Source: a virus. Taken from it: a DNA stretch of 64,000 bases. The notes below the pieces were generated by a model, which did not search any database, was not told the DNA's origin, and saw only the letters and a list, made by a program, of their open reading frames with translations. The number at the start of each line of letters is the position of its first letter. Position 1 is the first letter of the stretch. A program made the position numbers and the translations under genes. Shown here piece after piece: positions 1 to 64,000 of the stretch. The DNA lies in the IMG/VR virus record IMGVR_UViG_3300022752_000019, positions 64,001 through 128,000 of that record. The stretch is one strand, 5' to 3'.

Positions 1-1551
1 GGCTGCAAATAGCAGCTTGGACGATGGGAGGATGTAGTCAACCTCCTTCCACGGACGCTTTGAAGTGTTCCGGTCGCTGTCGTAGACCACGACGTGCGAG
101 GCAAGTGGAGTGACCTTTACCGACCCGTCTGGCTTGCGCTCAACCTTTGCCTGATCAGGGTACGCAACGACAGCATGTTCGAGATCGGCCGCCGTCTTGT
201 GCTCAATCTTGCCTGTGCGCACGTTGACGACTTGCGCATGGAGGTCGTGACCGACCTTCTTTGCTCCAAGTGGGACGTGTAGGATGATGCCCGTGTGCGA
301 GCTTTCTGGAGTCTGAAGAGGGTCAAGCAACCCGAGGTGGCTCGGATTGATCAACTTGTCTTCCATCAGATTGACGTTCTCTCCCTTGATGCCTCCGAAC
401 TCCGCACCGAGGATGGTCGTACGCGTGTGGTTCGAGACAAACTGAAGCGGGTTTGTCTGGGTGGGCAACTGTCCGGCCTTGAAAGGCTTCAGAATGGCAG
501 CTCCGTAGCCGGAGGCGGACGCTGGGATGATGTCCTGGATCGAGGTCTTGCGGTCTACGTTGTTTCGGATCTTGCGAGTCAGGGCGTAGACAGTCTTACC
601 CTTGGTAAGCTCCTCGTAGACATAGTCCTCTGCGCCGAACAGCCTCTTGTTTGAAAGGGACTGCCGGTCATCCTCGGGCACATCGCCACGGCTAATGTCA
701 ACAAGCTTCTTCGCCGAGAGAAGCAACGCCTCTCCGGTGATCTTGTCGAACTCCTTGCCAAATGCGGCCTTCATCGTCTGAGGGCTGACCTCGGCCCCCT
801 CAAAGACTTCCTTGGTGAACTTGGCTGCTTCCGCTACAGAGGGGGCCTTGTAGTTCTCCCCTTCCTTACGTGCCTCGATCGCTTTGTGGAACTTCAGGAT
901 GTCCGTAGGAGAACTCTTGGCGCGGTTAATCTCGAAGATCTTATCGCCAAGCGCACTTCGGATCTTGCTGTCGTCGACACCCATCGCAGACAGAACCGCG
1001 TACACAGGAATCTGGACAGTAGAGGATCCGCTACTCTTGACGTCCATCGTCATCAAGCCAAGCTTCTTCGGATCCTTGCGCTCGATGTAGATGTCGAAAG
1101 AGCCAACCTTGCTCCCTGCCGCGACGTTCCACTTTGCCAGAAGATCGCCGTTCTGCGCTTCGGCATGGTAGGCGCCAGGATTCAGCCGAAATACGCTGTC
1201 CAGCTGCATCTCGTTGCCGTTAACGATGTAGCTGTAGCGAGTTGTGATCTTGGGGATCTTTCCAAGCGTCCGGGGCTTCTCATCAAGAACTTTCCCGGTG
1301 GCCTTGTCGATCAGTCGGAACACTCCGACGATGTCTGGTCCCCATGTCCTGTCATTCAGCCGAGCTTCAAGCTGACTGTTGTAGTTTGCAGGATTGAACT
1401 GCGCCGCTCCGGACGCTGAGCTGTCCTCGACCTCGATGCGCACAAGCTCCAATCGGTGCTTGCTTCCCTCAATCGGAAAGTGAGACGAAATTGCCTCTTT
1501 CGTCTTCTGCACCAGGAGATTGTAGCTTTCAATCGGGTTCAAGTTGGACAT
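1..1551 (-). CDS. rpoB: Phage multisubunit DNA-directed RNA polymerase beta subunit, N-terminal 517 aa (runs off left edge)
   Basis: My translation starts at ATG 1551 (GGAG SD) and stays open to base 1. Motifs match RpoB: LGKIPKITTRYSYIVNGNE (~GEIPLMT..GTFVINGTE), DDRQSLSNKRL (~DDIDHLGNRR), QTNPLQFVSNHTRTTILG..GGI (~[22 protein letters not shown]), INPSHLGLLDPLQTPESSHTG (~[21 protein letters not shown]). Confidence 0.92.
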   Translation of the reverse strand, partial: MSNLNPIESYNLLVQKTKEAISSHFPIEGSKHRLELVRIEVEDSSASGAAQFNPANYNSQLEARLNDRTWGPDIVGVFRLIDKATGKVLDEKPRTLGKIPKITTRYSYIVNGNEMQLDSVFRLNPGAYHAEAQNGDLLAKWNVAAGSKVGSFDIYIERKDPKKLGLMTMDVKSSGSSTVQIPVYAVLSAMGVDDSKIRSALGDKIFEINRAKSSPTDILKFHKAIEARKEGENYKAPSVAEAAKFTKEVFEGAEVSPQTMKAAFGKEFDKITGEALLLSAKKLVDISRGDVPEDDRQSLSNKRLFGAEDYVYEELTKGKTVYALTRKIRNNVDRKTSIQDIIPASASGYGAAILKPFKAGQLPTQTNPLQFVSNHTRTTILGAEFGGIKGENVNLMEDKLINPSHLGLLDPLQTPESSHTGIILHVPLGAKKVGHDLHAQVVNVRTGKIEHKTAADLEHAVVAYPDQAKVERKPDGSVKVTPLASHVVVYDSDRNTSKRPWKEVDYILPSSKLLFAA

Positions 1552-1578
1552 TAAAAATGTCTCCGATAGAGGTCATAA
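1552..1578 (+). promoter_or_regulatory. Putative phage promoter TAAA-N15-GGTCATAA (copy 1)
   Basis: TAAAAATGTCTCCGATAGAGGTCATAA lies at a divergent junction, 40 nt upstream of an AAGGAG-ATG start; the motif recurs at other divergent junctions. Confidence 0.65.
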
Positions 1579-1617
1579 GTATAACAGCCGGAGCATAACA
1601 CCGGCAAAGGAGATCAC

Positions 1618-1692
1618 ATGGGCAACTATTCCGGCCCCGACGAAGGAGCCTCAAATCCGTTCAAGGACACCGATCGCTTCGGCGATTGGTAA
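1618..1692 (+). CDS. Putative 24-aa micropeptide MGNYSGPDEGASNPFKDTDRFGDW
   Basis: Strong AAGGAG SD six nt before the ATG, directly after the promoter motif. Confidence 0.5.
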   Translation: MGNYSGPDEGASNPFKDTDRFGDW

Positions 1693-1693
1693 G

Positions 1694-1780
1694 ATGGTGC
1701 TGTTTTTCTGGATGGCGGCGATCGTCGCCGCCATCCAATCGTCGAGTGACGTCCTCGAGGACGAGCTTGGCGAGGAGTAG
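1694..1780 (+). CDS. Putative 28-aa peptide with hydrophobic N-terminus and acidic tail (MVLFFWMAAIVAAIQSSSDVLEDELGEE)
   Basis: ATG one base after the preceding TAA, consistent with translational coupling. Confidence 0.4.
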   Translation: MVLFFWMAAIVAAIQSSSDVLEDELGEE

Positions 1781-1791
1781 ACGATTCGGGC

Positions 1792-1826
1792 GCCTCCGAG
1801 CCAGACTTCAGTCTGAGCTCGGAGGC
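1792..1826 (+). other. Strong RNA hairpin (15-bp core stem, extendable to about 1772-1849)
   Basis: GCCTCCGAGC-CAGAC-ttca-GTCTG-a-GCTCGGAGGC; a T-rich tract follows at about 1855. Confidence 0.6.
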
Positions 1827-1925
1827 TTGCCCTCGCGTCCTCACTCTTCAGCACTTTTATTTAAGACGCAGGAAGAAGATACTCTAAAAGAGTACTGTCC
1901 TCTGATCGGCGAGAGGTGCGGAGTA

Positions 1926-2090
1926 ATGGAATGTCGAGGGTGCCCGGCCATCCCAGAAGGAAGATGGATGTGCTCTGTCTGCGCAAAGCCTCACAGTGTC
2001 CAGCCGTTCTGGACGTCGGGACACTGTGATGCCTGCGGCATAGAGTCAAGTTTCCTTTCCCTGGTGCCAGATGCTTCCCTTCGTATGTGA
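1926..2090 (+). CDS. Small Cys-rich zinc-ribbon protein (start uncertain)
   Basis: CRGC, CSVC and CDAC pairs; the frame is also open and Cys-rich upstream. Confidence 0.55.
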   Translation: MECRGCPAIPEGRWMCSVCAKPHSVQPFWTSGHCDACGIESSFLSLVPDASLRM

Positions 2091-2325
2091 CCACTGTGGC
2101 GCAGAGGCCGCGAAAGACGACAAGATGATCAGCGTTGCTCGGCACCGTGTCGTTCGTCGTCCGCGAAAGTGGGACATCGAGGACGAGGCATTTGCCACGC
2201 TTGGAAGCGAGGCCATGTTTCATGAGCAGTGCTTCGTAGACAACGCGCGAGAGATCCTCGCCGCGCTCTACGAAGGTCTTCCGATCGAGCAGCCCAGGAA
2301 GAGACCGGCTTACCTCGTGCGATGA
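2071..2325 (+). CDS. Hypothetical protein, CxxC...HxxC zinc finger
   Basis: FVCDHCG and FHEQC; overlaps the upstream ORF and converges on the portal stop. Confidence 0.65.
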   Translation: MLPFVCDHCGAEAAKDDKMISVARHRVVRRPRKWDIEDEAFATLGSEAMFHEQCFVDNAREILAALYEGLPIEQPRKRPAYLVR

Positions 2326-2327
2326 GG

Positions 2328-4394
2328 TCAGCCGATGGCTCTTCCTGGGTCTGCCTGCGGAGTTCCGTTAGGGGCTGGATTTTGCTGCGCGTTCAGCGGG
2401 TTGACCTGCGATCCCTTGTCATTCATTAGCTGAACAACCAGTTGATACAGCGGTGGGTTCTCAGTCTGCATCTGCTGAAGCGCCTGATACATTGCCTGCT
2501 CACCCTGTTCTTTCTTTAGCGTACGGAAGTACGCGACGGCGCGCTGAGCGACGTACCGCAGGTCTACTCCCCCTGAGCCCGGTTGAATCTGCGACTGAAC
2601 GCCTGCCATGGCAGCAGGCATGCCGGATTCGTTGGGAGCGCCTGCATTTTCTGCATAGGCAGTTGCGCCCTCTGGGAGCCCAGGAGTTTGCTGAGCAGCA
2701 TCGCCAGCCGGGGCCGCCTGCTGCTGTGCAGCGGCTTGCGCGGCGGCTTGCGTGGCGGCTTGCGCGGCGGCGGGGTCTTGTACTCCCATTTGCTGCTGGG
2801 CCTGCTGCATCTGCTGCTGCATCTCCATCTGCGCCTGACCCTGCGCCTTTAGCGTAAGGGCCTGTGCCTTCGCCTGGTAGCGTGAGGTACGAAGCTGCGC
2901 CTCTCCTTGAATGTCGGCAGAGGCAACCTGCATCTTGCGGTTGGCTTGGATCTGCTTCTTGATTTCGCGCCCCATGCGCTCAGATTCAAGATCGAAGTCC
3001 TCGCCCAGTTCCTCCATGAGGCGATGGTCGCTGATCTTCTGCGCTTGGTTGAGCTGGAGGTAGAACATGCTCCTTTGGAGGTCGTCGGCCATGCGGAACT
3101 TGTCGAACCGCGAAGAAACCCGCGGCCACTCCATGAATGCCGCAATCTTCTGCATAATGAAGACGTTGATTAGCTCATGGCGCTGCTTGTTGTAGCCGAG
3201 GAACATGTTCTCGAGCGCGCGGAGCGACGTGCTGGACCCGGACCATTGAAGTCCGCCGAAGATGAACTCCACCGGAATGCCTGCGCCTGCGAGCATCTGT
3301 TCGGCCAGGAGTCTCATCTCCTGGTACATCAGAAGGGCTCGCCCCTGGCCGCCGATCTGCTGGAACCCGATGTTGACAGGTAGGACCGGGATGTAGTTGT
3401 GATCCCGTTTCCACATGTTGATCTCTTCATCGACCCGACGCTTCCAGTTCGTCAGGTTGTAGGCCCCATAAGGCCCTTCATTACCTCCGGTGTTCTGTCC
3501 TGGGAAGATCATCCGCATCGGGACGATATTTTCCATAAGGATCGCTTCGTTCGCCTTCTTCATTACCTGAAGGTAGAACGCGTCCTTCAGGAGCGGGAAG
3601 ATGAGGGGTGTTCCCCAGCCCTGGTCCTTCTGCGCGATTGTCGGGCGCTTCAGGTGGTACAGGTTCTCCTCTGAGAAGAGGAGTGACTTGCCTGCGCGCG
3701 CGGCCTCGAGGAACTCAAGAGGCAGGCTCTCGATCTCGTCACAGTCCCCCATTTTGATGTCGTTGATCACGCTCTTGGGCAGGCGGAAGTAGTACTTCGT
3801 CTGCCCAGTGATCTCGTTGTGCTTGATGTCGATGTTTTCCGGGTTCCAGCGGACCAGTCGAATCTGCCGGAACGAGCGGATGTACACATCGTGCTGCTTG
3901 GCGTAGCCCTCGTGGCCGCAGTCGCACTTGTGCAGGTAGAAGCGAGAGTCGCGCCACTTGTAGCGAAAGCGGTTGGTCTTGGCACGATAGCGTGCCCCGC
4001 AGGAGCTACAGATCAGGTACTTCTCAAAGGGAAGGAACACGGAGACAAACGCGTTCCCGTACACGAAGTAGTCCAGGCCGACCTCGACCTGGAACGAACG
4101 TAGCTTGAGGTGGTCTTCGACCTTCTTGTAGAGCTTGATGACCTCTGGATCATCAGTCTCAAAGATCAGAGGCGTCACCGGATACTCGGCCATCTTTGAA
4201 CAGGCCGCGTTGATCACTGGATTGGTTAGGAAGTAGTACCGGCACCACTTGTGGAGTTCGTGCTGATTGGCCGGAAGAAACTGCTGGGAGATGTCAAAGA
4301 ACGGCGATGGGTAGCGGATGCCAAAGCCTCGCCCACCCTCGGCAGTAACGGGCCGAGGGTTGAAGCGGTTGACCTCGCTTGTGACGACGTTCAT
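2328..4394 (-). CDS. Portal protein with zinc-ribbon insertion and Gln/Ala-rich C-terminus
   Basis: Portal-type motifs NPVINAAC..MAEYP, GLDYFVYGNAFV, LYHLKRP...GWGTPLI and AGAGIPVEFIFGG. Confidence 0.8.
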   Translation of the reverse strand: MNVVTSEVNRFNPRPVTAEGGRGFGIRYPSPFFDISQQFLPANQHELHKWCRYYFLTNPVINAACSKMAEYPVTPLIFETDDPEVIKLYKKVEDHLKLRSFQVEVGLDYFVYGNAFVSVFLPFEKYLICSSCGARYRAKTNRFRYKWRDSRFYLHKCDCGHEGYAKQHDVYIRSFRQIRLVRWNPENIDIKHNEITGQTKYYFRLPKSVINDIKMGDCDEIESLPLEFLEAARAGKSLLFSEENLYHLKRPTIAQKDQGWGTPLIFPLLKDAFYLQVMKKANEAILMENIVPMRMIFPGQNTGGNEGPYGAYNLTNWKRRVDEEINMWKRDHNYIPVLPVNIGFQQIGGQGRALLMYQEMRLLAEQMLAGAGIPVEFIFGGLQWSGSSTSLRALENMFLGYNKQRHELINVFIMQKIAAFMEWPRVSSRFDKFRMADDLQRSMFYLQLNQAQKISDHRLMEELGEDFDLESERMGREIKKQIQANRKMQVASADIQGEAQLRTSRYQAKAQALTLKAQGQAQMEMQQQMQQAQQQMGVQDPAAAQAATQAAAQAAAQQQAAPAGDAAQQTPGLPEGATAYAENAGAPNESGMPAAMAGVQSQIQPGSGGVDLRYVAQRAVAYFRTLKKEQGEQAMYQALQQMQTENPPLYQLVVQLMNDKGSQVNPLNAQQNPAPNGTPQADPGRAIG

Positions 4395-6250
4395 GACTGA
4401 TTGTCCTTTTTCTGCCCGAACGAACTATCGAGCAAGTTTGCAGCGCCGCCAGCAATATCTGCGCCGATATTTTCAGCAGTCGTTCCAATTGCCATTCCGC
4501 CGACTGCCGGAACAATGCCTTTGGCACTGAAGCCTGATCTGCCCGTGTTGGTGAAGAGATTGGACTTACTGAGCCCGAGGTTTCGTCCGCCAAAAAGATG
4601 ACCCGTTGCCGACGCAGTGCCGGCAACTGCCAGTCCCCTTGCAAGTCTTTCTGCGGTACTTCTCTTCTTTCCGGTTTCTGGATCAACCTCCTCAGAGGCA
4701 GCACCGACTCCTCCCAGAACAGGCGCCGCAACTTCCATTACTCGCTCGCCCGGGCCGTAGTACCACATGCCGCGATTTGTTGTTGCAGTGCCTGCGGCAG
4801 CCTGTTCTTGAGCCCGCCTGCCTAAAGTCCGGTACATGCTCTCGATTTTTCCATAGTCAACATTTTGGCCAGCCTGCGCCGCAGAGTCCATTTCATCAAT
4901 TAAAGACCGCAGGCTCTTAGCGGAGTCTTCGTCAAACGCCACGTTTTGGTACTTTTGCCTTCCAGCACTAAGAAATCCTGACCGGCGCAGACTGTCCACG
5001 ATTCCTGGGGAGCCTTGTACCTCATCAAGGGCTTTAAACTGGTCAACTCTACCAACAAGTGGTTTGTTGGCCGCTGCTTGACTACGCAACGTCTCATCTA
5101 AGTTGCGCAAACTTTCCGACATAAGCTCTACTCGCTTAGACTGCGCAGCCCCTCGTGCAAACTCATCGGCTCCTTCTCCTACGTAGCTTGCACCGGTCCT
5201 TAGCCCACGACCCATTGACGTTATGGGCTTAGTTACGACCTCCTTAACTGTGGTCAAGAACTTACCGGCCCGGGCCGGGTTTCTCAGCAACGCGGCGCCG
5301 ATCAATCCCGCGCCGCCTACAGACACCGGATTAACGTGCTTCAAGATTGGAGACGATGGTTGTTTGCTCTGAGTCCCAGGGATCTGTACCTGATCATCAG
5401 GGTTTATAACGTTGTGTGCCGAAATAGCTTTTGGAACATCCGCAATTCCTGCCGTCTTTGTCGCCTGCAATGAAGCAGTGAACTCAAGCAGATCTCCGAT
5501 GCCCTCCATGAGCTTCGATGCGCAGATGTCGTCAGCAGTCTCTTTAAGCGTATGACCGCCGACCGACAGGGCGCGGACAAGCGCCTTCTGAACTCCCGCA
5601 GTCGGGAGTTTCGTGACGACTTTGACTTTGGAGCCGTTGAACTTCTTTTTTAGCTCCTCATCAGGTTCCATCTTCAGAAGGCTGTCGGTGTTGTAACGAT
5701 CGGTGCAGTAGCTACAGAGACCGTCTTCTTTTGGCTCTTCCTCGTTTCCGCACTCACCGCAGACCTGCGTGACCTTTGAGATCAGGGGGTTGAGGAACTC
5801 CAGCGGCTCAGGCACATACCAGATCCCGGACTCGTGAAGCTGCGCCGCCATGTATCGACGCACCTCCTCAGAGAACTCTGGGATGTCGCCGATCGTTCCA
5901 AGGTCCAATCTGATGCGATTCGCAGCATCCACTGCGAGCATTAGGTCGGAGACCGACTGATTGTCGATGTGAGATACGGACGGGATCTTTCCAACGAGCG
6001 CCTGGGAGACCGTGTGGAACGTCTCCCAGCTCGTCCAAAACTGATCGTGGTTGGCGACAGACACCGCCGCCATCAACTTGATCAGAACTACGCGCGGAAT
6101 GTTGATCTTGAGACGGCTCTCCACTGACCGCTTGATGACAAACGGCTCCCACTCCAACGCACCGACACCGAAGAGTCGGAGGTAGGATCGAAGAAGAAGA
6201 AGCGGGTGCGTCTTCTCATTCTTGAAGGTCTGAAGATCAGTAGCCTCCAT
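4391..6250 (-). CDS. Putative virion protein: Cys-containing N-domain, KTAG junction, then Gly-zipper C-terminal module
   Basis: Likely ATG at 6250 overlaps the upstream gene end; ATGA overlap with portal; CGECG/CSYC; Gly-rich hydrophobic segments. Confidence 0.7.
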   Translation of the reverse strand: MEATDLQTFKNEKTHPLLLLRSYLRLFGVGALEWEPFVIKRSVESRLKINIPRVVLIKLMAAVSVANHDQFWTSWETFHTVSQALVGKIPSVSHIDNQSVSDLMLAVDAANRIRLDLGTIGDIPEFSEEVRRYMAAQLHESGIWYVPEPLEFLNPLISKVTQVCGECGNEEEPKEDGLCSYCTDRYNTDSLLKMEPDEELKKKFNGSKVKVVTKLPTAGVQKALVRALSVGGHTLKETADDICASKLMEGIGDLLEFTASLQATKTAGIADVPKAISAHNVINPDDQVQIPGTQSKQPSSPILKHVNPVSVGGAGLIGAALLRNPARAGKFLTTVKEVVTKPITSMGRGLRTGASYVGEGADEFARGAAQSKRVELMSESLRNLDETLRSQAAANKPLVGRVDQFKALDEVQGSPGIVDSLRRSGFLSAGRQKYQNVAFDEDSAKSLRSLIDEMDSAAQAGQNVDYGKIESMYRTLGRRAQEQAAAGTATTNRGMWYYGPGERVMEVAAPVLGGVGAASEEVDPETGKKRSTAERLARGLAVAGTASATGHLFGGRNLGLSKSNLFTNTGRSGFSAKGIVPAVGGMAIGTTAENIGADIAGGAANLLDSSFGQKKDNQS

Positions 6251-7331
6251 TGTTCGTATCCCTGGACTGCGAGGCGAGCCGTGAGAGGAGGATCTGCTGC
6301 TCAAGAGGCATGCCCTTGAAAGTGCCTACCGGATCACGCCGGAATCGCTCAACTACGCTGTCCTCAAAGACATCTTCCAGTCCGGCGTGGCTTGCGGTGC
6401 TGCCCGAGTACCTCTTGAGCATCGACTCCGTAACGTAATCGCCTCCATGAATCCAGGAGTATTCCGCCTGTTTCTCTGTCCCGTAGACAGCCAGGACGGG
6501 GTCCGGGATGTTGTTGCCGTACCGATTCAGGAGCCCTGCCCTCTCATCCATGAGGAACAGCGTCTCCACGACATCATCGGGATCCATCGCCGCTGCCATC
6601 TTGGAAAGGCGAAGGTAGTCGCTCTGGTACTCTGGATTTGCCGTGTACTCCGCTCTCCGCGAAGCGACCTTCTCGAACCTGGGACTCAGCGTAGTCCCGC
6701 TGTAGCGGAAGATGTGATCCGGGACAACGGCGCCCACCGCACTTGCCAGCTTGACAACATCGACTGCGGCCTCATGACGATCGTAGGGATCCAGGTCGTC
6801 CCACTTGCGAATCGTCTCTGAGATCGCATCAAAGGCCGATGCCTGCTTGACCTGGTGGGCGCCAAGGGGCTGCGACATCCCCTTGCCCATCGGGCGGGCA
6901 ATCTGCGAGGGCTCGAAGGACGCAGTCTTGGCATATTGAGTGCTTGACGCGCTCTTCACCAGCACGCGACGTCCATCTCCCGGAAGGTTCTCGCCCTCGT
7001 TTGCCAGAAGGTACAGCGCGGGATGGGACTGAAGCCCGAGATCGTCAGCCGCGTTCAGTAGGTTTGCTGCGGCAACCTTGACGGCCCCGGCAGGGAGATC
7101 GTGCTCCGCGTTGAGCAGATACCACTGAGACAGGAAGGTGTTCCCGGCGTCGTGGCAGGCAAACTTCCTGTGCTCCTTGCCCTGGCTGTCGACGATGATG
7201 AGCGCAAAGTCCCGATCGTACAGGTCATCGCGCTCCTTCCAAGACGCCGTCTTGAGAAACTCAAGCCCGTCCTTCGGCCCAGAAGCGCGGAACAGATCGC
7301 AGAGGTCGTCGTGCTGGTCTACCACTGGCAT
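6237..7331 (-). CDS. Putative head-associated protein rich in K-x-A motifs
   Basis: ATG 7331 with AGGGG SD; first gene of the portal operon; 10 of 17 Lys are in K-x-A. Confidence 0.7.
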   Translation of the reverse strand: MPVVDQHDDLCDLFRASGPKDGLEFLKTASWKERDDLYDRDFALIIVDSQGKEHRKFACHDAGNTFLSQWYLLNAEHDLPAGAVKVAAANLLNAADDLGLQSHPALYLLANEGENLPGDGRRVLVKSASSTQYAKTASFEPSQIARPMGKGMSQPLGAHQVKQASAFDAISETIRKWDDLDPYDRHEAAVDVVKLASAVGAVVPDHIFRYSGTTLSPRFEKVASRRAEYTANPEYQSDYLRLSKMAAAMDPDDVVETLFLMDERAGLLNRYGNNIPDPVLAVYGTEKQAEYSWIHGGDYVTESMLKRYSGSTASHAGLEDVFEDSVVERFRRDPVGTFKGMPLEQQILLSRLASQSRDTNNGGY

Positions 7332-7364
7332 CTTTTTATCCCCTGAAAGGTCGAGTGCAGGTCT

Positions 7365-7382
7365 CATTATACGCAGTCATAA
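7365..7382. promoter_or_regulatory. Divergent promoter region: AGTCATAA on plus, TATAAT on minus
   Basis: CATTATACGCAGTCATAA lies between divergent starts at 7331 and 7415; the TAAA element is absent here. Confidence 0.5.
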
Positions 7383-7414
7383 GACTTGTAGCACCCTACT
7401 GGAGGTTAGTGCAC

Positions 7415-7822
7415 ATGGGAGCTTTCTCCGATCGGTTTGACCACGAAGACAGCGGGTCATCGCGTCGCCCCGAGTGTTATGGCGACCCGGATTACTACGA
7501 TATCACGGACGAGAGATGCCGGCAGTGTCCGGTAAAGGGTACATGCCGTATCAAGGTTCAGTCATTGGAGCGAGAACAGCGGAGAGCAAGTGCGCCGACA
7601 ACAACGACGTACTCTCCGAGTACCACTCCGGGCTCCGCGTATCGTCCGTCAGTGAAGGCGAAGGTGTATGAGGAACCGGAAGCGGCGGACACATTCACAG
7701 GCGTCCTGGCCTACAACGCGGGTCTAAACGCGATCACGACGATGAGTGAAACGTTGACGGAGGCACTTGCAGGAATTCCTCGCAAGAAATACCCGTCTCT
7801 GAAGAGGAGAAAGGTGGAATGA
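7415..7822 (+). CDS. Hypothetical protein with C-x13-CxxCPV-x3-C metal-binding motif; first gene of replication operon
   Basis: GGAGG SD; CYGDPDYYDITDERCRQCPVKGTC. Confidence 0.7.
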   Translation: MGAFSDRFDHEDSGSSRRPECYGDPDYYDITDERCRQCPVKGTCRIKVQSLEREQRRASAPTTTTYSPSTTPGSAYRPSVKAKVYEEPEAADTFTGVLAYNAGLNAITTMSETLTEALAGIPRKKYPSLKRRKVE

Positions 7823-9192
7823 TCAGGCTGCCGATCTTGGAGGAAGGTAAGGCTTACCGAGGTCGGCATCTCTTTCTGCCGAAGACAAAGGTGAGCCGCG
7901 CGACGATGGAAGGGCTGCTCACTTTCGGAGACGACCCAAGCCGGGGAAGCCGAGGGCTTGTGGTCGAGCATCCGCATCACATCCAGGTGCCGAAGTACGC
8001 GCTCTCTGATGAGCAACTTGCCAAGCTCGGCTGTCCGCTTGTCGAAGAGCAGCGCGTCTACCCAAAGATCAACCTCTCCCGCAAGCCCACCTTTGATCTG
8101 CGGGACAATCAGCTCGAAGCGTGGGAGGCACTGAAGGCAGCAAAGAGGGGGATCTTGAACCTTGCCTGCGGGAAAGGCAAGACCGTCATGGGCTGGAACA
8201 AGGCTGCGCACGAGAAGGTGCCGACCCTCATCGTCAGCCCACAGCGCGCGCACCTGGACAACTGGATTGGAGAGCTTCGGCAGTTCTTTGACTACCCTGG
8301 AGAAGTCGGCTGGATTCAAGGGAAGCGGTTTGAATACGAGGCCGACATCTGTGTATCGACCGTTCAGACGTTGGCAGCACGGGCAGAGGAGGGCACTCTC
8401 CCGGCAGACTTCTACCAGCGATTCGGCCTGGTCATCTACGACGAGTGCCACATCATGGCTGCGGACTTCTTCTCGAAGGCCAGCAGCGTAGGCTCCGGCA
8501 TTCGTCTTGGGCTCACGGCAACCCCAACACGGACAGATCGTTGCGAAGGCATCTTCTACTCTCACCTGGGGCCCGTCTTCTACTCGGACATCAGTCAGGA
8601 CCTGACGCCGACGATCTTCGTCGTCGAGACTGGCGTGTTTTACAGAGAAGAAGAACAGAAGAAGATGCTGGACAAGACGGGGCAGCTAAACGTGGGGCGC
8701 TTGCACAAGACCCTTGCCGAAAACAAGGATCGCAACGCCGTCATTCAGGAAGTCATCGACGAGTGCCTCCGAAGGGGGCGAACAGTCTATGCACTCTCGC
8801 ATGGACCAGAGCACATCGAGGAGTTCCAGAAGGCCAACCCAGGCTCAACCGTGATTCACGGCGGAACGAAGTCAGAGGAGCGGCTGGGTCGCCTGAACGG
8901 CAGCAACTTGGTGTTCGCCTCCGTAGGCGTCGGAGCTGCCGCGTACAACCGCAAGGACCTGGACACCCTCATCCTGATGACGCCCTTCGCCGCGCGGTCT
9001 CACTCGGCGATCACATTCCAACAGAGCGTGGGTCGGATCCTGCGCGCGCTTCCCGGAAAGAAGGATCCATGGGTCTTTCTCATCATGGACAAGTCCGTCG
9101 ACGCATGCAAGGGGATGGTTCACTCCCTCATCCGTGAAAGTCAGCGTCGCGGATATCGTGTCATAACGAGATGGAACTGGAACGCAGTATAG
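7819..9192 (+). CDS. Superfamily 2 DNA helicase (UvsW/XPB-like)
   Basis: LRDNQ (Q motif), LACGKGKT, DECH, GLTATP, QQSVGRILR. Confidence 0.9.
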   Translation: MIRLPILEEGKAYRGRHLFLPKTKVSRATMEGLLTFGDDPSRGSRGLVVEHPHHIQVPKYALSDEQLAKLGCPLVEEQRVYPKINLSRKPTFDLRDNQLEAWEALKAAKRGILNLACGKGKTVMGWNKAAHEKVPTLIVSPQRAHLDNWIGELRQFFDYPGEVGWIQGKRFEYEADICVSTVQTLAARAEEGTLPADFYQRFGLVIYDECHIMAADFFSKASSVGSGIRLGLTATPTRTDRCEGIFYSHLGPVFYSDISQDLTPTIFVVETGVFYREEEQKKMLDKTGQLNVGRLHKTLAENKDRNAVIQEVIDECLRRGRTVYALSHGPEHIEEFQKANPGSTVIHGGTKSEERLGRLNGSNLVFASVGVGAAAYNRKDLDTLILMTPFAARSHSAITFQQSVGRILRALPGKKDPWVFLIMDKSVDACKGMVHSLIRESQRRGYRVITRWNWNAV

Positions 9193-9200
9193 GAGATGCA

Positions 9201-9914
9201 ATGATTGGCTTCAGCGCGCTTCGCGCGCTCAATGACGAGTACAAGAAGTGCTCAAGGTGTCCGCGGCTGTGCGCAAGTCGCACTCAGCCGGTGTTCGGCA
9301 CGGGAAGCATCACGGCGGACATCGTCTATGTGGGCGGGGCCCCTGCCGCCGAGGAGGATGCGGAGGGACTTCCTTTCGTGGGACCTGCGGGCCGGATGCT
9401 TCTTCAGCTCTTTGAGAAGGTCTGGCCCACCGACGACGAGATCGACGCGATTCGGCAAGTCGACGACAACGATCTGTACTTCGACAAACTGTCCGACTAC
9501 ATGACCCAGAGAATCTTCCTCACGAACGCGGTCCTATGTCGTCCCGAGGACGACCGAGTTCCGTCTGCGACGGAACTCAAGGAGTGCCGAGATCGTCTTC
9601 ACCAGACGATCTACGCCATTGATCCCATCCTGATCATTGCCGGCGGTAAGACCGCTGCATCGCATCTGGTTGGGAAGAATGTGAACATCCTCGAGAAGCG
9701 CGGAGAGTTGATGGACATCACCATCACGTCTCCTTCGACTGACCGAGAGGTTCGATACGCCATGCTTCCGGTCCTGGACTGCGGCTTCCTTCTTCGGAAG
9801 GGAGACTCCGCACTTGTCAAGGAGAAGAAGGGGCACACATTCGATACGCTGGGCGACTTCCGCTACGCGCTCGAGATTGTTGACACACACCGCAAGTTGG
9901 TTCGGAGTCTTTGA
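9201..9914 (+). CDS. Family-4 uracil-DNA glycosylase homolog (Fe-S) with degenerate catalytic motifs
   Basis: CSRCPRL, PVFGTG, EDAEGLPFVGPAGRML, TNAVLCRP, ELKEC; GEAPG is replaced by GGAPA and HPA by DCG. Confidence 0.85.
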   Translation: MIGFSALRALNDEYKKCSRCPRLCASRTQPVFGTGSITADIVYVGGAPAAEEDAEGLPFVGPAGRMLLQLFEKVWPTDDEIDAIRQVDDNDLYFDKLSDYMTQRIFLTNAVLCRPEDDRVPSATELKECRDRLHQTIYAIDPILIIAGGKTAASHLVGKNVNILEKRGELMDITITSPSTDREVRYAMLPVLDCGFLLRKGDSALVKEKKGHTFDTLGDFRYALEIVDTHRKLVRSL

Positions 9915-10336
9915 TGGAAAACACCCAGCGCCTTGTCGAGATCTCTCACCGCCTCTCCGACATCACAGAGAGCCTGAAGGCCAGCGAACCGGAGTTGTTC
10001 GAGGAGCTCGAGGCCCTTCGCACAGAGAAGGCGGGTCTGATCGAGAAGGCCAAGCTCGAGTTGCGAGAGGCCGGGGTAGGCACGCACACCATTGGCGGCT
10101 TCAAGATCAAGGTGGCCCCGGGCACCAAGAAGCGGGTCTACAACGTCGACGACATTCAGGAGTTGGCTGAGGAGCTCGGGCACACCGATCTGCTGACGAA
10201 GTACAAGGTGTTCAAGACCGAGGTGGACACCGACCAGATCGAGCGGCTTCCGCCCGAGATCAAGGTCCACTACCAGGACCTCTACACGGAGACGGTACAG
10301 AGCGCGAAGGTGACTCTGCCGAAGGAACTTCAGTGA
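9914..10336 (+). CDS. Hypothetical phage protein (N-terminal coiled coil, Gam/Gp157-like layout)
   Basis: Coupled ORF with strong GC3 codon bias. Confidence 0.7.
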   Translation: MENTQRLVEISHRLSDITESLKASEPELFEELEALRTEKAGLIEKAKLELREAGVGTHTIGGFKIKVAPGTKKRVYNVDDIQELAEELGHTDLLTKYKVFKTEVDTDQIERLPPEIKVHYQDLYTETVQSAKVTLPKELQ

Positions 10337-10653
10337 TCGACATCTCCATCTCAAGTGGAGACGACCGCAGAATCGCGTCCTTCCCCGTAACGCCGGAGAA
10401 CACGGGCATGGCACAGAACGAGTTGTCCAAGTTGATTGGGGACGGTAAGGCATCCGTCAGTTGTGCGGTATCCTTCGCGGACAAGGACTACGGCAACGGT
10501 TACGAGGTAAGGGTCTCAGTCAGCCTTGCCTGCAACCAGGATCGAGGCACGCTTGATCTCGCTGCCGCTGCTGCGCAGGAGATTGCCTCCGTTCATCTCG
10601 AGCAAGCCAAATCCATGGCAGAGGTGATGTATGGAGAACTCTCGAGGAAGTGA
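10333..10653 (+). CDS. Hypothetical protein
   Basis: GTGA overlap with the upstream gene within the operon. Confidence 0.7.
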   Translation: MIDISISSGDDRRIASFPVTPENTGMAQNELSKLIGDGKASVSCAVSFADKDYGNGYEVRVSVSLACNQDRGTLDLAAAAAQEIASVHLEQAKSMAEVMYGELSRK

Positions 10654-10900
10654 TGTCCGCATCGACATCGTCCGCGTAGAGGTCACTCCTGCTTCCGCTG
10701 AGATCAAGGTAGCCTACCTTCTGAGCCTAAAGAACAAGGTCTTTGAGGGTGCGGTTGCCGGAGGGGAGACCCAGTTCTCGAATGAGACACTGGGTCTCCA
10801 GCTCTTAGAGCTGGTTGAGAAGATCCGGGTCCAGATCGAACAAGATCTGGGCCTGACTTCCGCATCAGAGAATTCTGTGGAAGAAGAGGACCCATTGTAA
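10631..10900 (+). CDS. Hypothetical protein
   Basis: GAGG SD; stop overlaps the dnaB ATG (TAATG). Confidence 0.6.
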   Translation: MENSRGSDVRIDIVRVEVTPASAEIKVAYLLSLKNKVFEGAVAGGETQFSNETLGLQLLELVEKIRVQIEQDLGLTSASENSVEEEDPL

Positions 10901-13545
10901 TGCCGCATCCGGAACTTGAGCTGATTAGCAACATCCTGAACTCGGGTGACTTCAACACGCCCAAGAAGAAGGGGTTGACCGCTGAGTGGTTTACACTGGA
11001 AGCTGCAAAAGACGCGTATCAGTGGCTGTGGGACGAGTACCACGACCCGCAACAGCGCGGAGAAGTGCCGACCGTTGATCGGTTCCTGCGGAAGTTCCCC
11101 AGCTTCGACTACGCGCCCAGCCGGAACTCGTTGAACGCCCTCATCACGGATGTGCGGACGTCGAAGGTCCAGGCAGACCTTCAACACATGCTGAACGAGA
11201 TGCAGGACGAGTTGGTGGATGGAGAAGATCCTTCCCTCATCCTCGACTCCTTCCTGCCGAAATTCCGGCGTATGAATGTGGAGGCGCACGAGGACGACGG
11301 CATCCTCTTGTCGTCCTCCGTTGCAATCCTAAAACAGCAGTACTCCACCCATGCCGAGTCTGGCGGTGTCGTCGGCATCCCGTACCCGTGGGAGATCTTG
11401 AACCAAAAGACCGGCGGTATGCGGGATGAGGAGTTCATTGTCATCTACGGCAGACCCGCAAACATGAAATGCGTGGTAGAGGGACAACGCATCATGATGC
11501 CCAACGGCGACATGATCCCGATTGAGGACCTTCCAGACCTCTGTACTGTCTCCTCATTCACAGATGCGACCATGAGCATGCGCTGGGCAGCAGCCCGGCG
11601 CGTGGTTAGCGGAGAAAAGGAGTGCGTTCGGGTGACGACGGAGAGCGGCCGCGTCATTGAGACAAGTACCGAGCACTACTTCATGGTCCCTGAAGGCTCC
11701 TTTGAAGGGAAGTACGACAGGATTCGAGACCTGCATGTTGGCAGTTGGATTGCTACTGCCCGCAGCGTCCCAGATTGGTCTTCGGAAAACCATGACCCTA
11801 AGCTGGGATGGCTTCTGGGCGCCCTGACGGGTGATGGGAACTACACACGAAGCGAGGTTCAATTCACCAATCACGATTCCGACGTGGTGTCCTCGCTTAG
11901 GTCCATCGCCCTCACGTACAACTGTAAGGTAAACAGTGGGAGCGTGGAGGGCGAATACCGGGTCGTGTCCTACGATACCCACAAGAACAAGATCTTGGAT
12001 CTACTCCGAGAGCTTGGGATGCACGGAAAGAAAGGGCCTGAGAAAGAAGTCCCGTCTTGGATTTTCCGATCCTCTCGTCAGACGATCGCGGCTTACTTGG
12101 GCGGTCTGTTGGACACCGATGGGACCGTTCGCAGCGCGTCTCCGTCTCGAGTCGCCTGGTACACTTCAAGCCCGAAGCTGGCCCGAGACATCCAGCATCT
12201 CTTGATGCGACTCGGCATCTCCCGGGCCGGAATCTCTGTTGATGCTGCAAAAGAGCAGCGGCAGATTTCCGTGTATGGCCCTGACCAGTACCGCATCCTG
12301 TTGAAAGTACTGGGCCCGTATTTGAGCTGCATGCGTAAGCGCACGGCACTCGAGGATCTCGCCAAAGAAACGGGAACCTCTCCAAATAACGACGGGATTC
12401 CCTGCTCTCGCAGACTGGAGGGACTGATCCTGGAGAAGAAGGGAGCACGTCTCTGGCCCCGGATGGGCAACTCGAAGCTGGATCGCTCCAAACTCTTCCG
12501 CAGGAGCGGATGCATCAGCCGCGCACTCCTCGAGAAGATGGCAACAGAATGGGGATCTGCCGAGTTGGCACTGGAGGCCCAGACACAGATTCGATGGGAG
12601 CGAATCAAGTCAATTGAACCGATTGGTAGAAAGCCCTGCTACGACGTCTGTATTCAGGACGGCCAAGATCCGAACTTCGTTGTCGAAGACTTCGTCGTTC
12701 ACAATACGTGGGCCGCGTGCGCGATTGCAGCGCATGCGTACCTTACGAACCATCGTGTGATGGTCTTCTCGAAGGAGATCTCACGCGAAGCCATGCTCAC
12801 GCGAATCTCGTCTATTCTGGGCAACGTGGACTACGACCGCCTCCGTCGCGGCTTGCTGTCCGAGGAAGACGCCGAAGAGTTCTTTGAGCTGATGGAGGAG
12901 CTTGCAGAGACCGAGGAAGACGAGAGCGTGGGTGCGCACCATCGCGCGCTCCTGTTCATGTCCGACAAGGGAAAGAAGTCGGGTAGTACCGTCGAAGACC
13001 TGATTGCGGCTGCCGAGCGGTTCCAGCCAGACCTGATCGTAGTCGACGGCTTCTACCTCATGCGCGACGGAAGGTCCGGGCAAAGAACGGCTGACTGGAA
13101 GCAGATTAGCCACATCAGCCAAGACCTCAAAGGCATGGCTCAGTTTGTTGGTTGTCCCGTCGTTGGTACGACGCAGGCCAATCGCGCGAATGCCAAAGAG
13201 CCCACTGGCGACGTTGATGACCTGTCGTTTGCGGACGGCATCGGCCAAGACGCAGACATCGCGTTCCGCGTATTCAAGGGACCAAACCCTTCGGGGAGAG
13301 GAGCCTCCCTTCTTTTTGTGTTCAGCAAGAGTAGAGAGACAGTGATTCCCCCGTTCATCATCAATGCTTCTCCCGGCTCAGACTTCAGCGTGCAGCAGGC
13401 CCATGCGAACGTGAAGGCGTTCCTTGAGTTGAAGGCGCAGATGGAGATGTCCGAGGGCGCTGACGGTGACGAGGGCGGGGGCGGCGGAGGTAAGAAGGAA
13501 GAGAAGAAAAAGCCCAAGAAGAGAGATGACCCCTTCAGAGCCTGA
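10900..13545 (+). CDS. dnaB: Replicative DnaB-family helicase, intein-containing
   Basis: GIPYPW..LN..TGG, Walker A GRPANMK|T split by the intein, FSKEIS, LIVVDGFYLM, ISQDLKGMA, TTQANR, IGQDAD. Confidence 0.92.
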   Translation: MPHPELELISNILNSGDFNTPKKKGLTAEWFTLEAAKDAYQWLWDEYHDPQQRGEVPTVDRFLRKFPSFDYAPSRNSLNALITDVRTSKVQADLQHMLNEMQDELVDGEDPSLILDSFLPKFRRMNVEAHEDDGILLSSSVAILKQQYSTHAESGGVVGIPYPWEILNQKTGGMRDEEFIVIYGRPANMKCVVEGQRIMMPNGDMIPIEDLPDLCTVSSFTDATMSMRWAAARRVVSGEKECVRVTTESGRVIETSTEHYFMVPEGSFEGKYDRIRDLHVGSWIATARSVPDWSSENHDPKLGWLLGALTGDGNYTRSEVQFTNHDSDVVSSLRSIALTYNCKVNSGSVEGEYRVVSYDTHKNKILDLLRELGMHGKKGPEKEVPSWIFRSSRQTIAAYLGGLLDTDGTVRSASPSRVAWYTSSPKLARDIQHLLMRLGISRAGISVDAAKEQRQISVYGPDQYRILLKVLGPYLSCMRKRTALEDLAKETGTSPNNDGIPCSRRLEGLILEKKGARLWPRMGNSKLDRSKLFRRSGCISRALLEKMATEWGSAELALEAQTQIRWERIKSIEPIGRKPCYDVCIQDGQDPNFVVEDFVVHNTWAACAIAAHAYLTNHRVMVFSKEISREAMLTRISSILGNVDYDRLRRGLLSEEDAEEFFELMEELAETEEDESVGAHHRALLFMSDKGKKSGSTVEDLIAAAERFQPDLIVVDGFYLMRDGRSGQRTADWKQISHISQDLKGMAQFVGCPVVGTTQANRANAKEPTGDVDDLSFADGIGQDADIAFRVFKGPNPSGRGASLLFVFSKSRETVIPPFIINASPGSDFSVQQAHANVKAFLELKAQMEMSEGADGDEGGGGGGKKEEKKKPKKRDDPFRA
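11470..12705 (+). mobile_element. Intein (412 aa) with LAGLIDADG homing endonuclease
   Basis: Starts CVVEGQRI; block B TSTEHYF; LLGALTGDG and YLGGLLDTDG; ends FVVHN followed by Thr. Confidence 0.95.
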
Positions 13546-14491
13546 CTTTCTTCCAGAGTTCCAGAAGTATGTCCCCGGACTCCGCCCAGGGTCCGGGGAC
13601 AACTTCATGGGCTTCTGTCCCATTCACGGAGAGGTGGTAGGGCAAAGCAAGCCGAGCCTGTCTGTCAACGTGAAGACGGGACTGTGGTTCTGCTTCGCAG
13701 GATGCGGCGGCGGGAACATCCGAAAGTTCCTGACGCTGCTTGGAGAAAGCAAGGCAGTTGTTGACAAGATTTCGGCTAAGAAAGTATCGACAAGTCCCGC
13801 GAAGCGAGCTAAGAAGACTGCTCCTGCGGATGAGATCCCAGAGCGGCTATTGGGCGTGTTCGACTGGTGCCCGGAGCAGCTTGTACGGGAAGGATTCCGC
13901 GAGAAGGTGCTCTTTGACAACGACGTAGGATTCGACAGGAAACTGTCGAGAATCACATTCCCTGTTCGTGATAGGACAGGGAAACTGGTCGGCATCGTAG
14001 GCAAGCAGCCGTCCAGTGAATTCGGAAAGTACAAGGTCTATACTACCGAACTTCTGGAGTATGGACTGAGAGTCCCTTCATTTTCGAAGGGAGATCACTT
14101 GTGGCGAATCGATAAGGTGGTCGAGGAGCTTCAACACGAACGCAAGCCTGTGTTCATTGTTGAGGGATTCAAGGCTGCCCTGTGGTTCTGCCAGGCGGGC
14201 ATCACGAATGTCGTTGCTCTGATGGGCAGCTACATGACGGATACCCAAAAACAGTTGGTCGAGAGTCTGAGTCCTCGGATCATCTTGTGTCTCGACAACG
14301 ACGACGCAGGGCAGTCTGGGACTCTGAAGATCGCCCAAAAACTTCAGGCTTCACGCGTTCACGTTGCCATCTTGCCGGAGGGGATTCATCAGCCCGATGA
14401 CCTCACCTCGGCGGAACTTCGTGAAGTGTGTAGCACCCCCGTAAGTATCAGTGAGGCAAGACGACAATGGCTCCTAAGACAATCCCCCTGA
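13526..14491 (+). CDS. dnaG: DNA primase (CHC2 zinc finger + TOPRIM)
   Basis: CPIH...WFCFAGC, RITFPVRD, IVEGFKAA, LCLDNDDAG. Confidence 0.9.
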   Translation: MTPSEPDFLPEFQKYVPGLRPGSGDNFMGFCPIHGEVVGQSKPSLSVNVKTGLWFCFAGCGGGNIRKFLTLLGESKAVVDKISAKKVSTSPAKRAKKTAPADEIPERLLGVFDWCPEQLVREGFREKVLFDNDVGFDRKLSRITFPVRDRTGKLVGIVGKQPSSEFGKYKVYTTELLEYGLRVPSFSKGDHLWRIDKVVEELQHERKPVFIVEGFKAALWFCQAGITNVVALMGSYMTDTQKQLVESLSPRIILCLDNDDAGQSGTLKIAQKLQASRVHVAILPEGIHQPDDLTSAELREVCSTPVSISEARRQWLLRQSP

Positions 14492-15588
14492 GTGCAAACC
14501 GTGGACGTAATGGCAAGGGCGGCCCTCGCCAGAAGAAGGCCGGCTGGAGTGCCAAGTGGTCCGATGAGTTGAAGATCGGCAAAGACGAGTCGGCGTGGAT
14601 CCAGATCACGCCGGGCAAGTACGAGGGCGAGGACGGTAACCTCCAGTCCTACTACTGCGCCCCCATGTTCAAGCTCCAGTTCCAGAACAAGTTCGGAGGC
14701 ACATCCTGGGGCTACTACCGCGGCAATGGTGGCCCGGACTGCACCCTTCAGCAGTGCGCCGATTCCAAGAACCCGAATGTTGAGGAGCCCAAGTACGGCG
14801 CCCCCAATCGGTTCTTCGTGAACGTGATTCACTACGGAGTGTACGCCCGCACCCCGCTCGAAAAGGACGGCAAGCCCGTCACCTACGCGGACGGAAAGCT
14901 GAAGGGACAGCCCGTCTACATCTGGAACGAGGTCAAGACGGTCCGGGAGAAGCGGCAGCTCATCTCGAACGGAGACCCGGAGGACGTCGGCTTCTTCCGC
15001 AAGAAGTTCCTTGAGCTGCCGGCCACGCAGTTCAAGATCATCCAGGAGGTCGCCAAGAAGGCGCGCTCCATGTGCAAGTGTGGCGGCACGCTGTTCCCCT
15101 CGGTGTTTGTCTGCCCGGAGTGCGAGGGCGTTCTTCTGGACGCCTCCGAATCGGACATGACCGACGCGGAGATCGCGAACTACGGTGACCAGGACATTCG
15201 CTGCCGCCACTGCGGCTCGGTGAACTTCCCTCGCGCGGAGTACGACTGTGACTCCTGCTCGGATCCGCGTCCGCACGAGTACCATGAGGTTGCGGCGAAG
15301 ATCAAGAAGGTGACCGGCAACAACGGCTACCCCTCCCTCGCCGTGGACAACGTAGTCTCGATGCGCGACCACACCTTCGAGAACAAGAAGCCCATCGTCG
15401 AGTCCGAGAAGGAAGACGGGTCGTTCAAGTACCCGGAGGACATCGAGAACCTGATGAAGGTCCAGTACGACTTCGAGACCTACACGGCCCCGAAGACGAA
15501 TGCGGAGTACTCTGAGCTGCTTGGGCTGCGTGAAGGTGACAACGGCTTCGTGTCCAACGCGAAGCGGTACAACAACTTCCGCGGATAG
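14467..15588 (+). CDS. Putative single-stranded DNA-binding protein with multiple zinc ribbons
   Basis: Lies between primase and PolA; extreme GC3 bias and a downstream terminator suggest high expression; RFFVNVI motif; four Cys pairs. Confidence 0.5.
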   Translation: MAPKTIPLSANRGRNGKGGPRQKKAGWSAKWSDELKIGKDESAWIQITPGKYEGEDGNLQSYYCAPMFKLQFQNKFGGTSWGYYRGNGGPDCTLQQCADSKNPNVEEPKYGAPNRFFVNVIHYGVYARTPLEKDGKPVTYADGKLKGQPVYIWNEVKTVREKRQLISNGDPEDVGFFRKKFLELPATQFKIIQEVAKKARSMCKCGGTLFPSVFVCPECEGVLLDASESDMTDAEIANYGDQDIRCRHCGSVNFPRAEYDCDSCSDPRPHEYHEVAAKIKKVTGNNGYPSLAVDNVVSMRDHTFENKKPIVESEKEDGSFKYPEDIENLMKVQYDFETYTAPKTNAEYSELLGLREGDNGFVSNAKRYNNFRG

Positions 15589-15595
15589 TTCATCT

Positions 15596-15626
15596 CCGAG
15601 GGGCCCCTTGTGGGCCCCTCGGTTTT
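15596..15626 (+). terminator. Intrinsic terminator
   Basis: CCGAGGGGCCC-cttgt-GGGCCCCTCGG-TTTT. Confidence 0.8.
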
Positions 15627-15638
15627 GTGGAGAAGAAC

Positions 15639-18044
15639 ATGCGCTACAAATTCGTCGATACCCCAGAGCCACTGTACATCTCCGACAAGAAAGATGCGGA
15701 GGCCACGGCTCGCGTGATGATGAAGCTGCGTTGCGTCGGGTTTGACACTGAAACCACTGGTCTCAGCAAGACCGAGGCGCGCATCAAGTTCTTCTCCTTT
15801 GGTTTCGAGGGGAAGAGATTTTGTGCTCCCGTAAGACTTCTTCCGGTCTTTCAGCCAGTGCTGGAGGATCCTCGCATCGACAAGTGCATGACGAACGCGA
15901 AGTTCGACATGCACATGGCGGCGAATCACGGAATCGAAATCCGGGGTCACATCTTTGATACCGTAGCCATGGACTGGCTACACGATGAGAACCGCCAGGG
16001 GCGGCACGGCCTCAAGCAGTGCGCAGCCGACTACCTTGGCCTCAAGATGGCCCCCTTCACACAGGTCTTCGGGTCCGTCGGAACGACGGACAAGGAGGTG
16101 GAGACTCTGTGTCGCATGCACGATGCGTTGGAAGACAACGATGCGTCTCATGCGCTGGAGATCCTCGCCCTCATCGGCCAAGTAGACATGGATCCAGACG
16201 CTCTGGAGGACATGCAGTCCGTCTCAAAGAAGCTGGCGGCTGGCCGCAAGGATCCACTGAAGCTCTACTCGGCGGTGCAAGTCCTCAAGATCGCGCGCAA
16301 GTACGGGCTCTGTCCGACGACGCGCGGCAAGGGAGGATACATCAGCGACTTTTCTGAGCTGCTCGGACTCGGCCCCGTGCCAAAGGAAGAGCGCGAAGAG
16401 TCCGCAGAGATTCTGGGTGACACCGACGCGCTGCTTGAGGCACACGAGTACATCCTCGAGACACTCGGCAAGAAGTCCACCAGTGAGTTGCCTCCGTTGG
16501 AGATGATTCGGCTCATGGTCGGAGACTATGCGTCTCTCGACGCCTGGGCGACATTCAAGCTTGTTGAGGAGCTGGAAGACAGGCTGTCGAGCGAAGACTT
16601 GCAGCCAGGAATCACACTCCTGGACTACTACAACTCCACAACTGCGGTCTTGGTTCGCATCCTGTGGATGATGGAGCGGCGCGGCTTCCAGCTTGACGTG
16701 GATGAGATCAACAAGCTCTCCCGTCCAATGCAGGCCGATATTTCGCGTCTCGAACGAGAGTTCGTGTCGATGGCGGGATGGGAAGTCAACCCGAACAGTC
16801 CAGCACAGTTGGTGGACCTGTTCTTCACGAAGAAAGGCAACCAATGGGTAGACCCCTTTGGGATGCCCCCGAGGAAGATGTCCTCGGGGGGTTCATCTGG
16901 AGTGAAGAAGCCCTCAATCTCGAAAGAGGTGATCGAGGACTGGGCCGAGAGGGGCGACCCTCGTGCGAAGATCCTTCAGGAGCACCGAGTGCTCCAGAAG
17001 CTTCACAGTACCTACATCGAGGCGTTGCCGCGCACGGTGGACGCACGGAGACGCATTCACACAGACCTAAAGGTCGCCGGAACGGTCACCGGGCGTCTGT
17101 CATCCGGAGAACCAAATCTACAGAACATCCCGGCGCGTGGTGATTGGGGACGCAGGATTCGGGAGTTCTTTGTTGCCGGCTTCTGGGGGTCTTGTGATCC
17201 TTGGTGCCTGCCAGAGGTAGAAGGAGTCCCGCTGCCGAAGTTTGCGCGAGATCAGCCCATGCGGCTAATCGTCGCGGACTATGAGCAGCTCGAGATGCGC
17301 ATCATGGCGCATATGAGTGGCGATCCAGTGATGATCGACACGATCAAGAGCGGGAAAGACCTCCACTCCATGACCGGAGCGTTGGCCGTCGGCGCCGACT
17401 ACGACGAGATTACCAAGGCGAAGAAGGCCGACAAGCCGACTCCCGACCAACTCAAGCTTCTCGAGCTTCGTAGTCAGATGAAGGCAGTCGGCTTCGGCTT
17501 GCTGTACGGCATCGGAGCTAAGAAGCTGGGAGGGCAGCTTGGGCTCAAGATGGTCAAGAAGTATGGCCGAAATGGGCAGGTCTACGATACTTGCCCGGAG
17601 GCCGAGGCACTGATCGAGAAGTACTTCTCGATCTACCCGAAGGTCGCAGAGTTCATCGAGGACACTCACTATGAGTGCGAAGAGAACCTGTATGTCTGCA
17701 CGATTCTGGGAAGGTATCGGCGGCTGCCAGATATCTTGTCAAAGGACCGTGGGTTGGCGATGCAGGCGCAGCGCCAGTCGGTTAACTCCAGAATTCAAGG
17801 TTCTGCCGCAGACATCGCCAATCAGGCGATGATTAACTGCGAGATGAGTAAGACCCTGCGCAAGCTCGGGGTGCGGATGCTGATGCAGATCCATGACGAG
17901 CTTGTATTTGAGGCCCCCGACATTCCAGAGATCATTGAGGAAGCCAAGCCGGAGATTCGCAGGTGCATGGAGAACCCCTTCCCAATGGACGTCCCCATCC
18001 TCATCTCGATGGATGACGCCCACTCCTGGGGAGAGGCCAAGTGA
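15639..18044 (+). CDS. polA: Family A DNA polymerase (3'-5' exonuclease + polymerase, no 5'-3' exonuclease)
   Basis: FDTETTG, NAKFD, YASLDA, TGRLSSGEPNLQNIP, ADYEQLEMR, RSQMKAVGFGLLYG, IQGSAAD, QIHDEL. Confidence 0.95.
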   Translation: MRYKFVDTPEPLYISDKKDAEATARVMMKLRCVGFDTETTGLSKTEARIKFFSFGFEGKRFCAPVRLLPVFQPVLEDPRIDKCMTNAKFDMHMAANHGIEIRGHIFDTVAMDWLHDENRQGRHGLKQCAADYLGLKMAPFTQVFGSVGTTDKEVETLCRMHDALEDNDASHALEILALIGQVDMDPDALEDMQSVSKKLAAGRKDPLKLYSAVQVLKIARKYGLCPTTRGKGGYISDFSELLGLGPVPKEEREESAEILGDTDALLEAHEYILETLGKKSTSELPPLEMIRLMVGDYASLDAWATFKLVEELEDRLSSEDLQPGITLLDYYNSTTAVLVRILWMMERRGFQLDVDEINKLSRPMQADISRLEREFVSMAGWEVNPNSPAQLVDLFFTKKGNQWVDPFGMPPRKMSSGGSSGVKKPSISKEVIEDWAERGDPRAKILQEHRVLQKLHSTYIEALPRTVDARRRIHTDLKVAGTVTGRLSSGEPNLQNIPARGDWGRRIREFFVAGFWGSCDPWCLPEVEGVPLPKFARDQPMRLIVADYEQLEMRIMAHMSGDPVMIDTIKSGKDLHSMTGALAVGADYDEITKAKKADKPTPDQLKLLELRSQMKAVGFGLLYGIGAKKLGGQLGLKMVKKYGRNGQVYDTCPEAEALIEKYFSIYPKVAEFIEDTHYECEENLYVCTILGRYRRLPDILSKDRGLAMQAQRQSVNSRIQGSAADIANQAMINCEMSKTLRKLGVRMLMQIHDELVFEAPDIPEIIEEAKPEIRRCMENPFPMDVPILISMDDAHSWGEAK

Positions 18045-18358
18045 ACCAGGCAGAGATGGAGAAGGAGATCGCCAAGAGAACTGGGCTGCCACTTCCCGCA
18101 GTTCAATTGGTGATCACCTCGCTCAAGGACGTAATGTCCGAAAGCCTCGGAAGGCAGCAAGATGTTGTCTTCCGAGGGCTCTTCCGGATCACAAGCACCA
18201 TTCGAGAGATCAGCTCCTTCCAGACTCGCGTTGGAGTAGACGAGCCTAAGAGGCAGACAGCGTATAAACTGGTTCTGGGAATCCACCCCGTCAAAGCGTT
18301 TCGCTCGGAGTTGAACCAATGGACAAGTACGCTGTCGTCCTCGACGACCAACACGTAA
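18041..18358 (+). CDS. HU/IHF-like DNA-binding protein
   Basis: MNQAEMEKEIAKRTGLP...ESLGRQQDVVFRGLFRI...PVKAFRSELN. Confidence 0.75.
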   Translation: MNQAEMEKEIAKRTGLPLPAVQLVITSLKDVMSESLGRQQDVVFRGLFRITSTIREISSFQTRVGVDEPKRQTAYKLVLGIHPVKAFRSELNQWTSTLSSSTTNT

Positions 18359-18510
18359 AGACCGCGATGGAAGGGCCGGGCTCGTGCCCTTCCTGCGGAT
18401 CACGCAAGGTTGACACGCGGGGACTCACCCCGATGTGTCCGAACTGTGGCACTCGCCCCTGGGAAAAGAATGCCTCCTCGCAAAGCAGCAACCGCCGAAG
18501 CGCCCGCTAA
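18319..18510 (+). CDS. Small zinc-ribbon protein
   Basis: GGAG SD; CPSCG...CPNCG; contains VKTA. Confidence 0.65.
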   Translation: MDKYAVVLDDQHVKTAMEGPGSCPSCGSRKVDTRGLTPMCPNCGTRPWEKNASSQSSNRRSAR

Positions 18511-19627
18511 TGGCGCCACCGCCGTCATCAACAAGCTGAAGAGCAAGTACCCCGGCAAGGTGTTCACCGCCGGGGAGTACACGATGCCCTGGAAGATGAA
18601 GCGCCTGCCGACGGGCGTCCTCGATCTCGACATCGCCCTGGGTGGCGGGCTGCCTGCCGGCGGCATGACGTTCCTGACCGGCAAGCAGGGAGTGGGGAAG
18701 AACTGGATGGTCAATCAGATCATCCGTCTTCACCAGGAGCGTCACGGCGCAAAGACCTCGGTCGCGGTAGTCTCGACTGAGATGGTGTACGACAAGGAGT
18801 ACGCGCGTCTTTGCGGCGTGAAGGTCTCCATGTCGGACCTTGAGATTGCAGAGCTTCGGGAGCAGTACGAGGCTCACGACGAACCGTGGCCTGCCGAGTA
18901 CGAGGCAGAGCTTCGGGAACAGGTCGGAGAGTTCGTCACTGTTCCTCCGTCCTTGGCCGAGGAGTCGCTCCAGATTGCGATTGACCTGATTGCCAGCCGC
19001 GAGTTCGACATCGTCGTCATTGACTCGTTTGGGTCACTCCTCACGGAGCACGATGATGAGTCAGAGCTTGCGGAGGCCAACCGTGTTGGAGGCGCTGCCC
19101 TCTTGAACACCAAGTTCGCGCGCAAGCTCAATGCGGCCCTTGGCCCGGATGAGTCGGGCAACCCGAACCTCACCTGCGTCATCGGTATCAACCAGGTTCG
19201 GGACAACACCGACCGCGCGAACAAGTACTCTCCCAAGACCATCGAGGCTGGTGGCTGGGCTCTCAAGCACGCGCGGTGGGTCACCATTGAGTTCTCCCCG
19301 CAGGCGAAGGTTCGTGACGGCGACCTGACCGTAGGTAAGACGGTTCGGTGGGAGATCACCAAGCAGAAGGCGGGCGGGCACGAGGGAGCCTCCGGCTCCT
19401 ACGACTACCTCTTCAAGTACACGGGCATCAACCGCGTCCAGCACTCCATCGCCGTTGCGGCGGACTACGGTGTCGTGACGCGGAAGGGCGCATGGTACAG
19501 CTACAACGGTGACCAGATCGGACAAGGTCTCGAAGGGGCCGCCAAGTTTATTGTGGAGAACGACCTTCTTCAGACGATTGAGGATGCCACCCTCAAGGCA
19601 GCGAACATCCGCTGCTCGTACGGGTGA
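18470..19627 (+). CDS. recA: RecA/UvsX recombinase
   Basis: PTGVLDLDIALGGGLPAG, GKQGVGKN, VVIDS, INQVR, GGWALKH, KGAWYSYNGDQIGQG. Confidence 0.9.
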   Translation: MPPRKAATAEAPANGATAVINKLKSKYPGKVFTAGEYTMPWKMKRLPTGVLDLDIALGGGLPAGGMTFLTGKQGVGKNWMVNQIIRLHQERHGAKTSVAVVSTEMVYDKEYARLCGVKVSMSDLEIAELREQYEAHDEPWPAEYEAELREQVGEFVTVPPSLAEESLQIAIDLIASREFDIVVIDSFGSLLTEHDDESELAEANRVGGAALLNTKFARKLNAALGPDESGNPNLTCVIGINQVRDNTDRANKYSPKTIEAGGWALKHARWVTIEFSPQAKVRDGDLTVGKTVRWEITKQKAGGHEGASGSYDYLFKYTGINRVQHSIAVAADYGVVTRKGAWYSYNGDQIGQGLEGAAKFIVENDLLQTIEDATLKAANIRCSYG

Positions 19628-20088
19628 GTAAGAGACCGACCTGCCCGCACTGTGGCGGAATCACACTGGCCCCGTGGTCGCTTGGAAAGATCCGTTGCCG
19701 TACTTGCGGCCGGGCTTTCCAGCGCCACGAGGTTCAGTCTGAGGAGTACGTTCCTCAGAATCCGCGCGGAAGCAGGAGCACGCGAGTGCAGGCTGAGAAG
19801 CAGGAAAGGCGAGTCGCGCGAGACCTCGGCGCTCGTCAAACCATTGCGTCCGGACAGACTCCCGTCGACAAGGCCGACGTAAAGTCGGACCTTCTTCGAG
19901 TGGAGTGCAAATACACGGATAACAAGTCATACTCTTTAAAGGTGGAGGACTTAGTCAAGGTCGCATCACAGGCGACAGGGGATCAAATCCCCTTGTTCTA
20001 TGTTGAATTCCGGGCAAACGGAGAAGCCTACTACGTCGTCCCGGAACATTGGTTCCTGCTGCTCTTGGAGAAGTTCAAAGATGATTAG
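19624..20088 (+). CDS. Hjc-like PD-(D/E)XK Holliday junction resolvase with zinc ribbon
   Basis: CPHC/CRTC; QERRVAR..GA...ASG....KADV.....VECKYT. Confidence 0.75.
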   Translation: MSKRPTCPHCGGITLAPWSLGKIRCRTCGRAFQRHEVQSEEYVPQNPRGSRSTRVQAEKQERRVARDLGARQTIASGQTPVDKADVKSDLLRVECKYTDNKSYSLKVEDLVKVASQATGDQIPLFYVEFRANGEAYYVVPEHWFLLLLEKFKDD

Positions 20089-20893
20089 AACAATCAAGGA
20101 TCTTGAGGGCCTCGACGCAAAAGAGATCGAGGCAGCGCGCTCGGCCATCAACATGCGTGGCCTGTATTACATGGGCGTCAAGCGCCTGGGTACGCAGCAA
20201 GGCATGACCCTCGATCAGTACACGGAGTGGAAGGCTCTGCCCGCAGCCGAGCCCTGTCGGGCTTGCCACGGCACGGGACTCTGGAAGAGTCCGGAAAGGA
20301 GCGTGGGCACCATTCACGCAAGTTCTTCTGCGTCGTGTGTGCGAAGGCTGTACTACGACGTGGACGGCTCTCTTCAGCCGAAGTCGAACATAAGCCCGGA
20401 GCTTCAGATTACCTTTGCGATGGGTCACGCGATTCACGATGTCGTGCAGAGGGCCCTTCACAAGGCGCTGCCTGGCAAGTTCCAGGACGAGATGACCGTC
20501 GACTTGGATGAGGCGATGGTCCTTGGGAGCCACACGGACGGCGTTGCCGAGCTTGAGCACGCGCGTGTTCTGATTGAGATCAAGTCGATTGGCAAGGAGT
20601 TCGACACGCTCACGAAGCCAAAGGACGAGCACATCACGCAGGCGGTTGCGATCTACGCCAAGGCGCTCGACGTCCCGTTCATCAGCTTCCTGTACGTGTC
20701 CAAGTCCTGGCCCCACAACGTGAAGGAGTTCGTCATGGTGTATGACGAGAAGTACTTCAAGCGGTGGTGGAAGAGCAAGGGCAGCGTCGTGGACATGGCA
20801 CTCGAAACTGGAGAGCCTCCGATTGCGGACGCATCAAAGGACGACTGCTCCATGTGTCCATATTCCTACTGCTGCCCGCAGGTTCTGAGGTAG
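20081..20893 (+). CDS. Cas4/RecB-like PD-(D/E)XK exonuclease
   Basis: ASCVRRLYY, GHAIH, HTDG, IEIKS, QAVAIY, C-terminal CSMCPYSYCC. Confidence 0.85.
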   Translation: MIRTIKDLEGLDAKEIEAARSAINMRGLYYMGVKRLGTQQGMTLDQYTEWKALPAAEPCRACHGTGLWKSPERSVGTIHASSSASCVRRLYYDVDGSLQPKSNISPELQITFAMGHAIHDVVQRALHKALPGKFQDEMTVDLDEAMVLGSHTDGVAELEHARVLIEIKSIGKEFDTLTKPKDEHITQAVAIYAKALDVPFISFLYVSKSWPHNVKEFVMVYDEKYFKRWWKSKGSVVDMALETGEPPIADASKDDCSMCPYSYCCPQVLR

Positions 20894-20896
20894 AGC

Positions 20897-21445
20897 ATGA
20901 GCAAGAGAGCACCCACTGACTTCACCGTCACTCTCGAGGAGGGAGAGGAGATGTACTCGGGGGCCAGTGAGCGCGCCCTCGAGCGCATCGAGAAGCTCGG
21001 TCTTGAGATTCCGCAGAGGCCCGTTGACTCGGACGGCAACCCGTTCGACGGCAGGCTGCCATCGAACGTGGCGGACTTTACGACGCGCGAATTAGCAGAG
21101 ATCTACACGTTGATGTGCAACTATGCAGACTACCTTGAGAACGTCTGCACAGTCGCACGCGCAGAGTCTCTCAACTGCGAGCGGCGCCTGAAGCTGACCA
21201 AGGCACTTGTCCGTAAGGGCAAGCCTGGGACGGCCCAGGAGAAGGATGACCTCTGCTTGGCAGACGTCCGCTACATCGAAGCCGATGTGGCGTTTGTCGA
21301 AGCAGCGACCTACCTCGAGCTGCTTGAGGGGCTGTCCAAGGCTGCGTCTCGGGACCGCCAGGTCCTCTCTCGTCTCATCGAGACGAAGAAAATGGAGATC
21401 GACAACAAGCGGAGAGACCACAACGCGAGGAGCTACCGTGTCTGA
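20897..21445 (+). CDS. Helical protein, possibly UvsY-like recombination mediator
   Basis: All-helical with TAQEKDDLCLADVRY pattern; in the recA cluster. Confidence 0.45.
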   Translation: MSKRAPTDFTVTLEEGEEMYSGASERALERIEKLGLEIPQRPVDSDGNPFDGRLPSNVADFTTRELAEIYTLMCNYADYLENVCTVARAESLNCERRLKLTKALVRKGKPGTAQEKDDLCLADVRYIEADVAFVEAATYLELLEGLSKAASRDRQVLSRLIETKKMEIDNKRRDHNARSYRV

Positions 21446-21899
21446 TGTACTGGAACTCGACGTCCCGTTCCTGCCTCCCTCAGAGAACAGGATCCGCGTG
21501 CATCGCCGGCAAGGAGGACAGGTCTACAGCAAGGAGGCCCGAGACTTTCAGACCCTCTTTGGGCAGCACGTCCTTCGGCAGCACTTCAACGACATCGCAT
21601 CGTTCGTAGCGGAGCATCGACACACGCACATCTACTCGGTCTCAATGAAGTTTCGCTTCGAGACCCTGGTGAACGCGGGCTGGGTTAAAAACAAGGCCAA
21701 AACGCTCTATAAGAAAACTGACGTGGGAAATCGTCGTAAGTTGATCGAGGACTGTCTTTCGAGCGCACTTGGTGTGATCGATGACTCCCTCTTCTTCGAC
21801 CTCCGTCTCACGAAGGTGATGTCTCCTGATCCCGGAGTGGAAATTGTTCTTCAACGGGTCCGAGACGTAGAGACGTTTGGACTTCCCCATGTCGGATGA
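21438..21899 (+). CDS. RusA-like Holliday junction resolvase
   Basis: GTG with GAGGAG SD; PPSEN, DVGNRRKLIEDCL, IDDSLFFDLRLTK. Confidence 0.8.
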   Translation: MSDVLELDVPFLPPSENRIRVHRRQGGQVYSKEARDFQTLFGQHVLRQHFNDIASFVAEHRHTHIYSVSMKFRFETLVNAGWVKNKAKTLYKKTDVGNRRKLIEDCLSSALGVIDDSLFFDLRLTKVMSPDPGVEIVLQRVRDVETFGLPHVG

Positions 21900-22182
21900 A
21901 TACAACAAATCCGAGCTCATTGAGCTCTTGCGCGAAGAAGGTCACGGGAATATAAGTCGTGCAAATGGCATCCCGAGACTGATTGACACGCTGGAAGGAG
22001 AGGCCAAAGCGGTCGCATGCCCTTTGGAGGAACGACGGCGCGCGATGGAGAAACACATCGAGCGTAACTGGCGGCGCATCCGCACCCAGTTGCCTCGGTG
22101 CAACGGCAAATGCACGAAATTTGGATGTCCAGACGCCATCGTCATTGGCTGCTGGCTCAGATTCAAGGACGAGATGATATGA
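21889..22182 (+). CDS. Hypothetical protein (HeH-like N-terminus, Cys-rich C-terminus)
   Basis: NKSELIELLREEG; CNGKCTKFGCP. Confidence 0.65.
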   Translation: MSDEYNKSELIELLREEGHGNISRANGIPRLIDTLEGEAKAVACPLEERRRAMEKHIERNWRRIRTQLPRCNGKCTKFGCPDAIVIGCWLRFKDEMI

Positions 22183-23099
22183 CCTGGGAGCCTTGCGTCA
22201 CCTGCGCACGGCTGACCAGGTGCACAGAGGTCGACCACAATCTCCTTGAAGAAGGAGGGGGTTGCTCTCTTCACGAGCCTGTGCACGAGGGTGTTACACG
22301 CGCCCGCCTTCGTGTCATTGACGAATTCGGCGCAGTAGCCATACCAACCAAGAAGAACTTAAAGGACGGAATCATCACGATGGCTGGTTCTCTCTCCGCA
22401 ACGGCGGCAAGCAAGCGCAATCTCCGTGCCCTCGGCAAGACCCTGGGCGTCATTCCGCGCGGAGGCGCTTCATTCAAGCTCTCGGCCGAGGAGCTGTGCG
22501 CGATGATCAAGGAGAGCGGCGATCCTCGCTTCGCCGCGCTCGAGAAGATGACGGACGAGGAAGTGGACGCCCTCACCACCGAACTTGGCGGTGGTGAGGA
22601 AGGTGAGGAGGCCGCGGCCCCCGCTGCGAAGCCCGAGCCGGCCAAGCCGGCGCCGGCTGCGGCCAAGCCCGCTCCTGCCCCGAAAGCGGCGGCCAAGCCC
22701 GCGGCCAAGCCGGCTCCGGTCGAAGAAGAGGAGGTCGAGGAGGAAGAGGAGCCTGCTCCCAAGCGTCCGGTGCGTCAGCCGGTTCGCACGGCCGAGCCGA
22801 CCGAGCCCGCGCGTCAGCCCGATGCTGGCGTGCGTCGTCCGGTTCCTCGTCAGGTGGCAACTCCGGCTGCCGCTTCGGCAGGCGCTCCCTCGGCAGACCT
22901 CTCCGAGCTGCGTGAGATGGTTCTCCTCATCGGCAAGACGGGCGACGCCCGCGATGTCGTGCTGAAGAAGCTCTCGGCCGCAGTCGAGAACCTCACCGAG
23001 AAGATCGAGGCGATCGACGGCTACCTCGCCTTCCGCTACTCGGAGGAGGCAGGACCGGGAAACGAGATCAAGTCGCTGACCGAGGTCAGTTGGCGGTAG
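22179..23099 (+). CDS. Hypothetical protein with Pro/Ala/Lys- and Glu-rich linker and C-terminal coiled coil (second possible start at 22380)
   Basis: ATGA coupling; PAAKP repeats; strong codon bias after 22380. Confidence 0.75.
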   Translation: MTWEPCVTCARLTRCTEVDHNLLEEGGGCSLHEPVHEGVTRARLRVIDEFGAVAIPTKKNLKDGIITMAGSLSATAASKRNLRALGKTLGVIPRGGASFKLSAEELCAMIKESGDPRFAALEKMTDEEVDALTTELGGGEEGEEAAAPAAKPEPAKPAPAAAKPAPAPKAAAKPAAKPAPVEEEEVEEEEEPAPKRPVRQPVRTAEPTEPARQPDAGVRRPVPRQVATPAAASAGAPSADLSELREMVLLIGKTGDARDVVLKKLSAAVENLTEKIEAIDGYLAFRYSEEAGPGNEIKSLTEVSWR

Positions 23100-23236
23100 T
23101 CGAGATTCTCGAGGATCGACTGGAGTCAATGGGGCTTCAGGAGATCTTCGAGATCCTCATGGCTGGCGGATATCGCGTCGATAAGAAGGCGACTCTTGAG
23201 GAGATGAAGCGCCTTCTCATCAGCCTGACTGCCTGA
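23090..23236 (+). CDS. 48-aa HeH-like protein (below ORF-track cutoff)
   Basis: GAGG SD and TTG start; MAVVEILEDRLESMGLQEIFEILMAGGYRVDKKATLEEMKRLLISLTA; ends just before the terminator. Confidence 0.6.
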   Translation: MAVVEILEDRLESMGLQEIFEILMAGGYRVDKKATLEEMKRLLISLTA

Positions 23237-23239
23237 CCT

Positions 23240-23271
23240 GGGCCCCCTCGAGAGAGGGGGCCCTTCTTTTT
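23240..23271 (+). terminator. Intrinsic terminator at convergence of replication and tail operons
   Basis: GGGCCCCCTC-gaga-GAGGGGGCCC-TTCTTTTT. Confidence 0.85.
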
Positions 23272-26200
23272 AGCCCCAACCCTTGTCTCCGGCGCGGTCA
23301 GTAATCCAACGAAGACGGGCGCCCCGGAACTTTACTTGAGGAGAGACTTCGGTCCGGTAGCTTTCGTTCCACCTATTGTCCTCGACCCTTGGTCCAAGCA
23401 CTCGCTTCCCGTAGATTACGAGATTTGATGTCTCTCCAAACGGAAATGACGTCAACTCTGCTGTCGTAGGAACCTGCGAAACCGTCGGTTGGCGAGTCAG
23501 GCTCCAGATGTTGTTCTCGACGTAGGACAGGTCTCTTCCAGATGAACTTAAAGGAGTCTGGGGATCTGCCCAAGTAAACGGCACTGCACGGGCAGATACT
23601 GTACGCCGAGGCCCTCCGATGAAGCGGACTACCATAGCGTATGCGTAATGTCTTCTGTCCACCCGCAAATCTGCGTCTTGACCTGGAGTGATCTCAAACG
23701 TCTTCTTCTTGAAGAGCTCTCTTCCTGCGTGGACCTCGAGGTTAGATCCCGTGTTGCCGTCGAGCCACTTTGACGTAGAGTTAGTGTCTTGTGAAGGTGG
23801 AGACTCGGAGAGATCGATTGCCTCCTGATGGATCAACTCTCCGTACCCGTACTCCGGAGTGTGGTCGCTCCAAGTAGCGAAATCTCCGACATCGAGGCCA
23901 GTATCGAGAATGCTGAACCTCCAAATCTCCACATATACGCCAGCCATGTCCTCCCACTCAGTACCCAACGAGATGTCGGTGTAGTACTTGTTTGCCTGCC
24001 AAAAGCTCTCCGGAGCGTCTCTATAGATGCCCCAATGATTGGGAGAAGTCGGAACAAAGCTGAGCGATACATCCGCGCCGCTCAGCACTGCTCCGTGTGG
24101 AGGATCAAGAGGGATGATGAAGCCGGTATGGCCTGGAGGAACGAAGGCACTTCGGGAGATGAGCGTATCGGTGGAGCTGATTGCGTCGTTCGTCGTGAGG
24201 TGAGTGCACAGCGCATACCACAGAGGATCTTGCACCGGACTGCTCATTGTAAGCGTGGCCGAGTTTGGTCCAATTCTCAGCGGAGGCAGCGGTTCCGGCT
24301 GAATCCAGAGATCCTCTACCTCAGACTTTACGATCTTGTCGTAGAGCTCTTCCGACGCCACCGCAAAGTTGCGCCAAGTCATGACTTCTTCGTAGAGGTC
24401 GCTGAGCGTGTCGATGAACACATCAAACCGTTCCTCAGTGGGTCGCTGCGCTCGTCGAGGCGGAGATGGGTAGATTTTTCTCGCAAAGCGAAAGATTGCA
24501 TCCCTGTACAGATCAAACGTCTCATCGCTGGGTGAAACAGTAAAGTCCTGGTACAGCCCGTCGATAGCATCCCACTCATCCTGCGTGTCTAAGTGGAAAA
24601 TAAGTCTTGAGGTGACAGCAGTGTAGCTGACGATTCGGACTCGCAAGTCAATCTCGTAGCCCGAGCCGGCCGCAGCGGGAGACTCCCTTCTAAAGATGGC
24701 ATCGACGGCCGTTGCCCAAGCAATCTGATCGGACAAGGTGCTTAGCGATGTCAAATTGAGGACGTGCTGTTGACCGACAATGCACGCCTCAGAAGTCGTG
24801 CGAATTAATCCAGGGCCCCCTCTGAGCTCTTGCATTCCAAAGGAGTAGGATCGGGTAGGAGGGGAGACGTACTCCGTCCCATCGTGGTCCTTCGCCCAGC
24901 TAATGTTCAGGCCGTAGTCGGCGCCGTCCAACATTCGGACATCTGCTGGTCCGAGAGTTTGGAACCCACGTACCGGGTTTGCGTGCCTAAACCCATGGGC
25001 CGCGACATGGCCTGAGACGAGCACGGGCGCACTAATGAACGTAGGATCTACCTCGTGCTCAGTGCGGATCTCCTGAAAGAACACGTAGGTAGAGGATGTT
25101 GCATCCAATGGGATCGTGATCCGCAGCTCAAGTTCCGCGTCTTTGCGGCTTTGCGCCAAAGACGGCGAGGCTCGGTCAGCTACGTTGTCAGAAGACAGCA
25201 GTACCTCGTACGACCCGATTTCGGCCGTTAAAGGATTTGTACTGCTGGAAAGACTTGCGGTACCCGAAGCAATGGTGGTTCCGTCGCAGACAAGGGCGAC
25301 AGATAGGACAACCGGACTGCTTGTGCCGACAGAGGCTGCGCGAATCTTTGCCCTGACTCGAAGGTGGTCTGTCCAGACATACCTTCTGCCACGTTGCCGC
25401 AGCACACACGGAGTAGCGGTTCGATCTACACGAAGTCCGCCTCCGTGCGTGGACACGTAGGATAGTGAGCCTCCGCTTCCAAGTAGCTTTACGATGTCTG
25501 CTAAGGCGAAGTTTGAATCCGCACCTCTGACAGCCTCGTCTGCGTAAAAGGGCGGCCGTGGCTCCTCGGCGTACGAGGCCCAGGGGGTTGTCAGGGATGG
25601 ATTTTCCGCAGTTCCAGACCAGACAGACGGAAGGATTAGCGACGGTTCCGAGCCCGCTTCGTAGTCAGCAGCAGCCCCGATCCCGACGCCATCGACTGAC
25701 AACGACCACTCTACAAACCCGAATGTCTCGGAGCTCGATGTGCGGGCAGCCGCAGGATTGGCGCGACTTGAGAGCGAGTTCGGGTCGGACGTAATGAGCG
25801 GAAGCTGGTTTAGGTCCTTGGTTGACTGATATGTTCCAACCTGAAACCAGTCGGCAATATCCAGGTAGGAGCGGTGCCACCGCAGACCATGAACTCGGAA
25901 AGAAACGGAAGTCGCTGCGGTGATCTCGGCTTCACCAACCAGCGCCATCAGCAGGTCCGTACCTACTTGCCGAATCGAGACGATCGCGTATCGCTCTCCC
26001 TCCTGCGGGTGCCCCGACTCTGTAATCTCAGCAATACAGCCGATGAATGTGACGGCAAGACCGGCCAGGTCTCCAATGGCAAACGTCAGGATTCCAGAAT
26101 GGGGGAGGTTGAACTCAGCAAAGTCGGGCCCCAGCAGGTCGCCTGTTGGATCGCTGCTCGTCTCTGCTGTGGGAAGGATGATCCCGGGCTTGCCGAGCGT

Positions 26201-29200
26201 GGTGGGCGCGGCCCAGTAGGACGCAGAGCTCTCAGCCCAGGTGTAAGGCACATGCTGGTCGAGGTGCGATCCCCACATCGGGTAGATTGCGCGCCCCGCG
26301 GCAACCACGTCCTCAGAGAAGACGCCTCCAAGCGCATGACCGTCGGCCGCAGGCGGTCTGCCATGCACCCAGATAGAGCCGACGGTCTCTACCGCGGAAC
26401 CGAGTCCCGTTACCGTCAGGGCCTCATCGGAGTTCCTTCGAGAAAAGACTGCTGTCGCAGACGGGGTGTGCCCTCCTCCCGCGGTGTCGTGTGCGTCTGC
26501 CTTACTGACTACAAGCGCGGGGTCGGCCCCCGCCTGAGAAATCAGTGCGGCAACAGACCTTCGTTCTCCAGTCGTGTAATCAGCACCGTCAACTTCTGGA
26601 TCGCGGAAAGACGGGCTGTTCCCGTAGCCCTCCGCAAGTACCTCGAGGCCAACAACGCGCGAGTCCTCCGTCGAGGAGGATGCAACCTCTACGCTAATGC
26701 CATCTGCGGGGGCATAAGCGACGACCTTGATGGAAGGCCCCTGGCTTACCGACCGGCCCCCTACCAGCGCACTGAACTCGGAATCGTTTGCGGTAACCAG
26801 AATGCCGGCGCCAATTCCTGCCCACCCGACACGGATTCCATAGGCCGTGTCGCTTGTAGAGTTTGGCTCTGACTCCTGAAACACACTGAGCCCTGCGCGT
26901 GCAGCGTTTGCACCTCCAAAGACGGGAACACCCACGCCAAGCCGCAGGTTGAGGACGCTGAACTGATGCGTTCCGGTGAATGTGGGAGTAGATCCATCCA
27001 AGCCACGGATCGTCATTTGGTTGGGACGAATCTCATAGATCTCGTACAGTCCGGCGTTGAGACCGGTCAGCACACGGACGTAGGACTTTGCCCCGTGCCC
27101 GTTCGCACTTCTCTGCGAAGTGCTGTGATGGGTGATCGGAAACACGGACCGCAGCGCGTCGGGGTCAACTGACGCTGCCGAGCTGTCTACGATTGTGGTG
27201 ATGACACCTCCCGTTGCAAACGACCCGGACAGCACTGCAAGGTCAGTTCGGAGCGTGGTGCCATCGAGCTCAATGGACTGCGTGACGTGCTCGAAGTGCG
27301 CGAACGACAGGTCTCCGCTCTCGCTGCTGTCATTCATCTTGATGTGATGGAAGCCGCCTGCACGAGGCGACTCTGTCACGCTCATGAACGCAGCGCGGAA
27401 GTCGGAGATCAGGTCATCGAAGATCTCCCAGGAAGAGACGTTGTCTACGCCAGCACCTTCCGCGAGAGTTGTCCCGATCTGATGCGGAGGAGGAACGACC
27501 TGAACCGTCCGCCCATCGATCCAGCGGACGATTCTCCAGTCGGAGTAGTTGACTCCGGCGATGACGAAGTTGATTGATCGTCCGAGGTCGGCAAGGCTGA
27601 ACGAGTCCTCACCGGAGGCGCGGAGCAGGTTGCCTGCAAGGATCTCTGCCGTATCTGCCGAAGTCCTGTCCGATGCCGCAGTGCCTACCGTAGGAATCGA
27701 GAACACAGTGAACGGACGATGAGTGGCCTCGGCAAAGAAGCCCGATCCCCTGTCCTGCCCCTGGCCCTTGTAAATGCCACCCAGGTTCATGTTGCGGTGC
27801 AGGTTCCGCAGAACCCAGCCATCCACCTCTTCCGCCGAGTTCACTGCCGGAACGAGCAGGAAGTCTTGCGGGACCGCGCCGAACTCGTTCTGCATTCCCA
27901 GGATGATCTTGATGCCACCCGAGGGAACGCGCGGAAGTGGCGGCTCTGGGGCGATGACAAGAGACGACTCGAACTTGCCGTTCGAGCGGATCGTGATCGT
28001 CTCCCCACTGGCCGGGTTCAGCAGATGAAGAGATTCGGCAGTCTCCGGACGAACGATGAGCATCGTCTCAGAGACCACGGTATCGACGACATACCTCCCG
28101 ATGTTGGTCCTCGGAGTTTCGTCTGTCGCGCCGGCAAGCTCCGCGATGTCACCGGGTTCGACGCCATCAGTCACGAAGGTTGCATCTTCCGCGACAATGG
28201 TGGCCCCGTCGATGATCTCCGTCACCGAGATCGCAGAAGTCTTTGTGGACTCGTGGCCCAGGACGTTCCTGAATGCGTCGAACGTCGAACTGGTAAGAAG
28301 GACTGAAAGCGCGTTGCCATTCTCGTCGTAGGTAGTCTTTGACAGAGGCGAGCCCGATGGAGCGAAGGCGACGGTGCCTACACGCACGACGCGGTTCAAC
28401 GAGAGGATTTCGTTCCACTCCGCATCTACGATGGCAAAGTACTTGGAGATCTGATCAATAGTCGCCGTCTCTGGAAGGTCGACGAAGATGTTCCCCTCGA
28501 GTACCGCGTCGAGGTCATCCCCAAACCCAGTCCGCAGGTCGATAAAGTCCACTTCCCCCGTGGCGGCGTTCTCGATAAGACGTGCGCTGCCTTCCGGGAC
28601 CTCGAGGACAACCGGAACAGCCACCTCGCGGACCATCTTCACCTGATGGTTGTCGAGGTTCTTTGCCAGGCTGTGTAGAGCCCGGTTGAAGTTCTCGCTG
28701 GTCCTGTCCTCTCCGCGCGCAATGAAGCTGGCGCTCGGACGGTTGTGCTGGGTCATCGCACGAGGGCTGGAAGAGGCCAGGTCTCCCGCAGTGACCTTTG
28801 CCGCAGGGTGCGGGCTCACGTAGAAGCCCAGCAGCGGGGCCAGATCAGTTGCACCAAGCAGGTTGAGCGGCAGGACTTCGATGAACGCCTGGATGATCGG
28901 AGAAACAGAAACACTGCCAAGTTCGGTGGACTTGAGACAGAGAACTCCCTCAATCGCAGACGCAGTCAGCGGCACCGGAGAGATGGCCGAAGCTGCGGTA
29001 TTGATGCCGTCGACGATGTCCTGAAGGGTAGGAGCCGACGCAAAGGAAAACGTCACCTGCAAGGACGCGCAGCTTTCTGTTGCGAGCTCGATGCCGTAGG
29101 ATCCTGCGCCGACGTCATCGAAGCCCCCATCCACATTGACATGGACGGAGCCGTAGATCACTGGCTCGGAAAGCACGCGTACGTCGGTGCCGCTGGCGAG

Positions 29201-29224
29201 AAAAGGACGGCGAACGAAGCTCAT
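23270..29224 (-). CDS. Very large virion structural protein (tail fibre or baseplate-associated), 1984 aa
   Basis: Last gene of the baseplate operon; beta-rich and acidic; GEDRTSENFNRAL motif. Confidence 0.7.
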   Translation of the reverse strand: MSFVRRPFLASGTDVRVLSEPVIYGSVHVNVDGGFDDVGAGSYGIELATESCASLQVTFSFASAPTLQDIVDGINTAASAISPVPLTASAIEGVLCLKSTELGSVSVSPIIQAFIEVLPLNLLGATDLAPLLGFYVSPHPAAKVTAGDLASSSPRAMTQHNRPSASFIARGEDRTSENFNRALHSLAKNLDNHQVKMVREVAVPVVLEVPEGSARLIENAATGEVDFIDLRTGFGDDLDAVLEGNIFVDLPETATIDQISKYFAIVDAEWNEILSLNRVVRVGTVAFAPSGSPLSKTTYDENGNALSVLLTSSTFDAFRNVLGHESTKTSAISVTEIIDGATIVAEDATFVTDGVEPGDIAELAGATDETPRTNIGRYVVDTVVSETMLIVRPETAESLHLLNPASGETITIRSNGKFESSLVIAPEPPLPRVPSGGIKIILGMQNEFGAVPQDFLLVPAVNSAEEVDGWVLRNLHRNMNLGGIYKGQGQDRGSGFFAEATHRPFTVFSIPTVGTAASDRTSADTAEILAGNLLRASGEDSFSLADLGRSINFVIAGVNYSDWRIVRWIDGRTVQVVPPPHQIGTTLAEGAGVDNVSSWEIFDDLISDFRAAFMSVTESPRAGGFHHIKMNDSSESGDLSFAHFEHVTQSIELDGTTLRTDLAVLSGSFATGGVITTIVDSSAASVDPDALRSVFPITHHSTSQRSANGHGAKSYVRVLTGLNAGLYEIYEIRPNQMTIRGLDGSTPTFTGTHQFSVLNLRLGVGVPVFGGANAARAGLSVFQESEPNSTSDTAYGIRVGWAGIGAGILVTANDSEFSALVGGRSVSQGPSIKVVAYAPADGISVEVASSSTEDSRVVGLEVLAEGYGNSPSFRDPEVDGADYTTGERRSVAALISQAGADPALVVSKADAHDTAGGGHTPSATAVFSRRNSDEALTVTGLGSAVETVGSIWVHGRPPAADGHALGGVFSEDVVAAGRAIYPMWGSHLDQHVPYTWAESSASYWAAPTTLGKPGIILPTAETSSDPTGDLLGPDFAEFNLPHSGILTFAIGDLAGLAVTFIGCIAEITESGHPQEGERYAIVSIRQVGTDLLMALVGEAEITAATSVSFRVHGLRWHRSYLDIADWFQVGTYQSTKDLNQLPLITSDPNSLSSRANPAAARTSSSETFGFVEWSLSVDGVGIGAAADYEAGSEPSLILPSVWSGTAENPSLTTPWASYAEEPRPPFYADEAVRGADSNFALADIVKLLGSGGSLSYVSTHGGGLRVDRTATPCVLRQRGRRYVWTDHLRVRAKIRAASVGTSSPVVLSVALVCDGTTIASGTASLSSSTNPLTAEIGSYEVLLSSDNVADRASPSLAQSRKDAELELRITIPLDATSSTYVFFQEIRTEHEVDPTFISAPVLVSGHVAAHGFRHANPVRGFQTLGPADVRMLDGADYGLNISWAKDHDGTEYVSPPTRSYSFGMQELRGGPGLIRTTSEACIVGQQHVLNLTSLSTLSDQIAWATAVDAIFRRESPAAAGSGYEIDLRVRIVSYTAVTSRLIFHLDTQDEWDAIDGLYQDFTVSPSDETFDLYRDAIFRFARKIYPSPPRRAQRPTEERFDVFIDTLSDLYEEVMTWRNFAVASEELYDKIVKSEVEDLWIQPEPLPPLRIGPNSATLTMSSPVQDPLWYALCTHLTTNDAISSTDTLISRSAFVPPGHTGFIIPLDPPHGAVLSGADVSLSFVPTSPNHWGIYRDAPESFWQANKYYTDISLGTEWEDMAGVYVEIWRFSILDTGLDVGDFATWSDHTPEYGYGELIHQEAIDLSESPPSQDTNSTSKWLDGNTGSNLEVHAGRELFKKKTFEITPGQDADLRVDRRHYAYAMVVRFIGGPRRTVSARAVPFTWADPQTPLSSSGRDLSYVENNIWSLTRQPTVSQVPTTAELTSFPFGETSNLVIYGKRVLGPRVEDNRWNESYRTEVSPQVKFRGARLRWITDRAGDKGWG

Positions 29225-29835
29225 AGGAAACGAACCTCCCAGATGACCCGGAGGGTAAAGTCAGTCGTCTTGGTAACCGGCTCGAAGGTCTTGTAGGCCA
29301 TTGGAGCTTCATCCGCAGTCGCGAGACCTGTTGGACGCGAGGTCGTACTCCAGCCGTTGGCCGGGTCTCCGTCCGTGAACAAACCTGCTTCCGTCAAGAT
29401 CATGTTGTCGGGGAGAGAGATCTCAGTCTGCCCATACTCGCGCACAAACCGAACAGCGGTTCTCGAAGAGGTAGACGACAGCACGGGAAACGTGGCCGGA
29501 ACCTTCAGACGAGCAAGGTACTCTCCGGGAGCGTACGGAACCATCTGCACGAGACTCGGGATGTTGGCAACCTCGGGCTGAGATCCGATACCCACACCAA
29601 CGAAGGCGATGCGGTCATTGCGGAAGAACTTGTCTCCGCTGAACGCCTTGAGCGCAATCAACTCGGAGAGGTACTCCCTCCCAGTGAGGGTCCAGATGTT
29701 GGAACCCTCTACATGCTGCCGAACCTTGCCGCGCTCGAAGCAGTCGATCGTCACATGCCCCTCAATCGCAGGGGCAGACTTTTTGTCCTGGATGATCTTC
29801 GGTCCAAACCAAGGCAGCAGTTTGAGGATATTCAT
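29221..29835 (-). CDS. Tail-collar/fibre-attachment-like protein
   Basis: N.WTLTGREYL, VGVGIG, LTEAGLF, YKTFEPVTKTTDFTLRVIWEVRF. Confidence 0.7.
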   Translation of the reverse strand: MNILKLLPWFGPKIIQDKKSAPAIEGHVTIDCFERGKVRQHVEGSNIWTLTGREYLSELIALKAFSGDKFFRNDRIAFVGVGIGSQPEVANIPSLVQMVPYAPGEYLARLKVPATFPVLSSTSSRTAVRFVREYGQTEISLPDNMILTEAGLFTDGDPANGWSTTSRPTGLATADEAPMAYKTFEPVTKTTDFTLRVIWEVRFL

Positions 29836-30023
29836 ACCGAAAATCTCCCGATGATCTCTTTGGCCTTATCCAGCGTAACACCGAAGTTCCTTGCAATCAC
29901 TTCGGGGTCGAGCGGCTTACCGTCCGCAGATTGTATCCCACCGCGGCGGGCTCCGCGGATTCCGCCCTCGACATGAAGTTCATCTTTGACCTTTGGTGTT
30001 TCTTTCCGGTACTGAATCATCAA
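29832..30023 (-). CDS. Hypothetical protein
   Basis: Overlaps both neighbours by 4 bp. Confidence 0.65.
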   Translation of the reverse strand: MMIQYRKETPKVKDELHVEGGIRGARRGGIQSADGKPLDPEVIARNFGVTLDKAKEIIGRFSV

Positions 30024-33000
30024 GTGAGCCTACCTTGATTCGGGATCTCTCGTCGATAAATCCGACCCGAGACTTCGCCCGAGCCAACAGTATCCGCAAG
30101 CGTGATTGTTGTGCCAGTTACTCCGATGATTAGCCGAGTAACTGTTCCATCTTCATCTGTATACTCAAAGAAGTCTCCAGGTCGCACGCCAAGGGCTTGC
30201 ACATCATCAGCACACACTACCTCATCGGAGCCATCCAGCGTGAACGCGCTTGCTGGGCGACAAAGCACAGCACTCACGGTTTCCGTTGAGGGGGACAGTG
30301 CGTCCAGGGTCAGCAGATCTCCATCCGCCTCCAGAATCCCGAACGCTCCGAGAGCCAGCGCGCCAAGGGGCCCGGTCACTACGAGCGTGTCGTCCGTCTG
30401 CGGGACCTCAGTAGGTACTCCAAGCACAGTTGCAAATGCGGAGTTCAGCGTCAACTCGACGGACCAAGACTCCAACTGGTCGAGGGGACGGTAGATATCC
30501 AACTCGACGGTATCGTAGCCCGTGAGGCGCTCAAGGCGACCATCCGAGTCTCCATCGAGGTCCTCGAACATCTCCTTGTGGATCTCAATGCTGGTGACAC
30601 TGCTTGCGGGACGGTCGACGTAGACTCGATTTCCCGAAACTCCGACCACTCTAAAGTAGACTCCATCCTGGTCGTAGATGCGATCGCCCTTATCAATGGG
30701 AAGAAGGTCCGCGTCGACTACCTCGACGAAGTCTGTGCCGCCAACCGCAGGCCCATCATAGATTGGGTTCTCCAACAGGGCCCACCGCTCGATTCTGTAG
30801 GGAGCACCCTCCGTGCTGGACGGAATCTGAGAGGCCAGTGTAAGCTTGGTTTCTGTGTTGTCGAATACCCCCGAGGTCCAGTTGTAAGTGCCCAGATCCT
30901 CGATGAGGTACACGCCGCGACTGTCGCCACTCTCGATGATGAGGCGGTCCCCCTGCGCAACCCCATCCGAGCGGAATGACGCGGACCCGTCTACGAAAAC
31001 ATAGTTGGAAAGATCGACATAGTCATCACCAACCGTGTCATCAATCAAAAAGCTGCTCCCAGTGGCGATGACATGCCCGCTGTCACGAAGGATCTGGAAC
31101 TTGACATTCGTGTCCGCCGAGATTGCAGCGATCTCGATAGCGCGTGGTGCTTCTTCCGCGTGCTTCACGAGTGTCAACTGCGTCGCTGAATCGACAGATT
31201 GGATGTCGAACAATCCGTAGTTTGCGCCCGTGAGGACCAGCAGGCGGTCTCCTGGGCGGACCAGATTGAGGCCGTGTACCGGCACAGACCCCGAAAAGAC
31301 TGAGTTCAGGCTGTCAAGCTCGGTGAGGACTCCGCTAAAGCCTCCGCGGGCTGAGGTGACAATGCCCGAGCCTGCGGACATGGCCAAGTCATCGCCCTGG
31401 AAGAGCGTGCGAGTTGAGCGACTTCCATAGTCCACGCGCCGCAGGGCAACGCCGCTCCCATAGTCCACGCGCCGCAGGGCAACGCCGCTCCCGTTGAAGT
31501 CATCGAACGCGTGTGACGACTCTCGGCTGAACGCAGGGTCATCCAGGAAGTAGGCATCCATCTCCAGAGACAGCGCAGCATCTACGGTCACGGTGTCGAG
31601 CAGGGACAGCACAGCAACCACAATGGGCTTTGTGTAGATCGGACGGATGTTTCGAAGGAACTGTGTTGCAAGTGGCAGGTCGCGGGAGTCCACAGCACGG
31701 ACGTCTACTTCGACCTGCCAGGTGTGGTACTTCTGAAGCTCGACCTCGCCTGCAACATCCGAGTACTCGCGCCACCAGTTCGGAGAGATCACATTGTCTG
31801 TGATGATCACCGAGTTGGTCAGCGGAGTGAACGGAGGCAAGAAGTCCCCCTCGGCAAAGGTGCTTCCCGTCAGCGGGTTGATGCCCAGCCCCTTGAACTT
31901 CTCCAAGCTGTAAAGGTCGCTGCGCGGATACCGGAAGACGTTGAAGATGCCAGTGCCCAGGCCCTCGTTGTCCAGCTCCTCGGTCACAACCCTGCCATAC
32001 GACTCTGTGTACTCGGCATCGATCGTGACGATCTCACTGGGCTTCTCGGTTACCGGCAGGTCCAGCAAGATGTGTGAACCGATCTCAGCTGAGCGCAGCG
32101 TGGGGCCAGATGCCCACGCGTACATCAGGCCTGCGACCGCGGAACGAAACGTGATTTGCGTCGTTCCATACGCATCCAGATCGGCCTTGCGGACACCAAC
32201 GAGCACGCCGAAGTTGTCCTCGATGTACTTGAAGTTGTCCAGCAGCGTCAGCGGAGCCCAGAGATGTGCCGGTGCTGGAGACGAAGGGCTGAACCGGCTG
32301 GCGAACTCGACGAACCGCCCAGTCCCGCGACGCCGGATGACGTACTCAAGAGAGGGCTGCGAAGCGACCGGCAGCGATCCATCGGCGATACGCGGGCTAA
32401 CTCTGATCTCCGTATCGGAGACGACCGACGTAATGACGTAAGAGCCTTGACTCAGGCCGCTCTTGATCTCGAGCTCATCACCCGGGCGTACTCCGTGGAA
32501 GGCCAGTGCGTAGTCCGCAATCTGGATGACAGACGAACGTGCGCGCGTCGTTAGCGCGGCGCCTCGAACTTCTGTGTCCGTGAGGCTGAAGTCGTTGTTC
32601 TCAGACAGCTTGACTGGGGACCGCTTGAGCGCAGAGGTGGTCTCATCTTTGTGCGTCATGACGGCAGTGCCGTCTGCCTGCGTCTCCACCTGCTCAGTCG
32701 AGATGTACTCGAACAGCGCCGGAATGGAGTAGACCGGATGCTCGAGTGTGTTGTCGGGGTCGAGAGGAATGCGCGAGTTTCGCAGGATCCTCTTTGGGAC
32801 CACGCGGAACTGGAAGTACCCCGGAAGCGCGATGTTCGTAGAAGGATCCAGCGGGAGGTTGCGCCAAGAGTTCTTGAACTCTGTGCTGTGCATCAGCTCG
32901 TAGATGTCGAGGGCTGAGGATGTCAGAAGGGCCTCTCCAGACTCGGAGATGGTCACCGTCGGGATCGACATTTCTACCGCAAGCCTTTCCAGGTCGGCGG

Positions 33001-34789
33001 CGTCAATCTTGCCTCTGTAAAAGTTCCCGTTTTCGTCCTTCCCAAACTCGATGTCAGTCGTGCCGAAGTCGAAGGCAAACTTGTTTCCTTGCGCACCGAA
33101 GATCTGCCCTTTGAAGGTGGAACCGATCTCCAGGTCTGTGCGGAAGACTTCAAACTCAATGACGTCTCCGGCAGAAACGCCCAGACGCTCGAAGTCCTCA
33201 ATCGAGTCGGACCTGTAGGTGGGGCAAAGCCTCCAGCGAATCCCCTCCCTTCCCGCAGGGGCCGTTGGAGCAGCCAGTGTGATTGCCCAGAGGTTGCCGC
33301 GACCTCCCTCCTCCTCGGAGGACAGCCCTTCCAGAAGCTCGTACGCAGCAACCTGATGTCCGACGCCATCCAAGACCAGCAGTCGATCTTCGAACCCAAA
33401 CCGAAGATCGACTGCGTATTGGACGGCCTCTGGGAAGATCGTGCCCTGGATCTTCGAGGAGGTGACAATCCCCGTGAGGCTTTGATTCAGGGAGGCAATC
33501 TCGAGCACAAGTCCCGCGCGAGAGCCGCTCAGGATTCGGATCCGCGACCCTTGGATTGAGTCCAGGACATGCCTGCCCTCAAGCCGAATCTCGAAGTTGT
33601 TGACCAGCGTGCCCGACCCCTGAAGCGAAGCAGCATCGAACAGCGGAAGGCTTGCCTGAGCCGCGGGGATGTAGACCGTGTCTGTGTAGGCGGATTGCGG
33701 ACTCTTGAAGCTTGCCCGTACTGCGCGGAGGACGCGGTACTTCATGTTCGAGGTCAGAGCAGGAACCCGGTCAACAAGAACAAGACTTGTGCTCGATGTT
33801 ACTTGTGCAATCTCGTAAAAGCCGGCGTTCGCCCCTACGAGGATCTGAAGGTAGTCCCCTTCATTGACGGCACTGAAGTCGGCGGACAGGTCGTAGACCG
33901 TGTCGTAAGACGCAGCCGCGACGAGGGTCACGCCGCTCTCTACCTCCTCTACTCCTCCAAGGGCGACCTCATCAGAGACGATGTACCCAGAGCCGTCTGC
34001 GTTCAGGCGGTTGATGAGGTAAGTGCCGCGGCTGGTCCCGGAGAACAACGTCATTGTCGTGCCGATTGCACGGATCGTTGTCGGTCCTGTGACCAGCACT
34101 TCCTTCGCAGAAAGCACCACAGCCTTCGCTACGAAGGTAACGGAACCCGTGAATGCGCCGGTTCCGCTTTGCATCCCGCCGTAGATGATGTCTGTTGAGG
34201 CGGGGTCGAGAGGAAGCTCTGGCGAGTATTTTAGCCACCGCTTCTGAAAGAGGGGCTGGATCGTTGCGATAGACTTGGCGCGATCGACCTGGACTGCTCG
34301 CAGGAAGTCGGAGGCGACAGCCTGTGTCATTCCTGACCAGACGATCGGGAAGATCTCTCTGTCGTTGACGAGCTTCCAGAAGTCCGACAGCACGTTGAAC
34401 ATGAACGTGCCGTCTACATCGAGACGCCTAACCGCAGGGACAACCGCCGGAGAAAAGAAGACTGACGCCTGTACGGTGTCGCTCCGAACTCCGTCAGCCT
34501 CGACGTACAGCGAGATCGTGTAGGTTCCCGTAATGTCGCCTTCGAGATCTACCGCCTTGTCCGCAGTCTGCGAGAGCGAAAGAGCTGCGGTGCTGTCTAC
34601 GGGCCTCGTTGAAAGTTTCCAGAAGAACGTCAGGTTATCGTACGAACCCTGGACGGTAGATCCAGCGCCGCTGAACTGAAGGCGAGTCCCGATGATGCCC
34701 GTCGCCTCTACGGGAGTGATCTGAGCAACCGGCTTCGCCCTGAAAGGTTCGACATCGAAGCGATGAGTTTCGGTTGCTCTGGTTGGCAT
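30020..34789 (-). CDS. Large baseplate wedge-like protein with N-terminal PKD-like domain
   Basis: FSGAGST...LTFFWKL...GTYTISLYV; VAGLMYAWASGPT; FLRNIRPIYT; repeated GD.L.I..G...G.Y.I modules. Confidence 0.7.
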   Translation of the reverse strand: MPTRATETHRFDVEPFRAKPVAQITPVEATGIIGTRLQFSGAGSTVQGSYDNLTFFWKLSTRPVDSTAALSLSQTADKAVDLEGDITGTYTISLYVEADGVRSDTVQASVFFSPAVVPAVRRLDVDGTFMFNVLSDFWKLVNDREIFPIVWSGMTQAVASDFLRAVQVDRAKSIATIQPLFQKRWLKYSPELPLDPASTDIIYGGMQSGTGAFTGSVTFVAKAVVLSAKEVLVTGPTTIRAIGTTMTLFSGTSRGTYLINRLNADGSGYIVSDEVALGGVEEVESGVTLVAAASYDTVYDLSADFSAVNEGDYLQILVGANAGFYEIAQVTSSTSLVLVDRVPALTSNMKYRVLRAVRASFKSPQSAYTDTVYIPAAQASLPLFDAASLQGSGTLVNNFEIRLEGRHVLDSIQGSRIRILSGSRAGLVLEIASLNQSLTGIVTSSKIQGTIFPEAVQYAVDLRFGFEDRLLVLDGVGHQVAAYELLEGLSSEEEGGRGNLWAITLAAPTAPAGREGIRWRLCPTYRSDSIEDFERLGVSAGDVIEFEVFRTDLEIGSTFKGQIFGAQGNKFAFDFGTTDIEFGKDENGNFYRGKIDAADLERLAVEMSIPTVTISESGEALLTSSALDIYELMHSTEFKNSWRNLPLDPSTNIALPGYFQFRVVPKRILRNSRIPLDPDNTLEHPVYSIPALFEYISTEQVETQADGTAVMTHKDETTSALKRSPVKLSENNDFSLTDTEVRGAALTTRARSSVIQIADYALAFHGVRPGDELEIKSGLSQGSYVITSVVSDTEIRVSPRIADGSLPVASQPSLEYVIRRRGTGRFVEFASRFSPSSPAPAHLWAPLTLLDNFKYIEDNFGVLVGVRKADLDAYGTTQITFRSAVAGLMYAWASGPTLRSAEIGSHILLDLPVTEKPSEIVTIDAEYTESYGRVVTEELDNEGLGTGIFNVFRYPRSDLYSLEKFKGLGINPLTGSTFAEGDFLPPFTPLTNSVIITDNVISPNWWREYSDVAGEVELQKYHTWQVEVDVRAVDSRDLPLATQFLRNIRPIYTKPIVVAVLSLLDTVTVDAALSLEMDAYFLDDPAFSRESSHAFDDFNGSGVALRRVDYGSGVALRRVDYGSRSTRTLFQGDDLAMSAGSGIVTSARGGFSGVLTELDSLNSVFSGSVPVHGLNLVRPGDRLLVLTGANYGLFDIQSVDSATQLTLVKHAEEAPRAIEIAAISADTNVKFQILRDSGHVIATGSSFLIDDTVGDDYVDLSNYVFVDGSASFRSDGVAQGDRLIIESGDSRGVYLIEDLGTYNWTSGVFDNTETKLTLASQIPSSTEGAPYRIERWALLENPIYDGPAVGGTDFVEVVDADLLPIDKGDRIYDQDGVYFRVVGVSGNRVYVDRPASSVTSIEIHKEMFEDLDGDSDGRLERLTGYDTVELDIYRPLDQLESWSVELTLNSAFATVLGVPTEVPQTDDTLVVTGPLGALALGAFGILEADGDLLTLDALSPSTETVSAVLCRPASAFTLDGSDEVVCADDVQALGVRPGDFFEYTDEDGTVTRLIIGVTGTTITLADTVGSGEVSGRIYRREIPNQGRLT
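31425..31492. repeat. Perfect 33-bp in-frame tandem duplication (SGVALRRVDYG x2)
   Basis: CCATAGTCCACGCGCCGCAGGGCAACGCCGCTC at 31425 and 31458. Confidence 0.95.
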
Positions 34790-37095
34790 CAGTCAGTGTC
34801 CGTGAAGTCGATGAACACGTTGGCTCTTGCGCCGTAGATCTTGGACTCTAACACCGACCGAGTCGGCGCGAGTGTGACGGCGTAATCGTAACCAGAACCG
34901 ACTCCGACCGCCGCGCTGCGCAAGTTCACGTCCATGCGATTGTATACCGATCCGTACTTCAATGTCGGGATGGATCCAACCGCCACGGTTGTAGACGCAA
35001 GGCGGTCATCTACGTCCGCCTTGCCCACCGCGTCTTTGTCGAGCCACGAAATGTCGATGCTGGGCTCTTCCTCAAAGTCAACGAATACGCGAATCCCCTT
35101 GCCAGGCAGATACGTCACAAGGAAGAAGTGCTCAACAGACAGATCGATGGGCGACGAAATCAGTCTGCCGAACTCTGACTCTGGGTTCAGTACCTCGAGG
35201 TAGTCCTGGGCATCCTGGCACATGAACATGAACGTCTCAGACCCGTCCTCAGTAGTTACAAACTGAAGCTGAAGAAAGCGATCGTTTCCGACGTCGATGC
35301 TCAGCAGTGCAGGGCTTGGGATGCGAACAGGATTGATCTGCTCGAACTGGTCGGTGATGTCCAAGACCTGCGCCTGAACAAGCACTGCGATGCCGGTCTC
35401 TCCTGGCTCATAGTCCTGCGGATCGTAGGAGCGCGAGTAGAGGCAGAACGACGCAGGCTCCGGTCTGATTTCCAGGAGACCATCGACGACCGCTGCTGAG
35501 CCGCCATCCGATGACCACCCGGGCGGTGAGCTGAAGTCCCCGTCTTTTGCAAAGTCCGCAACTGGCATGAATACGAAGTTCTCAAGAACAAAGAATCCTT
35601 CGTAGTCACTTCCAAGCAGTCCGTGGTCCAGCGCACCAATCTCGAACCGAGCAAGGGTCTCTACGTCCGCGAGCGTGCTTAGTGCTGTCGACGTGAATGA
35701 GTTCCCATAGCGAAGGGCCGCGACGCTATCCGCGACGCTGGCATGTACCGCAGTGCCATCAAAGGCCACAAGCACGCACGCGGCAGAGTCGCGCCAATCA
35801 AAATCAACTGACTCAAAGTTCTCAAGAAGAAGCTGATTGTCGTTGCCCAACGTGTTGACGTAGAGCCCAAAGGTACGCACTCCCTCTCGCGCGAAGGACG
35901 TACCTTCGTTGAGGAAGCGAAACTTGAGGAGGTCGGTGCCGTTGCTGATGTTGAATCCCATCCCGCTGTTGTACGACCCGGGGTGCGACTCCTGATCTGG
36001 ACGCCCGCGAAAGAACACCAACCACTTCGACGTCTCCAGCTGCGGCTCTTCAGTACGTAGCCGCGAGTTTTCCGTTGTAGAGGTCTGGAGGACCAAGAGG
36101 TCAGTGTCGGTAAGCCAGGTAAGTTCGTCCCTCTTCATCCGAAGAACGTCTTCCTTGCGTGCAGCAACAAGGCAGCCAGATGCTTCCGCCGTACCAGTCT
36201 GGGCGTACTCGACAGCCCCAGAAGCGACGAGCGTCTCCCCGTGCTCCTTGAGCAGCAGATAGTGAAGATGGACCTCTCCCGCGCGCTCCTGATCAATGCC
36301 AATCAGTGCGCTACACCCGGCGGCAGGGTTTGCAGATTCGATGGACCCAATCCTTGCCGTTGGGATGAACGTCCCAAGACTCGAGATGGGCTCGTCAAAG
36401 ATCCTCTCCTCCTGATTGGTTGCCCGGTCTGTCACCACAATGACAACGCGGCCTAAGTAGCCAGACGCCTCAAAGAGGATGCCGAAGGAGTGGGTATCAA
36501 CTGACCAGTCGATGTCGTAAGTCTGGTCTACTGCTCGGTTTCCATCGGCATCCGCAGGGCCGGTGATCCTAACGTACTTCGTCCCGGAGTTCTCCCCGCA
36601 GAATAGGAACACGCCGGTGCTTCTCTGCCAGTGGATGAATCCAAAAAGCACTCCTTGGAAGTTAGTATCGTCGAGGTACGCAGATGGCCCGGCGGCGGGT
36701 ACGGTAGGCACTGCGAAACGGATTTCGCACCCCACTGGGGCGCTGGCCGTAACCTCGCCGTGCAGAAACAAGGTGTTTGAGGACTTCGAAGTGGTCGGGC
36801 TCTCGATGGCGAGCACAGGCTCTACGCTTGAAGTAGCCGTGAACTCCAGGTTCGCGCGCGCAGAGGTCGAGGTGACTGGCAGTGAGTCACTGAACACGTC
36901 GAACACGAACGGATACGCCAGCGGAAGTTCATCCGCCGTCGTTGCGTCGAACTCCAGACGGGAAAACGTCACGAATGCGTTGACCGTATCTGGATCGACC
37001 CGGTGATCGTTGTCCCTGACCCCGAAGTAGATAGGAGATGAGGGTGAAAATAGAGAGTCACCCTCCGCTGGAGTCAGGTTCACGGTCTTAGGCAT
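34789..37095 (-). CDS. Virion structural protein, beta-sandwich rich
   Basis: Coupled within the baseplate operon. Confidence 0.65.
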   Translation of the reverse strand: MPKTVNLTPAEGDSLFSPSSPIYFGVRDNDHRVDPDTVNAFVTFSRLEFDATTADELPLAYPFVFDVFSDSLPVTSTSARANLEFTATSSVEPVLAIESPTTSKSSNTLFLHGEVTASAPVGCEIRFAVPTVPAAGPSAYLDDTNFQGVLFGFIHWQRSTGVFLFCGENSGTKYVRITGPADADGNRAVDQTYDIDWSVDTHSFGILFEASGYLGRVVIVVTDRATNQEERIFDEPISSLGTFIPTARIGSIESANPAAGCSALIGIDQERAGEVHLHYLLLKEHGETLVASGAVEYAQTGTAEASGCLVAARKEDVLRMKRDELTWLTDTDLLVLQTSTTENSRLRTEEPQLETSKWLVFFRGRPDQESHPGSYNSGMGFNISNGTDLLKFRFLNEGTSFAREGVRTFGLYVNTLGNDNQLLLENFESVDFDWRDSAACVLVAFDGTAVHASVADSVAALRYGNSFTSTALSTLADVETLARFEIGALDHGLLGSDYEGFFVLENFVFMPVADFAKDGDFSSPPGWSSDGGSAAVVDGLLEIRPEPASFCLYSRSYDPQDYEPGETGIAVLVQAQVLDITDQFEQINPVRIPSPALLSIDVGNDRFLQLQFVTTEDGSETFMFMCQDAQDYLEVLNPESEFGRLISSPIDLSVEHFFLVTYLPGKGIRVFVDFEEEPSIDISWLDKDAVGKADVDDRLASTTVAVGSIPTLKYGSVYNRMDVNLRSAAVGVGSGYDYAVTLAPTRSVLESKIYGARANVFIDFTDTD

Positions 37096-40000
37096 TGGCA
37101 GACCTCGCGCGGATCAAGATGCGCTCCTGTCCCGTGCCGGGCTCTACTGTGACGGGGGCGCCCGGAATGTAGAAGGTCGTCCTGTGCGTTCCGTTGAACG
37201 TCCCCTCTTCCAGCCCGATTGCGTCAGTCGAGCGTGTCAGAACTCGGCGCCGATCGAGGTCGTGCGTGATGATCTGAAGGATGATGGGATGCCGATACGA
37301 CGTCACGTTGTTCGAGTGAAGGAACTTCTCGATCTTCGAGACATCCAACACCTCGTCTGGCTCGAGGCTGTTGATGTAGTTGGCAATCTCGGCTGCCATC
37401 TTCGTCCGGTTGCCCCCACTCGCCTCAATGTCCAAGTAGACGAACGAGGGCAGGAAGTGCCGTGCCAGCGGATCGGCGCACAAGATTCGGTTCAGATTGG
37501 ACGTCAGCAACGCCTGGATCTGCCCAACCTCCGCTGAGTACTCGTGGCGAACAGTGAAGACCGCACCATTGAGGACGACTCTGTTCTCCGCGACGTCATT
37601 CAGATCACTCGGGAGGAAGGATGCCGAGAAGTAGATCTTGCACTGTTCCGCTGCACTGTAGGTGTAGAAAGGATCGATGACCTCCATTCGGTAGCCATCG
37701 GAGTCGTAGGTGCCAAAGACCGGAGTAAGGTGGGCATCCTTCGGGATGTTGTAGACCGGCCTCCCGCCGAGGGAGTGTGCCCGGACATCCATGTAGAACA
37801 GCCCGCTTTCCGTGCCCTGTGTCCTCATGGTGGAGGAAGGCATGTGAACTGTGTGCGGGCGGACGATCTCGTACGGCTGCTTGACGCCACGCACGGGACC
37901 GTTGACCTCAAGCTCGCGCTGGCGCGCATACCCGACGTCAATGCTTCCGCCCTGGTAGATTGCGCGAACAGTTGAGGTCAGCCTGTCCGTCGACGGGTGA
38001 ACAGTGGCGATTCTCCACACGGAAGGTACTCCGCTGTAGATTCGAACCGGCCGAACTCCAAGAAGCTCCGTCGTACCTCCGATGCCGGAGTTATCAAGGT
38101 CGTCTACTGGAGCCTTGACCACGCTCCAATGAACTCCGGTCTCATCGGACGCAAAGTTGTCTCGATCCAGCGTTACCGTGCTCCCATCGGGAGACACCGC
38201 GGTGATCTGATAGCTGCCGTCTACCTCCTCAAAGTTAGACAGGTAGATGGTCAAATACCGGCCTACGTCCTGAGAACTAAACGGGTTGTTTAGGTCTACG
38301 AGGCCCGGCGAGCCCGCCTCTACAGAGCCCTCGTTTCCACTCTTGTAGATTTGAGCGGTAGACGCCGGCATCGGGCGGTCGACATTGACGTAGTCGTCCC
38401 CCACTTCCGTGATTCGGTAGCCTCCTGCGCCGTCTCCCTCCTCGATGAAGAGGTAATCACCCGGACGCACAACATCCTGGTCATTTTCCGAACTCGGAGA
38501 GAGGAACGTAAACTCGCGTGACCCGTAGTTTAGACGGGGAATCCGAAGCGTAGAAGAGTTGGCCTGTGTCGTGACTACTGCAACGCGGTCGGTTTCCTTT
38601 TCTCCACTCGAGCCTGTCAGAGTCAATAGAGTGCGCTGTTCATAGATGTGCAGGAAGTCCGAACCTGGCTGGACCCCGGCAGCCAGGAAGGACGACAAGA
38701 GCGCATCAGAGGGAGTCACGTCGAACGCGTCAACGCCCGCCGTGTGCTCACTCAGCGTAATGTCCCGAGGAAGCTCTGTCGGTGGCGTCCTTCCAGTGCG
38801 AGTTGCACCTGGGAAGACCTGTCTTGGCGGCTCAGTGCCCGCTGCGACGAACAACAGCTCCTCCGCTCCCGCAGGAACCGAGAACAGGGTCGGTGCATGC
38901 GGATGGTACACGCCCCGCGTAAGCTCGTCGTTCTCAGTCCACTGGTAATCCACACACGAGCTTGGCCCGTAAACCGTAACAGAGGTTGGCTCGGTGAAGT
39001 AGAGACGGACAATCTGTTCGGCGGTCGGCCTTGCGACAACATAGTTGTCAAAGAAGCCATCGACAATTTTCTTGAGCACCGACCCCGGGTTCACGATGAA
39101 CTCAGAGGGCATGTCGTAGCCAGCCGAGGCGAGAGTCTGGAACAGCCAGGTAAAGGACTCCTGCACCAGTTCCCACGGGTTGACTGCATCCCCTGCGCGC
39201 GGTCCAGTCGCAATCGAGGCCGTGACGTTGAAAGATGGCGGGTAGAGCGAGAGCGCGGGTGCCGTGCGGGGAACAAACCCGGACAGTCCCTCGTAGGGAT
39301 TGACTGGGAACTCGTTTTTGATCTTCACGATCGCAAACGTGTAGGCAAGGCGATCGTCGAGGTAGTCTTCGGAGCCACCGGAGACGATACACCCTCCGTG
39401 GTACACCTTGTATGTGTAGACCTTGTCGATGACGTAAGAGCCGGCGTTGGCCCCCTCGTCAATCGTGAGAATGTCCCCAGGCTTGGCGCGAGACAGCGCG
39501 GCTGGCGTATTGGGGAGATTACCGTTGTTGTAGAGGCTCATCGCCTCCTCGAACGTCACCTCGTTTGAGAAGATCGCCTTCCAGTCGATTTCCGGGGCTG
39601 CGATGAAGATGTTGTTGCAGCCATCGAACAGTGCCTTTGGAATCAGCACTTCGTACTGAGCAAGGATCGTCCATCCCGAGAAGTGATCATCGAGGTCCTT
39701 CATGGTGAAGGGGGCAAACAAGTCAAAGAACGCGCGGAAGTCGTCCCCCAGCGAAAAGGAGGTCGTAAGCTCTACGAGCCATCCTCGAATGGTATCGAGG
39801 AAGCCCTGCACCGCACTGGGCAGCGCGATGCTTAGGTTGGTCTGCACGGAGTGACCAGTGGTCACGGCCGGGTCAGACAGGAGTGTCATTACCGCCACGT
39901 AGTCATCGTCCGTGGGCAGACACTCGTCGGTGTAGCAGGTGCCTGGCCTGCCCGAGTACTGAGTGATGGACACCAGGTCTGCTGCCTTGATGGTGCCATC

Positions 40001-42436
40001 CGGAGAGCGAGAGCCCGTCCCACTCTTTGCGCCGGTCACTGAGTCAACGTCGTATGCACGCAGCCGCACATGCTCTGTTGGTGCCCACTCGAACCCTGCG
40101 TCCGGGAACACGAAGCCATTCATCCCGCGCTGAGTCTCACGAGCCCCTGAGAAGCCGTCAACTGCGCGCGCGCCAACCGGAAGTGACGGAGGTACGGAAT
40201 AGCCAGTGGACTGCCCCGAGGCGGTCTGGACAACCATTCCTCCGGGCGCGACTCGTACCAGCGGCCGACTGAGGCCTGTTCCTGCTGCGTAGACTCGGAA
40301 GGAGACATTCGAATCTGTCGCAGGCAGCGCCGTCTCTAAGACAGGGCCCCTGCCGCCGAGCGTAGAGTCAAAGCCAGCAATCCGATATTCTCCGACGTTA
40401 GGGCCATCGAGAATCTCAAGAACGCTACCGACGGACGCGCCGTAGCTAATGAGGTCCACATCTGTTCGAACTGTAGACGTGCCAATGACGGTCCGTAGAT
40501 CCGAAGCAGTAGCACCAGCAAAAGGATAGATGGGAGCCTTTGGAGCAAACGCATCGAGCACGACCTCGTTGATGATGCGGAACCGATAGTCTCCCCCAAG
40601 CACCGTCATCGCGGTGTCCAGGACAAGCTCGGGCCCTCGCACGTCCATGATCTTGTAGGAACCGACATCTGGACCGTTGACCACACTGAGGGTCATGCCC
40701 CGCTGGATGCCGTAGTCCTCCCAGCGTGTCTGCTCGACGCCTACAATAGTGGCAGTTGCTCCCGAAGTGAGCCCGATGACATACCCCGGGGCCGCCCACT
40801 CGTTGTCTGAGGTGAGGGCCACGAGGTCAATGTAGTTCTCCGTGCTGGAGATCTGAACTGCATACGAAAGACCGCCGGTGTCGAGCTCTGGCGTGCTTCC
40901 ATCCGAAGAGAAGTGGATCACTTCTCCCAGCGCAAACAGCCCCACGACGCTTGCCAGCCGCAGCCGCAGTCGTGCGTGAACTTTGTTTGCGGAGGCTTGG
41001 TAGTCACGCAGCTCGCTTACGATTTCTGCATCTGAAACCGTGAAAAGGTCAGTGCCTTCATAGACGCTGACCTCTCCCGAGGCGGCCCCAAAGTTGGCGA
41101 CCGCAATCGAGGTCCGCGAGGGGCGTACATACACGTCGTAATGGCCGCCAATGTGGACCTGATCGTCACGAAGGACGATCTCATCACCCTCATCGGGATT
41201 GGTGATCCCACCAGGGATGCCGGAGATACGAATCTCCGCACGATCGTAAGCAGCCGCAAAGACCCCAGGAAGTAACCCTGGGATCAGAGAGCCGGGAGGC
41301 GCTTCAACATCGGGGGACTGATTGAGTCGCAGCAAGTAGACCGTCGGGATGCCCTCGAGGTCCTCTGAGCTTTCGTAGAGGACCTCCTCCACGACAAACC
41401 GCTGGTTCTCCCGAACCGCGCCGTATAGGAACTTCCAGAAGTTCAGGTCGATCTGACCCCCTGCACGGATTCTTCTACGACCGTCCCTGCCCTTGTTCTC
41501 GAACATCGAGAGGAGGATCATGTAGCGGCCGAGGATCAGGCTCATGCCAGAGCAGATGACATCTCCGCCTCCGGCACCCGTGATCTTGTCGCGCTGCATT
41601 TCGGCGTCGCCAAAACCCACGACCTCGAGGTTCCGAACGTTTGGGAACTCCGAGAAGATCCGGGCCCGAATACCCCTGCGCGTGTTTAGGCTGCGCTCGG
41701 TGAGTGCGGTCTGGGTACGTGCCAGCAGTTCGGTGGCCGACTCATCGTCACCGCCGCCTCCGAACTCGAACTGATTCGTGACGCGCACGGCCGCTTCGAT
41801 GCCGGCAACTGTGTTGACGGCCCCGGCCGGCACGTTGTACGCAGCTCCGGGTGACTCGGCGATGACCGCGATGTCCACGTAGTACAGGTGACCGCTGCGC
41901 TGCGCTGCCACAATTTCCGGTCTGAAAAATTGAGGCACCGTAGGGAAGAAGCCAAGTCCTCCCGCGCTGAAACGGGTTCCTACCAGAACTGAAACAAAGG
42001 TCGGGTTGCCGAAGAAGATGCGGACCGTCCCTGTCGCCCGGGAACCAGCGTTACGGGACACGAAGAAGTTTGCGGCCAGGTCTTCGGCGTCTTGGATGCG
42101 CATCTGAGATGCGTTTCTCGTGGACTGCCCAGTTCTGATGATCTGAATCTCGCGCTTGAACCCCTCCAGTAGAAGCTGAAGCGGGCGGATGACGATGTCG
42201 ACAATCGCGTCTCCGTCCTGCACCGACAGGGTCGGGAACTCCTGCTTTAGTCGCGTCTTGAGAAACTCCTCGATGTCCGTATCGAAGGGATCCACTGACA
42301 AGGCACGGAACACAGGCGCGACAACCTGCTCATACAGAGAACTTCCCTGTGCGAGGTCAAATGTCGGATCGAACGCCTCGAGCCTCTCGACAAGAAGATC
42401 TCGAATCTGAGCGGCCTGAGAGGTCGTGTTTGCCAT
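37088..42436 (-). CDS. Baseplate J-like (gp6-like) protein with very large insertion
   Basis: LAANFFVSRNAGSRATGTVRIFF, PGAAYNVPAG, VTNQFEFGGGGDDES..ELLAR; C-terminal IANYINSLEP..VLDVSKI. Confidence 0.85.
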   Translation of the reverse strand: MANTTSQAAQIRDLLVERLEAFDPTFDLAQGSSLYEQVVAPVFRALSVDPFDTDIEEFLKTRLKQEFPTLSVQDGDAIVDIVIRPLQLLLEGFKREIQIIRTGQSTRNASQMRIQDAEDLAANFFVSRNAGSRATGTVRIFFGNPTFVSVLVGTRFSAGGLGFFPTVPQFFRPEIVAAQRSGHLYYVDIAVIAESPGAAYNVPAGAVNTVAGIEAAVRVTNQFEFGGGGDDESATELLARTQTALTERSLNTRRGIRARIFSEFPNVRNLEVVGFGDAEMQRDKITGAGGGDVICSGMSLILGRYMILLSMFENKGRDGRRRIRAGGQIDLNFWKFLYGAVRENQRFVVEEVLYESSEDLEGIPTVYLLRLNQSPDVEAPPGSLIPGLLPGVFAAAYDRAEIRISGIPGGITNPDEGDEIVLRDDQVHIGGHYDVYVRPSRTSIAVANFGAASGEVSVYEGTDLFTVSDAEIVSELRDYQASANKVHARLRLRLASVVGLFALGEVIHFSSDGSTPELDTGGLSYAVQISSTENYIDLVALTSDNEWAAPGYVIGLTSGATATIVGVEQTRWEDYGIQRGMTLSVVNGPDVGSYKIMDVRGPELVLDTAMTVLGGDYRFRIINEVVLDAFAPKAPIYPFAGATASDLRTVIGTSTVRTDVDLISYGASVGSVLEILDGPNVGEYRIAGFDSTLGGRGPVLETALPATDSNVSFRVYAAGTGLSRPLVRVAPGGMVVQTASGQSTGYSVPPSLPVGARAVDGFSGARETQRGMNGFVFPDAGFEWAPTEHVRLRAYDVDSVTGAKSGTGSRSPDGTIKAADLVSITQYSGRPGTCYTDECLPTDDDYVAVMTLLSDPAVTTGHSVQTNLSIALPSAVQGFLDTIRGWLVELTTSFSLGDDFRAFFDLFAPFTMKDLDDHFSGWTILAQYEVLIPKALFDGCNNIFIAAPEIDWKAIFSNEVTFEEAMSLYNNGNLPNTPAALSRAKPGDILTIDEGANAGSYVIDKVYTYKVYHGGCIVSGGSEDYLDDRLAYTFAIVKIKNEFPVNPYEGLSGFVPRTAPALSLYPPSFNVTASIATGPRAGDAVNPWELVQESFTWLFQTLASAGYDMPSEFIVNPGSVLKKIVDGFFDNYVVARPTAEQIVRLYFTEPTSVTVYGPSSCVDYQWTENDELTRGVYHPHAPTLFSVPAGAEELLFVAAGTEPPRQVFPGATRTGRTPPTELPRDITLSEHTAGVDAFDVTPSDALLSSFLAAGVQPGSDFLHIYEQRTLLTLTGSSGEKETDRVAVVTTQANSSTLRIPRLNYGSREFTFLSPSSENDQDVVRPGDYLFIEEGDGAGGYRITEVGDDYVNVDRPMPASTAQIYKSGNEGSVEAGSPGLVDLNNPFSSQDVGRYLTIYLSNFEEVDGSYQITAVSPDGSTVTLDRDNFASDETGVHWSVVKAPVDDLDNSGIGGTTELLGVRPVRIYSGVPSVWRIATVHPSTDRLTSTVRAIYQGGSIDVGYARQRELEVNGPVRGVKQPYEIVRPHTVHMPSSTMRTQGTESGLFYMDVRAHSLGGRPVYNIPKDAHLTPVFGTYDSDGYRMEVIDPFYTYSAAEQCKIYFSASFLPSDLNDVAENRVVLNGAVFTVRHEYSAEVGQIQALLTSNLNRILCADPLARHFLPSFVYLDIEASGGNRTKMAAEIANYINSLEPDEVLDVSKIEKFLHSNNVTSYRHPIILQIITHDLDRRRVLTRSTDAIGLEEGTFNGTHRTTFYIPGAPVTVEPGTGQERILIRARSANA

Positions 42437-42445
42437 TTTTTGATC

Positions 42446-43081
42446 CTACAAGGATACGCCGGCTACGACGCTTGTTCCTTCGGCAGAGATAATCCGCAGT
42501 CTAACATCTAACGAGGTATCGCTCGGCGTGTAGTTAACGGACAGAATCTCAACGCCTGAAAGTCTCTGAGAAGGAGGGGACGCGTCCCCAGGCTGAGCCA
42601 TCATTAGGTCTCTTACGCCGGCCTCGATTCGCAAGGAGACAAGCGCGTGAGCGGCCGACGGATCTACGGGGACAGGCCCAATCAGAGAAAGAAGCCCCCC
42701 TCCGGCGGTAGGCCGAAAGATATCAGACCCCGGCGTGGTTAGCAGCGCCTTCAGAACTCGCTGAACCAAGTAAGTAGCTTCAGTGACCTGCGGAGACGGG
42801 ACAGCCGCCTCAAACGACACAACAGTGTTCTCACTGTTCTGGGTCGTAGAACGCAAGACGCTAACAGTCCTGATGGGTACACCGATCTGCGACGGAGGCA
42901 CGTCGGCGAGGAGCCGGGTATCGCTCATCACGACGAAGGTCGGAGACCGATAGCCGTTGATGAGGATCGCGGAGGCCCCTGTGAAGTCCCGTCCCCTGAT
43001 GTCCAGAGATCCTCCTCCTGAGAAGAGGGCGAGGTCGGAAACCTTGGCTACGTGCTGAAAGGCGAGGATTGGGAAGTCCAT
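42446..43081 (-). CDS. Baseplate gp25/gpW-like protein with N-terminal IPT/TIG-like domain
   Basis: LDIRGRDF...VVMSDTRLLADVP; LVQRVLKALLTTPGSDIFRPTAGGGL; directly upstream of the J-like gene. Confidence 0.75.
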   Translation of the reverse strand: MDFPILAFQHVAKVSDLALFSGGGSLDIRGRDFTGASAILINGYRSPTFVVMSDTRLLADVPPSQIGVPIRTVSVLRSTTQNSENTVVSFEAAVPSPQVTEATYLVQRVLKALLTTPGSDIFRPTAGGGLLSLIGPVPVDPSAAHALVSLRIEAGVRDLMMAQPGDASPPSQRLSGVEILSVNYTPSDTSLDVRLRIISAEGTSVVAGVSL

Positions 43082-43461
43082 CAGTCCCACTCATTGAGCA
43101 AAGTTTTGAGAGCACTGACTGCACCTGGTTCGTCGATGGAGGCCCCATACAGCAGCCGCCGAAGTGCTCGGATCCTCTGGAGTTTACCCTCTGGGCGTCG
43201 AGTGGGCAGGACACCCGATGCAAAGACCTCTTCTTCTGCGACGCCGGGGACTTCGGTCGCCTCAACCAGCTCGTCAGGCTCCGAATCGATCTCAAAGATC
43301 GCATCCTCAATGCTGGTCAGGAGAGTCTGCCCCTGAACGGTGTTCGCGCTCGAGCTTGTTGTCGCCTCGGTCATGGCGCGCACCAAGAGTCCGATGACCT
43401 CTCTCGAGAGCGCGCGGATCTGATTCCTTGAGGACAGCTCGGTTACGACGGACTGGCTCAT
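43081..43461 (-). CDS. Hypothetical protein
   Basis: Coupled to both neighbours. Confidence 0.6.
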   Translation of the reverse strand: MSQSVVTELSSRNQIRALSREVIGLLVRAMTEATTSSSANTVQGQTLLTSIEDAIFEIDSEPDELVEATEVPGVAEEEVFASGVLPTRRPEGKLQRIRALRRLLYGASIDEPGAVSALKTLLNEWD

Positions 43462-44801
43462 AGGGTTGACCTCAGCGCCTGAGAGAACTGCGCCAGCGAT
43501 GAATCAATAGACCCTACGCCGTCTGCCGCATCTCGCGGGTCTGCGCTGAATAGCGCGCCGTAGTCTCCGCGAAGCATGGAGTCCGCTGCACGAACAAAGC
43601 CCTCATCTCGCAAGGAGCGCAACATCGTCTCGGCGACATCAACTACATCAGCAGAGAACTCAAACTGGAGGGCACGGAGTTCCCCCAGACGATCCTGTGC
43701 CGGGGGCGCGTCTACTCCCAAAGAGGAGAGTGCAGCCGAGGCATCGCGCGTCAGAGCACTGATCTCTGCGGCCAGCGCAGCCAGTCTACGAGCAAGGTCA
43801 GCAACCGATGGACGGTTCTGGAGATTGATCGCGCGCTCTATGGACTCGCCTCGTAGAAAGAGAAGCGGTGTAATCGCGGACTGGAACGACTCAAATTGTG
43901 CATAAGTCGGACTATGAAGCGTGAGCGTGCCTGACGGCAGAGACGCGCTAAGCGTGAGCGTCTTCTGGGAGATGGACACGACCTCTGCGGAGGACTGGCC
44001 TACGAAGACGGTGTCTCCTACTTGGATGTCCAGGAGAGATGGAGACACGGAAAGGGTGACGCTGGCTCCAGCGATGACTGACTTAAAGGGCACCGGACAT
44101 GCGTTGGCCTCGGAAACCTTATACTTCAACAGACCTCTTCTACTCGACAAATTCAGCGCACCCAGCGATGAGACGCAGTCGATGACTCTCTGCGGGCCGG
44201 GCTCAGAGCCGAGGGCCTGGTGAAGCTTCTGAAGGACTGGCCGACGGGCCAGCTCTTGTACGCCCTCGTTGATGACCTCGGCAGACAAGACGTCCGAAAC
44301 TCGCCGCTTTAGCGAGGTTAGCCTACGGGAAACCTCCGCCAGAAGCGCATTGATCCCTGAAAGAGAAGGTGCCTCGCGGAGTCGTTTGTTTACAACAGCT
44401 CCCTTGACTTCGGGTTGCAGCGCCGCCGTCACCTCTCGTAGAAGCGTCGGGATTGGAACAGGGTCTCCCTGTAGAGTGCGCTCGATCATCTCGCGCGCTG
44501 AGCTGGTATCGCCCGGGACAGGGCCGGGGACAAAATCAACCACCTCTTGCACGAGTTCGATGATCTTGCAGAGAATGGCGTGGAGCTGAGCCAGCTCCGA
44601 GAGAATTGGGTTTCTGTTTTTGCACTTAAAGTAGAGAAGGATCTGAGGTTCGGCAACCAGCGCCTGCGCGCACGCCGATCGCGCAAAGTCCCACTTACGC
44701 TTGCGCTCTTCAAACCCGACTACGGCCGCGCCAGGCTGGGTCTTCACCGCCAAGCGAGACTCGAAGTCCCTTGCTGATAGGACGACCCTACGAGACATCA
44801 C
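43458..44801 (-). CDS. Hypothetical structural-region protein
   Basis: 447 aa with 4-bp overlaps to neighbours. Confidence 0.65.
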   Translation of the reverse strand: MMSRRVVLSARDFESRLAVKTQPGAAVVGFEERKRKWDFARSACAQALVAEPQILLYFKCKNRNPILSELAQLHAILCKIIELVQEVVDFVPGPVPGDTSSAREMIERTLQGDPVPIPTLLREVTAALQPEVKGAVVNKRLREAPSLSGINALLAEVSRRLTSLKRRVSDVLSAEVINEGVQELARRPVLQKLHQALGSEPGPQRVIDCVSSLGALNLSSRRGLLKYKVSEANACPVPFKSVIAGASVTLSVSPSLLDIQVGDTVFVGQSSAEVVSISQKTLTLSASLPSGTLTLHSPTYAQFESFQSAITPLLFLRGESIERAINLQNRPSVADLARRLAALAAEISALTRDASAALSSLGVDAPPAQDRLGELRALQFEFSADVVDVAETMLRSLRDEGFVRAADSMLRGDYGALFSADPRDAADGVGSIDSSLAQFSQALRSTL

Positions 44802-45688
44802 ACCACCGTGATCAGAAGGGTATTCAGATCTGGAGGTGCAGGAAAGCGATTTGCATGGGCAAGCCTGCGCTGGAAGAGGATCTCACACTCCCCGACTCCC
44901 ACCGCCGTAATCGTCAGCGTCGATCCCTCCTGATGGACTGTCGCCACGTCTGTGTCGGAAGACTTCGCGCTGATCAGCCAGTCCTTCGGAGATGTGTCAT
45001 CCCCCGACATGTACGGCGCACGGCGGCCGCTCGACAAGACCGCTACTGCCGTAACTTCGGCATCTTCTCCGACCGGTATCGAGAGCGCGTTGGACGAGAG
45101 ATCCACATACGCGACGTACGGCCAGATGAGGTCGGTGAACCCTGTTGAGGGCGCATCCGGCACATATACCGAGAACACCTGCTCCCCGTAGGTCTCTACG
45201 ACGACGTCGTAGCGCGCGTTTCGGAGCAGATCGAACTCAAAGTATCCGTCCGAGTCCGATACAACGAGCACCTTGTCATTCCCAGTTGCCGTGCCCGCGC
45301 TGATCCGCAAGTAGTCCACCAGCATGAACTCGACCGTCACATCAGGCAGTCGCTGGCCCGCAGCTCCGATGACGAATCCACTCACGCGGCAGAGATTTGA
45401 CTGTGTGGCCGGAGGCCGCTCATCAAGGTTCTGCCCTCCGACATCATAAGTGCCGTCCGTACTCACGACGACACTTAGCTTCTTGGGAAAGCTAAATCCC
45501 GCCTTGAAGAAGCGCACCCAGTAAGTTGCGGCAGGCAGCTCGAAAACAACTTCTCCGTTCTCGTCAGTGTCACCACTGTCAATGAAGGAGGATCCATCCG
45601 ACGTGAACACGAATACCGTGGTGGCATCCAGCGCGGTAAGGCGAGTCTCGTCTTCCGAGTCATATGTGTAGAACGTCACCGATGCCAT
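44798..45688 (-). CDS. Virion protein with carboxypeptidase-regulatory-like and Ig-like domains
   Basis: TDENGEVVFELPAATYWVRFFKAG; SDSDGYFEFDL; SSDTDVATV...ITAVGVG. Confidence 0.7.
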   Translation of the reverse strand: MASVTFYTYDSEDETRLTALDATTVFVFTSDGSSFIDSGDTDENGEVVFELPAATYWVRFFKAGFSFPKKLSVVVSTDGTYDVGGQNLDERPPATQSNLCRVSGFVIGAAGQRLPDVTVEFMLVDYLRISAGTATGNDKVLVVSDSDGYFEFDLLRNARYDVVVETYGEQVFSVYVPDAPSTGFTDLIWPYVAYVDLSSNALSIPVGEDAEVTAVAVLSSGRRAPYMSGDDTSPKDWLISAKSSDTDVATVHQEGSTLTITAVGVGECEILFQRRLAHANRFPAPPDLNTLLITVV

Positions 45689-46353
45689 CAGGACCTCCGC
45701 GGAAGAGGGACAAGTTCGAGTTCCTGTACCTCAAGAAGATCGGCCCCAGTTGCAGAAAGGTCGAAGAGGTCGACTGTTGCCGCGTCTGGGATCGTCACAT
45801 TCCGAACAAGTGCGGTGCCCGAGATTGCAAGAAGCCCTTGGATCCCGCGCACTACATTGAATGAGACCTGGCCCGACACGTTGGATACCGCCGTCACGTC
45901 CTCGGCGACGAACCCAATCCCCATCTTGCGTGCTGACTCAATGCTTGGGCTAAAGCGGACGTAGACGCCCTTGAGGTAGTTCCCGCTTGCGTCAATGAAC
46001 CTGCCGGTGACGAGGCAGGTGTTGTCTGTTCCGACATCCGGAGCATCTGGAACGTCGACGGACGACGCATGGTCGAATGCGAAGACGTTGTCGGTCGCAG
46101 TGTACGAAACGCCGTTGACCTCAAACTCCCAGGTCAGCGAGTACTCGCCCGCATCCTCTGGAGTCCATGGGGCTTCGTATACACCCGTCGAGGTGTTTGT
46201 CGCAGACGTAATGGTGTCTACGACGCTCCCGCCAAACGAGATGACCAACGTGGGCGTACTGTCGGCGTTGACGCGGAAGGTAGAGCCCGCGCTTGAGGTG
46301 AACTGAATCGTGAGGATCGAGGAGGTCTCGACGCCGACAGCCTTGAAGGTCAT
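45688..46353 (-). CDS. Ig-like virion protein
   Basis: STGVYEAPWTPEDAGEYSLTW; CLVTGRFID. Confidence 0.7.
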   Translation of the reverse strand: MTFKAVGVETSSILTIQFTSSAGSTFRVNADSTPTLVISFGGSVVDTITSATNTSTGVYEAPWTPEDAGEYSLTWEFEVNGVSYTATDNVFAFDHASSVDVPDAPDVGTDNTCLVTGRFIDASGNYLKGVYVRFSPSIESARKMGIGFVAEDVTAVSNVSGQVSFNVVRGIQGLLAISGTALVRNVTIPDAATVDLFDLSATGADLLEVQELELVPLPRRS

Positions 46354-46354
46354 C

Positions 46355-46747
46355 TCAACTCCGAACGCTAAAGGTCAGAGTACCCGACAAGTCTCCGATG
46401 ACAGCAGGAACATCAAGCTGCGACCCGTCAGGTAGTGGGCCAGCGGACACGGGCGGGTTCGTAAGCGCCGCAGTGCCCGTAACAGCCTCAAAACGAGTGA
46501 CGTCTGTTTTGACGATCGTATCGCCGTCGCTTGCGGTGTAGTGGACAACGTGCCACCCAGGGGCAGTCGGCGTAAACGTCCCGAGGTACACCCGCGTCTG
46601 TGCGTTACTCAGAGGTGCGCTCTCGGTCATCGTCACAGCAGACGACGACCCCGTCTCGATCCGGATGACCGAAACCTCTACCGTGAGGCCCGAGGTCGGG
46701 TGGTAAAACGCAAGCGTATATGGAGTGCCGATGGTGGCAGTCGTCAC
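46355..46747 (-). CDS. Small Ig-like virion protein
   Basis: VYLGTFTPTAPGWHVVHY. Confidence 0.6.
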   Translation of the reverse strand: MTTATIGTPYTLAFYHPTSGLTVEVSVIRIETGSSSAVTMTESAPLSNAQTRVYLGTFTPTAPGWHVVHYTASDGDTIVKTDVTRFEAVTGTAALTNPPVSAGPLPDGSQLDVPAVIGDLSGTLTFSVRS

Positions 46748-47250
46748 GCATCCCTCCTCAGAAGGTCAGAGAGCGACCCTCCGTAAGACCCGTAGATGCA
46801 GTTGATCTTGGTGAACTTCAAGCCGTCGAAGGCACCGCAGAAGCTCATCTTCTTAGTAGGGCTGTTGTAGAGGGCCATGAGATACCACGGGAAGTCTCCC
46901 TCCTCGATGATTTCCTGCGGCATTCCCAGAAGTTGCTCTCCCTTGGCGACGCCCGGAGAGCCCGACCACTTTGCTTTCGGGACGGGAAGTCCCGGCAGCA
47001 CGACGAGGTACGCGTAAGTCTTGGGGTCGCCGACAATCTTCAGTGCCGACTCTACGTCTTCTGGGATGAAGAGAAACGGCAGTGTAGGTAGCCCGGGGAT
47101 GCCATCATCCAACTCGAACGTGTAGATCTGCGCGAGCAGCGGGCGAGTTTGAGCTTCTCGCTGCTCGACAAGATCATCAATCAGAAACCGACTCCAGGCC
47201 AGCCCGATTTCATCAGGATGGATTAGGCCGTCCAGATTCGCCACCGCCAT
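46744..47250 (-). CDS. Hypothetical protein
   Basis: GGAG SD before ATG 47250. Confidence 0.6.
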   Translation of the reverse strand: MAVANLDGLIHPDEIGLAWSRFLIDDLVEQREAQTRPLLAQIYTFELDDGIPGLPTLPFLFIPEDVESALKIVGDPKTYAYLVVLPGLPVPKAKWSGSPGVAKGEQLLGMPQEIIEEGDFPWYLMALYNSPTKKMSFCGAFDGLKFTKINCIYGSYGGSLSDLLRRDA

Positions 47251-47581
47251 GCTTACTCCGCAACGTCTTGTAGATCTCGGCTGCCGTGACAACTGCATCC
47301 TTCGCCAGCGCCGGACTCAGCCTCGAGATCATAGCCGCTACAGTCTTGGTGGGAAAGGGCAAGGATGCTGCGCTGACGAGAGAACAGACCCCAAGGATCT
47401 CCTTGACGGCCGAGTACTCGGCAGGAGTCAGAATCGTGGTCCGCTCTCCGCTCAGCGAGTAGATGTCTCCCGTTTCGGTATCGAAGATGGCCTTCTCGCC
47501 CTCGAAACCCTCCATGACCGCCTTGACTGCGGCATCCAGCGTCTTCTTCGCGCGCTTCTTTCCACCGATGAACGCAAACAT
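47213..47581 (-). CDS. Hypothetical protein
   Basis: GGAGG SD. Confidence 0.65.
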   Translation of the reverse strand: MFAFIGGKKRAKKTLDAAVKAVMEGFEGEKAIFDTETGDIYSLSGERTTILTPAEYSAVKEILGVCSLVSAASLPFPTKTVAAMISRLSPALAKDAVVTAAEIYKTLRSKHGGGESGRPNPS

Positions 47582-47599
47582 GAGTCCTCCGAATGCAAC

Positions 47600-47628
47600 G
47601 AGGCCCCGGCGGGTTGCGCCGGGGCCTC
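47600..47628 (-). terminator. 12-bp stem-loop after the fibre gene (terminator or mRNA stabiliser)
   Basis: GAGGCCCCGGCG-ggttg-CGCCGGGGCCTC; weak U-tract. Confidence 0.6.
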
Positions 47629-47647
47629 TACTACCTAACCGTTCAGA

Positions 47648-49375
47648 TCAGAACGCGCCGCCGCCGCCGGCCGAAGCCTGGATCGGAGAACGAACGACCA
47701 TGAACCGCTCGGAGGTGAAGGTCTGCTGCGCAGAGACAGGGTCGCTGTCGAAGCAGAGGAACTGCACCTGAACGCTCTTGTTGAAGTAGGCGGGGAGCTC
47801 GGCCCATGCCTCGAACCGACCGGCGCCCTGGCGGCTCATGTTGAACCACGAGGTGAACCCGGTCTGGTTGTTGTTGGACAGAGCCGAACCAGCCGACGCC
47901 GCGTTGTAGAGGGTCGGGTTGGAGCCGCCGCCGATCGTCTGAGCGAGGATGAGGGCCTGACCGTTGCCGAAGGTGTCCGGATCCTCGAGAGCGCCGGTCT
48001 CGCCATCGTTGATGGTGAGGCCGAAGCGAACGCGGAACGCGGCAGCCGCGGAGTAGACCTCGGAGGGCACCGAGGGGGTCAGACGGGCGTTGGTGGACAC
48101 CTGGAGGGTGTCAACCACGGCCTTGATGGCCGCGATGTCAGCAGACATCGTCGCGCCCGCAGGAGCGCCGAGCTTGCTGTCGATCGCGGTCACGTCGCCA
48201 GCGATGGCGGCCGTCTCCGTCTTGATGGCGTCCAGACCGTAGGTGGCGTTGGTCAGCTCCTCATGCGCCTCGCGCAGGAGGTAGCCGGCCGTGCCAGCCG
48301 TGGTGTAGGAAGCCAGGTCCTCAGCCCACACGTCGGTGCCAGCCAGGTTGTCGTAGATCTTCTTCAGACCCTCGGCAACGCTGACGGGGTTACCGGCGAT
48401 GGCGCCGCCCGCGAACACCGCGCTCACGTCGCCGATCTCGGTCGCAAGACCGTCCACGACGCCGTCGATGGTGTCCACCTTGGTCTCGATCGAGTCGACA
48501 ACCGAGTCAACGGTGTCGAGCTTGCTCTCGATGTTGCCCAGGTCGGTGTCAACGCTGTCGAGACGGGTCTCGAGGGCGCTGAGGCCGTAGGTGGCATCCT
48601 CGACAGCCGCCTTGATCGCGTCCACGTTGCTGTCCACGGTGGCGAGGTCGCCGCTCAGAGCAGCGATCTTGCCGAACACGGTAGCAGCGGACGAGGTGTC
48701 AGCGGCGAGACCGATCAGGTCCTCAGCGGCCTCAGAAGCAGCCACGGTGCGGTCGAGCAGCGCGTCGAGACGGCCGCCGTCAGCCCAGTCACCCTGGAGC
48801 TCGTTGGTGTCGGCGAGGATCGAGGTGACGTCGCCCTGGAGCGAGCCAACCTCGGAGTCGATCGTGTCGATGAGGGACTTCAGCGCGCCGAGGCCGTCGG
48901 TGGCGTTGTCCAGGTCATCCTGAACACCGTCAACCTTGTTGAAGATCTCAGCGAGCGCAGCAGCGACAGTCGCCGGAGCAGAGATGCCCGAGAACGACTC
49001 ACCACTGACGTCGCCGATCTCAGCGGCGAGGTTGTCCACGACGGTGTCCACAGTCGCCACGTCCGTGAGGACCTGAGCGATGTGGTTGGCCGGAGCGTAC
49101 GCCCACAGCGGGATACGAACCGACTCGGTGCCGGACGTAACCACCGCGTAGTACATGTTGTCCGCGGTCATGTTCGCCGAGAGGACCTTGAGCGCGTAGA
49201 GACCGCCGCCCATGTCGTCAACGGACACGCCGGACGCGAGGGTGGAGTCGGCGCCGGAGGCGTCGTTGGCGACATAGACCGTGGCCGTCGGGTTGAGTGA
49301 GGCCGCGGACATCTGGAACGGCCAGTAGGCGTTCTTGCCAGAGGGAACGATGCGATCAAAAACCATGGTAGCCAT
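47648..49375 (-). CDS. Probably abundant acidic segmented coiled-coil fibre protein (fibritin/head-fibre-like)
   Basis: V..VD..V heptads, repeated AT(D/Y)GL.A(L/I) and LA.EIGDVS, beta-rich ends, near-total GC3 bias. Confidence 0.65.
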   Translation of the reverse strand: MATMVFDRIVPSGKNAYWPFQMSAASLNPTATVYVANDASGADSTLASGVSVDDMGGGLYALKVLSANMTADNMYYAVVTSGTESVRIPLWAYAPANHIAQVLTDVATVDTVVDNLAAEIGDVSGESFSGISAPATVAAALAEIFNKVDGVQDDLDNATDGLGALKSLIDTIDSEVGSLQGDVTSILADTNELQGDWADGGRLDALLDRTVAASEAAEDLIGLAADTSSAATVFGKIAALSGDLATVDSNVDAIKAAVEDATYGLSALETRLDSVDTDLGNIESKLDTVDSVVDSIETKVDTIDGVVDGLATEIGDVSAVFAGGAIAGNPVSVAEGLKKIYDNLAGTDVWAEDLASYTTAGTAGYLLREAHEELTNATYGLDAIKTETAAIAGDVTAIDSKLGAPAGATMSADIAAIKAVVDTLQVSTNARLTPSVPSEVYSAAAAFRVRFGLTINDGETGALEDPDTFGNGQALILAQTIGGGSNPTLYNAASAGSALSNNNQTGFTSWFNMSRQGAGRFEAWAELPAYFNKSVQVQFLCFDSDPVSAQQTFTSERFMVVRSPIQASAGGGGAF

Positions 49376-49433
49376 GGAGAACCTCTCGTCTTGGGGGTCG
49401 AACGGAGGCGGACGCTAACTGCGTCGCTCTTGC

Positions 49434-49646
49434 TTACTGCTTACGGATCTGGTTCTTCAACGTCTGGTACGTGCTGAAGAACCTACACTCTTCAGTGGAC
49501 GGCCACTTTGATTCGGCCTGGTCCAGTTCCTCTGGTGTGATGCTAAACACCCAGAACACGCGCCGACCTTCACGCTTCACAGACACGATGGAGTGCCCAC
49601 GAGAGACGAGGTACGAGGCAAATGCCATGTCCTGGGTTTCAAACAT
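49434..49646 (-). CDS. Small DUF5659-like protein
   Basis: FETQDMAFASYLVSRG...VFWVF...YQTLKNQI pattern, recalled from memory. Confidence 0.55.
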   Translation of the reverse strand: MFETQDMAFASYLVSRGHSIVSVKREGRRVFWVFSITPEELDQAESKWPSTEECRFFSTYQTLKNQIRKQ

Positions 49647-49885
49647 TAGGAGAGGGCCGAGGAGAGAGTCGGAAAGAACTCGGAGATAAACTCTTCCGAG
49701 TGGAGACGAGACAACTCTACCGCACGGCGCCGTAGTTGTCTACTTCCCGTCCTGCCTTCGTACGCTATTAGTAGAAGTTCTTTTTCCTTTAAAAGTCTCT
49801 CCTCCTCAATGCGTAACAACTCTAACACATCACTGGCGATCGCATCAATCCGCAGAGAAAACTCCCCCGTCGTCTCGGTCGCCAT
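49646..49885 (-). CDS. Hypothetical protein
   Basis: 1-bp overlaps with both neighbours. Confidence 0.55.
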   Translation of the reverse strand: MATETTGEFSLRIDAIASDVLELLRIEEERLLKEKELLLIAYEGRTGSRQLRRRAVELSRLHSEEFISEFFPTLSSALS

Positions 49886-50718
49886 CAGAAGTTTTCCTCA
49901 TACGCTTTGTACTTGTCCGCGATCTTCTTCTTGACCTGGGACACCTTAGAGTCACTCCACCCGAGGGAGCGTGCAATTTCGCCGGTCGAGGAGGTCTGCT
50001 TCTTACCGCTTAGTCCGAAGAGGTAGCTGAAGACCTGCTGCTCCTCCGTGGTCAGCTCGTACGGCAACATCTCGACAATCTCACGATGGACGGGAGACAT
50101 TTCCGTAAACGGGTTGAGGTCCATCCCTCCTTCTTCGCCACCGGAGGGGATCACGAAGATGTCCGGGCGCATCTCGAGCTTGAGGCGCTCCACCTTCTTT
50201 ACGCCGATCTTCATCCGGTCTGCAATCTCGAGGCTCGTCGGAGGACGCCCAAGCTCCTCGGTGAGTGAGTCCTGCGTCCGCTGAAGCTCTCCAATCTTGT
50301 GTGCCTGTGCCTCGACGATGCGCGTAAAGTTCTGATGCTTCTTCACGAAGCGGTTGAGCCCGCGCAAGTTTGTCGTCACATGGGTCGTGATCTGCGCCCC
50401 GCGCGACGGGTCGTACTTCTTAAGCGCCTTGACTGTCAGCGCGCGAGCCTCGGCTTCGATGGCAGGTCGATACATGCGCGGAGGCGCATGGCGGTTGACC
50501 TGCGCAGTGATCACCGGATTCAACGAGTTCAAGAGGGGCTGGAGCTTCTCTGGGTTCTCGTTGGAGACCTTCCACTGCCTCCAGAGGTCAAGCTCGGTCG
50601 CAGCCTTTCCGGTGTAAGGCACGGCCTTGCCGGAGGGATCTTTCTGCTCCCAGGTTTCCGGGAACTGAAAGGGATCCTTCTCTGCCAGCTTCTCAAGCCT
50701 TTCCCGGAGAGTTCTCAT
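49885..50718 (-). CDS. RNA polymerase sigma factor, sigma70 family group 3 (FliA/SigB/SigF-like)
   Basis: Region 2 ALKKYDPSRGAQITTHV; region 3 ELGRPPTSLEIADRMKI; region 4 LTTEEQQVFSYLFGL...STGEIARSLGWSDSKVSQVKKK. Confidence 0.88.
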   Translation of the reverse strand: MRTLRERLEKLAEKDPFQFPETWEQKDPSGKAVPYTGKAATELDLWRQWKVSNENPEKLQPLLNSLNPVITAQVNRHAPPRMYRPAIEAEARALTVKALKKYDPSRGAQITTHVTTNLRGLNRFVKKHQNFTRIVEAQAHKIGELQRTQDSLTEELGRPPTSLEIADRMKIGVKKVERLKLEMRPDIFVIPSGGEEGGMDLNPFTEMSPVHREIVEMLPYELTTEEQQVFSYLFGLSGKKQTSSTGEIARSLGWSDSKVSQVKKKIADKYKAYEENF

Positions 50719-50960
50719 CGAGACTCGACGGCCCTCTTTAGCAGCTTCGACGCTTGTTCGGCTGACACGCCAAGACGCACATTTCTGCCGTAGTGTTCCT
50801 TGTTCGTGAACAAAGAAGCAAGTTGACGGTACGCGCGTTCTGCCAGAACGTCGCGCGACTTAAACAGGTCGTCTAAGAGAAGATTGGTGTCGCGGAGGTT
50901 GAGGGTTTCCGCAGCAGACGAAAGTTGCGCCTCTGGTCTGCGCTGAAAGAGGTCACTCAT
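50715..50960 (-). CDS. Hypothetical protein
   Basis: Coupled ORF. Confidence 0.6.
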   Translation of the reverse strand: MSDLFQRRPEAQLSSAAETLNLRDTNLLLDDLFKSRDVLAERAYRQLASLFTNKEHYGRNVRLGVSAEQASKLLKRAVESR

Positions 50961-51193
50961 CAGTGGGATCCTTTCATGGCTGCGAGCTGGTGAGCGGTTT
51001 GCAGGTCTCGTAGCTGACGGCTATTCCTACCTTCTTTTAGATCTCGTAGCGAGCCTCCCGCATACATCCCTCCTCCGAGAAGACCGATAGAAGCAAGGCC
51101 GCCGAGAGCCTTTTGATCTGGAGTAAGAGACGCAATGGACGCCATCTTGTCAAGTTCTGCAAAAAAGCCTTGAAACACAGCCCGACTGATCAT
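50960..51193 (-). CDS. Small Gly-zipper protein with FFAELDKMAS leader
   Basis: K-x-A leader followed by ALGGLASIGLLGGGMYAGG. Confidence 0.65.
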   Translation of the reverse strand: MISRAVFQGFFAELDKMASIASLTPDQKALGGLASIGLLGGGMYAGGSLRDLKEGRNSRQLRDLQTAHQLAAMKGSH

Positions 51194-51195
51194 AG

Positions 51196-54100
51196 CTACC
51201 CTCTCTTACCGATTCCGGTGATTGAAGTTACCCCTAACGCGCTGTTTCCGTCAATGGCAGAGACGTAGTCTTTGACCCTTTTTGCGCGCTCAGCACGCGG
51301 GTCAAGTCTGGTAGCCTCCTGCTTGTCGATTGTAAACGGATCTTGGCCCCCGGAGTGCCCAGTGTGCCTAAGCCCGGCATCCAAGATGTCCAGGAACTCA
51401 AGTTCTGTCCCGTAGTCGCTACGGCCGAAGTTTACCGCGTTGGAGTGGAAGCCTCCATAGTACTTTGCATCCGCAGGCAACGGCGAGGGCGGCGGAGGCT
51501 CGACGTTTACGACTGCTTTTTTTGTAGTGTCATACCTGACCCGTTTCGAGCCGAGGACCTCGGAGAACGTCGCAACATCTCTGCGCGTATACTCGTAGAT
51601 CCACTCAAGCGGATCGGGCGCGATCTCTCCAGAAGACCCAGAGTCCACGCGAGCTACCTGCTTTGCGTAGGTGATGCAGAGCTGATCTACGGCCTCTTCC
51701 ACGCTGTTTACTGAGAACTTGGAGTTCTGCACGTCATCGACGATCGCGCGCGTACCGAAGAACGGGTCGTAGATCTCACTCGAAATCCGCTCGGCCCCGT
51801 ACGCATCCGACATCCAAATCGGACGCAGTGACTCCTCGACTGGTAAAATCTTCTCTGGATCGACTTGGCCGCCAAGGTCCGCCTCGAACTGCGAACCGGG
51901 CAGGATTAGCGGCATGTAACTAATAACATATTGTCCACTGTTATAGAAAAACCGTGTAAGCACGATGTCCGTCTCAGAATCCAGCGGTCCGAGATCGAAC
52001 TCAGTTGGAAGCGCCGTGCTGATCGAGATCTCAGTGTTGTCTGTGTCCTCTACGCCGTCACTGGTATCTTGCGCCTCGACTGCCGTTCGGACCCATACAA
52101 GCGTTGGAGTTCCCGTCCACGACCCGGACTTGACGTCCTTGCCTCGGTAACGAACACTCTTAAACGTGGTGACGCTTGTCTCAGCCTCATCGCTGCTTGC
52201 ATCGTAGGAGGCTCCCACTGCGGGAAGGCTGGTTGGGTCAATGACCTGCTTTGGAGTAGCGCCATACTGGACCTCGAACAGCTGCGCGTCGTTCAGAAGA
52301 TCCTCGATCTTAGACCGCTTAAATGAAGCAGCGATCGCCGCCCAACCGAAGTCGAAATCTTTCCCACTTTCGGCTACGGTCCTCTTTTGACCCATCGGAA
52401 TGAAAATCCCTTCACCACCAAGCTGTTGATCCGCTCGAGACGGGTCTTGGATCTCAAGGGTTCCTTCACGGTTAATCAGCGTCGAGAACAGGTCGTCGGT
52501 CTTGTCTCCCGTGCGATGTGACCGAACATGTGTCAGTCGAACCTGGGTCTGCGACCCCGCCTGAGAGATAGAATGAGTGACGGCCTGAACCATTCCCAGC
52601 TTAAAGCTTCGGTTTAGACGAAAGTCAGGGTTGCCTGCCTCCTCGGAGGTAATTACCGCGTCGATGACTACTCCTGGAAAGCCGCAGATGATGTGAGGGC
52701 TAAATGCAAGTGACACCGACGCCTGACGAGCCTGATACCGCTCATTCAGAAGATGGAAGTGCGCAATCTTGGGGGCGTAAAGGGCAAGCTCTCCAGTCTC
52801 GTCCGTCTCAGTCGTCGATGCTCCGGAGTCCTTGTTGATGTAGAACATCGTATCGAGCATGCGCTCAAACTTCGGCACGACTCCGCTGAACTTCTCGTGG
52901 TCGTAGATGATGATCTCGGCCGCACTGTTGAGGCCTTGGCTTTCGAGCGAAGCACGCCCGTTGATCTGCGGAGCGAAGATGGTGTTGCTGACTGCGGCGC
53001 TGTTCTCCGCAAACTCAAATCCGACGTTTAGAGACAGTCGCGAGGTTTCGCGCATCATCTCTCTTTGCGCTGTAAATGCTTGGATCATGTCGGGAAACAT
53101 GACATTGCTGCGCGGAGGGGACACGAACCACACGTCAGGACGTAGAACAAACGAGTGCAGGCGCTCACGCGGACTCGTCGGACCAGAATCCAGCCTTACA
53201 TCCTCAACGGTAGTCGGCGTAACCCCCGGGATGTCTGCGTACTGCACATGAACTGGATCGTTGCCGATTCCAAGGATGGAGTCGAAAAGGGGGTCAATTT
53301 TTTGACCACGGCCAATCTTAAGGAGCACATGAAGCAGAGGGGTCTTGGCCCCGCTTAAGATAGCACCGAATGTCCTCCAGTCCTCTGCAAGGATGAGATC
53401 CGAAGTCAGCAATTCTTGGCTGCTAGAGTAGATCGTGGCGTAGATATCCGGATAGGCAACAATCCGTGCACGGAGCTGTGCAACGTCGGTCACGGAGACG
53501 TCTCTCAGGCTCAGTCGATAAAGGGCGTTTCTGAGCCTCAGATACCAACTTCCTTGACCGTCAACACGCTCCAAGCCCTTCCCCGGTGCGTGCGTCTTAT
53601 AAGGCATTCTCACGTTACCCAGCGCAGGAGCGTCTACCGGGCCCAGGATCTTTGCTTTCGTGACCTTGTCTTGGTCCAGGTATCTAAAGCGAATATCGAT
53701 AGCAAGGCCTCGCTCGTGCGCCGTGAGTGTCTCGTCCCCAGGCGCGTTCTCTCTGTACGCAGACGTGATGTAGACCTCTGCCGGACCTCCCTTCAGAACT
53801 CCACGTCGAAGAGTGTCATCTACTATCTTAAGGAACGGAGTTACCTCGTCTACGAACTTCTTTGAGAGGGACAACGTATTCGCGCGTCCTGACGCCGCAA
53901 ATTCGCTGAAGGTTGCGTCCTGTGACGTCTCTGCCAGTGGGATCGAGAACTCGGGTACGTCCCGATTTGGGTACGTTGGCTTAGTAAGGCTGACTCCTGG
54001 GACATACTTTGCCACAGGGTTCGGCACCATCGCGTACATGATGTAGTTCAGGACAATGTCTACGACCCGCCTGAAGGAGATGACGCTTCCCTCAGAGCCA

Positions 54101-54825
54101 ATCTTGTTCCTGAGCCAGTCGGAGAACTGCACTGCATCGAAGATCTTCGCGGCAGTTTCTCCGGAGTCAGCTACGAGCGTCTCCAGCAGGCGTACTTGCC
54201 GCTCATGGACAGTCGTCCACTGATTGACTCCGTAGGTGTGGCCCTGAACGCCCACCAGTCTTTCGATAATCGCAAGTAGACCTCCCAACACACTCGAGCT
54301 GACGGGGCTGGCGGAACTTGTAGGTCCGAGCTGAGAAAGCTGCCGAATCATCTCGGAGGGCGAGTTGATGATGTTGTCAAACTCAGAGTCCAGCGTTGCA
54401 AGGAACCTCGAGCTGTTTGCTAAGATTGGATTATTTTGGTCATCGCTGGTAGTGAAATTCATGCTGTAGATGTAAGAGGTATCGAGGACGTTCGAGAAAT
54501 CCATGCAGTTGAGGGTTACGGACCGCGACCCCATTCCAACTTTGCTCTGAGAAATGCTGAATACTTCGCCGCAAAACAGCAACCTGTAGTCGCTGTTGTC
54601 TGGGCTACTCTTTCCGCTGTTCTTGAATTTGATGTGGTCAAGGTAGAAGAGGTGGACAATCGTTCTTGGGAGGATCAGGTCTACCGTGTCGTGTGGGACG
54701 ATGTCGATGCTTGCGGTCGCGGCCGTACCTACCGCAGCACTGACCGAGGCTCCGATCACGGGAACTTGGATCCCTTCGAGGTAGAGCCGCAGGTCAAGGA
54801 GGTAGCCAGGCGCAGACTGCATCAT
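51196..54825 (-). CDS. Baseplate hub-like tail protein with inserted M15-family Zn peptidase
   Basis: LRLYLEGIQVPV, LLFCGEV, VTLNCMD; ITSAYR...HERGLAIDI...PVHVQ; GMVQAVTHSIS. Confidence 0.7.
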   Translation of the reverse strand: MMQSAPGYLLDLRLYLEGIQVPVIGASVSAAVGTAATASIDIVPHDTVDLILPRTIVHLFYLDHIKFKNSGKSSPDNSDYRLLFCGEVFSISQSKVGMGSRSVTLNCMDFSNVLDTSYIYSMNFTTSDDQNNPILANSSRFLATLDSEFDNIINSPSEMIRQLSQLGPTSSASPVSSSVLGGLLAIIERLVGVQGHTYGVNQWTTVHERQVRLLETLVADSGETAAKIFDAVQFSDWLRNKIGSEGSVISFRRVVDIVLNYIMYAMVPNPVAKYVPGVSLTKPTYPNRDVPEFSIPLAETSQDATFSEFAASGRANTLSLSKKFVDEVTPFLKIVDDTLRRGVLKGGPAEVYITSAYRENAPGDETLTAHERGLAIDIRFRYLDQDKVTKAKILGPVDAPALGNVRMPYKTHAPGKGLERVDGQGSWYLRLRNALYRLSLRDVSVTDVAQLRARIVAYPDIYATIYSSSQELLTSDLILAEDWRTFGAILSGAKTPLLHVLLKIGRGQKIDPLFDSILGIGNDPVHVQYADIPGVTPTTVEDVRLDSGPTSPRERLHSFVLRPDVWFVSPPRSNVMFPDMIQAFTAQREMMRETSRLSLNVGFEFAENSAAVSNTIFAPQINGRASLESQGLNSAAEIIIYDHEKFSGVVPKFERMLDTMFYINKDSGASTTETDETGELALYAPKIAHFHLLNERYQARQASVSLAFSPHIICGFPGVVIDAVITSEEAGNPDFRLNRSFKLGMVQAVTHSISQAGSQTQVRLTHVRSHRTGDKTDDLFSTLINREGTLEIQDPSRADQQLGGEGIFIPMGQKRTVAESGKDFDFGWAAIAASFKRSKIEDLLNDAQLFEVQYGATPKQVIDPTSLPAVGASYDASSDEAETSVTTFKSVRYRGKDVKSGSWTGTPTLVWVRTAVEAQDTSDGVEDTDNTEISISTALPTEFDLGPLDSETDIVLTRFFYNSGQYVISYMPLILPGSQFEADLGGQVDPEKILPVEESLRPIWMSDAYGAERISSEIYDPFFGTRAIVDDVQNSKFSVNSVEEAVDQLCITYAKQVARVDSGSSGEIAPDPLEWIYEYTRRDVATFSEVLGSKRVRYDTTKKAVVNVEPPPPSPLPADAKYYGGFHSNAVNFGRSDYGTELEFLDILDAGLRHTGHSGGQDPFTIDKQEATRLDPRAERAKRVKDYVSAIDGNSALGVTSITGIGKRG

Positions 54826-56483
54826 AGGATCACCGACATGATCGCCCCAATGGTCCCAGGATAGATAACCCCTGTCTCTCCACGAAGCCGTGCAGCCTTG
54901 CTCTCTTGGACGAGACGCTCTTGCTCCGCGTTCCTCTGTGAACGTGCCACCTTCTCCTGAAAGTCTGACCGCTGAGCTGCGCCGAGATTACCGGAGTTCG
55001 GATTCGTAATGCTCTCTTGTAGCTTCTTGCGGCTATTAACCACACTCTTCCCAATAAAGAACGTCGCAACTCCAAACGCAGCTCTGCTGACGATTCGGAG
55101 CGTTTCGGACACTTTCTGGGCCTTATAGTTTGCCCAGTAGTACGATTCTGCCTGCTGCTCGAGAGAATCTGCGCCACGAACCACCGGGCCTGGGAACGGG
55201 GTGACGTCGATGCCGAAGGCTGCAAACGCGGCCACTGACTGTGGGGCGTATAGAGCAGCCTGCCCAGCTTGCGCTAACTCCCTCTTACGAATCTCGAAGT
55301 CTATCAATGCCTCTTGCACAAATGGAAAATTTACTGGGTAGTTTGTGTACTCATCGGTGTTCTGGTAATAGTAGCGTGAAGTGCGTTGGAGGGACTTTAG
55401 CAGGTCGTCCGAAATTTCTCCATCGGTGTTTGAGCGCAGAATGACCGTCTTGGCTGCTCCGGGCTCGTCGGAAAATGCCAAGATTTTTGATCCAAAGAAG
55501 TTTGTTAGTGCAAGACCTTGCAGGCTTTCTACCGCCGATCCCTCAGCAAAGAGCGAGTTCCTTGGAGGACCGGACGCAACGTAATTGATCGGAATTACCA
55601 AGTTCCGCCCAAACAAAAAGTTTCTTGCTTCTCGAACAGTGTTGTCAATTGCCGCATCAATCGCATTTAGAGCGGATGCAAACTTGGACATGCCGGAGGG
55701 CTCTGCCCGAAAAGGAGACAGCTTGATGTTGGTTCGGCGTACTGACGCTGTCGAACTCTCCTCAAGTCGGAGCTGATCCTCTGGACTCGAGAGGGCGCCG
55801 ACGCCCAGTAGGTCTTGTTTCTCACCAATTCGCCGCGGAGCCTCGTAGTAGATCTGCGAACGGACAAGCCTTTCGACGAATATAGAGAAGCTTACCTGGA
55901 TCGTGTAGGGATCCTGGGCAGTGATCATTGAGGTGCAGTTGGTGATGTATCCGCGGATAATGGTCGAGTCTCGGCCGTCGGCGTATGTCAGCTCCGCAAT
56001 TGAGTTTGAGGAAGCCAAGCTCGTTCCACGTAGAGACTGGCTGTAGTTTTCCCACCACTCCTTGTGCCACTCAAAGTCGGCTGAGTTCGGGAGGATGGCA
56101 GTGCAGGAGATGATCCGAGGCTGTTCTCCGAAGAAGAACGCGTAAGTGGCGCCGAATGTCGTGATGAACTGAGACTTTTCGTTCCGAGTCTCGGTTACGT
56201 TCTGAAGTAGGAAGTTATGCGTTGTAACAACCGGACGCCCGGTAGCGGGGGAGCTGGTGTTGATGAGTTGCGATCTTCCCGCCTTATCGACGATGGTCAG
56301 CGAGGCATGCGTATCCTTTGGGACCACAATCCCGCGCATTGGCCTACGAATGAAATCTGGGTTGTCAGTCTCAGCACGCATACCCCAGAACGAGATTTTA
56401 TCTTCACGCTCTCCGAGGTCCGCACTTAAAAATCTCCTGCTCATGTCAACTTCGGCTGCATTTTGGAATACAGTTACGCTCAT
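54822..56483 (-). CDS. Tail tube-initiator/baseplate-like protein
   Basis: NFLLQNVTETRNEKSQFITTFG..YAFFFGEQPR; lies between tape measure and hub. Confidence 0.55.
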   Translation of the reverse strand: MSVTVFQNAAEVDMSRRFLSADLGEREDKISFWGMRAETDNPDFIRRPMRGIVVPKDTHASLTIVDKAGRSQLINTSSPATGRPVVTTHNFLLQNVTETRNEKSQFITTFGATYAFFFGEQPRIISCTAILPNSADFEWHKEWWENYSQSLRGTSLASSNSIAELTYADGRDSTIIRGYITNCTSMITAQDPYTIQVSFSIFVERLVRSQIYYEAPRRIGEKQDLLGVGALSSPEDQLRLEESSTASVRRTNIKLSPFRAEPSGMSKFASALNAIDAAIDNTVREARNFLFGRNLVIPINYVASGPPRNSLFAEGSAVESLQGLALTNFFGSKILAFSDEPGAAKTVILRSNTDGEISDDLLKSLQRTSRYYYQNTDEYTNYPVNFPFVQEALIDFEIRKRELAQAGQAALYAPQSVAAFAAFGIDVTPFPGPVVRGADSLEQQAESYYWANYKAQKVSETLRIVSRAAFGVATFFIGKSVVNSRKKLQESITNPNSGNLGAAQRSDFQEKVARSQRNAEQERLVQESKAARLRGETGVIYPGTIGAIMSVIL

Positions 56484-56734
56484 CGACGCACCACTGGAAC
56501 ACGGGACTGGATTAGAGCACTGATTGCTGAGTATTCCATCACGGACACGTACGCCTCCCTGGAGACGCGCTCAGCAACCAAGTTCCGTACTGCCTGCCGC
56601 ATGAAGTCATCCGCCGCAGGATACTCTACAATGGTGACCTCTCGCAGCAATCCTCTTTCATCGGTAATCTTGAACTGTCGCGCAGTACGAGAGTCCGAGA
56701 TGGCATCGAGAATCTGAACTGTTGACATGGTCAC
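56480..56734 (-). CDS. Hypothetical protein
   Basis: Coupled ORF after the tape measure. Confidence 0.6.
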   Translation of the reverse strand: MTMSTVQILDAISDSRTARQFKITDERGLLREVTIVEYPAADDFMRQAVRNLVAERVSREAYVSVMEYSAISALIQSRVPVVRR

Positions 56735-59700
56735 TCCTCCGGATTTTCAATTTTGATGACATTGTCGGCTTTCAGCTTAGTGTACAGCGAGTCAACCATC
56801 TCAGCGGTCTTGTAGATAGACAGTGACTGTCGCTCCATTTCGCTCATGCCGCCGTTCAAGAACTGCTCGGCCTTCCCGGACATGCCGATGCCCTCTGTCA
56901 CGACGCCCGCAAGGGCGGAGCGTAACCCTGCCTGGTCGGTGGTCTTGATCTGCCCTCCCTCCGTCACCGCACCGGAAGACGCCAGTACCCGTGTCAGAGT
57001 TTCCTCGTCGAGTCCTGTCGCCTGCTTGGCCTCTGCAAGAGTGAGACCTCCCTTCTCTGCCTGCTCGAGCTGCTTGTAGACCTGGACACCAAACCCAAGA
57101 ACACGCTCTCCCTCGGAAGCAGTAGACCCGGCGCTAAAGTCCTGCTTGGCAAGCTGTTCAATAGCTGACCGGATGCCTTGCTGGTTGCCCTCAACCGTTA
57201 GACCCTGCGCTGCTGCGGCAGTCACAAGGCCCTGGAGCTTCTCCTGCCTCTTGGCAGTAGACACCTTCGAGTCAATGGCTCCAGCAGCCTTGGAGATGGC
57301 CTCTGTAATCTCTTTCGATACCCCAGTCGCAGCACGATCGGCAGCACCCTTTCCGGTACGGCCCTTCAGCATTGTGTTCATATCCTTCAGGTCTCTTCCA
57401 GAGACGTTTAGGCCATACTTTGAATTTATCCTCTTAGCCGCAGCCTCAAACTCGTCGTCAGTGACAAGTCCAGAAAGCTCCTTGTCGATATCCTTTTGAT
57501 TGTCCGAGTACAGCTTCAGCAGTCCGGATGCCTCTCCTCCCTCTGCCAGTCGAGAGACTGCCTCCTCGTTATCGGTATCGAAGGCCAGCAGGCTTACTCC
57601 TCCCAGGAAGGCATTCCTGGCGCCAAACATGTCTGCGTCGGTGAACCCCGCAAACAAAGAGTCTCCGTACATTGCGCGCTTGGCATCAAGTTGGAGCTGC
57701 TTAATGTCCTTCGCAGAACCCTCCGCGCCCTCTGTCCTTCCTACATTTGCTTCGGTGACAAGCTTGAGCCCGGCCTCTCCTCCCTGCTCTGCGATAAGCG
57801 CAAAGAGTTGGTCCTTATCGTAGGTGCGATACGTCTCCCCTTGTCGAAAACGGCCAAGTTTTAGGTCGTTAGCAAGGCGATCCATTTCCCGCTCAGTAAG
57901 AGCACCGCCACCCTCCCTTAGCCGCGCGACTCGATTTGCAATGTCTACTCCGGAAGCGGCCGCACGCGCACGCGTCTCATCAGTCATGGAGGGCAGAGCG
58001 TTGCGCAGCGCCCCGAAGTCTCCCGATACCGCGGATAGCCGAGCTGCATCTCCCACGCCGAGCTTCACGTTGAGCGTATCTGCTCCGCGAAGTCCGCTGA
58101 TGATGGCATCTTGCATCGCCTTACTGCTGGCTCCGGCGATTACATCGTTGCCGCCACCAAGCATAACCCGCTCGACGTCCTGGAGACCCCCTACAATATC
58201 TCGGTAGCCTTCTGAGAACGGTTTTGTAAGCGTCTTTTTCGCATCCTCGAGGGTTCCAGTAATCTTTGTATAGGTCCCGCCTAACGTGCGCTGCTCTTTA
58301 AGTTCGGCCGCCCTGTCGTTAACACGCATCTCTTGAACCAACGCATCCATACGCTGCTTTCTCGTGTCCCTGAGTTTCTGGAGGTTGCGGACAGTTCTTC
58401 GATCCATGTTCAGCTGAGTTTCAGCGACCAGCTGGAAGAGATCTTCGTTTTCTCCCGCTCCAGCACCATGCTGTTGTTCTGTCAGCGACTTGATCATGCC
58501 GAGAAGCGCATCCTGCCCCTCGCCAGTCTCCAGCATCGAGGACATGATGTCCTGTCTACGGGCTACGAACGATGCCTGCCCCTCTCTCGTATTCCGCTTA
58601 CCTCCCGCAATACGGGACATCTGATCCCGCGTCATCACGCCGGCAGACATCGACTCGAGGATTCCGCGGTCAACATCGCCCGTAAATCGCCCAGACTCGT
58701 CTACCTGGCCTGCGGCAAGAAGCATGGCGGTTCCAAGACCGCCGGAGAGGCCTTGCATTGTGCCCGAAAGCGTCTGCTGCGCGAGCATCTGCGCTGCTTC
58801 GAGCGGAGTGCCTGCGCCCGTAATGTCGATCATCTGCTCTGGACTCATCGCGCCCGACTTGATCGCGCCCATAAACTGCTCAGTCATCGCAGTCATCGTG
58901 CGCGCACCGCCGAGACCGGACATCTGCGCACTACGAGTCATTCCAGCCCCAGCGCGCTGCATGGCCGCAAACTGGTCCGAGGACATGCCAAAGCCGCGCA
59001 TCAGGGTCATGCTGGCAGTGTTGCCCATGACATCTTGAGCAGTGTAGAAGCCCGATCCCCGCATGTCGCGGAAGATGTTTCCTGCCTCCTCCATGCTGGT
59101 CCCGAGCTTACGGGCCATCTCGTGCATGGTCTTTCCAAGCTGAGTCACACGCTTGGCAAGCTTTTCTGCATCCTGGATGCCTTGGTGCATCCCCATTTCG
59201 GTAAAGCGTTCCGTCGCACGGAGTGCATCAGACATCGACACAAACGGGTTATTTGCTCCAATCGCAGAGATTCCCCTTTGAAGGGTCATTAGGTCGCGCT
59301 GACTGAATCCTCTGCCGGTTCGCGGATCTCCAGACGCATTTGCGAACTGCATGTTTCCAAACATTGCCCCAACTTGATTGGCTTGTTGCACTCCCGACGC
59401 AGCGAGGCCCGCTACTGCGGAGGCGCCCATGAGCCCAAGCCCCGCGTATCCTCCTACCATACCCATCATGAGGCCGCTATCCGCGGCAGTTCCAATCCAG
59501 CCGGACGTCAAAATGGGAGCTCCCAGCAACCGAGACCCAAGGTTGATTAGCCCTGCGCCCATGACGCCTGCCTGTCCGGCTTCTGCCATCCCATGTACTG
59601 CGCCAATTCCTCCTGAGACTAAGGAGTTACCCATGTAAGCCCCCCCTCGATGCTGCGCATGAGGAGTGTCTTGGGCGTAGCTAAACGAGGGGGGGTAGTG

Positions 59701-59751
59701 AGATGAGCCCAAGGTGGGCTGCATCTGCTGCATTCCCGGGTTGGTGTACAT
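56731..59751 (-). CDS. Tape measure protein
   Basis: 1006 aa, helical and Gly/Ala/Met-rich with hydrophobic segments; upstream of hub genes. Confidence 0.7.
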   Translation of the reverse strand: MYTNPGMQQMQPTLGSSHYPPSFSYAQDTPHAQHRGGAYMGNSLVSGGIGAVHGMAEAGQAGVMGAGLINLGSRLLGAPILTSGWIGTAADSGLMMGMVGGYAGLGLMGASAVAGLAASGVQQANQVGAMFGNMQFANASGDPRTGRGFSQRDLMTLQRGISAIGANNPFVSMSDALRATERFTEMGMHQGIQDAEKLAKRVTQLGKTMHEMARKLGTSMEEAGNIFRDMRGSGFYTAQDVMGNTASMTLMRGFGMSSDQFAAMQRAGAGMTRSAQMSGLGGARTMTAMTEQFMGAIKSGAMSPEQMIDITGAGTPLEAAQMLAQQTLSGTMQGLSGGLGTAMLLAAGQVDESGRFTGDVDRGILESMSAGVMTRDQMSRIAGGKRNTREGQASFVARRQDIMSSMLETGEGQDALLGMIKSLTEQQHGAGAGENEDLFQLVAETQLNMDRRTVRNLQKLRDTRKQRMDALVQEMRVNDRAAELKEQRTLGGTYTKITGTLEDAKKTLTKPFSEGYRDIVGGLQDVERVMLGGGNDVIAGASSKAMQDAIISGLRGADTLNVKLGVGDAARLSAVSGDFGALRNALPSMTDETRARAAASGVDIANRVARLREGGGALTEREMDRLANDLKLGRFRQGETYRTYDKDQLFALIAEQGGEAGLKLVTEANVGRTEGAEGSAKDIKQLQLDAKRAMYGDSLFAGFTDADMFGARNAFLGGVSLLAFDTDNEEAVSRLAEGGEASGLLKLYSDNQKDIDKELSGLVTDDEFEAAAKRINSKYGLNVSGRDLKDMNTMLKGRTGKGAADRAATGVSKEITEAISKAAGAIDSKVSTAKRQEKLQGLVTAAAAQGLTVEGNQQGIRSAIEQLAKQDFSAGSTASEGERVLGFGVQVYKQLEQAEKGGLTLAEAKQATGLDEETLTRVLASSGAVTEGGQIKTTDQAGLRSALAGVVTEGIGMSGKAEQFLNGGMSEMERQSLSIYKTAEMVDSLYTKLKADNVIKIENPEE

Positions 59752-59777
59752 AAAAAACCCCTGGTTTTAGGTCATAA
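59751..59777 (+). promoter_or_regulatory. Putative phage promoter TAAA-N15-GGTCATAA (copy 2)
   Basis: TAAAAAACCCCTGGTTTTAGGTCATAA followed by TAAGGAGG SD and ATG 59797. Confidence 0.7.
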
Positions 59778-59796
59778 TATAGGTAAGGAGGTGCCT

Positions 59797-60141
59797 ATGT
59801 TTTTGGCTCTTATTGCGTTCGCAGTGGCAAACGTTACCGCAACCACCGCCGCCAAAGTCCGCGAGGACGAGGCGGAGAAGAACGAGCGGCGGGCCTTTGC
59901 CGCCGCCTTGAAGGAGGCGACTGTCCTCCTTCAGGGGGAGAAGGTCAGCCCCTGGGCGGAAAGGGGCTACGAAGACAACGGTGCTCGATCGGTCGTTCTC
60001 CACGGGGTGGAGTTTTTCTTCACGCCCGCGGAGGTCTCGTGGCTGGAAACGGCCACGAGCGGGGGCACTGATTTCAGTGCTCCCGAAGTTGCCCATCTGT
60101 TGGGCAAAGGCCTGCTGCGGGCCCACGCAAAGCCGCAGTAG
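59797..60141 (+). CDS. Monocistronic hypothetical protein with hydrophobic N-terminus
   Basis: Perfect TAAGGAGGT SD, with its own promoter motif and downstream hairpin. Confidence 0.75.
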   Translation: MFLALIAFAVANVTATTAAKVREDEAEKNERRAFAAALKEATVLLQGEKVSPWAERGYEDNGARSVVLHGVEFFFTPAEVSWLETATSGGTDFSAPEVAHLLGKGLLRAHAKPQ

Positions 60142-60145
60142 TAGA

Positions 60146-60167
60146 GCGGGGCCCTTCGGGGCCCCGC
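60146..60167. terminator. UUCG-tetraloop hairpin between convergent genes
   Basis: GCGGGGCCC-ttcg-GGGCCCCGC. Confidence 0.7.
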
Positions 60168-60179
60168 CTCTCAGCGCGG

Positions 60180-60374
60180 TCACGTTAGCTGACATGGACC
60201 GCGCTCTTTCTCATTCGAGAGCGTGAACTTACCCGTCTCTTTAGCTACCAGAAAAGACTTGATGATAGATCGCTCAAACCGCGCCAGCGGCTCAGCTCCC
60301 TGAGACTGAAACCACTTGTCGAACGCCTCGATTTCTCGATCCGTACGATCTAAAAGTTCTTTCTTTGTGGTCAT
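60180..60374 (-). CDS. 64-aa hypothetical protein (MTTKKELLDR...)
   Basis: GGAG SD before ATG 60374; only this 3' part of the 341-aa track ORF is plausible. Confidence 0.6.
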   Translation of the reverse strand: MTTKKELLDRTDREIEAFDKWFQSQGAEPLARFERSIIKSFLVAKETGKFTLSNEKERGPCQLT

Positions 60375-60376
60375 AA
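60351..60376 (+). promoter_or_regulatory. Putative phage promoter TAAA-N14-GGTCATAA (copy 3) for the ligase gene
   Basis: TAAAAGTTCTTTCTTTGTGGTCATAA, 16 nt upstream of the ligase ATG. Confidence 0.6.
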
Positions 60377-60392
60377 CTTCTCCGGAGGTCAC

Positions 60393-61667
60393 ATGGAGTA
60401 TATCACCCTGTACAATCATGCGCGAAACGGCGGACTGCGGATCTGGCAGGTTGCCGTCGTTGGGAACGAGGTCCACACGCGGTTTGGTCAGCTTAACGGC
60501 AAGCTCCAGACCGTCGTGGACTACGGCATGGAGAAGAATGTTGGCAAGACCAACTACATTTCGGCCGAGCAGGATGCTCAGAACATGATGTCTCGGATGA
60601 TCCGCGATCAGAAGCGGCAGGGCTACTCCGAGGACGCCCCGGCGGGAGATGTGGGGTTTGCTCCGTTTGCGGAGCTTCCCGACAATCTGGCCTTCTACAA
60701 GCCGCAGAACACGCTCAGTCCGGCTCTGCGGAAGAAGCTGGACGAAGGCATGGCGTGGGCTCTGCGGAAGTACGACGGCGAGATGATGGTCATCCAGCGT
60801 CGTCTGGACGGTTCGGTGGTTATGTACTCGCGGCGCATGCTGAAGTCGCACCACAACGAGGACATTCCCTGGGCAGAGCGGTTTCCGTTCATCGCCGAGG
60901 AGGCGCGTCGCCTGCCGGTCGGCACGATTCTGCTTGGCGAGGTCACGGGGCCGCACGATCACGATGATCGCTGGCTCGTGGCGCAGGTGATGAAGTCCCT
61001 CACCCCGCGCTCCCTCGAGCTTCAGCAGGAGCACGGGTTCTTGCGCTACCGTGCGTGGGATGTGGCATGGTACAAATACATACAGCTTCTCGGAGAGATA
61101 CAGTATCGCTACAGGTACGACGTGCTCGAAGAGATCGCCGGCACTCACATCCTGGCAGCAGAGGCATTCATCGACTCCGACGTGGAGAGTGCGGATCAAC
61201 TGCAAGAGATGGCCGCCAGGAACAAGTGGGAGGGCTTCGTCATCGTCGATCCCACGTCAACGTACGGAGATCGCGGCTTCAACCTGCGGGGAAAGGCCGA
61301 GCGGCCGTCAACCTGCGGCAAGCTGAAGCCCTTCTTCGAGGACGACTTCATCGCACGCTGGAACCCCGCGCAAGGAGTGGGAAGTCACGGGAGCGGCAAG
61401 TACTCGGGAATGCTCGGCGCAGTCGAGCTCTACCAGTACGACGCCGCAGGAGAGCTGCGATACATCTGCGAATGTGGCAACGGGTTCACGGCCGACTTCA
61501 TCGCCAGGAACTCAGACCCCTCATGCTGGCCCAAGGTCATTCAGGTGCGCTACGAGTCTCGCACCTACATGAGCGAGGGCGATAAGTCCAACGCCCTTCA
61601 GTTCCCGCGCTTCATCGCAGAGCGCGGAGACAAGGACGCGGAGGAGTGCATCAACCCCCTGCTGTAG
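60393..61667 (+). CDS. lig: ATP-dependent DNA ligase with N-terminal WGR-like domain
   Basis: RKYDG, YSRR, LLGEV, AWDV, WEGFVI, KLKP, GSGKYSGMLGA, CGNGF, LQFPRF...R.DK. Confidence 0.92.
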   Translation: MEYITLYNHARNGGLRIWQVAVVGNEVHTRFGQLNGKLQTVVDYGMEKNVGKTNYISAEQDAQNMMSRMIRDQKRQGYSEDAPAGDVGFAPFAELPDNLAFYKPQNTLSPALRKKLDEGMAWALRKYDGEMMVIQRRLDGSVVMYSRRMLKSHHNEDIPWAERFPFIAEEARRLPVGTILLGEVTGPHDHDDRWLVAQVMKSLTPRSLELQQEHGFLRYRAWDVAWYKYIQLLGEIQYRYRYDVLEEIAGTHILAAEAFIDSDVESADQLQEMAARNKWEGFVIVDPTSTYGDRGFNLRGKAERPSTCGKLKPFFEDDFIARWNPAQGVGSHGSGKYSGMLGAVELYQYDAAGELRYICECGNGFTADFIARNSDPSCWPKVIQVRYESRTYMSEGDKSNALQFPRFIAERGDKDAEECINPLL

Positions 61668-61670
61668 TAC

Positions 61671-61703
61671 AAGGTCCCCGCAGATAACTGCGGGGCCTTT
61701 TTT
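61671..61703 (+). terminator. Intrinsic terminator after the ligase gene
   Basis: CCCCGCAG-ataa-CTGCGGGG-CCTTTTTT. Confidence 0.8.
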
Positions 61704-62067
61704 AGCCTCCGAAGATGAATGCTTCCTTCGGATGTCCGGCTTGCTCTTTGGCAGCCTCCTCTGCCCTGCGGGATACCTCGGCCATCTCTTGTTGCTGCCT
61801 GCGATGCGCCTCGGCTCGCCTGCGAATCTGGTGAATCTCTTTGAGCTTCTCTTCCACTGCATCTTCCGAGAAGATGCGCTGCTCGATCAGCAGTGCCTTC
61901 ATCGAGGCAAGGAGGTCATCGTGCGTGGTGGCCGCCTCTCCCAGCACCGCGTCATTGGCAAAGAGAGCCTGAACTTCACGAATGAGGCGATCAATCCCAT
62001 CCGCCTGAACCTTCTCGAGAGTGGCAACTCGCTTCTCGAGCGCGATAATGCGTTCTTCCTGGGTCAT
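61702..62067 (-). CDS. Coiled-coil hypothetical protein
   Basis: GGAG SD and ATGA coupling. Confidence 0.7.
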   Translation of the reverse strand: MTQEERIIALEKRVATLEKVQADGIDRLIREVQALFANDAVLGEAATTHDDLLASMKALLIEQRIFSEDAVEEKLKEIHQIRRRAEAHRRQQQEMAEVSRRAEEAAKEQAGHPKEAFIFGG

Positions 62068-62330
62068 GTCAGCTCCGCTCCAAGGATGACTTTGACTTCC
62101 TTCTCCATCTCAGTGACCCCCTCCTCCAGCTCCTCCACGAACTCCTCAATGAGATCGGTGGAGACGGGGGCTCCCTCACAGGAGATCTGAGCCAGAGGCT
62201 CAGGTACTCCATCACGCGGCAAATAACGCGTGCGAAGAATTTGGGCCAGTGTAGATTGGACCGCGGCGCGCTGTTTGAGTTCTCGAACCTGTGTCAGGAC
62301 AAGGCCAACCGTCTTTGTTGCAGCAGGCAT
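62064..62330 (-). CDS. Hypothetical protein (MPAATKTV...)
   Basis: GGAGG SD before ATG 62330. Confidence 0.7.
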   Translation of the reverse strand: MPAATKTVGLVLTQVRELKQRAAVQSTLAQILRTRYLPRDGVPEPLAQISCEGAPVSTDLIEEFVEELEEGVTEMEKEVKVILGAELT

Positions 62331-62356
62331 AAAAAAGTCCTCCAAATCAGGTATAA
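62330..62356 (+). promoter_or_regulatory. Variant promoter TAAA-N15-AGGTATAA (copy 4)
   Basis: TAAAAAAGTCCTCCAAATCAGGTATAA, same spacing as copies 1 and 2. Confidence 0.45.
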
Positions 62357-62456
62357 CATACTTGTGAAGAAACTGAGAAGTCTCCGGAGAAATCGACGAA
62401 GTACTCACCGCACCCAGGGCGTACCGGACTGTTCGGGAAAGCTGGGTGTGATTTTT

Positions 62457-63998
62457 TTAGGAGGACTTCTCTTTCTTGCGCTTATCCCTGAAGTGCTTAA
62501 TCGCAGGCACTCCGAGCACACCAAGACCTCCGAGCTCTACTGCATGCTCGAGGGAGTGGTTCTTGTGTAGGTAGTCTGACAGCGGCTTTGCGGCGCTGCG
62601 CACCCCGGGGATCTTGGCCCCCAGATGGGCCGCGGCCGGGGCAGCTAAGATGCCAAGACCGGCGAGTTCCATTCCGTGGCCGAGGTCTTCGTCCGAAGAC
62701 GCTATCTTAAATGAGGCTTCTTTCAGAGTCGAGTTGCCGCGCTTGGCCGATTTTAGCGCGTTTCTGGCGTCGGACAGAGTTCCATAGAAGTGAATGCCCT
62801 CAGAACCTTTAGCACCGTGAAGGTGACTCTCTGTTCTGCCAAAAGGGCGCCCGTAGTCGCCGCGAGCGTCTGCTACTGACTCTCCGAGCGCAACTGCTTC
62901 CTCTCTCTGCTTCTTTAGCCACGTTTTACTGGCAGGGTTTCCTTTCTTGTTCAGATACCACCAACGGGGATCGGTGACTTGCCCTCTGTACTGTAGAATC
63001 GGCCTTCCTGCCTTCTTCTCAAGTTGTTTTCCGGAAGTCCTATTTTTAGCTGACCCGTCTGCCGGCTCGTTCTTCGGCCAAAGCTCGCGCCGAGCCCAGT
63101 AGTTTGCGCTGAACTTGTCGTTCGCGGTCAGACTTCCGTCCTTTCCGCGGATACCGGCAGAGCGCGTCAGGTAGTTCTTCTTGGCGGCATCTGAGTAGTT
63201 GTGCTTGTAGCCCTTCTGTCCAAAGTGGATCAGCTTGACTTTGTCCCCCTTCTTGGCGAGGACCATCTTCTTCTTCTCAGGCCGGTCGGAGTCGACAGGC
63301 TGATTGTATCCAGGGAACTTCTTGCCTCGGTACTCGACCTCGGCCTCTTTACCCATCGCGTTTGCGATGCGGGCCTTCTTGCCGGCGCTGTACTCCGGGT
63401 GCTCCCGCTTGAGGGCACGGTAGATCTCTTTGACCTTTTCGGGTCGATCTTGGCTTAGAAATGGGGGCATGTCTGCTGCTGTCTTTGCTACAGGTCTCTC
63501 TGGATTAGTGAGCTTTTTTGCTAAGTTGTACTCTGCTACGTTGTAGAGCCCTTTACCAAGGGCTCCTAAGCCAAACCCAATTGCTCCCGCTCCGACTCCT
63601 GCCTTTAGTCGCCTATTTACAATATCTGTAACTTCTGGGTTAAGAGAAACATTCTTGTTCAGTAGCGAATCTATAACAGACCTTGTTCCTGCGTTTTGCA
63701 AAATGGCGTAGTCTTTTACCGCCTGGGCGATAGCCTTTGATCGCGGCTCTGACCGAAGCAACGTACTAGTTACAAAGGGACTTCCAACGGCGGCCCCTGC
63801 CGCTGCGCCTCCGGCAACTCCGGCAGCGCCTGTTGCCAAGACATTATGAGAGTACGCCAGCCCTTTCTGCTCGGGATCCCCTCTGCCTGCGCCAATCCCG
63901 TAAGATCTTGCCGAGTCTTTGAGCCCGATTCCCATCGCCACTTGTGACCCATCTGCGGGATGAGGGACGCCCCCTCCTGTCTTCAAAATTGCAGGAAA
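62457..63998 (-). CDS. Modular polyprotein-like putative virion protein (5' partial): Gly-zipper modules and a DUF5754-like module separated by K-x-A motifs
   Basis: Frame is open to the window edge; junctions AKTAA, GKEAE, EKKAG, LKEAS-FKIAS; KKKMVL...LIHFGQKGY...SANYWAR module. Confidence 0.75.
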   Translation of the reverse strand, partial: FPAILKTGGGVPHPADGSQVAMGIGLKDSARSYGIGAGRGDPEQKGLAYSHNVLATGAAGVAGGAAAGAAVGSPFVTSTLLRSEPRSKAIAQAVKDYAILQNAGTRSVIDSLLNKNVSLNPEVTDIVNRRLKAGVGAGAIGFGLGALGKGLYNVAEYNLAKKLTNPERPVAKTAADMPPFLSQDRPEKVKEIYRALKREHPEYSAGKKARIANAMGKEAEVEYRGKKFPGYNQPVDSDRPEKKKMVLAKKGDKVKLIHFGQKGYKHNYSDAAKKNYLTRSAGIRGKDGSLTANDKFSANYWARRELWPKNEPADGSAKNRTSGKQLEKKAGRPILQYRGQVTDPRWWYLNKKGNPASKTWLKKQREEAVALGESVADARGDYGRPFGRTESHLHGAKGSEGIHFYGTLSDARNALKSAKRGNSTLKEASFKIASSDEDLGHGMELAGLGILAAPAAAHLGAKIPGVRSAAKPLSDYLHKNHSLEHAVELGGLGVLGVPAIKHFRDKRKKEKSS

Positions 63999-64000
63999 AT

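Follow-up and report, generated by a model that had tools for sequence, protein, structure and literature searches.

A mosaic phage protein with modules exchanged at K-x-A joints, a candidate for a cargo polyprotein loaded into the capsid

Why the same tripeptide motif, K-x-A, should stand between unrelated modules, and what a protein built in this way might do, are the questions raised by ORF P0002, a minus-strand reading frame that runs past the end of the window analysed here (a stretch of 64,000 nucleotides, bases 64001-128000 of the 164,603-bp IMG/VR record of an uncultured phage of ~165 kb). A sequence-only reading had described this ORF as a polyprotein of unrelated modules joined at K-x-A sites, with GC shifts near the joins that implied shuffling of cleavable payloads. 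The ORF is real, but the extent of 62457-63998 given for it was too short: the full ORF spans genome positions 126457-128052 on the minus strand, equivalent to 62457 to 64052 in window coordinates, encodes 531 aa and starts with a GTG at window coordinate 64052, 52 nt outside the window.

P0002 consists of a leader of 12-15 residues and five unrelated, basic modules, A (A1 and A2), B, C, D and E (Table 1), with four Gly/Ala-rich, weakly hydrophobic stretches. At the joints between modules, K-x-A has S, A, G, E or T as its next residue. Pfam searches with P0002 gave nothing above threshold and only sub-threshold matches to DUF5754, DUF7218 and Romo1 (the last at E 0.05), and a PDB sequence search found no match. 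The whole protein was placed in no virion family by any library profile, the only head-associated PHROG match being in module C, and neither Pfam nor the structural comparison of module C, which has no solved structural relative, revealed a recognisable effector or enzymatic domain.

Eight K-x-A sites are present in P0002 (K13LA, K190TA, K225KA, K235EA, K346KA, K434SA, K444EA and K449IA), among them all five that had been listed from the sequence alone (K190TA, K235EA, K346KA, K444EA and K449IA). Since composition predicts 7.3 such sites, and the longer motif K-x-A-[SAG] occurs four times compared to 2.4 times in shuffled sequences, the count alone carries no meaning. Furthermore, K225-K-A lies within module B and K434-S-A within module D, so that either some motifs are uncut or these two modules are fragmented. 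The residue following the Ala is T, A or E at three of the six joints, as opposed to mostly S, A or G in the head proteins described below.

Table 1. Coordinates of the mosaic ORF, its modules and joints, and the protease encoded in the same genome (window positions unless marked as genome positions).
Feature	Position	Strand	Observations
Protease P0235, 560 aa	genome 43652-45334		Conserved N-terminal domain of ~300 aa
Mosaic cargo ORF P0002	62457..64000, continuing past window end	-	Stop codon 62459-62457
Leader (M)TYKEFRGFVSQ-K13LA-T	just outside window end	-	
Module A1, residues ~16-100	63753..64000	-	Gly/Ala zipper at 70-99; GC3 0.49
Module A2, residues 101-189	63486..63752	-	Second Gly zipper at 149-170; GC3 0.39; missing in L009
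Joint K190-T-A	63477..63485	-	L009 DNA homology starts at AAG codon
Module B, 45 aa, helical, basic	63351..63476	-	Weak DUF7218 / phrog_4974 similarity; GC3 0.69
Joint K235-E-A	63342..63350	-	Left edge of 26 homology blocks; L008 DNA homology starts
Module C, alpha/beta, ~100 aa (~239-334)	63018..63341	-	phrog_220, E 3.5e-33; distant DUF5754; GC3 0.73
Joint K346-K-A, then G	63009..63017	-	Start of inserted cassette D; L009 homology ends after R338
Module D, basic, ~100 aa (~350-443), begins G-RPI..Y	62709..63008	-	Absent in L009; GC3 0.54
Double joint K444-E-A-S-F-K449-I-A	62700..62723	-	L009 homology picks up again at S452
Module E, Gly/His-rich hydrophobic hairpin + basic tail	62460..62699	-	GC3 0.70

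Comparison with relatives of P0002, 159 of which were found by a word-indexed search and 683 by an exhaustive HMMER search, revealed that the majority match just part of the query. The edges of the BLAST blocks clustered at residues 190 (9 proteins), 235 (26 proteins), 338-349 (many) and 452 (10 proteins), placing the breaks in homology at K190-T-A, K235-E-A, R338/K346-K-A and K449-I-A. Of these four, three coincide exactly with the edge of a motif, and such edges make up ~3% of positions; it is the position of the K-x-A sites, not their number, that exceeds chance. The clearest individual cases are P0013, which is 98% identical to P0002 but over residues 190-338 only, and P0006, which is 95% identical but over residues 235-531 only.

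Among the relatives, modules C and D were found as separate proteins of 100-140 aa (module D by itself in P0195), and other orders of assembly were seen. Module C lay at the N-terminus, at the C-terminus or in the interior of proteins as long as 2325 aa, with fusion partners that included NUDIX, PAP2, SNF2, C92 amidase, Zn-ribbon, ferritin-like, poly(A) polymerase, AAA, portal-MuF and protease domains. Module order was inverted in P0040 (C, then B), modules were duplicated in P0004, P0006 and P0029, and in P0018, P0021 and P0035 module E lay inside the protein instead of at its end; cassettes placed between two joints encoded a HExxH peptidase in P0014 and a P-loop domain in P0006. Because modules occur alone, duplicated and reordered, the opposing view that they always travel together in a fixed order fails, and the standalone, duplicated, reversed and enzyme-fused copies strongly support the proposal that unrelated modules are shuffled as cassettes whose joints are K-x-A.

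The joints could also be followed at the DNA level, using a contig (L009) that is 98% identical to this genome across 4.7 kb upstream. The homology of L009 to P0002 switches on at the AAG codon of K190, off after R338 and on again at S452, and in a syntenic, more distant relative (L008) homology to P0002 runs from K235 onward. The segment absent in L009, of ~2.7 kb, comprises the body of an upstream 713-aa ORF together with residues 1-189 of P0002; its upstream end lies just past the shared leader of the 713-aa ORF, MRYG..K-[IL]-S (K-I-S here), and its downstream end is K190-T-A. Relative to L009, module D is a second insert with its own K-K-A-G and K-I-A-S ends in place of E-K-R-A. A comparable difference was found at an adjacent gene, where a 904-aa protein of L009 equals the 423-aa protein of this genome plus a 482-aa SNF2 cassette ending in K-S-A-G.

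GC content at third codon positions (GC3) changed along the ORF in a corresponding manner. Compared to the genome mean of 0.70 (sd 0.10), module A2 falls below the genome's 1st percentile, the upstream 713-aa ORF has a GC3 of 0.48, and the low-GC3 parts of P0002 are exactly those lacking in the 98%-identical L009. The GC shifts that had been noticed near the joins are therefore present at third codon positions, and the AT-rich stretch at 63480-63800 (residues 85-191) does end at K190TA as described; module C, however, which had been called GC-rich, is genome-typical, and it is modules A and D that are AT-shifted. These comparisons show a mosaic structure with exact junctions and shifts in composition. 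A role of K-x-A as a DNA recombination signal was ruled out by the codons, which differ among all six joints, indicating a constraint on the protein rather than DNA microhomology.

Analysis of modules C and D in their various contexts indicated that the motif belongs to the joints and not to the domains. K-x-[AS] was found at position -4 of module C in 144 of 194 copies with an N-terminal extension of at least 15 residues compared to 2 of 16 copies without one, and K-x-A-[SAGED] followed within 25 aa of module C in 107 of 142 copies with a C-terminal extension compared to 3 of 38 without, in both cases among homologous, non-independent sequences. Standalone copies of module C begin directly past the motif position. 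Similarly, module D in ten contexts had K-x-[AS]-G ahead of RPI... and ...L-K-x-A-[AST] behind, and its standalone copy ends without the motif. Inside 182 module C cores, K-x-A-[SAG] occurred once compared to 42 times expected from shuffles, a depletion that, given the homology of these cores, should be read as a single trend and not as 182 separate observations. That the motif might be an intrinsic part of module C was ruled out by two copies without K-x-A, one at the C-terminal end of the capsid protease gp125 of Vibrio phage ICP1 and the other in a portal-MuF fusion of Aphanizomenon phage CL131; the motif is thus lineage-specific. Many of the exceptions at module C joints were near-variants, e.g. 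KKGS, KRGA and KTAK.

Module C was modelled with AF2 at a pLDDT of 92, and the model had no solved structural relative, the best scores being E 1.4 in Foldseek and Z 2.3 with VIA. Matches in the viral model library included the CL131 portal fusion, ICP1 ORF125, a XkdF-protease fusion and a ChaB fusion, as well as small iridovirus and marseillevirus proteins (Foldseek E 7e-5 to 3e-4). The earlier description of this module as DUF5754-like holds in the sense of distant relationship but not of family membership by the curated threshold, since its score against DUF5754 (PF19058) was 16 bits, below the Pfam gathering threshold of 27.4; some P0002 relatives do bear a precomputed PF19058 match. In phrog_220, a 1338-position portal-MuF profile annotated as minor head protein and DNA pilot, only positions 507-616 matched residues 227-337 of P0002, which indicates one shared domain and not the architecture of that family. 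Module C is a distant DUF5754 relative that recurs on head proteins, and its presence in only one of five other protease-bearing records marks it as accessory.

The N-terminal leader offered a further comparison. Among 230 family members, 92 have a leader of 10-23 aa that ends in K-x-[AS] and precedes differing modules; examples from relatives are MNYKLFREYLLE-KEA (then module B), MSYKELRAFLEEGL-KTA (then module C) and MEYSLFNFL-KEA, and the N-terminus of the P0235 protease is MEKYSLF. In T4, the capsid targeting sequence is MKTYQEFIAE, which is removed by gp21 (PMC8442874). The resemblance of P0002-type leaders to this sequence is suggestive, extending over about five residues. P0002 is encoded on the structural-gene strand, ~80 kb from the head module and among small accessory genes, and it has no copy of the TAAA-N15-GGTCATAA promoter, which stands ahead of plus-strand genes, the adjacent ligase among them.

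Genome-wide, K-x-A-[SAG] occurs 102 times compared to 55.5 expected, with the excess clustering in nine ORFs (genome 39530-47213, 53869-55374 and 70237-71367) with 2-9 sites each compared to about 0.2-1.6 expected. Eight of these nine ORFs are in the head module, and scaffold-like proteins have 7-9 K-x-A sites apiece; the giant tail ORFs have zero or one K-x-A-[SAG]. PHROG and Pfam searches on 30 ORFs from the neighbourhood and the head region yielded hardly any matches beyond the terminase, one sigma factor and the C-domain of a sheath protein. A PDB sequence search with the candidate capsid protein was likewise empty, and the identity of that protein rests on its homology to gp226 of the cultured Salmonella phage Arash; it carries K-T-A-A at residues 23-26, the position of a propeptide.

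The protease P0235 was recognised by structure only, as the Pfam S77, S78 and S78_2 profiles had no match anywhere in the genome. The AF2 model of its N-terminal domain (pLDDT 81) had T4 gp21 as its best structural match (Z 9.2, rmsd 3.1, 135 aa), followed by the herpesvirus proteases of VZV (Z 8.0), HCMV (Z 6.2) and KSHV (Z 5.4), and the Foldseek top list consisted nearly entirely of herpesvirus proteases and gp21. His138 and Ser194 are invariant in the family. On the predicted structure, P0235 is a prohead protease that shares its fold with T4 gp21 and herpesvirus assemblin. Its catalytic domain is flanked by K37-T-A-S and K293-I-A-S, and in ~60 homologues, some sharing as little as 46% identity, conservation stops at PFxP...K-x-A-[SAG], with divergence beyond. 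The ORF that follows encodes an acidic, repetitive protein of 429 aa with nine sites, resembling scaffolds that are broken down into peptides. Contigs of 188,230, 123,674 and 151,105 bp carry both the protease family and mosaic proteins.

The motif is retained at the corresponding positions in Arash, of which this phage, most likely a myophage of ~165 kb, appears to be distant kin. Arash gp222 is homologous to the protease (31% identity, E 3e-37) and gp226 to the capsid protein (27% identity, E 1e-27); K23-T-A-A of the capsid protein aligns with K27-E-A-G of Arash and K37-T-A-S of the protease with K30-Q-A-A. Arash gp220, gp223 and gp225 have 7-9 sites each. That the aligned capsid proteins and proteases, with identities of 27-31%, retain the motif at these positions is difficult to account for unless the positions are processing sites.

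Taken together, we propose, with a probability of roughly 0.6, that P0002 is a cargo polyprotein loaded into the capsid by a leader similar to the T4 capsid targeting sequence and cut, as predicted, after the Ala of K-x-A, a motif that probably marks the cut site of the head-maturation protease. For the cleavable-polyprotein part of the sequence-only reading the support is indirect, coming from the lack of K-x-A where a module stands by itself, from the gp21/assemblin-fold protease flanked by conserved K-x-A-S and from the motif at the propeptide position of the capsid protein. The leader would take the precursor into the prohead core, where the prohead protease would cleave it after Ala, and the predicted products (5-18 kDa, pI 9.1-10.1) would stay associated with the DNA inside the head, leaving with it at infection. 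Cleavage, capsid location and ejection are what we infer from this architecture, and the products would comprise two Gly-zipper or hydrophobic pieces, perhaps membrane-active, and three soluble basic domains. If modules are autonomous and bounded by cut sites, recombinants joined at the motif would keep function, which would account for gain, loss, duplication and reordering exactly at the joints.

Several known systems share part of this design. In T4, a leader brings IPI, IPII and IPIII (internal proteins) and Alt, small, very basic, non-essential and variable proteins, into the prohead core, where gp21 removes the leader and the products are kept with the DNA and then injected (PMC8442874, PMC3012670, PMC9958956). 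P0002 resembles the T4 internal proteins in its leader, in the gp21-fold protease encoded by the same genome and in its small, basic predicted products, although no sequence homology to them was found. In contrast to T4, where each protein is cut once after Glu in (L/I)-x-E, the putative P1 residue in P0002 is the Ala of K-x-A, and one ORF links several unrelated cargos, with internal sites. In the large phages phiKZ, 201phi2-1 and SPN3US, a gp21-like protease (gp175/gp245) cuts many head and ejection proteins, often at multiple positions, at a three-residue motif and auto-removes its own C-terminal propeptide (PMC5694885, PMC10052503). That motif is (S/A/G)-x-E, and characterised gp21-type proteases cleave after Glu (PMC5694885); the multiple cuts mainly clear long propeptides rather than separating cargo domains, and module exchange at the sites is not described in that literature (PMC5694885, PMC10052503).

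The herpesvirus assemblin-scaffold precursor pUL26, whose N-terminal protease domain has this fold and frees itself from a scaffold part at the C-terminus, is cut after Ala and before Ser or Thr, at an R-site, YLQA-T, and an M-site, VQA-S (PMC4498786). The layout of P0235, with an N-terminal protease domain followed by K293-I-A-S, is like that of pUL26 and also brings to mind how gp21 and gp245 process themselves (PMC9958956, PMC5694885). However, pUL26 belongs to a eukaryotic virus, has a hydrophobic residue rather than Lys at P3 and chains no cargo modules. Finally, polyvalent proteins (Iyer et al. 2017, PMC5512222) combine many unrelated domains with extreme mosaicism and portal/MuF fusions, and their delivery along with the DNA is presumed. 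P0002 likewise has at least two unrelated domains, the criterion for this class, with variable architectures among its relatives, and those relatives contain NUDIX, SNF2, PAP2, HExxH peptidase and P-loop modules, whereas P0002 itself has no enzymatic domain. Processing of polyvalent proteins, if any, is attributed to their own embedded peptidase domains, and in the passages of that paper that were searched a shared tripeptide joint is not mentioned.

In a different reading, P0002 is a single uncleaved protein of this kind that is packaged or functions whole, and K-x-A serves just as a favoured flexible linker or helix-capping sequence at domain borders. We regard this as unlikely, though worth taking seriously: certain polyvalent virion proteins, among them the N4 virion RNA polymerase, are packaged unprocessed (PMC5512222), and the number of K-x-A sites in P0002 matches composition, yet a linker would not be expected at the propeptide position of a capsid protein, at both ends of a protease domain, 7-9 times in scaffold-like proteins or right behind the 10-23-aa leaders of 92 of 230 family members, and the near absence of K-x-A from module cores also argues against it. 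The four weakly hydrophobic Gly/Ala-rich stretches, the weak Romo1 similarity and the location remote from the head module, with small accessory genes as neighbours, could instead point to a non-virion, membrane-associated protein of the infected cell with Gly-zipper helices in modules A and E, involved for instance in superinfection exclusion or lysis control, with the mosaicism reflecting turnover of accessory genes. This appears improbable given that module C recurs in head proteins (portal-MuF, the ICP1 capsid protease and the XkdF fusion), that the leader and motif architecture is that of head proteins in the same genome, that the gene is on the structural-gene strand without the early promoter of plus-strand genes, and that all modules are strongly basic and largely hydrophilic.

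Since all sequences analysed were assembled from metagenomes and composition jumps within one ORF, the mosaic could in principle have arisen from chimeric contigs. We consider such an assembly artefact highly improbable, as the frame stays open through every junction, P0004, P0005, P0009 and P0011, which come from independent samples, have the complete A-E arrangement at 50-68% identity, numerous independent contigs (JGI, ENA, Logan and NCBI) carry partial arrangements, and the same motif marks junctions in hundreds of different proteins.

Beyond P0002, we tentatively propose, with somewhat more doubt than confidence, that a "plug-and-play" cargo code operates across the clade, consisting of loading by a leader, release at K-x-A, a shift of protease P1 specificity from Glu to Ala, the residue favoured by herpesvirus assemblin, and cut sites as the only permissible joints. 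Under such a code, a short leader in front and K-x-A on both flanks would be enough for any domain to enter the prohead and be freed by the gp21-fold protease, chaining cargos in one ORF would provide fixed stoichiometry, and recombination limited to joints would drive effector shuffling between phages. The clade in question consists of Arash-like large phages of 120-200 kb, which are common in freshwater and marine metagenomes. The code can be tested directly in the cultured phage Arash, whose capsid protein and protease share the motif.

Should the cuts prove real, P0235 would be a gp21-type phage protease with Ala at P1, in contrast to those of T4, phiKZ, 201phi2-1 and SPN3US, which cut after Glu, and phage and herpesvirus maturation proteases would be linked by specificity in addition to fold. 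It would also follow that capsid cargo can be encoded as exchangeable cassettes delimited by cut sites within polyproteins, a natural design for putting foreign proteins into capsids. For this large and mostly unannotated clade of phages, real cuts would provide a simple rule for predicting injected proteins, which in such phages are likely to be early host-takeover or anti-defence factors.

Comparison with a close relative (contig L009) revealed differences in gene content around P0002, the 531-aa mosaic ORF with K-x-A joints. The 904-aa protein of the relative, minus its 482-aa SNF2 helicase cassette, equals our 423-aa ORF; both proteins begin with the leader MPLPFYVDFS-KEAG, and the cassette ends in K-S-A-G, a K-x-A sequence of the kind presumed to be cleaved by the prohead protease. 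The 713-aa ORF, which is missing from the relative, has a GC3 of 0.48, Gly-rich hydrophobic segments, two internal K-x-A sites and no family matches; we conclude that it and residues 1-189 of P0002 were acquired together.

Features of the phage genome and of related loci
Feature	Location	Strand	Remark
376-aa ORF	window 6237-7367	minus	8 K-x-A-[SAG] sites vs 0.5 expected
713-aa ORF	L002:2071-4212 (genome 128071-130212)	minus	just past window end, directly upstream of P0002
423-aa ORF, our genome	L002:5814-7085		counterpart L009:6272-8986, 904 aa
292-aa gene, separate, in relative	L009:10998-11876		leader (V)D-K-I-A-A-Y at start
560-aa ORF	L005:5655-7334 (genome 43652-45334)	minus	outside window
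TAAA-N15-GGTCATAA copies	window 60351-60376, 59751-59777	plus	
ICP1 gp125, capsid protease	L004:4452-5288		module C at C-terminus
Salmonella phage Arash head module	L050 (OQ632216, 139806-154528)		K-x-A pattern as in our phage

Candidates for both the enzyme and a further substrate were found in the phage's own genome. The N-terminal domain of the 560-aa ORF, which was not detected by any Pfam or PHROG profile, has the T4 gp21/herpesvirus assemblin fold; it lies between conserved K-T-A-S and K-I-A-S motifs, beyond which the C-terminal part is variable, and the ORF belongs to a large family with members on 120-200 kb metagenomic contigs. The 376-aa ORF, without a family match, is by its K-x-A content a candidate for a further heavily processed virion protein. 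In the cultured phage Arash, the K-x-A pattern was present at residues 27-30 of the capsid protein gp226 and in the protease homologue gp222, with 7-9 sites in each of the scaffold-like gp220, gp223 and gp225; the published description of Arash is silent on processing.

The TAAA-N15-GGTCATAA motif lies immediately 5′ of two plus-strand features, the ATP-dependent DNA ligase gene and a small ORF, and is missing at the minus-strand virion and cargo genes.

Module C, the alpha/beta domain of P0002, is fused to an XkdF-type protease in a BFVD entry, which together with ICP1 gp125 indicates that this module has been joined repeatedly to prohead proteases and portals. Finally, P0018, a metagenomic relative of P0002, is an in-frame fusion of a gene of the relative's 292-aa type with a protein like P0013, another such relative, indicating that the same cargo can exist as a separate gene or as a polyprotein module.
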